Source of the DNA: Sporopachydermia quercuum
Lineage: Eukaryota
Direction of reading: 5' to 3'
NCBI GenBank assembly: GCA_001599295.1
Contig: BCGN01000004.1
Coordinates: 996,138 to 1,060,137 of the forward strand
DNA length: 64,000 nucleotides
Made by a program: the position numbers and the translations under genes. This document shows positions 1 through 64,000 of this stretch, one piece after another. The first letter of the stretch is position 1; each line of letters opens with the position of its first letter. A model generated the notes under the pieces. It was not told the DNA's origin and searched no databases. It saw nothing but the letters and a program-made list of their open reading frames with translations.

Positions 1-52
1 CGGTGGAAGTACCTGAAGAAACCTCCCATGGCTTCGCCCTTGGAACAGACAT
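1..52 (-). CDS. PEX13: Peroxin Pex13, N-terminal fragment (gene runs off the window start)
   Basis: Manual translation from ATG at 52: MSVPRAKPWEVSSGTST..., matching the conserved Pex13 N-terminal (P)xKPWE motif. Only 17 codons are visible. Confidence 0.7.
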   Translation of the reverse strand, partial: MSVPRAKPWEVSSGTST

Positions 53-491
53 TCCTACTATGATATTCTATCGTTATTGGTTTTTTACTACTTAATCTCC
101 ACCAAACTGATCTTATATTGATCTTAAGCTGAACCAACTAGAGCCACGCACCTTCTACTACCTAATTCTTTCGTCCGTATCTATTGAAAATTGTATTCTT
201 CTCTACCAAGAATAAGCAATATAACAAGTCTAACTCTCTCCGTTTAATTTTTTTTTCCCGAATATGTCCAATCCAAACAATCAGGTTCGCGTCACTATGT
301 TTATACAAATAAGTGGCTCTCTTTTGTCATAAGAATCAAAATCGGTCTATCGCTAATCTTCGCATTCTGTCCGATACAAATGTAAAATAAGAGTTATCAC
401 AAATCATACAACAAAACCAACTAAACAATCTCTTGGTAAAAAGTTACCCCACTTGGTTTGGTGTGATTTTTGTTTGATGGGACTTTTACCG

Positions 492-497
492 CCGAGG
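492..497. promoter_or_regulatory. CCGAGG motif (FarA/Ctf1/Por1-type fatty-acid/peroxin element) upstream of PEX13
   Basis: Exact CCGAGG about 440 bp upstream of the putative PEX13 start. It is a single hexamer, so chance occurrence is possible. Confidence 0.35.
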
Positions 498-545
498 CGA
501 GGCATATTACACCCATACATCTGTTAGGAAAATGAGTGTGAAAAT

Positions 546-571
546 GGAAATCGGAAATCGGAAATCGGAAA
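546..571. repeat. Tandem (GGAAATC)x3.7 repeat in the PEX13/ATG16 divergent intergenic region
   Basis: ggaaatc ggaaatc ggaaatc ggaaa read directly. Confidence 0.85.
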
Positions 572-1051
572 AGAGACTCTGAGACGAGAATATGCTATTG
601 TATTACGTAATCTGATATTTACTATTCATCCATTTCTTATCGTGAGAATAAATAGGAAGTGCCATCGTGTGTGTCTTTATATTGTTGCTGCTCCTGATAA
701 GAATGACTGGTAGATTTTATATATCGGAAATGAGTAGTTTGATTGTTTATTTATTTGATATATAAGTGGCTGATAGTTATTAAAATTAGTAGAGGCGATT
801 CACTGAATTTCAAAGGAACCTTTTGGGTTTTCCGATTGTATTGATGCTTGGCTATATGGGTTGTTGTTTGTTAATGGTTGCTGGCATAAGCTTGATTGAC
901 TGATTGATCAGAAGATTAATAATACTGAAAACGACATTGGATTCCTGGAATGTCTTATATATAACATGCAATGGAATTATTGGGATTGAATCTTTTTGTA
1001 TTTGTTAAGTTTATTCGTTCTATTGGTATTTCATACTTATAAATATCAGTC

Positions 1052-1662
1052 ATGAGCACCTCTTCTGACTGGAGATCCAATGTTCTCATCAGTCTTAATG
1101 AAAGAGATATAAAACAACGAAATATACAGAATTACTACGATTCGTGTAAGTGTGATGATTTTGTATTACGGTTGTATTTTTCATATCGATTGAGTTAGAC
1201 TCTAACAATGTCATGATTGAAGTCAGTTCTGTTATTGCAAGGATCTATGAAACAGAGCAGGTTTTCAAGTCATTTGACGGCTCGAAATCGCTAGATAAAA
1301 ATGCTATACTAGATAGAGCAAACTCTTTAGAATTGAGTACAGTGAAGAAAAATATACAGTTGCTGGAAAACAAGTATGAGAATGAGAAGAAGTTAGTAGC
1401 AGACCTCAGGGCAAAACTTGAAAGACGAAATGAAGAAATGAACGAAAAGAACCGATCGGTGACATTAATTAATGATGAGCTGCTTTTTGTCAATATTGAA
1501 AACAATATGTTGAATAAACAAATTGAAGAGCTAAGAAAGGAAAATGATGCATTGAAACAAGAGAATAAAGAATTAGTTGACAGATGGATGGCAAAAATGA
1601 AAATCGATGCGGACAAAGTAAATGAGTTGAATCAACTATTACAATCAAATAATTCGAGATAA
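1052..1662 (+). CDS. ATG16: Autophagy protein Atg16; exons 1052-1145 and 1223-1662
   Basis: Exon 1 MSTSSDWRSNVLISLNERD... has the W-x6-L-x2-RD Atg5-binding helix pattern. GTAAGT donor at 1146, CTAAC branch at ~1202, in-frame AAG acceptor at 1222. Long coiled coil ending LVDRWMAKM..DADKVN is typical of Atg16. Confidence 0.85.
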
Positions 1663-1921
1663 TCTTCAGCATAGTATCATATCAGAAATCATGACCTCCT
1701 TCTCAAAGCAAGTAGTCTATTAATTACACATAGTAAATTTAAATATATACGGAGTCAAACAAAAATGAAAAAGAAAAGAAATGGATAGAAATGGATAGAA
1801 ATGGAAGGAAAGGAGAAGACTCTCGAGTGATATTGGAGAAGGCATAATACTGGTAGGAAACCAACAGTGGTGTTTAGATAAATAATACAATGAGAAGCAA
1901 ACCGATGAATAATAAAATTTA

Positions 1922-4900
1922 TCATGGTCCAAGCCATCTTCTTGCTGATCTGAATAATCTTACCCATGGCCCAATTTCACCCCAAGCTTCACCTTCTTCC
2001 TTCGGATACCAAGAGTTAGCTTCTTTGTTTACCACTCTTTCTGGATGTGGCATCATGATTAGCACACGGCCATTAGGAGTACGGACACCAGTAATACCAT
2101 TAGGACTTCCGTTAGGATTGAAAGGATACTTTTCAGTAACCTTGCCATAGTTGTCAACATATCTTACTGACACCAAGTTTTCGGACAGAAGTTTCTTCAG
2201 TTTTTCTGGTGATGAGAATTTAGCACGACCTTCCCCATGAGCAACAGCAATTGGCAGTTTGGAACCTCTCATTCCATCCAAAAACACTGATGGAGTTTCA
2301 GCTTCATCAACAATTTCAACCATACAAACTCTAGCTTCGTATTGTTCAGAAATGTTTCGTTCAAATGATGGCCAAGTCTCACTACCAGGGATAATGCTGG
2401 TGAGTTTAGATAAAAACTGACAACCATTACAAGCTCCAAAGGCAAAAGTGTCTTCTCTTTCATTGAAAAAGTTGTAAAATTCATTATAAGCTTTCTCGTG
2501 CCATAAAACGGATTTGGCCCAACCAGATCCGGCCCCCAAAACATCACCATAAGAGAACCCACCACAAGCAGCTAAACCAATAAAATCTGTTAAAGAAACG
2601 TCTCCGCTCAAAATATCTGACATGTGGACATCAACAGCAGTGAATCCAGCTTGTTGGAATGAGTATGCCATTTCTTGTTGACCATTCACACCTTGTTCTC
2701 TCAGTATAGCAACCTTGGGTCTCTGTGTGATTGGTTGTTTTACTAGACTATCAGTTGGATTAAATGTCAATTTGTATGACAACCCAGGATCTTGATTGTC
2801 TTGAATGCTCAAAAATTCTTGATCGGCAGTCTTTGGATTATCTCTCAATTGTTGCATTTTATATGATGTTTCACCCCATGCTTGTTGCAGTTGAGCACGT
2901 GTCGAAGATATCACAACATCACCATTGAAAGAAACAGTAACAGTTTGTTCCTTGATTGAAGTAGTTAATCTTGAAACTGAACCAATTACTTTGACATGAG
3001 TTTCACCTACACCAAATCTAGCAAAGATAAGCGTGAGTTTCTCCAAGTTCTCTTCTTTCACTTGAAGTACACATCCTAATTCTTCGCTGAATAATTCAGT
3101 AATAATATCTTCTGTTGAGTTAATATCAACATCCAACCCAACTCTACCAGCAAAGGCCATTTCTAATAAAGTGACAATAAGGCCACCATCAGAAATATCG
3201 TGATAAGCCAATACAATTTCCTCATCAACAGAATGAAGGTATTGCAAAGCTAATAAAAGCCCTTTGAAAAGTTTGATGTCTCTAATAGTTGGTGCAGAAT
3301 TACCAACTTCTCCGTAGACTTGTGCAATGGCAGAACCACCTAATACTTTCTTTTGGCCCTGTTCGACCAAGTCAATATGAACTAAGACTGTTCGCTCATC
3401 ATTGGAGGATCTGGTCAGTTGAGGTGTCCAAGTCTTGTGAACATTATCAACAGGACCAAAAGCCGTGATGTTCAGTGATAAAGGAGATGTAACTTCCTTT
3501 GTATTGCCATTGGCATCATTCCATTTCATCTTCATAGACATAGAGTCCTTGCCAACGGGGATGCTGATACCAAGGGCAGGACATAAATCTAATCCAATAG
3601 CTTGAACAGCTTCATACAAAGCAGCACCTTCACCTTCATGACTAGCAGCACTCATCCAATTAGCGCTTAGTCTAACTCTCTCTAAATCGCAGATATTGGC
3701 AGCATAAAGGTTCATTAAAGATTCAGCAATTGCCATCTTAGCAGAAGCTTCGGCAGAAATTAAAGCCAAGTTAGGCTTTTCACCCATGGCCATTGCTTCA
3801 CCAGTAATAACACCTTCTCCTAAAGAGGTTCCTGTCACACCAACATCGGCTACAGGAACTTGCCATGGGCCTACCATTTGGTCACGATAGATGAGGCCAG
3901 TGACAGATCTGTCACCAATTGTGATCAAAAATGATTTAGAACCAACTCCTGGTAAATGCAATACACGATCAAGAGCCTCGGCAACTACGGTTCTAACTCT
4001 AGCTGGGTCTGCAGAAATTGTATCGTCGTCATTGGTGCCTGTTGATCCTTGTTCTGAATTATTAATATATGTAGTCAAAGATGAATCGAAAGGTTCTAAT
4101 CTTAAACGTTTAGTTGTAGCAGTTCTACTCATCTTAGGAGGTTTACCAAATAATTTAGACATTTCAATATCAATAGGTGTTGTTCCCAAGAGTCTATCAG
4201 TTAATATCAGTCTTTCTTCAGATGTGGCATGACCAACAACTGCAAAAATGGCTCTTTCTCTCTCGCAAATCTCCTTGAATGTATCAAGATCTTGGTGGGC
4301 AACTGCCATTACATATCTTTCTTGAGCTTCACAACACCAGATTTCCATTGGTGACATTCCAGGTTCAATACATGGTATGTCTCTTAGTTCGAACTTAGCA
4401 CCAAGTCCATTGTCATGAACGATTTCTGGTAAAGCATTAGACAAACCACCAGCACCAACGTCATGAATTGACTGAATAGGATTTTGGGAACCTAAGCTGA
4501 CGCACGCATCAATTACTTGTTGTGCTCTTCTCTGCATTTCAGGGTTTCCTCTTTGAACTGAAGCAAAATCTAATTCTGCGCTTCCTTCACCAGAAGAAAC
4601 AGACGATGCAGCACCACCACCCAAACCAATAAGCATGGAGGGTCCACCAAGAACAATTAAAGCAGCTCCAGGGGTTATTCTTCTATTTTTTAGTGCAAAC
4701 TGAGGTCTAATAGCACCCATACCACCAGCAAGCATAATAGGTTTATGGAACCCTCTGATTTCCGGTTTTCCTTCAGCGTTAACAACAGAAGTAGTTAAAG
4801 TACGGAAGTAACCTGCAATGCAAGGACGACCGAATTCGTTGTTGAAAGCAGCTGAACCAATAGGAGCTTCAATCATAATATCTAATGCTGATGAGATATG

Positions 4901-6118
4901 ACCTGGTTTACCAACATCTAATTCCCAAGGTTGTTTGAAGTCTGGGATTAATAAATCGGAGACAGCAAATCCTGCTAAACCAGCTTTTGATTTGGAGCCT
5001 CTTCCAACAGCACCTTCGTCTCGGATTTCACCGCCAGAACCGGTGGCAGCACCAGGGAAAGGAGAAACTGCAGTAGGATGGTTGTGAGTTTCGACTTTAG
5101 CTAAATAATGAACAATTTCCTTTTTCAGTAACCAAACTTTTGACTTTTGATCAGGTGCGTAGAAAAAAGCGTCAAATCCTTCTAATACAGCTGCGTTATC
5201 ACTATAAGCAGAAATTGTGTAGTTAGGATTGGTCTTATGTGTATTTCGAATCATTTGGAACAAACTGAAAGGTTTCTGTTCGCCATCGATCTTCCAGTCA
5301 GCATTGAAAATCTTATGACGGCAGTGTTCAGAATTCACTTGAGCAAACATAAACAGTTCAACATCTGTGGGGTTCTTATTAGCCTTTGTATATATATCTA
5401 AAAGATAATCAATTTCACCAGCATCCAAAGCCAATCCATAAGTAACATTAGCTTGCTCCAATTTCTCCTTTGCATTCTTAACTCCTAAAATTTGAATCTC
5501 ATTCAAAGGTTTAGGTGAATGTTTTTCAAATAAATCATTATAAGTAGGTGGATGTGCAAGAATGGTTTGAGTCATTCTATCAAAAATAGATTCCAATCCA
5601 ACCGATCCTGGATTTTTCAAGTAATCACTCATTGGAAATCCCTTTCTGACTTGGATCAAAACAACTAAACCCCGTTCAATCCTTTCAACAGATTCATCTA
5701 AACCGCAAACTTGGGCAATATTGGTAGCTTTAGATGACCAAGGTGAGATTGTTCCTTGTCTTGGAAATATTCTCAAAAGATACGTGTCTGGTTCAATAGT
5801 GACACTTTCAGGCTCAACGATAGCTTTGATTAATGTCTGATTGAGTGAATCACTTGAATCTACAGGTGAATCATAAATCAGCAGGGCATCTAACAATTTT
5901 CTAGCAAAATTTTCTTCGCTTGGTTCTCTTGTTAAAGGGTTTTCTTTTCCTTCTTTTGACTCTTTCAAAGCTACACAGTGAACGTATGCAGATTTGATCG
6001 AAGTAACCACAGAGGAGTTAACTGATTGATTAACTGAAGTAATCAAATTAGAAACTCTGAACGGTGACAAGGCAACAGGGCCTGGAAGCACCAACATTTG
6101 ACCGTCTGTTGTGCTCAT
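1922..6118 (-). CDS. ADE6: Phosphoribosylformylglycinamidine synthase (FGAM synthase, large PurL type)
   Basis: 1398 aa with AQVNSEHCRHKIF, KVETHNHPTA, GAATGSGGEIRDEGA, glutaminase-domain GACNGCQ and MMPHPER motifs. Confidence 0.98.
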   Translation of the reverse strand: MSTTDGQMLVLPGPVALSPFRVSNLITSVNQSVNSSVVTSIKSAYVHCVALKESKEGKENPLTREPSEENFARKLLDALLIYDSPVDSSDSLNQTLIKAIVEPESVTIEPDTYLLRIFPRQGTISPWSSKATNIAQVCGLDESVERIERGLVVLIQVRKGFPMSDYLKNPGSVGLESIFDRMTQTILAHPPTYNDLFEKHSPKPLNEIQILGVKNAKEKLEQANVTYGLALDAGEIDYLLDIYTKANKNPTDVELFMFAQVNSEHCRHKIFNADWKIDGEQKPFSLFQMIRNTHKTNPNYTISAYSDNAAVLEGFDAFFYAPDQKSKVWLLKKEIVHYLAKVETHNHPTAVSPFPGAATGSGGEIRDEGAVGRGSKSKAGLAGFAVSDLLIPDFKQPWELDVGKPGHISSALDIMIEAPIGSAAFNNEFGRPCIAGYFRTLTTSVVNAEGKPEIRGFHKPIMLAGGMGAIRPQFALKNRRITPGAALIVLGGPSMLIGLGGGAASSVSSGEGSAELDFASVQRGNPEMQRRAQQVIDACVSLGSQNPIQSIHDVGAGGLSNALPEIVHDNGLGAKFELRDIPCIEPGMSPMEIWCCEAQERYVMAVAHQDLDTFKEICERERAIFAVVGHATSEERLILTDRLLGTTPIDIEMSKLFGKPPKMSRTATTKRLRLEPFDSSLTTYINNSEQGSTGTNDDDTISADPARVRTVVAEALDRVLHLPGVGSKSFLITIGDRSVTGLIYRDQMVGPWQVPVADVGVTGTSLGEGVITGEAMAMGEKPNLALISAEASAKMAIAESLMNLYAANICDLERVRLSANWMSAASHEGEGAALYEAVQAIGLDLCPALGISIPVGKDSMSMKMKWNDANGNTKEVTSPLSLNITAFGPVDNVHKTWTPQLTRSSNDERTVLVHIDLVEQGQKKVLGGSAIAQVYGEVGNSAPTIRDIKLFKGLLLALQYLHSVDEEIVLAYHDISDGGLIVTLLEMAFAGRVGLDVDINSTEDIITELFSEELGCVLQVKEENLEKLTLIFARFGVGETHVKVIGSVSRLTTSIKEQTVTVSFNGDVVISSTRAQLQQAWGETSYKMQQLRDNPKTADQEFLSIQDNQDPGLSYKLTFNPTDSLVKQPITQRPKVAILREQGVNGQQEMAYSFQQAGFTAVDVHMSDILSGDVSLTDFIGLAACGGFSYGDVLGAGSGWAKSVLWHEKAYNEFYNFFNEREDTFAFGACNGCQFLSKLTSIIPGSETWPSFERNISEQYEARVCMVEIVDEAETPSVFLDGMRGSKLPIAVAHGEGRAKFSSPEKLKKLLSENLVSVRYVDNYGKVTEKYPFNPNGSPNGITGVRTPNGRVLIMMPHPERVVNKEANSWYPKEEGEAWGEIGPWVRLFRSARRWLGP

Positions 6119-6169
6119 TTTGAATTGATACTAATGTCACGTTGAAAGAGATATCAAATACAAGGCAAT

Positions 6170-6376
6170 CTAAAAGTACGTTAGTTTAACTGGTTTCAAG
6201 CTTTATGGCCGAGACCCTCGCTTATAGTGTTCATTTGATAGTGTGCCTTTCGCTCATTGATAGTTCTATTGACGGAACCAAATCATATGTCTAATCAGAC
6301 CTGTGCGAGATGAAACTTTTCCAAACATTCATGACGAATTGTTTTGCCGAATATCAAATAAATAATCAATACATAC
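6170..6376 (-). other. Putative 207-nt spliceosomal intron in the ADE6 5' UTR
   Basis: GTATGT donor at 6376, AACTAAC branch at 6186-6180, TTTTAG acceptor ending 6170, 51 nt before the ATG. The intervening frame contains a TGA, so this is UTR. Confidence 0.7.
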
Positions 6377-6503
6377 AGTAGAAGTAGCAATAACGAAATG
6401 CTACAAACCTCTCAAAAAGCAAAGAACTTCGCTTGATTAATTTCTTTCCAAAGAAGTTCTATTTAACTCACTTCAGTCCAGTCTGACTTTATGGAAATGA
6501 AAA

Positions 6504-6509
6504 TGACTC
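6504..6509. promoter_or_regulatory. TGACTC (Bas1/Gcn4-type site) upstream of ADE6
   Basis: ATGACTC just upstream of the putative first UTR exon. Bas1/Gcn4 control of ADE genes through TGACTC is established in yeasts. Confidence 0.5.
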
Positions 6510-8187
6510 GAGTTTTGCACAATCAACTACGAATCAATTTCGTTTCAAGCCACAACAGCTGGAATATAGCTCTGAGAGTAGAATCAACGAAAAGAAAAAC
6601 TTATTGTTTCCCGTAAAGTGTTGATAATCAATGAATTGGTATCACTTCTATCTCCAGATTCTTCGTTCTTTATTACCTCTTCACTAGTATAGCTTCACTA
6701 TAAACAATCGAGAGAGAAGGGAACAAAAAAATTGTATACAGCAAAAAAAATATGGAAATCGATCTCTTAGGGAAAATGTATGAATATGTATAATTAATGT
6801 ACTGCAAAGTTAAATTGAAATCCCTTTGAGTAAGTACATGTAAATTAGGGTTAAGGTTGGTGTGTTGGCTGANTGTCTGGAAGGAGATGTGATAAAGAGA
6901 TCTCGATATGTGCTTCTACCAGGGTTACGTGAGAGACAAAAAAGATTGGAATATGTTTGGATTGGTAGGAAAATAATTGAGTGGTGGTGTTGAATGAGGT
7001 AATTAAAGTAATATTGTTTCTTACTATTATATCCAGCTAGCCTGAACTTGTCGTTGTAGTATGAGATAAGTAGGGGAACACTATATGTGCGAAATGTATT
7101 TAGCTTAGCCAGCACCGGGGTTGAAATGTTGGGTCAGAAAAGTCTCTAGGCATCGGAATATGAAATGGTTTGGCATGATAGTGTCTGGCGAGCATATTAA
7201 TTGGTTGGATTATAAAGTGCGTAGTGAATAGAAGAATATATATGGAAAAGCGGTAGAAATAATAATGAGTATGAATGAAAGGAAGTGGGATTATTGGCTT
7301 TATTCGCAACTTTCTAGTGCTTATACTAGCAGGATTCTTGGGAAACAGCAGTCTATGATGAAGCAGGTATAAGTAAGAGATGAGGACGCAGTGTACGAAT
7401 AATATATGCGCGTAGTTGATATTAGTAAAGCTGAACTAGTAAAGCACAAGTTATTGATTTCAAACATCAATATTTGATATATTGGTTGCAGACTTACGTT
7501 TCCATCTTGTTTATGCTTCGATTAGACATAGGATGAGGGAAAACAGATTCGAGAAGCGAAGAGTAGTGTGTTATAAGGCAAGTAATTGTACTATTTTTAT
7601 ATGTACTCAATACAATAATTATTGGGATAATAGTAGATATTCCATTTGCAGATAAGAATTATAGTATATAAGTAAAAGTAGTNTACATATGCAGGCTTTT
7701 AAGAGAAAAATGAAAATGCTTGTTTTTTCATTTTCATATGTTATTGGAAGACTCCAATATTTTCTCAGCTACTGAAGTTGTGGACTACATCATGTACTGA
7801 TAATTCCTCTATCTCTTCCAAGCCCTTTTACCTCTTAGCTAAATTCAAGCAACTAAAAAACATTCACTGGAATAGCAGGGACGTTTGAAATTACCGAACA
7901 GTGTTTAGTATTAATATATTTGATTAAATAATAGTTCTTTTCAAGATCAAATACTCCCCTTCTGTCATACCCTACATATATTATAGTCTCCGTAATTTGA
8001 ATGCATATTAGTGTATAGTTTCCTTAATTCCTAGCAACAGCATATAGGAAAAATATTTCCTGTCGGAGAACGTTNCTTCTGCTATCTCTGATAACAAATA
8101 AAAACATCAGAACCAGTTCATGATAGGTGTGCCTTTTTATTGTGAGATTTAATCCATTATAATAATTGGAACAAATTAAAATCAGTC

Positions 8188-8547
8188 ATGCCTCAGGGAG
8201 CCTTAAAGGTGAAAAAGCCTCAAGCAAAGAGCAAGAAGTATGTAGAAGATGAATTGCTATTGCTGTTTGTTATGTTCATCTTATCCATTCCATTTACATT
8301 TTATTTTATTTGATTGAATCATTAACGAAATAGAAATGCCCCAAAGCGAATGGCCCCTAAAAAGATTGCGCCAAAACGAAAAGGTTTGAAAATTGAAGCG
8401 AAACTACAACAGACACACAGCTCAAAAATTACCAGATCCACAGAGAAATTGATTGCAAGTCGAGTTGGCCATTTAGAATTGATCAAAGGATCAAGAAGGG
8501 AAATTGAAAAGAAGCAAAAGGAGGAACAGCAAAAGAAGAAAAAATAA
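8188..8547 (+). CDS. Small basic DUF2462/UPF0390-family protein; exons 8188-8237 and 8334-8547
   Basis: MPQGALKVKK start, GTATGT donor at 8238, CATTAAC branch and TAG acceptor at 8333, spliced in frame. C-terminal EKLIASRVGHLELIKG motif is typical of the family. Confidence 0.8.
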
Positions 8548-8549
8548 GG

Positions 8550-8843
8550 ATGGTTTTGAAAGTGAAAAGGCTTGGGTTCGTGAAAAACCCCAAGAGTGTG
8601 TTAAACACTCCTTTTCCAGGATATGATGACCACAGAGAGAAACAGAACCATCAGAATGAAGCAGAACCAATAATTATGGAAGCGCTTTGCAAATACAAGG
8701 CTTTAGATCCCGTTGAACGTCCACGAAAGAAAGTGAAGAGAAGACGACAAGAAGATTACGAAGAAGCCGACTTCAGGTTCATCAATGATGGAGATCCTTA
8801 TGACAGTTTGAACCAAGAAGAAGATGAAGAATACATGGATTAA
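8550..8843 (+). CDS. Orphan 97-aa ORF starting 2 nt after the DUF2462 stop codon
   Basis: ATG start, protein-like composition with a basic NLS-like RPRKKVKRRR and an acidic tail. No family recognised. Confidence 0.5.
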   Translation: MVLKVKRLGFVKNPKSVLNTPFPGYDDHREKQNHQNEAEPIIMEALCKYKALDPVERPRKKVKRRRQEDYEEADFRFINDGDPYDSLNQEEDEEYMD

Positions 8844-9158
8844 GCTTTACTTAATTAATCAAACCCAATCAATTATATAATGATGTCAGAAATGTTTTTG
8901 GGCTTGGATTAGGATATAGGAGATTGTGGATACATTTGGGCAAAGACGGGAATATTATTTCCTATAGTTTGACGAATTACCCATATTTCAAATTTCACAT
9001 TGTAACCTACGATTTACTAATAGTTAACAATACGATATGGTTTTATTCCACTTCGTTTAGAATCCAATTTAATACACAATATTATGATTATATTATTCCA
9101 GTTGTACTACTTATTCATGATCATTTTAATAGCTTCTATTTTCAGGTTATATTTTTGA

Positions 9159-10427
9159 TTAATTTGTTTTTCCTTTCACAGCTGTTGCTGCACTAAGAAC
9201 GCCGGGAAGCACATCAGAATCAATTGACCACATGAACTTTATTGAAAAAGCAAACGCCAAGATCAACACTAAAGTAGTCCAGAACAACAAATTGAAAGGG
9301 GCAGAGATATCTAATTTTGAGCAATCAGCCCCTGACCAAGTGGAAGTAAGTGTTGAACCTGCTTTTGTCTTCTCAACAGTTGGTTTACATGAACATGAAA
9401 AACAGGTTTTCTGTGACCAGAGATTGACACAAGATCCGTGGGAAGAGCAGTTATTGGTTGCTTCTTCACATGCTTCCTTAGAGGTGAAACAGGCACCAGA
9501 GGAAATAAAAACAGATGGGGCTTGGTTACTATCACCAAATGAGCTTACTTTTCCAATCTGTGCAACTTCTTCTGTTTCATACACATGGTCTCTTTTTGAC
9601 TTCTTATCGCTACCATGGGGAACAGCAATTACCATAATAGGAACATCCTTATGCATTTCTATTATCTTTTTAATGGCTGAAGATACTGTATTTTTTGCTT
9701 CCTCATAGATATCCGAATTCAAGCCGTGTTTTCTTGCAACGTCCGAAAGACTATCCAATCTCAAAACAATGGTCTCATCGTAGACAGTTGTGCCTGAGGT
9801 AGATTGATCGAACAAAGCACCAAGAACAACCAAATCATCCTCCACCTTTTGATTATTGTGCTTTTTATTTCCTCTGTTTAAGAATCGATCCACAGATTCT
9901 TCTAACTCATTGATGAATGATGATCCTTTCTGAGAGATGATATAAAGACCTGAAGGTAGAGCGGAGACAGTTTGTTCCTTACTTTTACTGATCTGTTGAA
10001 TGAAAGTGTCTAATAAGTTGTTGAATGCACCAAAACTTGGAGCCTCTGAAATCATGAATGTGGGCTTGTCACTGGGAGCACTTCCCATAAACTCTTCTGG
10101 TTTATCAATTGAATCCACAAGAATTACAAGGTGTCCATCTGGCTTGGAAGCGAACAATTCTCTACTCTCATCATCCCCATGATGTATCATTTCCATCACA
10201 GTTCTATCTTGTCCTTGGTATCCTAAAACGTGATACTGAGAAACACCTAGCCTATCAGCTAGAACTAGTCTACTCTCATCCGCATGTAAAGATGGGCAAT
10301 GATTAGATTGCCATGTACGTGGATGAATGAAAACAGCTGCTGAATTACTTTTACCGCTAGATGATGTTAACTGAAATGCAGAGCAAACAACAGCGCTAGC
10401 TAGCGCTAATGTTGCAACAACCTTCAT
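9159..10427 (-). CDS. DUF3844 (Vps3844-like) type I membrane protein
   Basis: Likely start MKVVATLALASAVVC (signal peptide). Cys-rich CF.S..ACEEATNNCSSHGSC...CSC..WSGADCSK.D.S domain followed by a C-terminal TM helix and LPGVLSA tail. Confidence 0.85.
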   Translation of the reverse strand: MKVVATLALASAVVCSAFQLTSSSGKSNSAAVFIHPRTWQSNHCPSLHADESRLVLADRLGVSQYHVLGYQGQDRTVMEMIHHGDDESRELFASKPDGHLVILVDSIDKPEEFMGSAPSDKPTFMISEAPSFGAFNNLLDTFIQQISKSKEQTVSALPSGLYIISQKGSSFINELEESVDRFLNRGNKKHNNQKVEDDLVVLGALFDQSTSGTTVYDETIVLRLDSLSDVARKHGLNSDIYEEAKNTVSSAIKKIIEMHKDVPIMVIAVPHGSDKKSKRDHVYETEEVAQIGKVSSFGDSNQAPSVFISSGACFTSKEACEEATNNCSSHGSCVNLWSQKTCFSCSCKPTVEKTKAGSTLTSTWSGADCSKLDISAPFNLLFWTTLVLILAFAFSIKFMWSIDSDVLPGVLSAATAVKGKTN

Positions 10428-11191
10428 TTTGAGTATGATCAAATAAACCTTCCAGTTGCTGTGTTTAATAGGAATATCCAACCATCTATCAGATCTTTGA
10501 ATGTCAATTGAAAGGTTCTTACATCTCAAATATTGCACTAATTCATCATCTTTTACTTATCGCTTTGGTAAGTAAGGAGCAGCCATTGAAAGCCCCATAC
10601 ATCAAAGAGCGCTACACCAGGACACCGCCTAAGCACGTGATATGCTTTTAGATAAATTATTAGATTATATAATCCAAATATGTCACCTACTACTAGGTGA
10701 CTTATGCTGCTCATCGGGAAGGGTTTTTTCTGAATATTTTAATATATGTAGTACAGATATATGAAAGCTTTTCTTCGAATGATTAAAGTTCTTCCGGTAG
10801 AGTCAAGCTGAAGACTGGATGCAGTGGTAAAAGGTGGCAATTGGGTACCAAATAGCTGTGCATGCAGAATATCAACAGGGGTTCAACAACATTGACACAT
10901 TGGCTCGATTGGGTTTTGGAGAGGAATCAATAAAGAATCAGATTAACGGTATAGAATACTTTCGCTGCTAGTTAATTCTTGATCATTGAAAACTCTGACA
11001 ATAACTTAGTAACTGACGAACAATAGAGAAGATTTGGCATACGCAATTGACATCAGATATTTGAAAGGAAGGCGTGAAAAGGAATAATCAAGCCTACCGT
11101 TATTGAATCTGAAGTCGGAATTGTTAAGACGTAGTATAAAAGACCTCTTACGTTGGTATTTATTGTTTCTATTCATAGTTATAAAATCTAA

Positions 11192-11737
11192 ATGTCTGGG
11201 ATAATAAAAGGGCCTGTGGTGCCAGAAGAAATCAGCAAAATCCGATTGAATAAAGCGTCTAATCAAAGCGGAGAGACACATGAAAGCCTTTCTTCAGATT
11301 TGGACTCGGACTCGGACTCGGACTCAGATTCTTTTATTGGACCGAAAATACCTAACGAAGGAAGTGATGATGAACTAGCTGCTCAGAAGCGATTGATAGA
11401 GCGTTCAAAAGAAGATGACAAAAAAGTGAGATCAGGAAGAGACGAGTGGATGCTTAACCCACCTAGTCAACTGACGCCAGAAGAAAGAATGGCCCGTATT
11501 GATACTACCAAGATGAGATCTCGTGCATTTCTGGGGGCTTCTAAGGGTGATATTTATAAGAAAATGAAGACAAGAATAGAAGATGAAAAGAGAGAACAGG
11601 AAGCTGAAAGCGAAGATAGACCAGTTTCTCTTCTTGATTTACACAGGAAGCAACTGGGGACCAATGCAGAACCGACTGAGCTTGAACAGAAATTTTTACA
11701 AGGTAAGAACATAAGCAACAGGTTTGGCCATGCATAG
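11192..11737 (+). CDS. DUF3752 / GPALPP1-like protein
   Basis: SD-repeat, FIGPKIP, RDEWML.PP and SLLDLH motifs, ending in RF. Confidence 0.65.
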   Translation: MSGIIKGPVVPEEISKIRLNKASNQSGETHESLSSDLDSDSDSDSDSFIGPKIPNEGSDDELAAQKRLIERSKEDDKKVRSGRDEWMLNPPSQLTPEERMARIDTTKMRSRAFLGASKGDIYKKMKTRIEDEKREQEAESEDRPVSLLDLHRKQLGTNAEPTELEQKFLQGKNISNRFGHA

Positions 11738-13713
11738 TTACCTGTTTCTGATCCTGTATCGCATCTATTGGCTTCCGAATTCTATAATCGGATACTTCAA
11801 ACTATTCTACTATGTTGCTGAACAAACTCTGAAGGTTCGCCGCATATTCCTTTTTCACCTTTTGAAAAGAAGTCGGAAATTTCCCTAGTCAGCTACAGCA
11901 GGTTTGCTTGGCTGAATTTTTGCGGGTGAACCGACTTTTATCTGTTAGTGAACAGATTTATCGGATCAAAAAGACCTGTCAATTGCACCGAAATAGGAAC
12001 AGAAGACACTAGACCTTAACGGTGTCTGATAACAGGGCAGTGCGTCCTAGAATCTGGACAAATACTGATAACAAACCACTTTCTGNTGCACATGTTCGTA
12101 TTTTCAGTCTCTCCTCGGAATAATGAAACGACGGTTATTACTTACAAAGAATGAACAGTCGAACTCGAAAATCTTGTAATGATAACCTTCTAGAATCACT
12201 TGGAACTATCGATAGATGGTAGGATCCACTTGTATATAATTAATTCCACTGCTGATTTCGTTTGTTCGGACAATCGGCAAACATTATTGCTTAACTTTTG
12301 TCAAATGTAGCTGAACCTAAAATTTTCCCAGCATCTTGTTTCGCTGTCTGAATTTCCTGTCCCCTTTAATTAGGACTTATTCATGTCAGGCAAACTCAAT
12401 AAGAATTTTACTATTAATATTCGACGCACTGCAGCTATACTGGACTAGTTTAGTACTACCCTTATCACTGGTTTTCGATCGGTTCCAGCAGTGCATTAAT
12501 TGCAATAACTCATTCTTTCTCTTTTACTTCCTAGGTATGAACTTCAGTTACCTACAGGTTTTCCAGTGCTTACAGTGACTAACGGAGACCCAAAACCTCT
12601 ATCCCATTGGACTTGTCCTGATTTTCCTCCCGTACAATGTCCATCCGTACAACTCCGACTTTCCCGACATCTTCGGACAACCCCACATCCCGTGAATCAT
12701 ATTCTCGAACACATTCATCCGTACGAAAAAGGCTTCTGTATGTTTGTTCCCGAACTTTACAATCGTTTCAGTACACATTAAAACACGTACGGAAGGGATC
12801 CCTTCCCGATACTTTCCCCGCTCGGTTCATCAAATAATCAAACTGATTGGAAAAATCTTGCTATTTTATGAGTTACCGTTAAGAGTAAGAGGCAGGATAT
12901 CACCAATTTCAAATTCTCGTATGTAGAGTGTTGCTTATAATTTATATTAATATGCGGAGTATCAAGGTCATCCTACAACATAGCATAGCGTAGAGTAGAC
13001 TTGGATTAGCCAATGTTCTAATCTATTGCTGTTCGCCCTAAACAAGGCTAAGGCTATATTGTATACCTACCAAGAGGAGCCTCACCATACTGATTTATCT
13101 ACCTAAAGTCATGTTCTCCGTTTTCTGACCACATATTACCTATAGATATATCTTTATAACTATGAATGAACTCATCATAGCTCTTTCTTCATTCATTCAT
13201 TCATTCACCATTCTACTAAATCCACAACCATACTGAGGGAATCCTCATAAAATCGCCTCGGACCAGCGAAAACTGAAAATGGCGATGATAGTCCTTCCAT
13301 TTGCGGTAAGATTTACGCACTGTACGGGTTCGAATGAACGGAACGGAAATCGTACCGGTAAGTTTCTATCCCACTTTGTCCCGAAAAATCTGAGATTAAT
13401 TCCTGGATTCTCGGGTTTTGCCCTTTTCTTTCTTCTCCTTCTAATTTCCCAGCTTTTTATATACTTTTCCATTATATTTATATACATCTTTTTTATATTG
13501 GTAATAACAAAAACAGTAGGCTTTGTTGACAGCTTTTTAAGTAAAAATAATTATAATAGGTCATTATAAACTGTGTTGATACTGTTTTTGCGTGATACAA
13601 GTTATCAAATGTATGTACTATTGGTTCTGTGTTGATACACTCACGAATAACAATTCATACTGTTAGAATCACAATCATTTTATGGTAGCTTTAAAATCTG
13701 GAAATTCATCAGA

Positions 13714-16700
13714 ATGTCTAGTCCCATTGAGCATGAAAAACCAGAAGAGATTGTCAAGGAGTCGAGCCCAATTGATGTTTCTATGGAAAAGGAAGAGACT
13801 GTGAAGGAGAAAGAAGGTGGAGGTAACGATGGCACTGTAGAAGTGAGATCTCCTGCAATTACGGAAGCAGAATTATACTTATCGTCGTCATCTTCTTCCC
13901 TTTCACCGCCACCCTCCTCATTATCATCTCCAATACTTTCATCTCCTGTGAACACAGATATCCCAGCTGACATAGGATTAGACCCAGAGTTAGATCCAGA
14001 TGAGCAATTAAAAGAAACTCCAGAAGCAGCACCAAAGGAAGAGGGAAATCAAGAAGAAGCTCAAAAAAAGGATCTAGAAAACCAAGAAAATCACGAAAAG
14101 GAATCTGACACGGAGTCTGAAAATAACGAAAAAGTTACACAAGATTCTGAGCCTTCACAGGAAGAAACAGAGAAGAAAGCAAATGACGATAATGAGGAAT
14201 CGAAAACACAGTCAAGCGAGCCTGCTGAAGTATCAGGAGAACCAGCACCAGAAAAAGAACCAGAACCTGCTCCAAGATCTATATCAAAGTTTCCAACTGC
14301 TTTTACACCAGCTAATAAAAGACCACTGATAATTGAACAGCCTGCTCAGCAACCAACACAAGAACAAGCAGAGACCACTACCACTTCTACCGCTGCCGCT
14401 ACTGCCAGTATTCCTGCTGCTACATCATCTGGTGCATCCTCATCTGTTGCATCACCGAATCCTGTTACTGTTTCAATTCAACGTCCCGTGCATGAAGATT
14501 CGCCTGGGAATAAAAGACCCCGGATATTAGTTGCCTGTGATGGATGCCGGCAAAGGAAAGTTCGCTGTGACGGATCACAGCCTACTTGCAGCCGCTGTCT
14601 TAAAAGAGGAGTAACCTGTACCTATACAAGCCGGAAAGCGGTGAGAGCATTACCAAATTCAACAGTTCATGGATTCTCAACCATTAATAACCCTCCGTCA
14701 AACGGCAAGCAAGCTCTGAAACAATCAACACCTTTATCATCATACACAGTGAACACAGTGAATACTCCAACACAGTCAATACCGGTTGTCAACAATGCTG
14801 CTACGAACGATGTAAGCTCAACATCGGCTCCTCACCTAGCCCAAATTAAACAAACTTATGTGAGAACATTACCATCTGAACCGAAAACTACGGGAGATTC
14901 TTCAAGAATTCCTTCGGCTGCTGTTTATACTCCTCCTTCTGTTGTTTACCCTGTAGCTAATACAGTGTCGACAGCTCCAAGAGGAACAACGCCAAACTCG
15001 GTCTCTTTGGCTACTATTAGAGCAACAAATGCTATGGTTAATGATAGCAGCAATGCTATTCACAACGGAGGATCGCGGGCACTCTCTTCATCAGCTCCAG
15101 CCCCAGGTGTTAGTTCGGTTCCAGTTCCTGCTACAGGTCCAATTGCTTCCACAGCTCCTTTGACTACACATCAAAGTGGCTCGACACCGGTATCAGCTGG
15201 TACAGCCATCGGAAGTGCTTACATGTCTGATTACCCATCATCACATAACGTATCAATTTTTGGTATGGCTCCCCGACCTAGCATGGAAAAACTACTATTA
15301 ATGCAACAGCTTAGAAAACTTGTAAATACTTCACCAAAGGCCGGTGTTAACTTGAAAAGAAGCGTCTATCGAATGACTCGTGGTAAAGGCTTCAATCAAA
15401 ACAAATCCTGCTGGTCATTACCACCAAGAGGTGTTGCTGATCCTTATATCAACGCATATCTCGATAACGTTCACGGGTATCTCCCTATCATCTATAAACC
15501 TAGTTTCCTTTCTGCTTACACTGATGTTTGGCTCTCATCATCATCGAGCTCTATGCCTGTTCCTCTGAACTCAACAGGATCACCATTATTAACAGCTCCT
15601 TTAAAGAAAAAGAACGAGAAAATCGAAAAAGACGAGGAAGACGACTTGTTCTATTGCATTTTGAATCTAGTACTAGCTTTAGGTGCTTTCATTTCTGAAG
15701 ATTCTGCAAATGCCATCAACAAATCCTCTCCATTTTATTTATTAGCTGCCAGATTACTTGATTTTGAATTAATGAACAAACAGAGAGCTCCTTCTCTAAT
15801 GCTAATCCAAGCATTAACTCTGGCCTCTCAATACCTGTTCATAACTAATGACAACCGAGAAGAATGCTTGACATTTATTCAAATTGCAATCAGTAAATCA
15901 ATAGCTTTAGGATTACATTTGAATTCCAATGGCTTGACACCAACCGGTAAAGCTATCATTCTATCTCATGTTGAGCAAATGTTCTCCACAATTGTATGGT
16001 GTACGGTCACTAATCTTGCAAAAATCATCTCTGGATTCTACTGTCGACCTATTTTCATTAATGAAAGTATAGATGTGTCCGTTGCTACGTTGAGCAAATT
16101 AGGATATAAGCTGGATCTTACAGGCAATGCAGCCGGTGGCCAAGCCCATGTGGTTATGAAAAGATTTGCTGATTTGATTGAGTCAGTTAATAAAGATATT
16201 AACTATCTGCAGGAGAAAGAATATTATGACAAGGATTTGGGCTATTTCTGTAAGCTCATATTGGAATATGAACCGAAATTTGCTGAATTGGAACAACTGA
16301 CCAAATCATCAGTATCTCATAATTATCAAAGGAAGAACATTCTATATATGATTCAGTCTATTAAACTGTTGATTTACAGACCTATATTTCTTTCAAAGTC
16401 TGGTCATAGAAGGAATAGAGCATTAGGAATTCCTCCGTCTTTACTGGCAGCCTGTATGAAGGTTGCAGTGAATGCTTGTATGGCCATGATTCCTGAGAAT
16501 ACCAATAAAGAGTTCAGCTTCTTAGTAATGCCTTGGCTATCAGTCTATAATAGTTATATTGGATCAATATTAATCTTAGCAACCTTTATGACATTGTCTG
16601 AACCAGAAATGTTCCGGTTATTGTCAACAGAAATTGATTTACTACAATTATCTGATGGCTGGGATGACGCTATGGTTCATATCAATAACGTGGCAACAGA

Positions 16701-17154
16701 ATTTGCAGCTGTGACAACTAAGACCAATTATAACCTTGACTCTCAATACCTTATGAAACGTGAACCTGTTGGCTGTTCAAGCTGTGGAACATTTTATGCT
16801 GCTCGTTGTTTACAGATCTTAGCATTGATTAATACTGCTATCATGACGTATGTTAATAAGCGTAAAGGTAAAGGAGCAGATTGGAATCGTGAAGATCGTG
16901 ATACTTATGATGAAATGGATGCAGACAACGAAATTGATTTTGATGAGGATAAAGAAAGAGCGAGAAACGAACCAATCTCTTCATTAAGTGCTGATTGTTT
17001 GAATGTCAGCGATTTGAAAGAAATTTTTGATCCTAAGAACTCTACTTGGAAACCTGATGCTTCATTTGACGTGTTAGCACAATTAGTTCTAGAACTCAAT
17101 TCATCATTTAATTGTGAAGGGTTCCAATTCTTCAACAACCTTTTATTCTATTAG
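13714..17154 (+). CDS. Zn(II)2Cys6 fungal transcription factor with middle homology region
   Basis: ACDGCRQRKVRCDGSQPTCSRCLKRGVTC binuclear cluster and LPPR..AD.YI.AYLDNVHGYLPIIYKPSF fungal-TF domain, after a long acidic N-terminus. Confidence 0.95.
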   Translation: MSSPIEHEKPEEIVKESSPIDVSMEKEETVKEKEGGGNDGTVEVRSPAITEAELYLSSSSSSLSPPPSSLSSPILSSPVNTDIPADIGLDPELDPDEQLKETPEAAPKEEGNQEEAQKKDLENQENHEKESDTESENNEKVTQDSEPSQEETEKKANDDNEESKTQSSEPAEVSGEPAPEKEPEPAPRSISKFPTAFTPANKRPLIIEQPAQQPTQEQAETTTTSTAAATASIPAATSSGASSSVASPNPVTVSIQRPVHEDSPGNKRPRILVACDGCRQRKVRCDGSQPTCSRCLKRGVTCTYTSRKAVRALPNSTVHGFSTINNPPSNGKQALKQSTPLSSYTVNTVNTPTQSIPVVNNAATNDVSSTSAPHLAQIKQTYVRTLPSEPKTTGDSSRIPSAAVYTPPSVVYPVANTVSTAPRGTTPNSVSLATIRATNAMVNDSSNAIHNGGSRALSSSAPAPGVSSVPVPATGPIASTAPLTTHQSGSTPVSAGTAIGSAYMSDYPSSHNVSIFGMAPRPSMEKLLLMQQLRKLVNTSPKAGVNLKRSVYRMTRGKGFNQNKSCWSLPPRGVADPYINAYLDNVHGYLPIIYKPSFLSAYTDVWLSSSSSSMPVPLNSTGSPLLTAPLKKKNEKIEKDEEDDLFYCILNLVLALGAFISEDSANAINKSSPFYLLAARLLDFELMNKQRAPSLMLIQALTLASQYLFITNDNREECLTFIQIAISKSIALGLHLNSNGLTPTGKAIILSHVEQMFSTIVWCTVTNLAKIISGFYCRPIFINESIDVSVATLSKLGYKLDLTGNAAGGQAHVVMKRFADLIESVNKDINYLQEKEYYDKDLGYFCKLILEYEPKFAELEQLTKSSVSHNYQRKNILYMIQSIKLLIYRPIFLSKSGHRRNRALGIPPSLLAACMKVAVNACMAMIPENTNKEFSFLVMPWLSVYNSYIGSILILATFMTLSEPEMFRLLSTEIDLLQLSDGWDDAMVHINNVATEFAAVTTKTNYNLDSQYLMKREPVGCSSCGTFYAARCLQILALINTAIMTYVNKRKGKGADWNREDRDTYDEMDADNEIDFDEDKERARNEPISSLSADCLNVSDLKEIFDPKNSTWKPDASFDVLAQLVLELNSSFNCEGFQFFNNLLFY

Positions 17155-17525
17155 GCCAATTATCTTCCTTTTTGCTTGATTGTGATGGGTTATGTATTAT
17201 ATATTTTATACCGTAACATCTAATTCATATGAACCTGTTACATTACTACGTTATAGACATACAATGTACGCTCAGAACACCATATTTTACTACATTTCAC
17301 TACATTTACTCGGTGCCTCAAGTAGGAATTGCTTTTATGTTTGTTATTAATTTACCTTCTAGATTATAAACTATACATAGTCAAAATTGTTCTTTGCAAA
17401 CATTAGAGAAAAAAACCCAATTAGTTTACGAGATCCATCTCATTTTTATTGTCTTCATTTTATTTTACTTATACCTTTTCTCCCATTTGAGTCAACCAAA
17501 TTGTATTCTTTATTGCTAAAGTTCA

Positions 17526-18650
17526 TTAGTCGGACTTTGGCTTTCGAGCGACAAACAGCATCATAGGAGTGAAAAGCTTCTGTCTACCACCTTCAACCAA
17601 ATTAATAGCAGCATCCTCTAAAGCTTCAGTAACCTTCACAGAACCTTTAGGAGCAAGGCCTATTTTTTCTAAAGTACCTACGGCAAGGGTGGTAACTTTT
17701 CTACCAATGCTTGAAGTTCTGAAAATAGTCCAAGCATCACCAACGGTTTGTAGGTATTTCCATTCACCACTAAGAGGATAGTACCAAGGAATTTCATCAC
17801 CGACATCAGCCATATCACGTTCATATTCAATTTTGAAACCGGCGTTTACTAAACCATCTCTAGCAACGTCAATCTTGTACATTTTTGGAATACCATCACC
17901 AACTTCAATACCGTAAGCAATCTTACGATGTTCAGGGTTGCTTTCGTCGTACTTCTCAGTCATCACCCATTCGTATACACCGAAAACTCCACCAGGCTTT
18001 AAGACTTTGTAGATCTCTTCATAAACACCTTGTAAAGATGGCGCATGAACAGTAGCTTCAATGGCATAAACAGCATCAAAAGATTCTGGCTCAAAATCCA
18101 TTTGCATGAAATCACCTTTAACAAATGATAGCTTATCATCCAAATTGTGCTTCTTAGCATAGAAATTACCCTTTTCAATTTGATAATCATTATTATTCAG
18201 ACCAACAATTGTACAACCAGTAAATCTTGAAATTTCACGGGCTGGTCCACCAACACCACAACCGACATCCAAAACCCTCATATTCTCATTAATGCCCATC
18301 TTAGCAGCCAAGTAATGTTCATGACGAGCTGTAGCTTGACGGAATGCTTCCCCCTTATAATATCTCGAGAAATGGAAAGATGAACCCCAGCCATATTCAT
18401 AGAAGTCAGTCACCAAATTGTAATAATGCTTGGTCAAAGCCGAATAATCGTCTAGTCTGCTTTGCTTATCACTATCAGCATTTTTGTCATCCCAATGCTT
18501 GAAGTATCCTTTAACTGCAACATCATTGGCATCTTTATTTTTCTTTAACAAATTAGTAATGCCAGATGATGACGCAGATTCTTTGCCGTGTAAAGCTTTG
18601 GCAAACTCCTTATCAGCTTTGAAATCCTTAGGAGCTAATTGTGAGGCCAT
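17526..18650 (-). CDS. ERG6: Sterol 24-C-methyltransferase
   Basis: [33 protein letters not shown] motif, [10 protein letters not shown] and [13 protein letters not shown]. Confidence 0.98.
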
Positions 18651-18968
18651 ATTCGATATTTCGTTCTCGACGCGTGAAGTGCTAAACTATTCACCTTTCT
18701 GATGACTTATAGTTTCGGTTCAACAAATTTGATATAAATTACAGGAATCTTATTCAAACTTGTTCAGTTAATGTTTCTATCGATTTATCAACGTAAAATC
18801 AATTCAACCTTTCAATTTTTTTTGATTATCACACGCGATACTTTTCAATAGGGAAAGGGAACTGCCACGTTTTATAGTGTTTATAGTGAAAAACAATAAG
18901 GTCTCGAGATTGCGTGCAGGAGTTTGAATAAAGTTGGTGTTTGTGTTCGTTCTCGGCAGGAAACGAGT

Positions 18969-19479
18969 TAAACGAGGAAATGAAGAAAGTTTCATGTGAT
19001 AATTCGTACAGNAAGACTATGGGGAACGGGCGATGGGTCAAAACGCTGGGATTGATTTAGGAAAGAGTTTGTAGGCTTATTCTTTTAGATTTTAAGCTAT
19101 AATATTATAATGCATTATTGTATTGGTTGAATAATCAGGATTGGCCGACAATTGGTATTGTTGAGATGATTGTTGATTCAACGACGTAAACGAGGAGAGA
19201 GTTGGATTGATGCGAGATACACATGAGTCTGCATCATTGTGCATGGATGAAGGGACTGGTTGATGAGAATGAAAGACTAAGATGGTCGACAGCCATCTGG
19301 AGAAAAGGTCGATAAATACGGGGGAACAAAGTAAATTTTAGTAAAAAGGATTTTGAGATGTTATGAAAAAACTGGGGTTAAAATTTGGTTTAAAGTCGGA
19401 GTTTCTGTAAGTAAAACTGTGAGTGCATTGCGATAGATTCGGGTGAACTTACTAAGATTTCACGAATTTCCATCGTATA
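18969..19479. promoter_or_regulatory. Upc2/Ecm22-type sterol response elements upstream of ERG6
   Basis: TAAACGA (= TCGTTTA) at 18969 and 19187, and TCGTATA at 19473. Confidence 0.55.
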
Positions 19480-19929
19480 CTCGTGTATTCTACAAGACTC
19501 ACGCTCTTCCTAAGTTCTTGGGTAGTTCAGGCAGTTTACAAGTAACTTTTAGTAACAATGAGTCAATGGAACTTACTTTCCTTTTTTCTTTTTCCTACTA
19601 TAACCTCTGTTGCATTCAGTATTCAGAATATATGCATCTCCAATTGGAATGGTTGGCCTTTCCTAAGAATTCCTTATAGCAAGAAAGAGCATTGAAAAAA
19701 TTCCTAATTAGTAAACTATTGCCTGATTAGCCACAGAGCCTAAGACTGATTAAGCTTACCGAGCTGAACGAAGCTAGGATCAAGCATCAAGCATGTAAAT
19801 GCAGTTGAGGCATAAAAATATTGATAGAACATCACTCAAATTGACAGGCCAGAGAAAATGATTATTTGATTATAATCTGGGCGATATTCTGTTCTTTCAC
19901 AAAGTATTTCAAATATGGTGTCAAATACC

Positions 19930-19936
19930 ACTATTA

Positions 19937-20011
<75 letters not shown>

Positions 20012-20022
20012 CTACTACTACT
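19930..20022. repeat. (ACT)n / (TAG)n trinucleotide microsatellite, about 30 units with few interruptions
   Basis: Read directly. It produces the spurious poly-Val ORF at 19836-20036. Confidence 0.97.
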
Positions 20023-20130
20023 GTACTAATAATCAATAAACTGTTTTTTATTGCAGCCCCATATTAGAACATATTATTAAATGATTATTTACTTTTGCTG
20101 AATACTAAGTAGTTCGAACAGTTTGATGAA

Positions 20131-21222
20131 TTAGTTAGGATACATATCTCTGAAAGCATCGTCGAAATTAGACAAAGTATATCTGTATCTTGGCTTACCA
20201 TCATGACAACCTTCTAATGCTTTTCCACAACCTTCCTCAGAGATAGGAATAGGATCAGNCCAAGCAACGAGGTTCTTCTCAGCAGCTAATTGCAACATAG
20301 CTTCCATTTCTTCTCTTGAACCAAGATGAGAAGAACCGTAGAAACAACCATTGGCAATGAATCTGAATGCATTAACTGTGAAACCAGCACCTTCAGGTAA
20401 ACCAACTGAAACAAACTTAGCTCCAACATTCAAGGTTGAAAGGTAGGCACCTAAATCGAAGTTATCAGTGGAGTTAGCACAGCATACGATCAAATCAAAC
20501 TTATTTCTGTATTTTTCTTCCCATCCTTTATGTTGAGTCTCAATAAAATAATCAGCNCCTAATTTCAAAGCATCTGCTTTCTTGCTATCAGTTCTGGAAA
20601 TGGCATANGTTTCAGCACCAAGAGCCTTGGACCACATGATAGCAAAATGACCTAAACCACCAATTCCAACAATTGCAACTCTTTTACCAGGACCAGCGCC
20701 GTTTCTATAAACAGGAGAATAAGTGGTAATACCGGCACAAAGTAAAGGTGCAGCTTTGATAGAGTCCAAAGATTCAGGAATCTTAAAAGCAAAATATTCA
20801 TGAACTCTGACATGGGAAGCGTATCCACCCTGACTAATAGAACCATCAGGATAAACGCCATTGTAAGTATCAATAAGTTTGGGACAATAAACTTCATTTC
20901 CAGCTTTACACACATCACATTCCAAGCAAGCCCAAACTTGAGCACCTACACCGACTCTATCACCTACAGCCATTCTAGTGACTTTGGGACCAACTTTCAA
21001 CACTTTTCCAATGATTTCATGTCCAACAATCAATGGAGCATGAATTTTGCCCCATCCTCCTGTAGCGGTGTGAACATCTGATCCACATACGCCACAGCAT
21101 TCAATTTGAATATCAATATCATTGTCTTCAAAAGGCTTAGGCTTAAATTCATAAGCCTNTGGCTTACGCCACTCTTCGGTGTCGTAGACAGCGAATCCTT
21201 TGAAAGTTTCTGGATAAACCAT
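20131..21222 (-). CDS. NADP-dependent cinnamyl-type medium-chain alcohol dehydrogenase (Adh6/Adh7-like)
   Basis: CGVCGSD.H, GHEIIG, structural Zn cysteines CLECDVC...C, APLLCAGITTYSP and GIGGLGH. First ATG is at 21222. Confidence 0.93.
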   Translation of the reverse strand: MVYPETFKGFAVYDTEEWRKPXAYEFKPKPFEDNDIDIQIECCGVCGSDVHTATGGWGKIHAPLIVGHEIIGKVLKVGPKVTRMAVGDRVGVGAQVWACLECDVCKAGNEVYCPKLIDTYNGVYPDGSISQGGYASHVRVHEYFAFKIPESLDSIKAAPLLCAGITTYSPVYRNGAGPGKRVAIVGIGGLGHFAIMWSKALGAEXYAISRTDSKKADALKLXADYFIETQHKGWEEKYRNKFDLIVCCANSTDNFDLGAYLSTLNVGAKFVSVGLPEGAGFTVNAFRFIANGCFYGSSHLGSREEMEAMLQLAAEKNLVAWXDPIPISEEGCGKALEGCHDGKPRYRYTLSNFDDAFRDMYPN

Positions 21223-22499
21223 TTTGCTCAATTGTTTATAAAATAGCTTCTCGTTATTTCAAGACAATTTCAATAAAAATAGTAGTAACAGGAGAGCTAA
21301 GTTCCACTACAGTCAAATTAGATCATATAATCAGAATAACCAGTATTCAATGGGAAGTGGTGAAAATTATTTCTCAAGTACCTTGGTCCGACTATTTATA
21401 TGGATTTTCTCAGGATATCCAATCAATACCAGCGAAAGGCTGATGAGAAGCCAAAAGACAATACAGTCAGTCTTTGCGATTAACTGCGTTAGGAGAAGCT
21501 TGATAAGATTTACTTTNAGGATTCTTATTTCGGATGTTAAGACTAGGTTCCTAGATTTAGGTTGTTTCCTTCTTAGTAAGAACTTAACTTTACTTAAACA
21601 TTTTGCTATATTTTTTTGTTTCATAGTACAATTCATTCAAGTTTATAATAGATAAAGAGCTCACAGCAGTTGTATTACTATACGAGTTATAATAGTGCTA
21701 AGTATTAGTTGCTTATGAATCTTGGTGTTTGGGCAATAAGTATGATAGCACTATCATTTATGCTTTAATTCAGAAAAATAATCCGAAATCAAAGCTTATT
21801 TCAAAGCTAAAGCTGCAAGTATCAAGTGTCCTAAACTTAATAATAACTTGATTTGTCTGAAGTAAGAGCGCCTAAGTTAAGCTGTATGCACACAGAAACG
21901 TTATTTCTCAATAAGGTAGGCGAAAGGTTTCCCGTAATCAACAGTTTGACATGAAAAGATGGATGGAATAAATAAGTAACTGACACAGGTAAAAGAATAA
22001 TACACTCACTCTACAAAGAACCGTTTGTAATTATTTAACTATTTATTTACTTGTTCAGACTGGAAATCATAATATCTCTTTTGTCTCTTTATAAGTGTTG
22101 TGGTTTATCTCGACATCAACTAGATGATCAATCATTGATGTAGATGAGACGCTGCTATCAAGAGCGACTCGATAATATATAATTCTAATATTAGTTCACT
22201 TCTCGTGGTGCATGTAGACTATTGTTTCAGTGAAGTGTCTTCTTAAGGGTACTAGACTCACTCATGGGAGCCCTAATCCTTAGTTCGAAGAGAAAAAAGG
22301 TACCGCACCAAATATTAATACGTTAATCCTTATATCAATAATAATGCACCTTCTTCAATTTTGTCTCCTAGAGCAACCAAATGACATGAAACAATAGTAG
22401 TAGCTCTTTCATATATGTCAATAAAGAGGTGTAAGATCTAAATCTAACATGTTCTTAAAGTTTGGCAAGACTCAAAATAGTACTGTAGCTAGTTCAGTC

Positions 22500-24401
22500 T
22501 TACCAATCATCTTCAATCATATTTATTTCCTTCACAAATTTATCCATCCTCACAACCTTTTCTTTTTGTTTCAAAATCCATGGATGATTTTCCAGTAATT
22601 GCTTAGGACTAGGTCGTTTGTCTTGCTCTTTTGTAAGACAGAACCCTATGAAGTTTTTGAAGCTTTCACTCCATTTGATACCATCATTCACATCATCTGT
22701 TAATGTAATATCTAACGATAAAATCACAGTGATAAGCTCGATTGGCATTAAAGGTATCGTTTTGCCACCTGGAAATAGTTTGTTCTTATTGAACGGTAGT
22801 CTTCCTTGTGCTCCTTCTAATAATGTTAACCCTAATGACCAGACATCACTAGTAATTGAATATGGTTGACCCCTGATTCTTTCTGGCGCCATATAGTAAG
22901 ACGTGCCTGTGAAAGTTGATGCGAGAGAATCAATGACTTCTCCAGAGACGCCAAAATCACATAACTTAACATTTCCTTGCGAATCCAACAATATATTCTG
23001 AGGTTTGATATCGCGATGAATAATCCTTTGAGCATGCAAGTATGATAATCCTCGTAAAACACTTTCAGCTATTTTCCCTAACACTTTTTCTCCTATTCTT
23101 CCGCCTGACTTTTTTACTTTCCTATAAATGGAATCTAAACTGCCTCCATCACAATATTCCATTGCAATACAAATAGTGCCTCTTTCATCATCCATGAACG
23201 TACCATAATATTTGACAATATACGGCGAATTGCATTTCCTATTGAATTGCAATTCACGAAGTATTTGTTTCTGCTCTTCTGGACTTGGAGTTGTAGTAAT
23301 GGTCTTCAAAGCAAACACCTTTGACCCTTGTTTCAGCTTACATTTAGAAACACTACCACCAGCTCCTTCTCCTAACCTGTCTAATTCTATGATATCACCT
23401 TGTTTGGCCAGCATTCGCCAACTTTCTTCATCTAGTTGATCAATGTCGATAAAGGAGCTGAAATCTATTATTTCTCCTGACGATTTTCCTCTTAGATGTA
23501 AACATTTCATCCCAGAGTTTAAAGGAGATAGTGACCTAGAAGAATCATGAGCCGAATTAAGATCATCGTATCTTCCCCCATTGATATTTGCAATTCCATC
23601 GTTATGAGCCTGAAGCGTTAAGGCGTTTGGATCATTATTGTCGAAACTATCGTTACTATTGCCATCAAGAACTGCATATAATAATTCGGAGCTTAGCACT
23701 GGAGAATATGCATTAGCAGATGATCCTGCGGCTGAAGGTAATAATTCATTAGAATTAGCGAAACAGCTTCCTGCCCCACTTGTGCTTAAACCCCCACTGA
23801 CTGAAGAATCAGCAGGAGAGTCTGTTGATGAATCTCTATTTAAGTAATAAGGAGGAAAGTTTCCAGATGTTGATATACCCAAATTATTATTATCAAATGT
23901 GCTTTGGAAAGATGGTGTTGAGTCATTCAAATCAGACGTTTTTATCGATAGTGATAATCCCAAACCATGATTTGGCTTTTCAGACATAGGCTTTTTGTAT
24001 TGATATGGTAATGGAATTTGTTCCTTTCCACGACTTCTTTTGCTGATATCCGGTGTTGATGTTATTGAGGAAATGGATAGTGATGAGATATTATTATCCA
24101 CTGATTCAATATTGAAATTGGGTCGCGAGTTATTTACACTTTTGCTAGCAAAACCACTGGTAATTTCATTGCTGTTATTGTCCTTACTGTTATTGCTGTT
24201 GTCTTTTGATTTGTTATTGGAATTGCTAATAGCAGAAGCAGCCATTAAACCTATAGGNGGTGGTTTCCTCACCAAGTTCCCACTATTGCTACTCTTTGAT
24301 CCAATACTGTTAGGTATCGACAACATTGGTAGATTTTTCAAAGAGGTATTAGATGACCTCATACTCATGTCGGGTGCTTTCATCCATGGTGATTCCGCCA
24401 T
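22500..24401 (-). CDS. MKK1: MAP kinase kinase of the cell wall integrity pathway (Mkk1/Mkk2)
   Basis: [51 protein letters not shown] and DFGVSGE...[16 protein letters not shown]. Confidence 0.92.
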
Positions 24402-25521
24402 TATGACAATATTGTGCTTTCCCTTATTATGTTTATGAAATACTGATAATCAACAGTCCGAACAAAAATGATGCCTAGTATCATTTGCCATAGAACGNTT
24501 TATTATAAAACTGTATAAAGGATATCTTTATAATCAAAAACAAGTGACCGTTAGTGCCTGGATTAACTTCTTCTTTTATATAATGATATGAGAATCACAA
24601 AGTCATATCGCACATCACTCCTTATTCTCTTATTCTTTGTACAGAGGAGAATCTGAGAACCTAATATACAATACAACACAGACCGAATGACTGCTATTCA
24701 AACTCTCTGGATTTTCTTCTTGAAATGTAACAAAACTTCAGTTTGCCTCACTTTTTATTTATATCAGTTTGATCGAAATACTATGGTAGATCACTGTGGC
24801 CGAGCCTGTAGACTATTTATCCACGGGTAAAAAGGTATGGTGTGCAACTGTAATTTTCATAAATTTATAGTCGGATTCTTTTTTGATATTTTGTCTGTCC
24901 AATATAACTTCCTAATTACGTCTTTTTAATGCCCAAACTCTTCGATAATTGCTTTTGCTCAACGCATAAAACATTCTTCTCACTTTGTTCTAGCATTTTA
25001 TCCTACTTTATTGCTCTCATTACTGGTAATTGTAAGTGTCACCAACACAAGAGAAAATCCGAAACAGGTAAAAAAGAAAATGAGACTGTGTGTCCAAGAT
25101 GGGAGGGAATATGAATATGTGTAATTGTCCAGGACGGAACGGAAATGATGGCAATGTAAAAGAGGACAGGTTTAGCTCGTGATTACATAATGTTAAGATA
25201 ATAACAATTATTGATTATATGATCACAAAAGGTCTGGCTTGAATTGGAAGAGCATGCAAGTGGTAGCTTAGCACTATCGTGATTTGGGGTAAGTCGGAAA
25301 TAGGTACTGGTGTGCTGTGTCTATAGGATGGTATGAACAATATTGAAAGTGGTATAATTAAGGATGGAAAGCTTACTTGGACGACTTGACTGGTGCACTG
25401 CTTTATTATTAGGGAGAGCATTGCTAGACTTAGTGCAATTCAAGGGTTATCCAATTGCAACGGAAGGAACGCGCGTGCGCGTCTATGGTGACTATTGTAT
25501 CCTCAGAGTAATGAAGTGACA

Positions 25522-27615
25522 ATGGATCGACAAAGTGACATCGAAGCCAAAAGGGCTAAACTACAAGAACTCAGACGCTTGAAAGACCAGAAGGAGAAAC
25601 AAAGAAACCAACTGCGACGAGAAAGTAGGTCGAGTTTACATAAAAATAATAGAACGGTAGTTGATAGGTTTGTAGATGATCTGGTGAAGCAGAAGAAGAA
25701 CAGTCTTGGTGCTAATGCCCTTATTGATTCTACAGGAAAGAACTCAGGTATCGAAGATAAAAATGGGAATGAAAAGTCAGGCGCAACTGAAAACTTGAAT
25801 GCAATAATAGCAGACTCAGTGGTTTCGGAATCGGTGAACAATAGTAAAGGCAGTGAAGCCACTCGGAAGTCGAACAACACTACCTTTGGCCGATCTGAAC
25901 CTAATGCAATGTTTGACAAATCAATAGAAACGCATCTCAAGAAAAAAAGACCTCAAGCCAATGTATCAACTAAAACAGACACTAGGGATGCTTTTAAAGG
26001 CATATCATTGGATTCAGATTCAGACACTCAAGCTATCGCGCTTGAAGTCATAACTAAAAGAATCCGTGAACGATTAGAAGAAGAAATGAGTATTTCTAAG
26101 CAGCAGTCTGTGAAAGGAAATCAATTGGCTGATGAGGAAAAGGATTCACTTGACAAAGAAGAACAAAGTAAGCAAAATAGAGAAATTCTAGATGATCTGG
26201 AAAAGAAAGTAACTATATCAACATACAACGAAGTGAAAGAATTACTTAATGATGATCAGTTTGCCAGTTTTCTAGTTAATCATTTTAAGATTGTAGAAAA
26301 GGCTTTTAGAGAAAACTCAGAACTATCAATTGACTATAGTTTAAAAGAAAATTTGGCAGATTCAAACCTTGCAAAGGGAACTGACGCGTTATCACTAGTT
26401 ACTAAACTGGAAGATGATAAATCGACCCAAAAGGGAGTTCATCGTTCGGTCATTGAAATCGATTTGAGTCCAAAGAATTCTCAAATGCTGTTAACAGCCT
26501 TTTCTAAACCATTGTCAGGACAAGGAAGTGTCCATGATTTTCCAGGATTANTATATATATGGAACCTACTAAACTCTTCAGAACCTGAGTTTGTTTTGCG
26601 TTCACACTGCGAATTAGCTTCAGCTAAGTTCTCGCCGACAAATCCTTTCTTGGTATATGCTGGCTCTTATACCGGACAAATGTTTTGCTGGGATATTCGC
26701 AGTAGCTCCTTTCCTGTTCTCAATTCTCCCGTAAACTTTTCAACTATAGGCCATAGTGGCCCTATTTTCTCATTAGTATTGAACTCTATGGCGACAAGCT
26801 ATTCAAAGCAAATATTATCAGCCTCAAACGATGGAACTATCTGCTCTTGGGATCCAGATGTGATAGACAAACCGCAAGAAACGTTAGAACTACGCAATGC
26901 ATCACCAGCAGTAATATCTGCTTCTAACGGAGCATTGAAAGCTTCAGCGCGTTATATGGAATTTTTGGCTCCATTAACTATGGCATTATTTCCTGATAAT
27001 CCAACAAGCTTTTTAATTGGTTGTGAAGATGGATTGATTTATACTGGTAATAGATTTCCTCAGCCAGGCCTCAAAGAAGGTATTGATTGGAGAGTTCTTT
27101 ACAGTGGACATAAAGGAACTGTATCAAAGATAACTTTCTTTCCTTCAGTCAACTATGGCCCAGATGTTGCTAAATCGGTAACAGTGATAAACCAAGAAAA
27201 CAAAACTATCAGTATGAACGTCGGAGAAGGTCATGAGTTATTGATGAGTTGCGGGTTTGACTGTAGTATCAAACTATGGCATCTGAAACCTTTGACATCT
27301 ATCGTTAAGTCTGATGGTAATGGTCCAGTGATAATTGAGCCTCTTCTTTCTTTTGATAAACGAGATGTAATCTATGATGTGTCGTGGAATCCTGTTTTGC
27401 CATTTGTTTTCGCAAGCGTAGATGGTGACGGGGTTTTAGATATTTGGGACCTTAATTTTAGTGCTGAGATACCAGTAGCTAGTCAGAAAGTTTCAGAAAC
27501 GAGTCTGAACAAGTTGTTATGGAATTCAGAAGGTAACCAGATATCCGTTGGTGACATTTCAGGAACAGTTTATGTTTATTCTTTTGATCTCCAGAAAGCT
27601 GAAACTACTGCATAG
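25522..27615 (+). CDS. PAC11: Cytoplasmic dynein intermediate chain (WD40)
   Basis: N-terminal MDRQSDIEAKRAKLQELRR dynactin-binding helix and C-terminal WD repeats (GSYTGQ..WD, YDVSWNP..P.VFASVDGDG.LDIWDLN). First ATG is at 25522. Confidence 0.88.
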   Translation: MDRQSDIEAKRAKLQELRRLKDQKEKQRNQLRRESRSSLHKNNRTVVDRFVDDLVKQKKNSLGANALIDSTGKNSGIEDKNGNEKSGATENLNAIIADSVVSESVNNSKGSEATRKSNNTTFGRSEPNAMFDKSIETHLKKKRPQANVSTKTDTRDAFKGISLDSDSDTQAIALEVITKRIRERLEEEMSISKQQSVKGNQLADEEKDSLDKEEQSKQNREILDDLEKKVTISTYNEVKELLNDDQFASFLVNHFKIVEKAFRENSELSIDYSLKENLADSNLAKGTDALSLVTKLEDDKSTQKGVHRSVIEIDLSPKNSQMLLTAFSKPLSGQGSVHDFPGLXYIWNLLNSSEPEFVLRSHCELASAKFSPTNPFLVYAGSYTGQMFCWDIRSSSFPVLNSPVNFSTIGHSGPIFSLVLNSMATSYSKQILSASNDGTICSWDPDVIDKPQETLELRNASPAVISASNGALKASARYMEFLAPLTMALFPDNPTSFLIGCEDGLIYTGNRFPQPGLKEGIDWRVLYSGHKGTVSKITFFPSVNYGPDVAKSVTVINQENKTISMNVGEGHELLMSCGFDCSIKLWHLKPLTSIVKSDGNGPVIIEPLLSFDKRDVIYDVSWNPVLPFVFASVDGDGVLDIWDLNFSAEIPVASQKVSETSLNKLLWNSEGNQISVGDISGTVYVYSFDLQKAETTA

Positions 27616-28078
27616 TTTCATAATGAGCTCTTAGTTACTATTTCAACAGTGGACTACACGTATATATAAGAATACTCTTAACTAATAGAGCAGTGAAACG
27701 GGTCTATTTTTGATCCATTGATTTACAGAGCTTTTGTCACTTTCGATGGTCTTATTTTGAGTAACCTGATAATGTATTGCAACTCACATATGAAGCAACT
27801 ATCAATAATTAGGACTTCTAATGAAATACGCCAAATCAACCTTCTAATGACTTACGGCTCTTCTGATTCACTAGATTAAAGGCATTTTCCTACTTCTCAG
27901 GTCTCTGCTTCATCGTATTCTAAATTAGTTCCTTCATCCTCTCGATAAATACTCATCATACAACAACCTGCAATCCCTACAATCAATGTTATCTAATCTA
28001 TATTGCAACTTGCATTTATCCTTTAATCCTCATCCAACAACAAATCCTTATACAAATATAAAACATCAAACATAATCA

Positions 28079-30235
28079 TCACATAAATCTANCAAAAAGG
28101 TTATCCTTTGGTCCAACAGTAATAGCTGAATCAAATTCAGAACTTTGGTGTAAAGTAATTGCATCTTGTGTTGATAATACCAATAATTCAAAAAATGTCT
28201 TCACAGCGTCTCCTCTTTTCACGTTTCCTTCTTTACCGTCTCCTAAGGAAACACCCGCTACAACAGTAACTAAGGAATCATAATCTGTTTCATCTTTGCT
28301 TATGAATTCTTCACGTAAGCAAGCGGCTACTTCCATAGTAGTTTGAGAGATTGAACCTGGTTGTTCGACTACTTCTTCACTTTGAGTAAGGTTCTCTTCC
28401 TGGGTCAAAGATATATCGTCTTTGCCCGCTTGTTCCTGCGTTTGAGTGAACTGTGAACTGTTGAATTCATTAGCAGTCGATTCAATGAGTTCATCACGAT
28501 CATCTATTCCAAGATCAATATCCAAGTTGAATTCAGGCTCTCTTTCTTTATCTTCTTCCAAATCCCGTCCAAGTTTCTCAGTTTCTGCGCCATCCCCTTT
28601 TTCTTTCCCATTTTCATTATCAAACAAGTCTGGAAGTTCGATAGCATCGTCTTGCATAATTGGTTCCTCCAATTGGCCACTTTGAAAGTTGTCTTCTGCA
28701 TCAGTATCATGGTGTTCTTCAGTTTCTAACTCGTTTGTAGTCTCTTTAATTGACTTGTCGCCTTCATCTTCAGATAATGTTTCTTTACTGCCATGCTTCT
28801 TGACTATTAATTCATCTAGATTTTCAGGGGCCAGTATTCTAGCAATACGAGGATTTATGAATTTGGGAGTACAGAATGCTTGTTCAAAGTCTTTATATGA
28901 AACATTTGAGCCAGGCTTGCTGAGAATTTCATAAGCACTTGAGTGGTGGGAAATAACGTCTCTTTCTTTCAAGATAGAAGACCTGTCATTTTGCATAGCT
29001 TTGATAAATGAGGATGGTAGCTCAATACTAGGATCCATTCTCAATCTTTTCCGATTCTTGTGCTTTCTCACTTTTAAATGAGGGATTCCATCAAAATCTT
29101 CGGGAGGCGGAGTTAATGGAGAGGTGGGTTCTTGTTGGGCTTGTTCTAAGAGTGAGTTAGTTGGTGGTGGTGTCGATGGAGATAAAGGGATGTGCAACTC
29201 AGGAATCTGTTGAGAAAGATTTAATTCTTCTTCAACGCCCATATCAATATCCAGATTTAGATCATCAACTTCTGGAACTTGAATCGAAACGTTCAAATCA
29301 CTCTCATCACCTGCTTCTTTGTTAATCTCCGTCTCGGTTGTTTCCATTGGAAGATCAATCTCTGTAGAGTTATCAACGAAACGTGGAAGTTCCATGCTGA
29401 GATCTTCTAACTCAACATTGTCGTTCATTGCACTTTCATCTTGGTCAGTAGGTTTAATAGGACTTTCTAACACTACTTGGTCCATATCATCATCAAGATT
29501 CAGGCCTAAATTCAAATCCATATCTTCTGTTGGTCTCGCTAGTTCATCTTCATCTTCTATTGCAGCACGAGGGAATTCCATAGACACATTGACATCATCA
29601 TCTAAATTGCTCAGTGTAATCTCTTTAGCGTTTGATTGATTTTGAGATGAAGGCATTTGACTTGAAATGAAGTTGAAATCGTTAAATCTTGGGTTGATGG
29701 TTGATCCCTCACTTTGTTTCTGGTTGTTTGCTGCATCAGAAAATGGATCGGGAAGCTCAAAGAGATCCAGTTCAGTAACAGTATCCGCCAATGTATAGTT
29801 TGAAATGTTATTAATAATGATTGATTGAGCTGGCAAGTCAATTTCTGCAAAAAGTTGATTAGTAGCCGTTGTAGCTCCTACTCCTGACCCTAGCTTGACG
29901 TTAGAAGTTCGGAATATCATTTTTAACTTCATCAGAACATCATTACAATCATCCAGAAGATACTTGGCCTTTCTGCTGTATATTCTTACCACCCCGTACA
30001 ACAATTGTCCGGATAAACGTAAAGCCAAAGGTACTTCTTCTGAAGAATCTAGATCATTGTTTTTATTGCTTGTTGCTTGATTGTTAGAACCAGTATTACT
30101 GACAATCGCAGAAACTGATTGCTGAATGTTCGTATGTAGCAGTTGATTCTTGGAAAGTTTTCTCTCTAGATTGGAGGCTAACCACACATGGGCCAATGGC
30201 CCTTCCTTGGATAATAAGGCATCTGAGAAGAACAT
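28079..30235 (-). CDS. MCD1: Mitotic cohesin kleisin Rad21/Scc1
   Basis: MFFSDALLSKEGPLAHVWLA, LALRLSGQLLYGVVRIYSRKAKYLLDDC and C-terminal winged helix A.KTFFELLVL.T...I...Q..F..I. Confidence 0.95.
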   Translation of the reverse strand: MFFSDALLSKEGPLAHVWLASNLERKLSKNQLLHTNIQQSVSAIVSNTGSNNQATSNKNNDLDSSEEVPLALRLSGQLLYGVVRIYSRKAKYLLDDCNDVLMKLKMIFRTSNVKLGSGVGATTATNQLFAEIDLPAQSIIINNISNYTLADTVTELDLFELPDPFSDAANNQKQSEGSTINPRFNDFNFISSQMPSSQNQSNAKEITLSNLDDDVNVSMEFPRAAIEDEDELARPTEDMDLNLGLNLDDDMDQVVLESPIKPTDQDESAMNDNVELEDLSMELPRFVDNSTEIDLPMETTETEINKEAGDESDLNVSIQVPEVDDLNLDIDMGVEEELNLSQQIPELHIPLSPSTPPPTNSLLEQAQQEPTSPLTPPPEDFDGIPHLKVRKHKNRKRLRMDPSIELPSSFIKAMQNDRSSILKERDVISHHSSAYEILSKPGSNVSYKDFEQAFCTPKFINPRIARILAPENLDELIVKKHGSKETLSEDEGDKSIKETTNELETEEHHDTDAEDNFQSGQLEEPIMQDDAIELPDLFDNENGKEKGDGAETEKLGRDLEEDKEREPEFNLDIDLGIDDRDELIESTANEFNSSQFTQTQEQAGKDDISLTQEENLTQSEEVVEQPGSISQTTMEVAACLREEFISKDETDYDSLVTVVAGVSLGDGKEGNVKRGDAVKTFFELLVLSTQDAITLHQSSEFDSAITVGPKDNLFXRFM

Positions 30236-30279
30236 AGTTCAATCTCGTTTATAACCAAGTGTTCGTTGTTGTATTTAGG

Positions 30280-30285
30280 ACGCGT
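30280..30285. promoter_or_regulatory. MCB element (ACGCGT) upstream of MCD1
   Basis: Exact ACGCGT 45 nt upstream of the ATG. MCD1/rad21 is an established MBF target. Confidence 0.5.
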
Positions 30286-30602
30286 CAGTTATTAGCAATT
30301 GTTATGTTAAAATAGTGGTTGTCTTCAGCAGTTCAATAGTACATAATTTCAACCGTCCTCAAGCAAGATTAAAATAGACAATCTGTGATCGAAAAAAAAT
30401 CTAATCTATCAGTATTCAAATAAGAGAAAATAGAACGAAAGTGAACTGAAATGTGATGTCTAGCAATCATGCAGAAGCTTAACGAAATCTTCTCATACAC
30501 GAAGAAGAAGTTCCTCCTTTGGGGACGTGGCTGGTCATTGGATTTTGATTTCGTAAGGAGATATCAACTAGGAGGATATTACCCGGACGAAGTTTGAATG
30601 TA

Positions 30603-30622
30603 GTCACGTGTAAAANCACGTG
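30603..30622. promoter_or_regulatory. Paired CACGTG E-boxes (GTCACGTG is Cbf1-type)
   Basis: gtcacgtg taaaan cacgtg in the MCD1/amine oxidase divergent intergenic region. Confidence 0.45.
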
Positions 30623-32576
30623 GCAGGCTTTACTTTTTCAAGTTATGTTATGGGTATGTAGGGAATCAAGAAACATCATTTTATTTGCGGGTCAGTCTAT
30701 CGTTTCCACTTTCTATTAATCTAACGATCACCAGGATCAGGAACAAATCACTGAACAGTAGATCTCACTATGAATACATAAAATCATGATATATCTATCC
30801 TACATGCAACTTTGATAGTGTCCTCCATCATTACAAATTACCGCTCCATCAATAGTATATAAATCTACCCCTTTTGGAAAAGCTTTCCCTTCTCTCGCGG
30901 CTCAGGGTGATTTTACTGCTTTTGGATATAGTTTGAATGCAAGTAATACTATTGATTTTGAGTGGAGACCAAATGTTCAAATTGATACCCACAAGGCTGA
31001 CTGATGNTGATACTGAAACAATGGACAGGATTCTTGACGTACTGATAATTTAAGTTTAATGATGGTGCATTTTACCGCTCAGATTTTATTTTTTAACTAT
31101 GGCGCCTAAAACATAATGCGTCAAGATGACATGAACCTTACATTAGAGTTAAATTTCAAACATTGACTTTGAAAGATTTCAGCAATTTGGCCGACCATTT
31201 TTTCAGCATCTTTCGCTATCAATTTATCATTATGGAAACATGTTGAAAAAGTGTGGGTTATTCAAACAAAAAGCGGACTCATAAAGACAGATTAGTGTGG
31301 GTCAATCCCATCAACTGTTTAACTTAGATGGAAGTTTATGCAAAGGCTACATAAAGTTTATTTTNCATGGTTGTACTTATTTAAGAACGAACACCAAACG
31401 GTAGATCAAAATCGGAGCAAATAAGCTGAGAAAAATTGAAAATTGTATGTTATTTTTCACCATTGAAGTTTACATTGATCCAGTATGAGAGTATGTGGAC
31501 AATCAGTTGCACAGTTAAGTCAAGACAAGAGAGAACACCAGCTATATTGAGTNGATTGTTCAATCTTCCAATGGTCAAAAGAAATTGGGTCCCCTCATCC
31601 TCCCCAAAGTTTATAATTGCTATAACAAACTCAAAGTGAATTCATTACTCTCCTATTGGAGTAAACCAATTGAGAAACCCCAATTACTATTCTATATAAC
31701 AGACTGACTTCATTGTCCTTTACATCAGAACTATCTGTACTACTGCTTGATGATCTAATCAAAAAAGCTAACTCTTCTCCTTCATAGGCAAACAATTCCA
31801 TATCCGCGATATTTCAAAGAGTTATTCAACCAGAGATTCCAATACAATATTCCATTCCGCCATCTCAACATGAATGACTAGTTACTTATACATTGTAGTT
31901 ATTCTTCTACAATCTCTTGCTCTTTCAGTACAAGCTTCATTTAAAGTTAGCCTTTTTGTTCAGCGCATCAAGAACCTTAATTTCTCTGATAAGCTCTTTA
32001 CCCTAACTATTTCTTAACAAAGCCTAAAGCCTATAATAAATTATCTTCAACCCTGATAGACAATGAACCCACCCGAAGTCATATCGATCAGCATCAGTCT
32101 AACGAACCACTTACTATAGCATTTTACCGAACAAACAGTCTTTATTGAATATGTTTTACTCTCGCAACTATAAGCTTTTAAAAACAATGAAAAATCATAC
32201 CAAACAATGATATACAAGTCAAATATCCTAATCAATATCAGATCTCAGAGAGTGAAGCAATGTGCTGCTTTTGTTTCCCTTCATCCCAAGCGTCAAGATA
32301 TCCAACCATCCATGCAAAATAAAAGATTTTAAGACTTAGATTTGATTCTACACACTAAATTATTATTTCAATACCAACTTGTATCAAGGTAAAATCATAT
32401 CTGCCAACTAATGGACATATGAAGCAAAGTTAGATAAAAAGCCGACCTCGTTTAACTTATCCCTAATTGTTCGCACTTTAACTTTATTTTTTAACGGTTT
32501 TCACTAATCAAGTGAAGCAATCAATCACTGATTAACTATTTTCATATCAGAGTATCTCCATTGTCGTTAAAATTAA

Positions 32577-32584
32577 TATAAATA
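32577..32584 (+). promoter_or_regulatory. TATA box of the amine oxidase gene, with nearby GATAAG elements (31988, 32456 reverse, 32729)
   Basis: TATAAATA 177 nt upstream of the ATG. GATA sites fit nitrogen-source regulation. Confidence 0.5.
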
Positions 32585-32753
32585 AGAGACCAAATCCCCT
32601 TCAAAAGGAATATTCTTGAAATGAAAATTCAATACAGTTGTTTAAATCATTAATCAAATCAAGCAGTAATAGATAACCAGCCAATTGTTGATCAATAGCT
32701 AATAGATATTTTACTCTGATTGATAATAGATAAGAATATTAACATTAATCATA

Positions 32754-34865
32754 ATGGAAAGACTTTCCCAGCTTGCCTCTCAAACTACAGCCTCCGCGCT
32801 ACCAATTGTTCATCCTTTGGACCCTCTTACTCCAGCTGAGCTTCAATTGGCTGTTAAGATCGTTAGGGGATACTTTTCTGGTAAAACTATTTCCTTCAAT
32901 GTTGTTACTCTGAAAGAGCCAAAGAAGGCTGAATATCTTGCGTGGGAGTCTAACCCTGCAACTGTTGCTACTCCTGCCAGAGAAGCTCATTTTGTTGTTT
33001 TGGAAAGTGGTGTTAACGGTGTTATTGAAGGTGATGTTACTTTATTCACTGCTAATGTTTACAATGTAAAGAAAGTCACAGGCATTCAACCTATCTTGAC
33101 TGTCGACGATCTAAGATCTACTGAAGAAGTCATCAGAAAGGATCCTAATGTTATTGAACAATGTATTCTTTCTGGTGTTCCAGCTGATGAAATCCATAAC
33201 GTCTACTGTGATCCTTGGACCATTGGTTACGATGAAAGATGGGGAACTGAAAGAAGATTACAACAAGCATTGATGTACTACAGAACAAATGAAGATGATT
33301 CTCAATACTCACATCCTTTAGATTTCTGCCCTATTGTTGATACTGAAACCAAAGAAGTTGTTTTCATTGATATTCCTCCTGTGAGAAGACCTTTAAGCAA
33401 AGCTCCTCACTCCAATTTCAATATCCCTGATATTAATAAAACCACTGGTTTCAGAGACAGTGGTAAGCCAATTAATGTTATTCAACCTGAAGGTGTTTCT
33501 TTCAAGATCACTGGTCGTATCATGGAATGGGAAAACTTTAAGTTCCATATTGGTTTCAACTACAGAGAAGGTATTGTGTTATCTAATATTTCATATAACG
33601 ACCACGGAAATGAAAGACCAATTTTCTATAGACTGTCCCTCGCCGAAATGGTGGTTCCATATGGTTCTCCTGATCACCCTCACCAAAGAAAGCATGCTTT
33701 CGATTTAGGTGAATATGGTGCTGGTTATATGACCAATCCTTTGACCCTTGGCTGTGATTGTAAGGGTGTAATTCATTACATGGATGGTGATTTTGTTGAT
33801 AGGGAAGGTAATATTATCACTACCAAGAATGCTATTTGCATTCACGAAGAAGATGATGGTATCTTATTCAAGCATTCTGATTTCAGAGATAACTTTGCTA
33901 CCTCCATTGTTACCAGAGGTACCAAGTTGATCATTTCTCAGATCTTTACTGCTGCTAACTACGAATATATGGTGTACTGGAACTTCCACCAAGATGGTAC
34001 TATCCAACTTGAAGTTAAGCTTACCGGTATTCTAAACACATATGTCTGCACTGATGATGAAGATCTTGGTGGATTCGGTACTAGAGTTTACCCTGGTGTC
34101 AATGCCCATAACCATCAACATTTGTTCTCTTTGAGAATCCATCCAAGAATTGATGGCGATGGTAATTCCGTTGCTACTGTTGATGCCGCCAGATCTCCTC
34201 TTCCCGTTGGACATCCTAATAACAAGTACGGCAATGCTTTCCTTCCTGATAGAAAGGTTTTGAAGACTGTAGGTGAATCTATTACTGATTACGATGGAGC
34301 TGTTGGAAGAACTTGGGATATATTCAATCCTAAGAAGCTTAACAAGTACTCTGGTAAGCCTGTTTCTTACAAGATTGTTTCTCGTGAATGCCCACCTTTA
34401 CTACCAAAAGAAGGCTCTTTGGTTTGGAAGAGAGCTGGTTTTGCTCGCCATCATATTCACGTTGTTCCATATAAAGATGGAAGAGTTTTCCCTGCTGGTG
34501 AATATGTTCCTCAAACTTCTGGTGAGCCATCAAGAGGTCTTCCTGAATGGCTTGGTGATGGTACCGAGTCAGTTGATGACTCTGACATCATTGTTTATCA
34601 CACTTTCGGTATTACCCATTTCCCTGCTCCTGAGGATTTCCCAGTCATGCCTGCAGAACCTATCAGCTTATTATTGAGACCTAGAAATTTCTTCTTACAA
34701 AATCCTGCTTTAGATGTCAAGCCAAGTTATAACTGCACTACCAGTCAAGCCAGAATTGCTACTAGTAACGCAGAAAAGAAGAGTTTGACTGACAGTATTT
34801 CTAGATTAGCTTTCAGTGAGACTAGTGCTCCTGCCGCATCTGGATCATGCTGCAGTAAGAAATAA
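32754..34865 (+). CDS. AMO1: Copper-containing (TPQ) primary amine oxidase, probably peroxisomal
   Basis: HPLDPLT, TPQ motif TAANYEY, copper ligands AHNHQH and HFPAPEDFPVMP, and PTS2-like N-terminus MERLSQLASQT. Confidence 0.95.
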   Translation: MERLSQLASQTTASALPIVHPLDPLTPAELQLAVKIVRGYFSGKTISFNVVTLKEPKKAEYLAWESNPATVATPAREAHFVVLESGVNGVIEGDVTLFTANVYNVKKVTGIQPILTVDDLRSTEEVIRKDPNVIEQCILSGVPADEIHNVYCDPWTIGYDERWGTERRLQQALMYYRTNEDDSQYSHPLDFCPIVDTETKEVVFIDIPPVRRPLSKAPHSNFNIPDINKTTGFRDSGKPINVIQPEGVSFKITGRIMEWENFKFHIGFNYREGIVLSNISYNDHGNERPIFYRLSLAEMVVPYGSPDHPHQRKHAFDLGEYGAGYMTNPLTLGCDCKGVIHYMDGDFVDREGNIITTKNAICIHEEDDGILFKHSDFRDNFATSIVTRGTKLIISQIFTAANYEYMVYWNFHQDGTIQLEVKLTGILNTYVCTDDEDLGGFGTRVYPGVNAHNHQHLFSLRIHPRIDGDGNSVATVDAARSPLPVGHPNNKYGNAFLPDRKVLKTVGESITDYDGAVGRTWDIFNPKKLNKYSGKPVSYKIVSRECPPLLPKEGSLVWKRAGFARHHIHVVPYKDGRVFPAGEYVPQTSGEPSRGLPEWLGDGTESVDDSDIIVYHTFGITHFPAPEDFPVMPAEPISLLLRPRNFFLQNPALDVKPSYNCTTSQARIATSNAEKKSLTDSISRLAFSETSAPAASGSCCSKK

Positions 34866-36075
34866 ATTTTTTGGGGGATAATTTAGTTCGGTACACATTG
34901 TTTTCTTGTTAATATTTTCTTTAGTTTATAAATAGAATTACTTTTAATTAGTTGAGAAGTTGAATGTTGAATAATTTGTTGTCATTGTAGAAACTATCTG
35001 TCAAACCAAGGGTTTGAAAGAGGGCCTGAATTAGAACTATTAAAAGTTCGAATCCCCCTTAGCATTCACTGTTCATTCTTACCAATAGTTTCCACATTGT
35101 AAATTATTATAGAATATCGCCATGTAAGTAAAAAAAACTGGAATAATATCTAACTTAGGCTTAATGACTGTTCAAAATAATATGTAACTCTGCAGTCTGT
35201 ATAATTACAGAGAGACTCTTCATATCAGACAGCAGCACAGCTAACTATCTATCCTGACCATCATCTCATCACTCAGAAGCTAGATTTCACCTCATACTTG
35301 TGGTGTAAGTAGCGACATAATATGTAGCTACAAACCAGCCTTAAAATGTCTCTATGTAAAGGAAATAAGCCATTAAGAAGCGAACTAATCAACAATTCTG
35401 TAAAAGTATCATTGATCGTGAACTTACCGCCATAAAAGCCCTATTTATCACAATCGTTATCCTNCTTCGACAAACTTATTCTTTCTGTTGACTTCAATTT
35501 TGCACATAACTAGCTACATTTCTAAATANTGATTATATCATCATAATTAAAAACATGCTTGTTCTTACTGTTTATCAAAAATTGCTATATTTGGAACTCT
35601 GAAACTGTACTTATTATTACGGCAGGTCCTTCCTGAAATAGTAATATGTCAACGTACTATCTCATCGTGCAGATGGAAGAATTTCCAATCTACTTAATTT
35701 ACTCATTGTAATCATCACCATTTTTATCTTACTGTAATCGAAATAAAGGAGATATGAATTGATGATTCTGATGCCTATAATAGTACCTCGGCTACAGATT
35801 GAAATATTTGACTAAAGTTATATTGTGTGTGAGAAACCGCCAGAAGTTTATACGCTCATGAGAAACTGATGGATCAAGTAATAAAGGCATTGATTGGCTC
35901 ATTGATTTATTGATTGTTCTGAGAGGAAGAGATAAAGAAAGATCCTATTGATATTGTTGTATTTTACAAACAATATAAATACCGAGAACCAAGTTCATAT
36001 TATTAGCTGCAACTAGGAAGCTGGATCAAAAGCAGGATTGGTGGCTTGTCATTAGCATTCTATCTACTCTTGACA

Positions 36076-39000
36076 ATGGCGTTGTCAGACTTAGCAACGT
36101 TAGGTCTGGATGTGGAATCTCACCCATTTCTACCACCAGACGTTGAGAGGGAAAGGAAAGAGTTGGATTCTATACCAATTTTTCATCATGTATTGAAAAT
36201 CAGATCACTTATTATTTCAAAAGTTGATATATCATTGAAATACGATCAACTGAGATCCCCGCAGATATATTCATTTCTTGTGAAGCCAATCACCAATGAG
36301 CTGAAATCAAAAGAATATTTCAATAATGGAATAATTTACTCATTGATGGCAAATTTACATCAATTCAATAGAGAGATGTATTTGAATCCAATGATGGAAG
36401 GTGTTATGAATACACGGGCAATGATATGTGAATTCATTGCTATACGACTGATGAAAGAGTTTGAATTCGATAGTTTGGTGAATGCATTAACCTACGATTT
36501 CTACCCTTTAGCTAAAGGCGAGTATAATACTTATGAAGTAATATATCGCTGGCAAAGAGTCAGTGCATTAGAAGTTGCTATCAAAGCAGAAGCAAAACAT
36601 CTATTGTCCCATGCTATGGTTGTTCTAATTCTAGAAGAAATATGGAATGGATCTATAATGTTTCAGTCTAGTTTTGATAAGATGCATCGATTGGACTTTG
36701 ATATTCTATTGGAAGCTACAGATAATTCCAACAAAAGTACTTTGAGCAGTAATGTAATGGTCTTGAGTACTGGGAGCAGAGGTCCTGGAATGACTTACAG
36801 ATACGAAGATGCAAGTATATTTAAACTAAGTCGTTTGAGAGTACCAAAATATAGACATATGATCAATACTTTATCGTTTATGATTCTTGTGGTTTTATAC
36901 CTACTGGTTCTTTCGCATAAACATAAAAATTTGACAGTGACAGAAATAATCTTTTGGGCATGGAGTTTAGGATTTATTCTTGACGAACTTGTTGGATTCA
37001 ATGATGCTGGATTTACCTTATACGTAATATCATTATGGAACTTGTTTGATTTAGTTATATTACTCCTTTTAGTATTATATGCTGCTACCAGAATTTCAAG
37101 TTTGTTGATATTGCATAAGGAAAACACATCGACAATGCTTTTCTGCCTAATGAAAACTGTTATTCCGTCTATGTATTTTCAAAGGGCACATCAAAGTAAT
37201 CTCAATGATGAGCCAAGTAATAGTGGTGGTGATGATACTATCAAAGCGATTAATGATTTTGCTTTTGACATATTGGCAACTGTTGCTATATTCCTGTTTC
37301 CACGTCTGTTTTCTATTTTTGATCATTATCCATATATTGCTCAACTATTGGTTGCATTCAGACAAATGAGTATTGATCTGGTTGCATTATTAGGCGTTAT
37401 TGCAGTGTTTGCCTCGGGATTCTGGGTAGCGTTTACAATGTCATTCGCTCGCAAGATATTTTCTGCTCAACAAGTTGCTTGGGACATGTTAAGAATATTA
37501 TTTGGTTTCACTCCTGCTGTGTGGGAAAATTGGGAGATGTATTCACCTTTAGGTAAAGTAATTTTGCTTCTATACCTATTCATAACGCAATTTCTCATTG
37601 TTACTATACTTATTGCTGTTTTATCGAATTCTTTTGCTAAAATCGCTGCGAATTCTAATGAAGAGTTTAGATTTCTTGTTGCAGTGAATATTGTTACGAT
37701 GATCAAGTCTGAATCATCATCGCTTTTCTCATACTACGCTCCTTTGAATATTATCGAGTATGTTGTGAGACCTTTGTATTACGTTTTGCCTATAAAACAG
37801 TTTTTGATTCTCAACAGAACAATCATCAAAGTTACCCATCTACCGTTTCTTTTAGGGATTTTCATTCATGAAAGATTACATCTCAGATACCTTCGAAAGA
37901 ACAACTATGATACTCTGAAGAACAGAAGTTATTATAGAAGATTAAAAGACACTGAAACCGGAACAGGAACAGGAACAGGAACAGGAGGATATAATGGGAA
38001 TAAAATAATGACAAAAAGAAGCAATGAATATAGGTCCAAGAAAGGGAAAAAGTCTAATAAATCAGATACTAATATTGTTGCATTGAAAAGAGATGAGGAT
38101 TCAAATAAGAGTTCCAGTGATTATCAGTTTGCATCAAGCAGGAATGCTCATAAGCTCAACAAACCTACTAGATATACAGAACCTTCTGAACAGCAAAACT
38201 ATAGAAAAGCTGCTAATAATGGGCTCAGAGAACCAACTGAAAGACAGCCATTACTTACTCCAATTTTGCCACGAAAGTTATCACATAATACCTTTGCTGG
38301 TTCTCTACCAAGGCCATCAAATTTCGAACTGTTGGACTCAGTTTTCAGTGATCAGCCTCCTTCAGATAATAGCAAATCAGATAAGAGAACCTTCACAGCT
38401 TCTCATGCTATGGAAAATAGACATTCAACTATGGAGGAAGAAGATTCTTCTCGGTCAAATTCATATTCTAGGCCCAATGAGACTTCTTTTAGACCTTCGT
38501 TCTTCAAGCAAGGATACACGATTCACGAATTAGCTCCACATTCACAATTGAGACGTAAATCTGATCCTGAGATTGTTGTTACTAAGGATAACGATGGTGC
38601 GGGGGGTATATCGAACAGGTCATCTCGGACTATGACATTGAGTATACTTCCCAAACTGAAGAGAAAAGAAAGTATTATGAAGAAATCTAATAGCAATTCA
38701 TTGAATAGTTTGATTCCAGCTAATCCTTCGAATCGACCATATCAAAGCAATACTGTTTCAACAACTTCTAAAACTAGCCTAGGAAAGGATAATGTGTCAA
38801 TATATGATACCGTGAATAGTATGGACTATTACGAAAGAGCCCTAAGCAACGACACTACAAGAAGCAAGCTTTTGAAATTACTTCGGCCAGGAAGAAGGAA
38901 AAGAAGCGTGGCAACTTTTGGGAATCAAGTGGTTGGAATCCAAGATCTTTTATCATTAATTGGCGGTGATTGTAGCGGCGAGTATAAATCTGATTCTTTG

Positions 39001-39288
39001 AAGAATCATGAAGATTCCATTGATAACAACAGTAACAGTATCAATGCTGATGATGATGATGATGATGATGACAATGAGAGCAATGATGATAATAATAATC
39101 TAATGAAAGTGACTAGAGAAGATAGAGATATTGACAACAGCTCGATGGAAGACGATAAAGATATACAAATAGAATATGATGATGGGATAGAAGATACAAT
39201 GGAAGATTTGCTAGGTAGAATCAACTCATTGGAAAATTCAATGAAACGTGTAGAACAGCTTTTGGGTAAATTGGTGAACTCCAAATAG
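36076..39288 (+). CDS. TRP-like (Yvc1-related) multi-pass cation channel with long disordered C-terminus
   Basis: SALEVAIKAEAK.LLSH..V...LEEIWNG, SRLRVPKY, several TM segments and LIVTILIAVLSNSF S6 motif. First ATG is at 36076. Confidence 0.85.
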   Translation: MALSDLATLGLDVESHPFLPPDVERERKELDSIPIFHHVLKIRSLIISKVDISLKYDQLRSPQIYSFLVKPITNELKSKEYFNNGIIYSLMANLHQFNREMYLNPMMEGVMNTRAMICEFIAIRLMKEFEFDSLVNALTYDFYPLAKGEYNTYEVIYRWQRVSALEVAIKAEAKHLLSHAMVVLILEEIWNGSIMFQSSFDKMHRLDFDILLEATDNSNKSTLSSNVMVLSTGSRGPGMTYRYEDASIFKLSRLRVPKYRHMINTLSFMILVVLYLLVLSHKHKNLTVTEIIFWAWSLGFILDELVGFNDAGFTLYVISLWNLFDLVILLLLVLYAATRISSLLILHKENTSTMLFCLMKTVIPSMYFQRAHQSNLNDEPSNSGGDDTIKAINDFAFDILATVAIFLFPRLFSIFDHYPYIAQLLVAFRQMSIDLVALLGVIAVFASGFWVAFTMSFARKIFSAQQVAWDMLRILFGFTPAVWENWEMYSPLGKVILLLYLFITQFLIVTILIAVLSNSFAKIAANSNEEFRFLVAVNIVTMIKSESSSLFSYYAPLNIIEYVVRPLYYVLPIKQFLILNRTIIKVTHLPFLLGIFIHERLHLRYLRKNNYDTLKNRSYYRRLKDTETGTGTGTGTGGYNGNKIMTKRSNEYRSKKGKKSNKSDTNIVALKRDEDSNKSSSDYQFASSRNAHKLNKPTRYTEPSEQQNYRKAANNGLREPTERQPLLTPILPRKLSHNTFAGSLPRPSNFELLDSVFSDQPPSDNSKSDKRTFTASHAMENRHSTMEEEDSSRSNSYSRPNETSFRPSFFKQGYTIHELAPHSQLRRKSDPEIVVTKDNDGAGGISNRSSRTMTLSILPKLKRKESIMKKSNSNSLNSLIPANPSNRPYQSNTVSTTSKTSLGKDNVSIYDTVNSMDYYERALSNDTTRSKLLKLLRPGRRKRSVATFGNQVVGIQDLLSLIGGDCSGEYKSDSLKNHEDSIDNNSNSINADDDDDDDDNESNDDNNNLMKVTREDRDIDNSSMEDDKDIQIEYDDGIEDTMEDLLGRINSLENSMKRVEQLLGKLVNSK

Positions 39289-39516
39289 ATGAATGTTAAT
39301 GAATGATATACATAAAAAAAAGCAAAACACTATGAATCTGTCGTAAGGAAATATACTCAATGTAGGTATATCAGTAGGTAGTTTAAGACATGTTAAAGAA
39401 TATTTATTTTCGATGATAACAAAAACACAACGATTTGATTTCCAACAACCTTTTGCACCGACCAAGACTTGTTGAAAAGAAAATCATTTCAACAAATGCA
39501 CCTCAAGTTTAGCTGA

Positions 39517-40705
39517 TTATTTGACAAGGGCAGCAAGAGCCTCCAAAACTTCAACTTCAATAGCAGCTTCGGCAGCGACAGTTTCGTCAGATGATGCTGC
39601 ATTCTTTTGAGCTTCTGCCAAGTTTGCCTTCACATATTCAGGAGAGAAGTTGTCTAAGGGGAAAGCTTCAATAGTGGTGATGTTCAAGTGAGAGTTAGGT
39701 TGAACGGTAGCGAAACCACCAGAGACTATACGAAAAAAAAAAAGATAAACTGTTAGTACTTGTTCTGGTGCAGTAAACTATTGATCGATTAGGGATAAAC
39801 ATACTGAAATATTGCTTGGTGGTACCAGCGGATTCAATAATTTCAACTAAACCAGGCTTCAATTCTTCAACGGTAGGAACGTGGTTAGCCAAAACACCGA
39901 GATCACCAGAAGCAGCGGGAAGGTTGACTTGTAAACTATTCTATTGTTAGTAAAATTATTGTCCGTGATTCCCTGATAATTCCTGTAGATTCCGTTCAAC
40001 ACATCAATATATCAATTGATCAACCAATCAATCTCCAAGTTTCACCCTGAGAATTTAAATAGTTGGGACACCATATGCTAATGCTAGACTAGAATCTATT
40101 TGATCACCGCTTCCTCATTATTGACTATCTACGTTTCATATTGATTGACAAGTTTGTCTGATATATATTATCGTCATGCATAGCTACTTCTTATTCACAA
40201 CTGATTCATTTCAACTCTTGACTGGACTTACACTTCAGTGTTGGTGTACAATGTCTATAGTTAAATATTAGTAACTCGTTTTCATAACCTTTAACAAACG
40301 GGATCATCATGCTCTTTAGACGTAGTACGCAACTGATGGATATCATCGCCAATCATAGCAAAACTCAACCGGCATTCAATCTTAATAATTGAAAGTCCTG
40401 TTCGCGTCTGACTACAATTTTCCTATCGCTTTCTCATATTGGTTAACTACCGCATCTCACATATTCTCCAGGGAGAAAACGTCACTTTGATTCACACAAA
40501 CTTGACATAACACCGACCACATCTCAATCCAAAGAACACAAAACAAGTAGTAAATCAAATCAATTCATACATCGTGAGGTAAAGCAAATGACAAAGTAAG
40601 CTTGTCGGCAGCAGCAGCTTCAGCGTAACCTCTTCTCAACACAGTTGAGGCAGCTCTGGTAGAAGCTCTCAATGAGCTAGTAGCAGCATATCTGAACAAT
40701 GACAT
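39517..40705 (-). CDS. ATP16: Mitochondrial F1 ATP synthase delta subunit; exons 40705-40571, 40254-40232, 39935-39805 and 39725-39517 (165 aa)
   Basis: Presequence ...RRGYAEAAAADKLTLSFALPHD, then TLYTNTEV LQVNLPAASGDLGVLANHVP...YF ISGGFATVQP. Donors GTATGA, GTAAGT and GTATGT; branches TACTAAT and TACTAAC. Exons sum to 498 nt in frame. Confidence 0.95.
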
Positions 40706-41319
40706 CCTGGTAAAATTTGATAATTTCTTGGCTGATACTATCACAATTCGTTGTTTCCTACAAGTCAAACAAACAAATACTGCTATCCAATCGTTTCCTT
40801 TATCATTCACTCTTTTCACTTATGTTCAGCATGAGAAAAGGGGTCGATGATTCAATTGTGGACGTTCACTATGAGTTTACTGCTAACAAATGAAAAATGG
40901 CCGTATTTACACCTTTACACCTATTNTCGAAAACCGTCCAAATTAGGGGGATAGATTTGTACTTATACGGGGGTGAGCCAAGAGATGCGAGTAGGTACAG
41001 ATGTTTGGGTTTCAACATCACGTATCATTGCGTGTGAGTGAAAGAAAAGAAACATTTCGGAATATAAGATTGATATTGATTGATACAGAATTATAATGAG
41101 TGATAGTTGTATAACCTAATGAACAACATTGAGGAAGTAAACTTTTTATTTATACTGTATTACACAGAGAATCGAGGATCCGTGGAGCATTATTAGCTGG
41201 TTGTGATGCATTTGAATAAGGAAAAGTCGACAAATAAAGGATCAATGGAGAGTTGAGAATAAATAAGAGAAAGCCGATTATATCGTGGATAATTATATTA
41301 GAACCCTTATTCTACAATA

Positions 41320-42450
41320 ATGGCGCCTAGCAATAAATCAGGCGCTTTAAGCACATCTGTATTGGCAGGTAATGCCGAATCTTTGATTATAAATAGGAAC
41401 AAAGCTATTCCCGATGAACTAAACCGAACGTTGGATCAAGTATATGTAGCCATAGGGCGAGCGTTAGATGATATTTCGGTGAACAGATATTCTCACATAG
41501 AAGTGCCCAACCAACCAAAGAATAAACTACAGAGCCAAGTAAATGAGTGCATGGTGAAGTTAAACTCAATATTTGATAGCGTTGAATTCAATCTAGACTT
41601 TGTTAAAAATGAGGTAAAACTCGACATAAGAAATGCAATATCCAAAGCCAAAGCTGCTGAAAAGGTTCAGGAATCCATTAATACTATAAATACTAATGGA
41701 CAAAATCACCTCAATTTGACAAATAATATTACCAATTCCACAGTTCAACAGAATAAAGATATAAATTTCAAACATACGGAGGCTTTAAGCATAAAACAAG
41801 AGAATGAAGATGGACTGAATGATTATAGAAATCAGCTATATCTTGACGATTTCCAAAGTGATGACTTGCTAGGTTTCAATCCCAGTGAGGATCCATTACT
41901 TAATTTCAATTCCCCGATTTTCAATAATATGGAAGATCAGTTGAGTGTTGACGCTCTAGAAAACCAGGATCTAAAATCAACCATGAATGACACGTCAGAT
42001 ATCAACGCTAGCAACGAAAGCAGTGACAGCAAATCATCAACTATAAAAGATGAGGGAAAAATCAGTAGTAATCCTATTTCCCGCACAGATGCCAATAACG
42101 ATTATCTTATAATGTCGCAACCGAACCCCGATACACAAATCATAGTGGACGAAAATGATAATGAAACCGCGCACTCCAACAATGATCTTGAAGACTTATT
42201 TGGACCGGAAGAAGCAGACAGGAAAGATGATGAAACCTTTGCTCTAACGTCGAAGAACGTTGATATGGACAGTAATTTAACTTCTTTTCTACAATCAGGT
42301 AGTTTATCGGCAGGTTTCTTCAATGACCAGAATTTTGACTATGATCCAGGCAATACTAATGATAATGGTGGTAAGAATGAGAACATAGATGAAAATGGGC
42401 TTCAAATGTCAGAATTTGATGACTTTAATTTCATGACGGATAGCTTGTAA
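41320..42450 (+). CDS. Hypothetical protein with helical N-terminus and N/D-rich acidic tail (possibly Mediator Med2-like)
   Basis: 376-aa ATG ORF. Architecture resembles yeast Med2, but the family is not confidently recognised. Confidence 0.75.
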   Translation: MAPSNKSGALSTSVLAGNAESLIINRNKAIPDELNRTLDQVYVAIGRALDDISVNRYSHIEVPNQPKNKLQSQVNECMVKLNSIFDSVEFNLDFVKNEVKLDIRNAISKAKAAEKVQESINTINTNGQNHLNLTNNITNSTVQQNKDINFKHTEALSIKQENEDGLNDYRNQLYLDDFQSDDLLGFNPSEDPLLNFNSPIFNNMEDQLSVDALENQDLKSTMNDTSDINASNESSDSKSSTIKDEGKISSNPISRTDANNDYLIMSQPNPDTQIIVDENDNETAHSNNDLEDLFGPEEADRKDDETFALTSKNVDMDSNLTSFLQSGSLSAGFFNDQNFDYDPGNTNDNGGKNENIDENGLQMSEFDDFNFMTDSL

Positions 42451-42887
42451 TTTAGTAATAGTAGTTCAATGATAGCTATGAAATCTATCAAAATCGATTG
42501 AATGATTTGTAAGAGAGAGCGCAATCTTTCAGCATGATGAGATTTCATTTACTACTGTTAGTAGAGAATGAATTGATATTGTTCGTGACAAGACAAATGT
42601 TGTCCGATTCAAAAACAAACTGTATAATATTCGGGCAATATTAACCTAATCTAATAATTATCCGTAAATGACCTCTTTAGTATGTAAAATCAAGGTGAGT
42701 AATCACACAACAAATAAACAAGTGCATACAACGCAATAGAAACTACATAGCTAACCAATGCAACAAACCTAATAATCAACAACAATAAACACACTCAACA
42801 AACAACAAAGCAATTCGAACAACTTACAAATTAAAGCAAGAAATTAATATTTTCAATGATCACAAAATACACCAACCGTAAGACTTT

Positions 42888-45800
42888 TTATATATAGACC
42901 ATGATATCACGAATATTCGCATGAATGCCTGACCCAAGCATTTCTAAACTAGCCTCTTTAGGGTCTTTCCTGATATCCTAATCACATCCAGCGATATAAT
43001 GTCTACCTCTGGTGCATAATAAATCAGCATAGTACGCAGGAGGAACAATTTTTAACTGGGTGGCACGAGAGAAAATATAACATAAGTTATTGGTCAAGCG
43101 TTGAATCATGTCAGCCGTGGATCCGTTATCATCAGCAAGAACATAATAATGTCCAGGAATACCTGTATCTTTCAATGCCTGTTGGGTTTGTAAATAGAAG
43201 TCCCATGCAGCAACTGACGTAATTCCTTTATCAGTGACAGTACCAGGAATAACATTGTCAAAAGACTGAGCGGCAATAGTTTGTCCCTGTTTATCGGTTA
43301 CATTATCCACTAAAGGATAGAATCTAGTATGATGCCGTTTAACAATAATAACGTAAGTGACTTTGGGGTTAAAATCTTGGATCTGGAGCTTCTTCAAGGC
43401 AAAGTCTTTCAACCCCTTCTTAACTGAAGGAATTTCCTCTTTCATCAGAGTAGGAAATTGCCCTTCAGAGACACCATCACGGTACATAACAACTCTTGAG
43501 GGTAATTTACCAACTTTTTTATAAAATGTAGCTAAACGCTCTTCAACTAGTAGATCCATATCTGCAATTACTTCTGTACGTGAGTCTTGAATGGCAATTC
43601 CACCAGGAAAATTGTTGAGCTTAGAGTCAACCTAACCAACTACACCAGCGACTGAAGGCATTGGAGATCCAGGACTTGGATGTATAACATCAGCACCAAG
43701 AACAAAGACTGGAACTCTTTTACTATCATAAAGTAAGTTAGAGTCATTTCCCGATAACACGTGATTGACACCACCAAGCTTCAAGTTAACTTTCATAGAA
43801 GCATTTGAGAAGTATGCACTGTCAAAACTGCTTCCCTTCCTTTTGGTAAATTTACGATAAATAACACAAGAAGATAGGATACCGAATCTCAAATCAACTA
43901 GACATTTGACTAATCCATATAATAATCTATTTTCTCTAGGTAGTACCACTAGGACATAGGAGCAACGATCCTTTTTAATGGCTTCCAAAGCTCAGATCAA
44001 GGATTGCTCAGTAAAATCGGTGTTTGATTCATAATGAATATCATAAATCTTAGGAGTTCCAAATCTTATACTATGACCTTCTACTTGACGAGTGGAAGCA
44101 GCGACCGCATCTTGAATTTGGTTGAAGTCCATTCTTGAGTCCAAAATTGGTAGCACAGCAAGTCTTCTGGTAGCTCTTCCTGCTTCTACATATTGTAAAC
44201 GCATCAAGTTCCAAGATTCCTTGGATCTTTCTGACCTACCATCTAAGGGTTTTGGTTGATATTCAATAGTGCTGTTCTTGCAATGAACAATAGGTGCATC
44301 CAAAATACGAGCTGGTACGGTCATGAGTTTGGTTCCCACCCGGGGATTACTTTCGAACCTGAAAACCTTAGTAATGTTTTCTTTTTGAATTAAGCCCGCG
44401 TTTTCAGCAGGAGATCAACAAGTGTAATCCAGCATTGCCTTCGTGTCATAGAATTCGCCAGTGTAAGCTTGTCCCGGGATGACCAAAGCCAATTCAGGAG
44501 GTAAGTAAGTATCACCACCCATATGAATTAATGGTAAATGGGGATACTTCAATCTAAGCTTCCATCTGATATCAAAATATTGAGTAATATTAATAGTTTT
44601 ACCTTCAAATTCAAAAGTCTTTTCGTTAGCACTTTCACGAACAAAATCGGTGATAGATTTTGGTGCGAACTTAGGAATATGAGATCTAGTAAACCGTAAT
44701 CCTTTGAAGAAAGATTTAACACTGTAAACCTTTCCGGCGTCAACATCTCGTAAATCAGATCCCAAATAATCAGCCAATAATTCAGCGACAGACATAGGAC
44801 TTCCATCTGGGTTATGCGCTTTATAAAATGGTGTTGCTGCAACATTGACATTGATAAGAACTCTATCAAAAGTAGTTCGTACGGATAAGAAGTAACCAGT
44901 GCAAAGATACAATCCTTTCTGGAAAGCGGTTTCAGGTTTAGCTTTATCAACAATATAATACTTGTTTCTTCCAATACTGTAAATTTCTGGCCTTTTTGAT
45001 GTAGAAAAGCCCAACAAAAAAGCTAAAGCGTTAGTATAAGGAGCAGGGTCGAGGTCGTATTCATTAGGAGATGTCAACTTAACATGATCAATCAAATGAT
45101 CCATGCCATATAATGCTTGAGGAAGGATATCAAGATATAAAGGTTCTGACTTTTTGGCACCTGCTGGTTCTGAAGGTGCTTCAGAAGTTCCTTCCNCCGG
45201 CGGATTCACTTCTTCCTTGGTTCCTTTCGTCATCATTACTCTTAGACCTTTTATGAGGTCAATTGGCAATTCACGAGCACTATAAATGGTATCGGCATTA
45301 TTATGAGCCAAGAACCTAACGAGATCAGAGAAGGGCTTCTTGGTAAATAATTCACCAATCAACCTAGTTTAAGCTTTCTCTTTGTTTGCATTTGAACAGG
45401 AAACTCAACGAAGTATGTCCAGATTTTTAGTTTCTTAACATCAAAGTTAAGATAATTGGTACCAATTCTCGTTTCAATACCGTCTTTTCCATATCCAGGT
45501 CTGAGATGAATAACGGATGAGGTAATAACCTTTTTGACTTCTTGAATTGCCCCAGTGCTATCAGGAGCAGGAATACTAGTGTCAAAATTAGATCGAAAAT
45601 CAATTCGTCGTGGTACAATAGTTGATCCTCCAAAGCCATCAAAGCCACCTCTACTGCCTCTTGTCCTCCTCTAAAATCACCTCTTCCACCTCTTCCAAAG
45701 TCGCATCTTCCATATCTATCCCTACCACCACGTTCACTACGAGGGTAATCACTTTGACCTCTTTCCTCGCGTCTCTGTCTGGGATATCCGGAGATTCCAC

Positions 45801-45912
45801 CTGTTGAAGGTTAGTTACAAAGGAGTTCAGTTCAATTGCTAATATCAAATCCCGAACAAAAGTTCGGTTCAATTGTTAATAACATACCCCTAGAATTCCT
45901 TCTGAATGACAT
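42888..45912 (-). pseudogene. AGO1: Argonaute (RNAi effector) pseudogene, about 979 codons when repaired
   Basis: ATG at 45912; intron 45887-45801; RGG-rich N-terminus; RPGYGKDG..IGTNY; PAZ YF...WKLRLKYPHLP...LPPEL; MID/PIWI KVNLKLGGVNH, LGADVIHPSP, YRDGVSEGQF, VKRHHTRFYP and PPAYYADL; C-terminus IHANIRDIMVYI* at 42888. Lesions: 1-nt frameshifts at ~45662 and ~45366; stops TGA 44415, TGA 43992, TAG 43632 and TAG 42978. Confidence 0.95.
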
Positions 45913-47104
45913 TGCTCTTTAGCAGTGAAAAAAAAGTAATATTGCACAATTCAGATTGTGATACCTGATATTGAGAGTGATAGTTCCAAGTATGCACTCA
46001 GTGTAATAGAAAGCAATGAGTTAACTTGACATGCTTTAATTTCTCCTGAGCAAATCACTTCGTTTATTGGTCGTACACTCGAACACTAGCATAGTTAATA
46101 CAATCCTACTCTTACTAGATATATATCCAACCGAGAATCGTACAAAATGAAGAGACTTAACACTGCGTCTTTCATATTTTTTGCTTACTGTCTTTTCGTT
46201 TCTTTCCAACCAGCAGAATTGACGGTATCACATTAATGAACAATTGGGCAAATGTAGCAGATCAGAGATGTATACCTTATGTTTACGGGAACTTATCTCA
46301 ATTAGGCTACTTTACGGGTTCTTTATATCAGTTGGATTTACCTGAACTGTAAGGAGATGCAATGATGATCAATTGATCAGTTATGGCAGCGAGGAGGTAG
46401 TTAATGCCTATTGTAGAAATAAGGAAGAGATGTAATGATATGCATAAGTCTCGGCGCATAATAACCATTGACGTTGTATGGGTTGATAGGTAGGTGTGAT
46501 AAAGGAAGAAACCATTAGAAAGATAGTAAGCAGTGATATAAAACATACATCTGCCTGTATAAACATAAAAAAAGCACCTCCCAGTTTCGATAGCCGCTTA
46601 CAGAACAAGTTATACGAAGGGTGGGAAAACTAATTACCTACGAATCAAGAAACTTAAGGGCATATTTTCTTCCATCTTTGAATTAGCATCAAAATGTGTT
46701 GAGATGTGGTACTTTACTTTGCTTTTCAGACAATAAAAGTAAAATCAAAGTGATGTTGAGTCCTTTCACATGCTTTTCCATATATTGGACACAATACTAA
46801 TGATTTCAAAATACAAAATCTGATAACGGATTTGTATTAAGAAATTACCTGTTTTGAATTTACTTTTACAATCATGATTGTATTCCAACCACTCGAACCA
46901 TGGATCTGTTAAAATAAATTATTGTAGCTAGTGATATGTTCTAGTTTACCTTTGACCTATACTTACTAGTAAACGAGGAGTTGGATGATATTAGAAAATA
47001 TTGGGCTGGGGAATGCTATTGAGTTCTAAAGGTTATAAATTAAAGAAGAATTGAAGCTTTCACTTTAGACCTCGAAAGATAGAAGTTAACGTAGGAAAAG
47101 AGAT

Positions 47105-48047
47105 ATGTTGCGAATAACTAGTACAGTGTTGGTAGGATTCTTGACACTTGCTAAAATAGCCAGTTCTGAAGAGCTGAATCCTTTGGTTGTTCTGAGAATA
47201 GGTCCACTCTGTGTATTTTAAGACCGTTTTTGTTTTAAATCTCGCGGGCAATGATAGAACTAATATGATTCTATAGGAGAATGATGACTATCTGCAATGT
47301 CACAATTCAGCCCTCGAATTGTTGCTACAATGTGAAAGCACAGACAGCATCTGCCAATGTCACCAAGTTGAAAACATAAGAACCAGGTGCTTGGACCAAT
47401 GTCCATCATATGTAAGCAAACAGAATATCACCATAAATTTCCGTATTAATTTGTTGTAGATTTACAAAACTGACTAAAGAAAGAATGTTGACACTTTGTA
47501 TGCATTAAACGCTGTATGCAATGAAGAAGCTGAGGGAGCTCATATCATTGGCTTTGATACTTCCATTGAAGTTCTGTTTGACTATTTGACAAATGATGAA
47601 GATTATGATAAAATGAAGTACACTGAGAATATGATCATGCAAGCCATCGATTCTTCAGAAGAACGCCAAGAATCAAAAATAGAGCTTGAACAATTAATTC
47701 CTGGTTCTGACTCCGAAATATCAAATTACGCCTTACCTCTAGAAGCTCTTGAAATCAGCAAGAACTCAACTCTAAGTTCCGAAGAAACATCTTTTCGTCA
47801 GGAAAGTAACTCAAAAGAATCTTACTCTCCGTCAGTGACTGTTACTTCAACTCCAAATGCGACAAATATTGCATCTCATGGGTTCAGACAGAATGACAAC
47901 AATAAAGAATTCCATACTGAAACCGATGAATGGGATTCTGGAACATCAGTTATCAATGTTTCTTATAACTTAATCCTCATTTCATGTATTATATGGGCTG
48001 TCTTAACATTTATCCTTGTACAAGTATTTGGACAAATGAGTAATTAA
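47105..48047 (+). CDS. CFEM-like 8-Cys secreted, membrane- or GPI-anchored protein; predicted exons 47105-47212, 47277-47411 and 47484-48047
   Basis: Signal peptide MLRITSTVLVGFLTLAKIASS. The spliced Cys pattern is PLC-x7-C-x10-C-ESTDSI-CQC-x9-C-x3-C-x14-C, followed by an S/T-rich stalk and a hydrophobic C-terminus. Two splice sites are weak (GTATTT donor, AAG acceptor). Confidence 0.65.
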
Positions 48048-51000
48048 GTTTACAATCATCACCAGGTACAGAATATTCTTCCATAATCTTTCTTGGTGAA
48101 AGATGGAGACAAAGTAGTTAGTAACTTTCATAGGTACTCTTGTTTATTCATCTATTCAGAATACTCAGAAAAATTGTGTTTTCTATGATTAGCTAAATAT
48201 GGCAATAAAAAAATGCATTATCACCTAAAATTCAGCAATATACTGAAATATAGGAACTGCTAAAATCGTAAGTCTACAGGATCATTGCCTATGGATATTT
48301 CTATTAAGCAACAATCGCATTATGGAACTCCGCAAAATGTCGAATGTATATCTAAGTGTTTGATAGGAAAGTGTTTGCAATATATCTAACGGAGACAGCT
48401 AGTCGTTTCCTTGCATCCTTAACTAAGAGAGGGAATGAATGCGAGGTAACAAACAATTGGTGAACCAAGTATATTGTTGATCAATTGATATTGGGTTTAT
48501 TTGATACACAATCACTATAAATGTCATTTAATGTGTATTTTTTCTTCTCTAGTCTTTTTGTTCCTCTTTGTTTTTCTGTATAACTATAGGTACATGTCTA
48601 GTAAGCCGTATCAGATCTGGCTCTCTGAAAACCGAAAGGGAGCAGCAGGAACACTTTGAAATGTCCGAGTTTGGATCATCTGGAAGGGGTTAAACGCCAG
48701 CCACACCACATATTCATATATACCTACTTTGGGTACGGTTACGAGATTTTACGAACTACAAATTAGTGAACCCTTTTGGTGAAAGCCGAACATTTTGTCT
48801 TATTCCATGGACTATTCCTAACAACATTTATTGTGAACTTGTTCATAGTTTGTTCCATATATGATCTATATAAATATGTTAGTGCATCGCATTCGATCTT
48901 TTCTATATTCAGGAACATACTTTCACGAAAGTCATGACATGATGAAACAACAATGAAACAAGACAAATCGGTGAAACACAAACTAAGACATTGCAACGAT
49001 GTTTAAGGTTAGCTTTCAATATTTGGAATATTTGCCCTATTTAGGAATACAAAGCAATGAATTAATACTATTTTGTATTTAGATTATGAGTTAAATTAAC
49101 CCTAATATAGAGGCAGAGCTCGAATGTCTCGATTTGGTTCAATTGCCACTTATGGAAGACTCTCCGAAAGATCTGAAAAATCAAGTTTACTATTAAAGAA
49201 GAACACATAATCAAACAGATGATTATGCAGCATTTTGATTTAAAAATACGAGTTTCATTGAAATGAATTACGATCAGGAGTGAAACAATGAGCTTTTGTA
49301 CCGAACATATCAAATTCAATCACCATCGGCAACAATTCATTACCTCGGTCGCTTGAGAATCCAATGGCTATGATTTCTTCAAGCTGAAATGTTTGCCTCA
49401 AATACTTTTCTTTAAAGGGTCAAGTTTATTCATACACAGACAGTGTGGTTCGTTCTAATTAACGCTCTAATTCCATTCTGTAACCGGTTTAACTTTGGAC
49501 TCCAGTATCAACCCTGACATTATTATTCGGCTTTGGTAACATTCTGACATGACTCATAATGATTCATTGAGATCAGTAAATTATTCAAAACTACTCGTCC
49601 TTGTAACTATGGGTGCTTTCATATGGACATTAACAATGATAACAATGATCTAGGAATCAAAAGCTCTTACCTGAAATTGCAAACATTCTCCCATGAAACA
49701 AGGTTCGAAGAACAGAAAGAGAGGAAAGTAGATGCTCAATGCTAGGGATAGTACAGTTGAGAATCAAGAGGAGTGTTTGATTGGTTTGACATTTCCCGCT
49801 GATTACTACTTGTGATACTAAGCAGAAAGGAGAAAAAATAAAGGTGGTACTGATAATCATAAAAACAGGAGAATAATGACAATATCATAGCCTAAGCCAT
49901 ATTGAGATGGTAGTCACTTAGTCTGTATCTGAATTCTATTAGTGGAGAAGAAGTTTTCTCTCTATTTATGATTATATAATATGAAATGAAACCTGACATT
50001 ATTGACTCGGATTAACTTTCAACCTTTTTGTTCCTGAATTTTCTTTGACCATTGTAATTTCAAGATTTCGAGGGAATAGAGAGAGAAAACTTGCAATAAA
50101 AGAGTTGTCATTGTAAGTCCTGAAACAGATATAATGCTTTGCTTCTACTAAGTATTAAAATGTAATATTTGAGCTTCCAAAATGTATTGAAGCGTTGATT
50201 ATAGAATTAAACATCGGTAACTACGTCTAAGATTTAGTCGATGGAGACTCATTGTAGTACTATCCATATAAATATTGTACAGGGATCTCCTCCTGCCACA
50301 CTTAGTGAAACAAACAATCCGAGACTATTTACAGCAGATTAGAGCTATTAGCTGCCAAAACTTGATAATGCTGAAGTCGGAACAATACAAATAAAAAATT
50401 AGTCTACTGTTACTATTAGTTAATGCAACTGCTGTTCTAAATCTTAAGAATAGAACAATGCATGTTTCTTTCCTGTCAGAAACCATGATCCAAGAACAGG
50501 CGTCAGAACTTCAGTACCAAACACTCAAATTTACTTACATAATGCCATCCCTCTGATTGAATGACTTAAATCAAAGCAAAGTGAAGAAAATACAATTGTT
50601 TCAGGTAGGTAGCAGCGAATTACATTAAATATTGTACAATGAAGTTGTAAATGAATCTATGATTCACTTCCTTGTACTCTTATTCCTTATTATAGTAAAG
50701 AAATTCGTTATGATTTATTCCTAGAATACTCTCTCTCTTTTTCATTAAAGCAAATAAGAATTACATTCAGCTTTTCGTTTACCGATAAACTAGTTCCATA
50801 CCATCAATAGTTCAACACTTCCCTATCTTTTGATTCACTAAACAACGTTTTGTTGACTGTCAACTATTTTAAGTTAAGAAGAAAGTCCTTTTTATAGCCT
50901 CTGAGGTTAAGACTAACCGTGTAAAGCTAATTTCTCATTCTATTGTATGCAATGATAGAGTATTGTGTCAAAGTTTCCTTTTGTCATGACATTGTATATA

Positions 51001-51438
51001 ATCACAGAGTTGATTAGTACAAAATAAGCTTTACCATTTAATTTTCCCAATACAGGTTTTCGTCTTCAATAATGAATGGACCTTCTCATGATTTGCGATT
51101 GAAATGTAATGGGCCTGGATTCATACAATCAATTATTTTTCTTTCTTACCATTTGTTTTGTTCACTTTCAACATGAACAGGTCTATTTTTATGAACAAAC
51201 ATCGCTAGATTGATAAGATACACTGCAACCTTTCGTACTTTTTCTCCTTGTCAGAAGTTACCCATAGAAAACAAAGGAAAAGTGACAAGAAGCTCATTAT
51301 TGGATAAAGCAGAATCAATCAAAACGACTAAAGTTCAGTTTTTTGACAGCTTAGATGTCATAAATCGTACGTGAGGATCTCGTATGGGTAGGGTATCAAA
51401 GTTTTTGAGTTCTTATGTACTAGTAGTATAGATACAAT

Positions 51439-53271
51439 ATGGCTGGAACAGCTCAATCATCCGGGTATACTGAGAGCTCACCAGATGGAACGGATGCAAA
51501 TCAATCGGTAAGCGACGCTAGTAGCCAAGCGTTAGAGCATAATGATAGCAACAAAAGTGAAGAGGTTTCAACGCCGTCTTCTGGGACAAAACCTAGTGGT
51601 AAGGGTCACTTTAGCGGATCGGGCTTTACACAAGCTATTAGACAAAAACTTCGGTTTGATGATGAAGCGACATGGAGAAGATTTTCAGCAAGACGGCTGG
51701 AATTGATTGACAAATATTCTTTAGCAACAAGAAAAGGTTCAGAACAATATAACGAGATTCGAACAGTAGCTGAAATGTTGAGACAAGAGTACGGATACAC
51801 AAAGGAAACCATCTTTGATTTCGATAAGTTGGTGCTGGCAGGGATTCAATCGGTAAGAAGAAATAGGAAAAGGCCAAATAAATCACGGAAGGAAAATCAA
51901 AAGTTTATCAATACGAATAACTCCACCAAGTTTATCAGCTATGATGCATCAGCGCCCATGATGAAGCAAAAGTCTAGTAAAAGTAGTACTGATGATGATG
52001 ATCCTGAAGGGTTCTCCTTGAAGAGAGCTAAATTTGGCCTAGTTAATAATTCAGCATCAAGCGACCAACCATTATCTTATAATCCCTTCATGACTTATAT
52101 TCCTTCTCAACCTTTCCTTCCCCCAGTGACGCAACCTCAACCAATTGGTTCAATGTCTCAATCTATACCTCCTCAAACGCAAATGGCTCCAGCTGGGCTT
52201 CCAAGCTTACCTATTTACAATGTATCACATGGGCTTGCGTCCGTTCCAGGACAATTCATATTACCACAAAACACAACATCCTATTCCATATTGTCCACTC
52301 CAACGTCTTCAGGAGTTTCTTCTAATGAAGCAGATGTGGATGTATTCATCAAGTACCTAATACAGCACAGTGCTTTCTTTCCTCCAGAAATCAAGAGCCA
52401 GTTTGCTGAATCTTGCACGAAATCTCAAAGCATCAAACAATTATTAGATCATCGCAAAGTAAACGAAGGAATATCTGGCAGAAGGGTTTTTGAAGCTGAA
52501 TTGATTGCATTGAAAGATGTAGGCTCCCATATCTGGGCGGCGTCAATGATTCTGGCTATCAATGAATACCGTAAAGTGAATGAGAAACTGGCGCCTGTGG
52601 ACTTTGAAAGGATAAGTTTTCTAGTGTTCAGGAGTTTCAATAACAATAAGTTTTCACAATTTGTCTTTGAAGAGCTTGAAATTGAATTTCTAAAAAATAA
52701 TTTACTTTTGTCCAAGAACTCTTTCATGGTGAAAGAATATCTTAATGGTAATGTCGGACTTTTTCTCCATGTAATAATTGGGGCTTTGTTCAAAGACGAG
52801 CTAATCGCATATGAGCTATGTCGACGATTTGCTACAGCATCGGTAGATAAGGCAGTGGCACGATGCATTGAGATTTGTAGGGAGGTTGGATCGGTTGATA
52901 TTTCAAAGCTTTTACCTCCTCCTCCATCAATCCCTTCGACATCGCCCAATCCAATGGTGAAACCAGTGACGTTAAGGTTTGTCAATTCGCAGTTGAATTT
53001 CACATTTAATGCTGAAGCTAATAGTCCCCCGACTATGACTGAGCTTATAGAGAATGGGAAGACGGCATTCCATATTGTGGATACAAAGATTTTGAAACTT
53101 AGGGATATGTCAAATAATCAGATACTGGCATCCGATCAAGAACTCGAATTAGTTTTCAAGAATCAAGATAACATCAATCTAGAGCTGTTGAAAACCCACC
53201 CATCTCTTCCTGCTCCATTACCATTACCCCCAATTAGAGGCTCTAATGGGACTTTCCACAAACTGCTATGA
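51439..53271 (+). CDS. VHR1: Vhr1-family transcription factor
   Basis: G.TQAIRQKLRFDDEATWRRFSARRLELIDKY.L..RK.SEQ...FDKLV.AGIQSVRRNRKR Vhr1 domain. Confidence 0.85.
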   Translation: MAGTAQSSGYTESSPDGTDANQSVSDASSQALEHNDSNKSEEVSTPSSGTKPSGKGHFSGSGFTQAIRQKLRFDDEATWRRFSARRLELIDKYSLATRKGSEQYNEIRTVAEMLRQEYGYTKETIFDFDKLVLAGIQSVRRNRKRPNKSRKENQKFINTNNSTKFISYDASAPMMKQKSSKSSTDDDDPEGFSLKRAKFGLVNNSASSDQPLSYNPFMTYIPSQPFLPPVTQPQPIGSMSQSIPPQTQMAPAGLPSLPIYNVSHGLASVPGQFILPQNTTSYSILSTPTSSGVSSNEADVDVFIKYLIQHSAFFPPEIKSQFAESCTKSQSIKQLLDHRKVNEGISGRRVFEAELIALKDVGSHIWAASMILAINEYRKVNEKLAPVDFERISFLVFRSFNNNKFSQFVFEELEIEFLKNNLLLSKNSFMVKEYLNGNVGLFLHVIIGALFKDELIAYELCRRFATASVDKAVARCIEICREVGSVDISKLLPPPPSIPSTSPNPMVKPVTLRFVNSQLNFTFNAEANSPPTMTELIENGKTAFHIVDTKILKLRDMSNNQILASDQELELVFKNQDNINLELLKTHPSLPAPLPLPPIRGSNGTFHKLL

Positions 53272-53588
53272 CGTGCATATGTATAATTTACTATATTACA
53301 TGAAGTGTATTCTATTTTAAACGTTATGTCAATAGATAAACGAATATAAAACACATTACAGTATCAAGAATTTAAAGTAACTATCATAAACTGACATTAG
53401 GTATATACCAACAAAACATAATATACATCCTGAAACTTCCATTCGTATGATAGTTAGATTCAGCAATCAGTCAAACAGAACAATCAAAAATTCAAAAAGG
53501 TATTAGGGTTATATAAAATTAAAAAGTATAGCGATTTTCATTAAGAAATCACAAATAATGATGAATTCTGTTCTGTCCGATTATTTAA

Positions 53589-54551
53589 TTAATGCGAGCT
53601 ATTAGAACGCTCTCTTCTGACCTTCAAGAATGAAATGCCAGTGCCAGCACGTTGATTTTCGACTGGAGCAGTGGCATTTGAATCAACGAGATCAGAACTG
53701 TCAGCCGGATCGTAAGTAGTAGCTTCTGGTTGAGCTCCTTCGGTTGCTGGTTCCCTCTTCCTGAAGAAACCCCACTTCGATTCTGTCTTTTCACTATATG
53801 GAGCTCTTTGGAAAGAAGAGTTATCAGCCAATTCTGGATCCACTACCGCTGTTCCTTCTGGGTATCCTTGAGAATAAGCCCTATAAGAAGCGCTTCCTCT
53901 GATACATTTACAGCACGAGGCGACAAACACTAGTAGAGTGAGAGCAGTAGCAGCCCATGTGAAACCTTGCATCTTAGCACCAATTTTGGCAGAGAAATCA
54001 GACTGATCATTATATTCATTTCTACCAAGAACAATAGCAGCAGTAGCCAAAGCAGATGCTGTCATTGTGAAAAGAGTAGCCAAGAACAACGAAATTGTGT
54101 TGACAACAGTGAAGAAGTAGGCACAAGCAGAAAGGACAGTTAAGAAGAGTGACACAACTGCAAAGAACAAGGCAATGATGTAGAAAGCAAAATAGAATCT
54201 ACTAAGATAGTAATAAGTATCTTGAGATGAAATAAAACCTCCCACAATGAATGCTCGTCTTGGTGAGTCAAGTGGGTCTTCCGCAAAATTGTTCTCTGGT
54301 GAGAAAGGCAAAGCGGCAGTTGGGTTACCACATGTGTAAGTATTCCAGCCGTCGGTTGACTCACAGATACGCCAGAAATACCAACGCAAGGAATAATTAT
54401 CAGTTGTATGAGTAACTTGAATCCATTCGAATTCATCCAAAGGTGTTGTCATCTTTGCTCCCGACAAAATAATGAGAAAGAGGAACAAAATTGCTCCCGC
54501 TAAGAAGAGGATGGGTCCAACCCTCCAAAGTATTCTGAATAGGATAAACAT
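53589..54551 (-). CDS. SUR7: Sur7/PalI-family tetraspan eisosome (MCC) protein
   Basis: Four TM segments, RW.FW..C...C claudin-like loop, A.PFSP..NF, YYYLSRF.FAFY and AKIG.KM.GF.WA. Confidence 0.85.
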   Translation of the reverse strand: MFILFRILWRVGPILFLAGAILFLFLIILSGAKMTTPLDEFEWIQVTHTTDNYSLRWYFWRICESTDGWNTYTCGNPTAALPFSPENNFAEDPLDSPRRAFIVGGFISSQDTYYYLSRFYFAFYIIALFFAVVSLFLTVLSACAYFFTVVNTISLFLATLFTMTASALATAAIVLGRNEYNDQSDFSAKIGAKMQGFTWAATALTLLVFVASCCKCIRGSASYRAYSQGYPEGTAVVDPELADNSSFQRAPYSEKTESKWGFFRKREPATEGAQPEATTYDPADSSDLVDSNATAPVENQRAGTGISFLKVRRERSNSSH

Positions 54552-57123
54552 CTTTATATAATAGCAGTCAAAATATATCTCTTTATTAGTCTTTCTAGTC
54601 TTCTGATATTCAATTGTTGTGATAAATCTAAGGGAATGTCTTTGTTAGCTTTTTCCTTATGATATTCTTAGTAGGATATTCTGAGAATATATAGAATGTA
54701 TACTCTCTCCCCATCCAAGTATTGGTTCCAATTAGCCTGCCCCAAGTTAAAAATTCTACATACATTTGCAACTTCAATCGCAATTAAAATTGTTCATAAT
54801 ACATTAATTACTATAATAAAATAGATAGCTACTAAGCATAAGATGAACAGTATTGGATTAGAAGACAACTTCTCATAGAGAGGAAGAGATAATTTATTTT
54901 CTTCTTGGTTCTTTTGAACTTCGTCTTTCCTTTTCTTTGTTTGTTTTCTTTCCTTTTGGTCCAGTTGAGGTGATGCGCAACTTTAATTTAGGTCTGAACT
55001 TTATTTCTACATTTACAGGACATTGCATTGCATTGCACGATGCATTGCAGAGAAATCTGAAAAAAATACTTAAGTAGGCTTTGAAGGAGGCAGTATTGTT
55101 ATATGAAACTCGACGGTTACTGACAAATAATAGGGTCATAATATTAATTATTGCCTATTTGTTAAGAAAGTTCATTTATATTAACTACAGTAGTTGGAAT
55201 AGGTTCTTGCGGCAATACATCGGCGAACACAGACAATGATTCTCAGTGTAACATGAGAATTAATCCTTAAAAATGGGGTGCTTATTAAAGTTCGTAATGA
55301 ATTAATATATTCTGTTTTGGGACGAAGTCTAATTGTGATGAAAAGGAGAGTTCAAGNAGCTTTGGTGCTTCATTCAAGTAGTATAAGCAAAATGTTTACA
55401 TTTTGAAGACAACATAGCAGTTGTTAGCATTAAATCACAGCAATGATTAACAGAGTAAATAATTTACTTCATAGTGTTTTGAATAGTTAAGTTTTATGTG
55501 TATTCCGATAATAAGTGTTTATGGGTCACAGCCCCTTAGTCAACCAGAATATTTCAGGTTAACATGTAAGGTATATTTTGTATGAGAAGCTCCGCCCTTA
55601 CATTTCGCCCTGTTTAACAATGAATTTCGGTCTACGTAAATGTACAATTCAAATGTAATTTTTAATGGTGAGAAAATGATGAGGTTACAAGTTGCGTAAT
55701 CTAATTATTTTTTTTCTCAGACGTTGATCTTGTCGAAGTGAAAAGTTATTTATATCTTGCTGATGTCAACTCTTCTGGAAACAAAAGGTCATTTCTCTGG
55801 CTGAGAAAGTAGAACTTATTGTTAAGTAGGCTGACAACATAACCACTCAGTATATAGAAGATCCTTCTAACTAAGGTAGTAAATAATCAAGAACTGCTGT
55901 CCATGTCGTCAGATATTGGGCTCAAAAACCATTGATGTTAAAGATACTTCAACTCGAAACACACACTGTTATTTAATTCTGCCATTTTGTCATTTTACTG
56001 ATTCTATCGAAAATCCTGGTTCGGTTAGAATCATCATTTATTCATTCGCATCAATTAAATATACCGTATTTCGCAGAGTAGTTACTGTGATACTATACAA
56101 ATCTCCCATAAATCGATTTAGAAATTGCTTTGTTCATCTCTTGTACATCATTTGAGGCGCCCAAAAGAAACGTTTTCTGTCCAAAAATAGTCATCTATAA
56201 ACGTCACTGCATGAATCCTGCATTACAGAGAATTACATCACTATACATTCAAGTTGCATTGAAGTTTATTGTTTAATTTTTAGCTTTCTGCAATGGTATG
56301 CAATCACATGCAAGGATCATCGGTTAGGAATTGCCGTAAGACTTCAGAACTTATATTATTTATCATCACAGGTATATATGACTATCAACTATTATTGAAT
56401 TAAGCTTGATATTTTCTCCCAATAGAGCTATTTGAGATAGTCAATAAAAAGATTCTTTATGTTTTTTTGGTGCTTGTAATAGTCCTTAATTGTCCAACCG
56501 TTGCAGTAGTATGTGGTTCATTTAAAATCCAATAGCCAATGTAATAATTACGGAAACAATAGTGAAATTTTCGGAGAATATAGATCTATTCTTATCTTTT
56601 ATTCAGGTACCTTATGAATTATATACTAATAATGGTTGTCACTTTATCATCTCTCAATGAACTCTCCATGAGAAACAAAAATCACGAAAGGAGAGGAAAT
56701 TCAGAGTATTTTTTAGACAATCTACTAACTAATGCGGAATACACCGTATGTAATATTAAACTAGATATCGGAGACCACAGGCAAATACCTTCTGTTCTTT
56801 TCAATTTTAACCTAAACAATTACGAATTATCCTTTCCATTGATTGATTAATGTATGAGGATTCATATAAGTTTATCACTTTAAAAGAAGGCGATTTCAAC
56901 GCTAAGAATAACTAAAAGCTTTATAATAAGGGCAAGTGTGATATATACACTCTGATTGAAATCACTGTGTTAACAGAAGAGAATCAGATGTTATTTGACA
57001 TAGTGGACAGACATCTCAACAAGTCATGGGGCTGTAACTAGAGGAGGTACAGAAACAAGGAGAAACAGCAAACACGAATTTTGCCATAAATAACTGGCAG
57101 AAACCTTCTTGAAATTTTCTAAT

Positions 57124-58860
57124 ATGAAGACGAAGTCCAAGAAACTTGGAAAGCCAACGCCAACAACGAACACTAATGCCTTGACAGCAGCGGCGCTGGC
57201 TGCGAGCGCCATAGCTTCTCAGAAAGACCAATCGAAACAGCTGCCAATAGCTCAACCCCCAGTCAGAACTAGACATAGAACACATCGCTCACAGAAAAGT
57301 TCTAGCCACTACAATGAAGGATTTTTAAGTTCTAGAACAAGTTTAAGAAAGCCCAATGGTAATAAAGTCACTGTTCCTCTCGGATCATACNCATTAGGTG
57401 TTCCCATGACACCCTCCTCGTCATCATATNCCACCAAATCAAGTATTCCAGAACCACTACAGCCGGTGCGGGAGTCAAATCAGATTGCTTCTAATATTGC
57501 GTCAAATGCTGCTCAAGCTGCTATAAAGGATCATAGGTTGAGTTCTGAGGCCTTGAATCAAGCTGAGCAAGCAAACGAGGTACCTGTCATTCTGCCTATA
57601 AACCACTCAGATTCTGCTAGTGTTTCAGACGCTATTTCATACGATCCACCAAGTAAGACCTCTGAAGACAAAGATACGAATAACGAATTGCTACTGCCAC
57701 GGTGTTACTATTATTCGAATTCAAGTTCCGAATCCTTATCTTCAGGAGCTAGTGATATTCCAGATTATGGATATGAACAATTAAAAGTTCATCTTGATGA
57801 TCTTTTAATTGCTGATTCTGGGTCTTCAATTGCGACTGCTTCTGGTTCTGCCTCACCAGCAGGCTCTATTTCAGCTATATCGTTGGCAGATAGTACTGAT
57901 TTACCGCCTGACGTAGAAAGAAGTAAGGTCAACGGATCTTTACGCGAGAGAAAAACTTCTCAGACTCAGCAACAACCGCAGAAACTGCAAAGAAAACTTC
58001 CACCAAGTATGTTGAACAGAGAATCAGAATCTGGTAATAAAGCCGTGAAGAATGTTGAAAACTTGGATTCAAGTACACCTTTGAATTGCTCAATTGCGGC
58101 AACTCCAGTTGCAGTTAATGAATCAGATAATAAAAATATTCTGAAGATAGAGCCATTGCAAATTGAGCTACAAGGGCCATCGAATAAACAAGATATACCC
58201 ATTTCGAAATCAACTGGAATGACCCTACGGAAACAGCCTATTCAATCACAAAGTAGTAACTCGGTCAATAACCTAAGCAGTGCATCTTCAGTTTATTTTC
58301 AGCCTAATCCTTCAAGTACGTCGTTGCTGAATTCTATATATAACTATCAACAACCGAAACAAAACACAGTGCATTTAAGAACGTCAATGAGAAAAGAGAA
58401 GAAACGAAAAACTTTCAACAAAGAAAAGCCATGGAAGAATCACACTGAAATTTACGTTACTGATATGGAGAGGAAACGTTATGAAGGTCTATGGGGAGCA
58501 AATAGGGGAAATTATATCACACCGAAAGAGCTAGAAAATATAGAAGAAAGTAATGATCCATCTGATTTTATTCACTCTTTCGTTGTAAGAGATCTATGGT
58601 CAAGATCAGGACTAAGTATGTCAATTTTATCGAAAATTTGGTCGTTAGTGCAACCTAAGCCAATAGGTCTCCTAAACAGAGAACAGTTCCTGGTTGGCAT
58701 GTGGCTGGTGGATCAATGTTTATATGGGAAGAGACTACCGAGTGTTGTTGATGATGTTGTATGGAATTCTGTTGCAAGATTTCATGTTAATGTTTCTTCA
58801 AAATCCTTTAAATCCAAATCCTCATTAAACAAAAAGATTGCTAAACCGCAGAAGAGCTAG
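57124..58860 (+). CDS. IRS4: Irs4/Tax4-family EH-domain protein
   Basis: LRTSMRK...FNKEKPWKNH, ERKRYEGLWGANRG, VVRDLWSRSGL, REQFLVGMWLVDQCLYGKRLP..V...VWNSV. First ATG is at 57124. Confidence 0.88.
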   Translation: MKTKSKKLGKPTPTTNTNALTAAALAASAIASQKDQSKQLPIAQPPVRTRHRTHRSQKSSSHYNEGFLSSRTSLRKPNGNKVTVPLGSYXLGVPMTPSSSSYXTKSSIPEPLQPVRESNQIASNIASNAAQAAIKDHRLSSEALNQAEQANEVPVILPINHSDSASVSDAISYDPPSKTSEDKDTNNELLLPRCYYYSNSSSESLSSGASDIPDYGYEQLKVHLDDLLIADSGSSIATASGSASPAGSISAISLADSTDLPPDVERSKVNGSLRERKTSQTQQQPQKLQRKLPPSMLNRESESGNKAVKNVENLDSSTPLNCSIAATPVAVNESDNKNILKIEPLQIELQGPSNKQDIPISKSTGMTLRKQPIQSQSSNSVNNLSSASSVYFQPNPSSTSLLNSIYNYQQPKQNTVHLRTSMRKEKKRKTFNKEKPWKNHTEIYVTDMERKRYEGLWGANRGNYITPKELENIEESNDPSDFIHSFVVRDLWSRSGLSMSILSKIWSLVQPKPIGLLNREQFLVGMWLVDQCLYGKRLPSVVDDVVWNSVARFHVNVSSKSFKSKSSLNKKIAKPQKS

Positions 58861-60329
58861 ATATTGAAGAATGGAAAAGATGAAGATCTATCATACTTAG
58901 AATCAATGACTGAATTTGGATGTGCATTATGAATTCAATTCAAACTAAATTCTTATTCATCTTTCAGTTTAATACAGTAAAACATAATAAGAATAATATA
59001 TATATCAATAAAACAACGTTCACAAACTTAACTACATACTACAGTCATGCCATCTCTTGGTCAACCTCCCTTTCTAATCATCCTTATCATTATACAACAA
59101 AAATTGGATCACATAATCATTTAATCGGACTAGAGTTCGAGGCCAAGTAAGGCTATCGAGGACATTAATAGTAATTTTACATTTGGATGAAGCTGTTAAA
59201 TAGATAATTATTTATAAATGATAGAATATCATTATGAAAAAAAGAAAAAGTAGATGATTGTTTGGGATAAACCAGTAATATTCGCGCTGGGATTATCGCA
59301 CAAAATGTTCGTTCGACTTCTAATATTAGACATATAAATGTCATTGGCTAGCAGGAACGGAACGAGCGGCAAACCACATCCACAAACAAAGGCAACAAAA
59401 TGAACATAATGGTCGATTGTACAATCGGCTTCCAGCACAATTTATCAAAATCCGTTTACCAAACATTCAGGTATACATAATAACCAGATATCTGATGTAA
59501 TAATACTTCCTGCAACTCAACTATCTCTTCTACTGCAGTCTACCTACTTTTCTCAAACCCGCACACTTTGGTACTTTATTTTACCCATAGTGGAATTTTA
59601 AATAGTAAAGCAATACAATCACAAGTAATATGATTAACTTAATGAATTCTGCAGTCCATGTAAATTAATGGTAGAATAACATTATGTTCTTTCTATTTAT
59701 GTCAAATAGAATATAATACAAAGCTGATATTAAATAATCATTTATTTATCTCAAAAATCTCTCTGGCTATTTCTATTACCAAATCATTATCGTTCAAAAG
59801 TTTTGATAACTTATCAAATAGATGTTGTTATTATTAACATTATTAATAGCAGACTTTTTTAACGTGGAGAAACGCGAAAGCTGAATGAAACGTGAACGTC
59901 GCACAATAAGCAAGCGTAAGTATATGTATATCGAGACCTGAAAAGCTGGGTTCTAGTAAACAGACACATCATTTTTTCTTTGTTTGATGAACCTATTCTT
60001 TTATTTGAGAATTTTACGGAATAAATAAATAAGTTTTTTTCTAGTTTATTTTGAATAAATAACAAAGTAGGAAGAAGTGTTTATTTTAGTTCAATTATTG
60101 TCAATTGCAGTAGGTAACTGATTTCTTTAGCTGAAGTAAAGAATTTAGTTGCTCATTCCAAGATAGCTTAAGAGTTATAAAGGGAATTGATCTTCTTGAG
60201 TTATCAACAAAGAAGCGTTAACTATCATCAGTTTCAATTAAACAAAACCTTGGTTATTGGATATATATACATAATTGGGTATATGCTGAATAAAGAATAG
60301 CAAGCTTTTGGTTTTATTGAACACTAGAA

Positions 60330-62686
60330 ATGTTGAAGGCCCTAGGTTTTCGATCAAGATATGGGGATGATGATACATCCCCTGCAGCTATTGCTCAGTT
60401 GATTCTTGATGAAGCTGTGGAATGTAAGTATGGTGTGTTATCTTTAATAGTTTCTGTCGAAATGTTGAAGTTCTAACTTTAAAATTAGTTGAGATTGCTT
60501 TAAAAGCAATGGATTATATGCTGGATGATAGAACTGATGAAGGTTTGGAATTGATCAAGGATAAGAACTGTACGATATATAAATTAGCAACTGGTGTAGT
60601 TCAATTTATTGAAGCAACATTGGGGTTTGAGCCAGAAGTCATGAAAAAAGCTCATGAAACTTTAGCTGAGGCAGAATCACTATCAGCAAAAGATAGATCT
60701 AGATGTCAGAAATTAAAGGTAAGTTCTTCGTCAATCTATCCCCCGGGGACAGTGTATGCAGTGACATACGCTGAATCAAACTTGCTATGCGCCTTGATTA
60801 TGTTATTATCCGAATCTATGATTGAAGTTGCAAAAGCTTTGTACAAGTTGAGAAAAGCTTATCACACTCTAGATGATATCAGCAAGCAAATTGCCAGGCA
60901 GGCTGAACAGATTGAAAGACGCCATGAGGAAGCACAGCTTGAAACACAGTCAATGTACAATCTTCGTTTAGACAGGAAGAGTTCATCGTTTGCTCAACTT
61001 CCTAAAGAGCACAATCTTGAGGAGTTAAAAGAAGAGAAGTTGTTAGGAATTGCAGAACAAGTTTACGAATTGCGATATCATCGAATGAACGGTACTAATA
61101 TTTCTGAAGCCCCAACCCCAGATAATGCTTCCGAGACAACTGCGACTGGTGGAAAGGGTAATACGTCGTCTGCTTTTTCAAGCACTGATTCATTAAAAGA
61201 TCTTCATTCTAAATATCAATCGGCTGGTGAAGCCACAATTGACGAGTTCATCCAATCAGGTGTGAATCTATGTTTTGGTATCTTGCAAGTGGTTTTGTCA
61301 TTGATTCCTTCTGGTGTTGGTAAAGTCCTTGCCATTGTTGGTTTCAAGGGTTCCAGAGAACAGGGTTTGAAAATGCTCTGGGATGCTACGAAAGCCAGGA
61401 ATATTCATGGAGGTATTGCTTTGGCTGCATTGCTTATTTTCTATCTAGGTCCATTCCAATTCACAGACTCTGATTTTAATGTTGAGTCTCGTGGTGATGA
61501 AACTGATGTGGCTACAGTACAATCAAATGCTCAGATTGTTTTAGATCGTAGAGCAAGCTCGGGCTCAGGAGCTCCTACGTTGAATGTTCCAGGTAAGAAA
61601 TTAGAGGATGCTCTTAAGAACATCAGGGCTATTTTCCCCAATAATGCTCTGTGGATTTTACAAGAAGGAAAATTGTTGGAAACACAAGGAAAGCTAGTAG
61701 AAGCCGTGAAACTAATGGATAGTGTGAACGATATTGGCCGCCCAATTCGCATGCAACAAGTGGAAGCTTTATTAGTGTTTGACCGTGCTATGATGATCGC
61801 ATTTTTACATGGGTTTGATAGAGCAAGTGATGAATTTACTCGATTGATGGATCTGAACGCTTGGTCATATGCTTTATATACATTTTTATCTGGTGTATGT
61901 CAAGTAGAATTGTATCGTATTGAAATGACAAAAGGCAATGAAGAAATAGCCTTGAAGCACAAGAAGAGAGCTGACCAGTTGATTAGAAGGTCACCTACAT
62001 TGATTGGTCAAAAGGGTAGTTTGAAAGGAAGGAAGATGCCTTTTGATGTCTACCTTCAACGTAAAGTCAGTACATGGCTTGAAACCTCCAAAGCCCGAAA
62101 GGTTGACTTAATAGATGCCATCACCACATCGCCTGTTCACGAGATTATGTATTTCTGGAATGGTTATAATAGAATGACTCCGGAATTACTGGAGTTGTCA
62201 TTAACTCAATTAGGATACTCCGCAGATCCATCTGGACCAGCGTCTGAGTATGCGTGGCGTCTTGATCCTGCTAGAGGCGAGTGTGGAAAGATTTTCTGCC
62301 CTATGGCTAAAGGCGAAAAGGAGAGTAGTCGTATGATGAGATGCTTTTTACAATCAATTTGTTTAAGAGGAATGGGAAGAGTTGAAGAAGGTCTGAATCT
62401 TTTAGATGATGAAGTCATATCAAAGTATATTTTGAACGAGTCAGGATTCACTCGGGCTGGGACTCCAAAGTATAAGGTTATCCATAAAACTGATGATCCT
62501 TGGATGTATCCTGCCGCTCTATTTGAAAGAGCAATATTTGTTTGGAAGCTGAAAGGTCTCAGTGGATTGGACGAAGCAAGAGACTATCTACATAGGGCAC
62601 ATAATTGGTCAGATGATTATGAGCTTAGCACGAGAATTATAATGAAGATAAAGAGTGCATTAGACCGTCTTGAAAGTATTCGATAA
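60330..62686 (+). CDS. IML2: Iml2 / TTC39-family TPR-like protein; exons 60330-60423 and 60489-62686
   Basis: GTAAGT donor at 60424, CTAAC branch and TAG acceptor at 60488, spliced in frame. Motifs AMDYMLDDR..EG, GVVQFIEATLGFEP, DEFIQSGVNLCFGILQVVLSLIP and DDYELSTRI.MKIK.A. Confidence 0.9.
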
Positions 62687-63496
62687 TATGCTCATAGATT
62701 TGGTCTTTCTTTTTGATTTATTTTCCGGTAGTTGTTTATATGTAGAAAAATAAAACACTATGCACAATATTCATGAATAGTACTTGTAATACATTTCAGG
62801 TCAACTTGATGTCCCATCTCCAACCACTCCTCATTCTCGCACGTTTACATACCTCATCGGTCTTCTAGTTCCAAATTCTTTTCCTATTGTTATATCTTTT
62901 TATTTTTTTCTGAGATTCTTAGCGGCAATGGTTCGATCGCAATATAGAATAATCTCCTAGCTATATTAATGATTTCTTCTTAGGTTAGCATTATCATCAT
63001 CTCATGTTCGTTCACCGATCCTTATCGCCATATAAATTCCGCTTTCAGAATTGTCTTTATTTTATTATCATTTCCTGAATAGAAGCTTATTTATTCCGAC
63101 CCCTTTTCATCTGTCCGGAAGAATTCGGCTTCCCCGGATTTTGGCTACGGGGATTCAAATTCTTAACTAGGAAGACTGCAATCTACAAATCTGTTTCTTG
63201 AAAGGTTGTTATTGATGACATGAAGGCATATAATACAATTAGTTGCATTAGTATAAGAAATAGATCAGAGGTTCGATATCATTGCTTGATGTTTATGACA
63301 ATAGAAGATAAGGTGTCATGCAATGCTACTGTTACAAAAAAATATTCTCGGTTAAATTGCGAACTGAGTTGATTAAAGCAACCGCTTATACATAGGAAAT
63401 AAAGATATAGTCCCTATTGTTCTTGTGATCGTTTTTGTATATTTCTTTGTCTTAGATGTTGGGCCGAATCTAACAATATTGGGATATATACACATC

Positions 63497-64000
63497 ATGT
63501 TTAAAAGTTTTATGAGATCAAGCGTTGTTGTAAACACTGTTGGAACTGGGTCGAAAAGATGGTCTGCTACAGGGATTCAATTCCAAAGGTTTTATAGCTT
63601 GAAGCCATATTTACCTACTATGAATCAAGAGCTTCGAACAGCTGCTTGTTTGGTGATCGGTGATGAAGTATTGAATGGGAAGATCATTGACACTAACTCG
63701 ACATATTTTGCTAGATTCTGCTTTGGTCTGGGAATTGAATTGAAAAGAGTGGAAGTAATTCCTGATCTGGATGCTGATATTGAGGAATGTATGAGAAGAA
63801 TGGCTGACAAGTATGACCTGGTAGTAACTAGTGGTGGAATTGGGCCTACACACGATGATGTTACATATGAAAGTGCAGCTAGAGCTTTTGGTGTACCATT
63901 AGAGATGAATGAGGAAACAAAAAGGAGAATGAATGAAATAGACTCTGAAAGGAAAATAAAAAGAAGTGATGATGAAGAGCCACGGTGGAGAATGGCTTAT
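63497..64000 (+). CDS. FPY1: MoCF-biosynthesis/CinA-like domain protein (FAD pyrophosphatase Fpy1-like), truncated by the window end
   Basis: Manual translation gives TAACLVIGDEVLNGKIIDTNS...IELKRVEVIPD...VVTSGGIGPTHDDVTY. The frame stays open to the window end. Confidence 0.82.
   Translation, partial: MFKSFMRSSVVVNTVGTGSKRWSATGIQFQRFYSLKPYLPTMNQELRTAACLVIGDEVLNGKIIDTNSTYFARFCFGLGIELKRVEVIPDLDADIEECMRRMADKYDLVVTSGGIGPTHDDVTYESAARAFGVPLEMNEETKRRMNEIDSERKIKRSDDEEPRWRMAY

What the first reader, a model, noticed from the sequence alone, without database searches (positions are those of the whole stretch)
42888..45912. Full-length Argonaute pseudogene: RNAi loss (or paralog death) caught in progress in a budding yeast
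Seen in sequence: the four Ago fragments in the ORF track (44415-45362, 43992-44339, 43632-43988, 42978-43559) share one frame and are separated only by single stop codons (DYTC*SP, SLI*ALE, VVG*VDS, GCD*DIR). Reading through the last stop gives a canonical Ago end, IHANIRDIMVYI* at 42888. Upstream, two 1-nt deletions (~45662, ~45366) join an RGG-rich N-terminus and the RPGYG..TNY motif, and a clean intron (45887-45801) links to ATG 45912. Established: RNAi was lost repeatedly in Saccharomycotina, and loss is compatible with maintaining dsRNA killer viruses. Inference: this is a recent inactivation, a snapshot of pathway loss, unless a functional paralog exists elsewhere.
Basis: partly seen in the sequence, partly recalled or inferred. 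Interest (0 to 1): 0.85.

Follow-up and report, generated by a model that had tools for sequence, protein, structure and literature searches.

The report
Dead Argonaute gene in a budding yeast
A budding yeast carries a full-length but clearly broken copy of Argonaute, the core RNA-interference protein, so it may be a lineage that lost RNA interference fairly recently.

Summary
On the minus strand, 42888-45912 is a complete, single-intron Argonaute locus. It has an RGG-rich N-terminus, ArgoL1, PAZ and Piwi domains (Piwi E 3.6e-65) and the usual ...MVYI end. It is broken by four in-frame stops (TGA, TGA, TAG, TAG) and two net -1 frameshifts. An invariant Piwi motif has also lost a codon.

The lesions are not assembly errors. 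Contigs built independently from runs of two studies match the window with 0 differences over 3401 bases. The 17 neighbouring ORFs (10,497 codons) have no internal stop and use all three stop codons as terminators.

The gene sits in a fully supported clade of budding-yeast Argonautes. Its closest intact relative is only 45% identical.

Decay looks young. All four catalytic codons survive, and every fragment keeps normal similarity to intact homologues. Four stops imply roughly 3-5% neutral change, with wide error.

No genome is held, so I could not test whether this is loss of the whole RNAi pathway or the death of one paralogue. No copy at 80% or more nucleotide identity appeared in the contigs I laid. 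RNAi loss in yeasts is well known, so this adds a pseudogene relic to a known pattern. Interest is moderate.

The parts
45888..45912 (-). Exon 1: ATG (45910-45912) plus 8 codons and 1 base, encoding MSFRRNSR(G)
   Evidence: The N-terminus resembles those of P0002, P0003 and P0006.
45801..45887 (-). 87-nt intron: 5' GTATGT, branch-like AACTAAC at 45810-45816, 3' CAG. It holds a 15-nt near-repeat 37 nt apart. One contig (run X3) lacks 37 nt here (45840-45876).
   Evidence: ATP16 introns in the same window use the same signals.
45664..45800 (-). Start of exon 2: RGG-rich N-terminal region, in phase with exon 1
45650..45670 (-). Frameshift 1 (net -1 nt) inside the RGG repeat run. The exact base cannot be fixed in this low-complexity sequence.
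45365..45663 (-). Second-frame segment: end of the RGG run and the start of the N domain (RPGYG...TNY...KRKLKL)
45362..45368 (-). Frameshift 2 (net -1 nt). It is bounded by TAA 45369-45371 in the downstream frame and TGA 45359-45361 in the upstream frame.
44820..44966 (-). ArgoL1 domain
   Evidence: P0001 residues 133-181, E 1.1e-10.
44451..44720 (-). PAZ domain
   Evidence: residues 215-304, E 5.6e-12.
44415..44417 (-). In-frame stop 1 (TGA). It aligns with Arg in 3 of the 6 homologues that have a residue there.
43992..43994 (-). In-frame stop 2 (TGA), at a variable column
42993..43955 (-). Piwi domain, interrupted by stop 3. The codons of all four catalytic residues are intact: D 43689-43691, E 43572-43574, D 43476-43478, D 43023-43025.
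   Evidence: residues 470-790, E 3.6e-65. Alignment to KpAGO 4f1n. Coordinates.
43632..43634 (-). In-frame stop 3 (TAG), at a Ser that 7 of 7 aligned homologues keep (VVGS)
43041..43070 (-). Damaged invariant Piwi motif RAT[KR]xV. The window reads RATQ-L, with one codon missing plus two substitutions.
   Evidence: 0 of 120 homologues have a gap there, Val is present in 120 of 120, and K or R in 119 of 120.
42978..42980 (-). In-frame stop 4 (TAG), 29 codons before the natural end
42888..42890 (-). Natural stop (TAA) after the conserved end ...IRDIMVYI
45196..45196 (.). A single N in the assembly, inside a variable linker codon (GNG, so it cannot be a stop)

Best explanation
This is a non-processed pseudogene of a budding-yeast AGO1-type Argonaute. 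It still sits at what looks like its original chromosomal site, between ATP16 plus an unassigned ORF on one side and a gene-poor stretch on the other.

The gene once encoded about 975 residues: an RGG-rich N-terminus, then N, L1, PAZ, L2, MID and Piwi. It can no longer give a full-length protein. After splicing, translation from ATG 45912 leaves the Argonaute frame at the first frameshift and ends after 132 codons. Further down lie a second frameshift and four stops. So no slicer with both PAZ and Piwi can be made from this locus, and any transcript should be a nonsense-mediated-decay substrate (inference).

Inactivation is evolutionarily young (inference). The intron signals, all four catalytic codons and normal similarity in every fragment survive. 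The lesion load corresponds to a few percent of neutral change.

Whether the organism has lost RNAi as a whole depends on genes outside the window and is not shown here.
For: - **Family identity.** Pfam finds Piwi, PAZ and ArgoL1. The best solved relative is KpAGO 4f1n, E 3.3e-110. 2803 of 7999 scored candidates match at E <= 0.001, the best being P0002 at 45% identity over 98% of the query.
- **Clade.** In a 121-sequence tree the window groups with the 6 yeast Argonautes, support 1.0. These include [Candida] arabinofermentans and the C. tropicalis cluster.
- **Lesions in the sequence.** Four stops and two frameshifts.
- **Lesions are real.** Contigs of X1 (study P1) and X2 (study P2) cover 42700-46100 with 0 other letters and 0 gaps. 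X3 differs only by a 37-nt skip inside the intron.
- **Local control.** 17 neighbouring ORFs with 10,497 codons have no internal stop. They end in TAA 9 times, TAG 5 times and TGA 3 times. 15 of 18 long ORFs carry ordinary Pfam families without breaks.
- **Relaxed constraint.** A codon is lost in a motif that 0 of 120 homologues gap, next to a Val kept in 120 of 120. The Thr of GADVTHP is replaced by Ile.
- **Youth.** Similarity to four intact yeast homologues is kept in all 8 segments, broadly at the level of the intact P0002-P0003 pair (somewhat lower in the N-terminal segments). The catalytic D, E, D, D codons are present. The four stops imply about 81-129 substitutions, or 3.3-5.2% of 2472 nt, with 95% limits of 0.9-13.3%.
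- **Non-processed.** The intron is retained, with the same signals as the ATP16 introns.
Against: - With non-yeast outgroups the window's protein is not faster than P0003, P0004 or P0006. It leads only against P0002 (75:66, 78:57, 94:54, 87:70; one of these four is significant). Protein-level decay beyond the lesions is therefore not demonstrated.
- It deviates at 20 of 131 highly conserved columns. Five of the six other yeast Argonautes show 16-22 of about 130 (P0052, a gapped model, more), so this is not exceptional.
- The two run sets may come from one strain, and one of them may be the window's own source. The lesions are confirmed as sequence but not as fixed in the species.
- Contigs drop rare variants, so a second allele cannot be fully excluded.
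- No RNA data were available.
Confidence: 0.92

Rival explanations
1. Dead duplicate only. The genome keeps an intact, divergent Argonaute (and Dicer) elsewhere, so RNAi still works and this locus is an ordinary paralogue loss.
For: Some yeasts keep two Argonaute copies, namely N. dairenensis and T. blattae (passages of PMC4629796). I could not search this genome. Its proteins are absent from the collection, so says nothing about paralogues.
Against: With likeness set down to 80%, only one contig per run was laid on the locus in X1, X2 and X3. No close second copy is seen, though the tool warns that a filter drops some contigs. The locus has an intron, its own start and unique flanks, and no repeats nearby, so it does not look like a recent dispersed copy. 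The window holds no second Argonaute hit.
Confidence: 0.3
2. Strain-private or segregating null allele. The sequenced strain carries a dead allele while other strains of the species keep a working Argonaute.
For: The three runs that hold the stretch carry one organism label across two samples and two studies. The two samples are identical over 3401 bases, so they may be the same strain. The window has 25 scattered single Ns and one run shows a 37-nt intron variant, which hints at allelic variation.
Against: Seven or more independent lesions in one gene mean long neutral evolution, about 1% or more. That is more than usual within-species divergence for a private allele (inference). Only one N lies in the locus and it is not at a lesion.
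Confidence: 0.15
3. Assembly or sequencing artefact in an intact gene.
For: The assembly has ambiguous bases, 25 Ns in 64 kb.
Against: Contigs rebuilt from runs of two studies (2016 and 2023) are identical to the window at every lesion. Four of the lesions are substitutions rather than homopolymer indels. 10,497 neighbouring codons carry no such error.
Confidence: 0.02
4. Functional gene read by recoding, through stop read-through, an altered genetic code or programmed frameshifts.
For: None beyond the fact that the frame is otherwise well kept.
Against: Two different stop codons and two frameshifts would all need recoding. TAG ends 5 and TGA ends 3 of the 17 neighbouring ORFs, and neither occurs inside them. 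CTG sits at Leu columns (8 of 12 ADE6 CTG codons lie where at least 50 of 60 homologues have Leu), so at that codon the code looks standard. An invariant Piwi motif is damaged.
Confidence: 0.01

Closest known systems
Budding-yeast Argonaute AGO1 (KpAGO of Vanderwaltozyma polyspora, PDB 4f1n; N. castellii and C. albicans AGO1)
   Same: It has the same family and domain order, an RGG-rich N-terminus like P0002, P0003 and P0006, and the C-terminal ...YI. The catalytic D, E, D, D positions align. It falls in the yeast Argonaute clade with support 1.0.
   Different: It is not an open gene: four stops, two frameshifts and a damaged RAT[KR]xV motif. It is only 45% identical to the nearest intact protein. 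It comes from a lineage with no close sequenced relative in the collection, with ADE6 at 70% identity at best.
Repeated RNAi loss in Saccharomycetaceae (Wolfe et al. 2015, PMC4629796; Dujon and Louis 2017, PMC5499181)
   Same: It fits the patchy distribution of Argonaute and Dicer. Five losses are inferred in that family, and S. uvarum and C. castellii keep Dicer without Argonaute (passages read).
   Different: Those passages describe gene presence or absence. The passages I read do not mention an Argonaute pseudogene. Here the relic is still readable end to end, and the best ADE6 hits suggest a yeast outside Saccharomycetaceae.
AGO1 pseudogenes of RNAi-deficient Leishmania (Lye et al. 2010, PMC2965760)
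   Same: An Argonaute relic is left at its locus after loss of RNAi (passage read).
   Different: The Leishmania relics are described as remnant and highly degenerate. This one has few lesions and intact catalytic codons.
RNAi gene-network loss in Cryptococcus deuterogattii (Feretzaki et al. 2016, PMC4778953)
   Same: A recent loss of RNAi components, seen as pseudogenes within a yeast lineage (passages read).
   Different: There AGO1 and AGO2 are deleted, and DCR1 and RDP1 are truncated by deletions. Here Argonaute is broken by point lesions, and the state of the other components is unknown.

Membership tests
Eukaryotic Argonaute (AGO clade) | Piwi (RNase H-like) domain | tested here: met
   PF02171 E 3.6e-65, covering profile positions 2-301 of 302.
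Eukaryotic Argonaute (AGO clade) | PAZ domain and linker L1 | tested here: met
   PF02170 E 5.6e-12 and PF08699 E 1.1e-10.
Eukaryotic Argonaute (AGO clade) | N, L2 and MID regions recognisable | tested here: inconclusive
   No Pfam hit to the ArgoN, ArgoL2 or ArgoMid models. The intact best homologue P0002 also lists only ArgoL1, PAZ and Piwi. The regions align along their whole length with intact yeast proteins.
Eukaryotic Argonaute (AGO clade) | Catalytic tetrad (D, E, D, D/H) of slicer-competent members | tested here: met
   The window's D, E, D, D align with the KpAGO residues in GSDV, GEEI, FRDG and YYAD (coordinates). That these are the catalytic residues of KpAGO is recalled, not taken from a call.
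Eukaryotic Argonaute (AGO clade) | Uninterrupted reading frame, meaning a functional member | tested here: not met
   Four in-frame stops and two frameshifts, confirmed in independent contigs.
Budding-yeast AGO1 clade | Groups with Saccharomycotina Argonautes in a tree | tested here: met
   A 7-member clade with support 1.0 among 121 sequences. The sister pairing with P0002 is unsupported (0.0).
Non-processed (unitary or duplicated) pseudogene | Intron and native flanks retained, with no poly-A or retro-copy signs | tested here: met
   An 87-nt intron with GTATGT, AACTAAC and CAG. No repeats in the 5.6 kb upstream.
RNAi-deficient yeast lineage | No intact Argonaute and no Dicer (DCR1-type RNase III) anywhere in the genome, and no siRNAs | not testable with these tools
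   No genome is held. The organism is absent from the protein collection. No RNA run is listed.

The most novel reading that the evidence does not exclude
This may be the only Argonaute of an isolated, intron-rich budding-yeast lineage, caught shortly after RNAi was switched off. The Dicer-type RNase III and other partners may still be intact.

That would make a natural 'just lost' state, in which the order of gene loss can be read directly. The proposed trade-off between RNAi and dsRNA killer viruses could also be tested in a species outside Saccharomycetaceae.
Probability: 0.45. Interest if true: 0.6.

Novelty: new member of a known kind. Interest (0 to 1): 0.4.

Why it matters
RNAi has been lost many times in budding yeasts, but the passages I read describe those losses as gene presence or absence. 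A relic that is still readable end to end dates a loss and marks a lineage to examine. Three things could be checked there: whether Dicer outlives Argonaute, as in S. uvarum and C. castellii; whether transposons or dsRNA viruses have expanded; and whether other strains still carry a working allele. It also warns annotators that this genome's Argonaute hits are fragments of one dead gene, not four small genes.

Tried and rejected
- **Whole-genome search for paralogues and Dicer.** No genome is held for this window.
- **Exact look-up of six window proteins.** None is in the collection. The ADE6 search found no hit above 70% identity, so neither the organism nor a close relative is there. The Argonaute search therefore says nothing about paralogues in this genome.
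- **Expression.** No RNA holder is listed.
- **Run X4** (another organism of study P1): nothing was laid.
- **Relative-rate tests.** With yeast outgroups the window looked faster than P0002: 142:80, 102:73 and 113:65. The branching order among these yeasts is unresolved, so those outgroups are unsafe. With non-yeast outgroups the excess mostly disappears, and I treat the test as inconclusive.
- **Deviation at conserved columns.** 20 of 131, which is not exceptional among yeast Argonautes.
- **A second decayed gene, such as Dicer, next to AGO.** Pfam on six read-through frames of 45913-51438 gave no family above threshold, only DUF420 at E 0.027. Of 44 short ORFs elsewhere, only 4 had hits: ATG16, DUF2462 and two ATP16 exons.
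- **Other scans.** Rfam gave 0 matches in the window. There are no tRNAs. There are no repeats in 45900-51500.
- **Earlier findings of this scan.** Three look-ups found nothing.
- **RIP-like mutation.** I considered and rejected this by inspection. The homologue residues at stop 3 (Ser) and stop 2 (Gly/Glu/Asn/Ser) would need a transversion, not the C-to-T pattern.
- **Papers.** Drinnenberg et al. 2009 and 2011 are not held. What I say of them comes from citing papers or from recall.
- **Prior reports.** A phrase search for 'Argonaute pseudogene', 'AGO1 pseudogene', 'pseudogenized Argonaute' and 'Argonaute pseudogenes' found 3 papers, none on yeasts. Wider term searches turned up no report of a budding-yeast Argonaute pseudogene. 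These searches are narrow, and subscription papers are not covered.

Full report
**What is there**

On the minus strand a single frame runs from 45362 to 42888. It contains exactly four internal stops and then a terminal TAA at 42888-42890:
- TGA 44415-44417
- TGA 43992-43994
- TAG 43632-43634
- TAG 42978-42980

Read through with X at the stops, the 824-residue product (P0001) matches Pfam Piwi (E 3.6e-65, nearly the whole profile), PAZ (5.6e-12) and ArgoL1 (1.1e-10).

Upstream the homologous reading continues in two other frames:
- An RGG-rich stretch is in phase with a short first exon.
- A net -1 shift follows, somewhere in about 45650-45670.
- A segment then reads '...RPGYGKDGIETRIGTNY...KRKLKL'.
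- A second net -1 shift lies within 45362-45368.

tblastn with the best homologue shows the same frame change and no other Argonaute-like hit in the 64-kb window.

The 87-nt intron (45801-45887) has GTATGT, AACTAAC and CAG. It joins ATG 45910-45912 in phase. The spliced N-terminus MSFRRNSRGG resembles those of three intact yeast homologues, and the C-terminus ...IRDIMVYI matches theirs.

**Are the lesions real?**

Three public runs hold the stretch, from two samples and two studies, all labelled as one organism. Contigs assembled from those runs were laid on 42700-46100.
- X1 and X2 each cover it in one piece, with 0 other letters and 0 gaps.
- X3 is from the same sample as X2. It differs only by a 37-nt skip inside the intron, between two copies of a 15-nt near-repeat.

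One of the studies may be the window's own source, and both samples may be the same strain. This shows the sequence is right, not that it is fixed in the species.

There is also a local control. 17 neighbouring ORFs totalling 10,497 codons have no internal stop, and they end in TAA (9), TAG (5) and TGA (3). 15 of 18 long ORFs carry ordinary, unbroken Pfam families such as ADE6, ERG6, copper amine oxidase, YVC1, Rad21, VHR1, SUR7 and IML2. Both TAG and TGA are therefore true terminators here. CTG codons sit at conserved Leu columns: 8 of 12 in ADE6 lie where at least 50 of 60 homologues have Leu, and one lies at a Ser-majority column. That rules out a recoding explanation.

**What it was**

The closest solved structure by sequence is KpAGO (4f1n, E 3.3e-110). 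The window keeps D, E, D, D at the positions that align with GSDV, GEEI, FRDG and YYAD of KpAGO. That these four are the catalytic tetrad is recalled.

In the large protein collection, 2803 of 7999 scored candidates match:
- The best is an unnamed 968-residue protein, P0002, at 45% identity over 98% of the query.
- Next is [Candida] arabinofermentans at 39%.
- Then comes a cluster that includes a C. tropicalis Argonaute.

In a tree of the window plus the 120 listed hits, the window falls in a 7-member yeast clade with support 1.0. Its pairing with P0002 has no support.

The host is a budding yeast with no close sequenced relative in the collection. Its intronless ADE6 finds at best 69-70% identity (unnamed records), then Wickerhamomyces at 67-68%, and many other Saccharomycotina at 61-66%. 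P0002 is therefore an orthologue or relative in another species, not a copy in this genome (inference).

**How broken, and for how long?**

After splicing, translation from the ATG leaves the Argonaute frame at the first shift and stops after 132 codons (counted). No protein with PAZ and Piwi together can be made.

Beyond the six lesions, an invariant Piwi motif is damaged. Where 120 of 120 homologues have Val, 119 of 120 have K or R, and 0 of 120 have a gap, the window reads RATQ-L and has lost a codon. The Thr of GADVTHP is Ile.

Other evidence points to light decay:
- All four catalytic codons are intact.
- Each of the 8 segments between lesions keeps similarity to intact yeast Argonautes, broadly at the level of the intact P0002-P0003 pair, though somewhat lower in the N-terminal segments.
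- Deviation at highly conserved columns is 20 of 131. Five of the six other yeast Argonautes show 16-22 of about 130; P0052, a gapped model, shows more.
- With non-yeast outgroups the window is not faster than P0003, P0004 or P0006. It is only mildly faster than P0002, significant with one of four outgroups. The larger excess seen with yeast outgroups is unsafe because the branching order is unresolved.

About 3.1-5.0% of random point changes in this sequence create a stop. Four stops therefore correspond to roughly 81-129 substitutions, or 3.3-5.2% of 2472 nt, with 95% limits of about 0.9-13.3%. I read this as a young pseudogene. That reading is an inference from few events.

**What it means**

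The passages I read establish that Argonaute and Dicer are patchily distributed in budding yeasts. Five RNAi losses are inferred in Saccharomycetaceae alone. Two species keep Dicer without Argonaute, and two keep two Argonaute copies (PMC4629796; PMC5499181). The link to dsRNA killer viruses is cited there from Drinnenberg et al. 2011, which I could not read.

Argonaute relics after RNAi loss are described in Leishmania as highly degenerate (PMC2965760). RNAi genes are truncated or deleted in Cryptococcus deuterogattii (PMC4778953). I found no report of a budding-yeast Argonaute pseudogene in a phrase search (3 papers, none on yeasts) or in the wider term searches. Those searches are narrow.

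**What stays open**

The central claim, pathway loss rather than death of one copy, could not be tested.
- No genome is held.
- The organism's proteins are not in the collection.
- No RNA run is listed.

The only relevant datum is that, with likeness lowered to 80%, one contig per run lay on the locus. A recent duplicate is therefore unlikely (with the tool's caveat about filtered contigs).

No second decayed gene is detectable beside the locus.

**Verdict**

This is a real, well-preserved Argonaute pseudogene. It adds a member to a known kind of event. I put about even odds on it marking a recent loss of RNAi in this lineage.

Noticed in passing
window, 25 positions (6873, 7683, 8075, 12086, 19012, 20259, 20557, 20608, 21159, 21517, 24258, 24498, 26551, 28092, 30616, 31007, 31365, 31553, 35464, 35529, 40926, 45196, 55357, 57391, 57430): Single Ns are scattered through the window at about 1 per 2.5 kb. 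They may be ambiguous or heterozygous base calls of a diploid strain. Only one lies in the Argonaute locus, and it is not at a lesion.
   Followed up: partly
window 45840-45876 (inside the AGO intron): One contig (run X3, same sample as X2) skips 37 nt between two copies of CAATTGAAC[C/T]GAAC, while X1 and X2 carry the full form. This is either an allelic indel or an assembly collapse.
   Followed up: partly
window 39517-40705 (-): ATP16 (F1 delta subunit; Pfam hits on two exons) appears to be split by three introns with GTATGA, GTAAGT and GTATGT 5' sites and TACTAAC-type branch sites. One exon is only 23 nt long (40232-40254), read by eye. The yeast seems relatively intron-rich.
   Followed up: partly
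window 45913-51438: The 5.5 kb upstream of the Argonaute start is unusually gene-poor. It holds one 183-residue ORF with a hydrophobic C-terminus (47496-48047) and no Pfam family. There are no repeats, no Rfam hit and no Pfam domain in six read-through frames.
   Followed up: partly
window 41320-42450 (+): A 376-residue Asn/Asp/Ser-rich ORF lies between ATP16 and the Argonaute 3' end, convergent with the latter. It has no Pfam family.
   Followed up: no
window 1922-6118 (-) and the whole window: CTG codons lie at conserved Leu columns, so the yeast is not in a CUG-Ser or CUG-Ala clade. A copper amine oxidase (32754-34865) and a MoCF_biosynth-domain (molybdopterin-binding) gene at the window's end (63497 onward) are also present.
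   Followed up: partly
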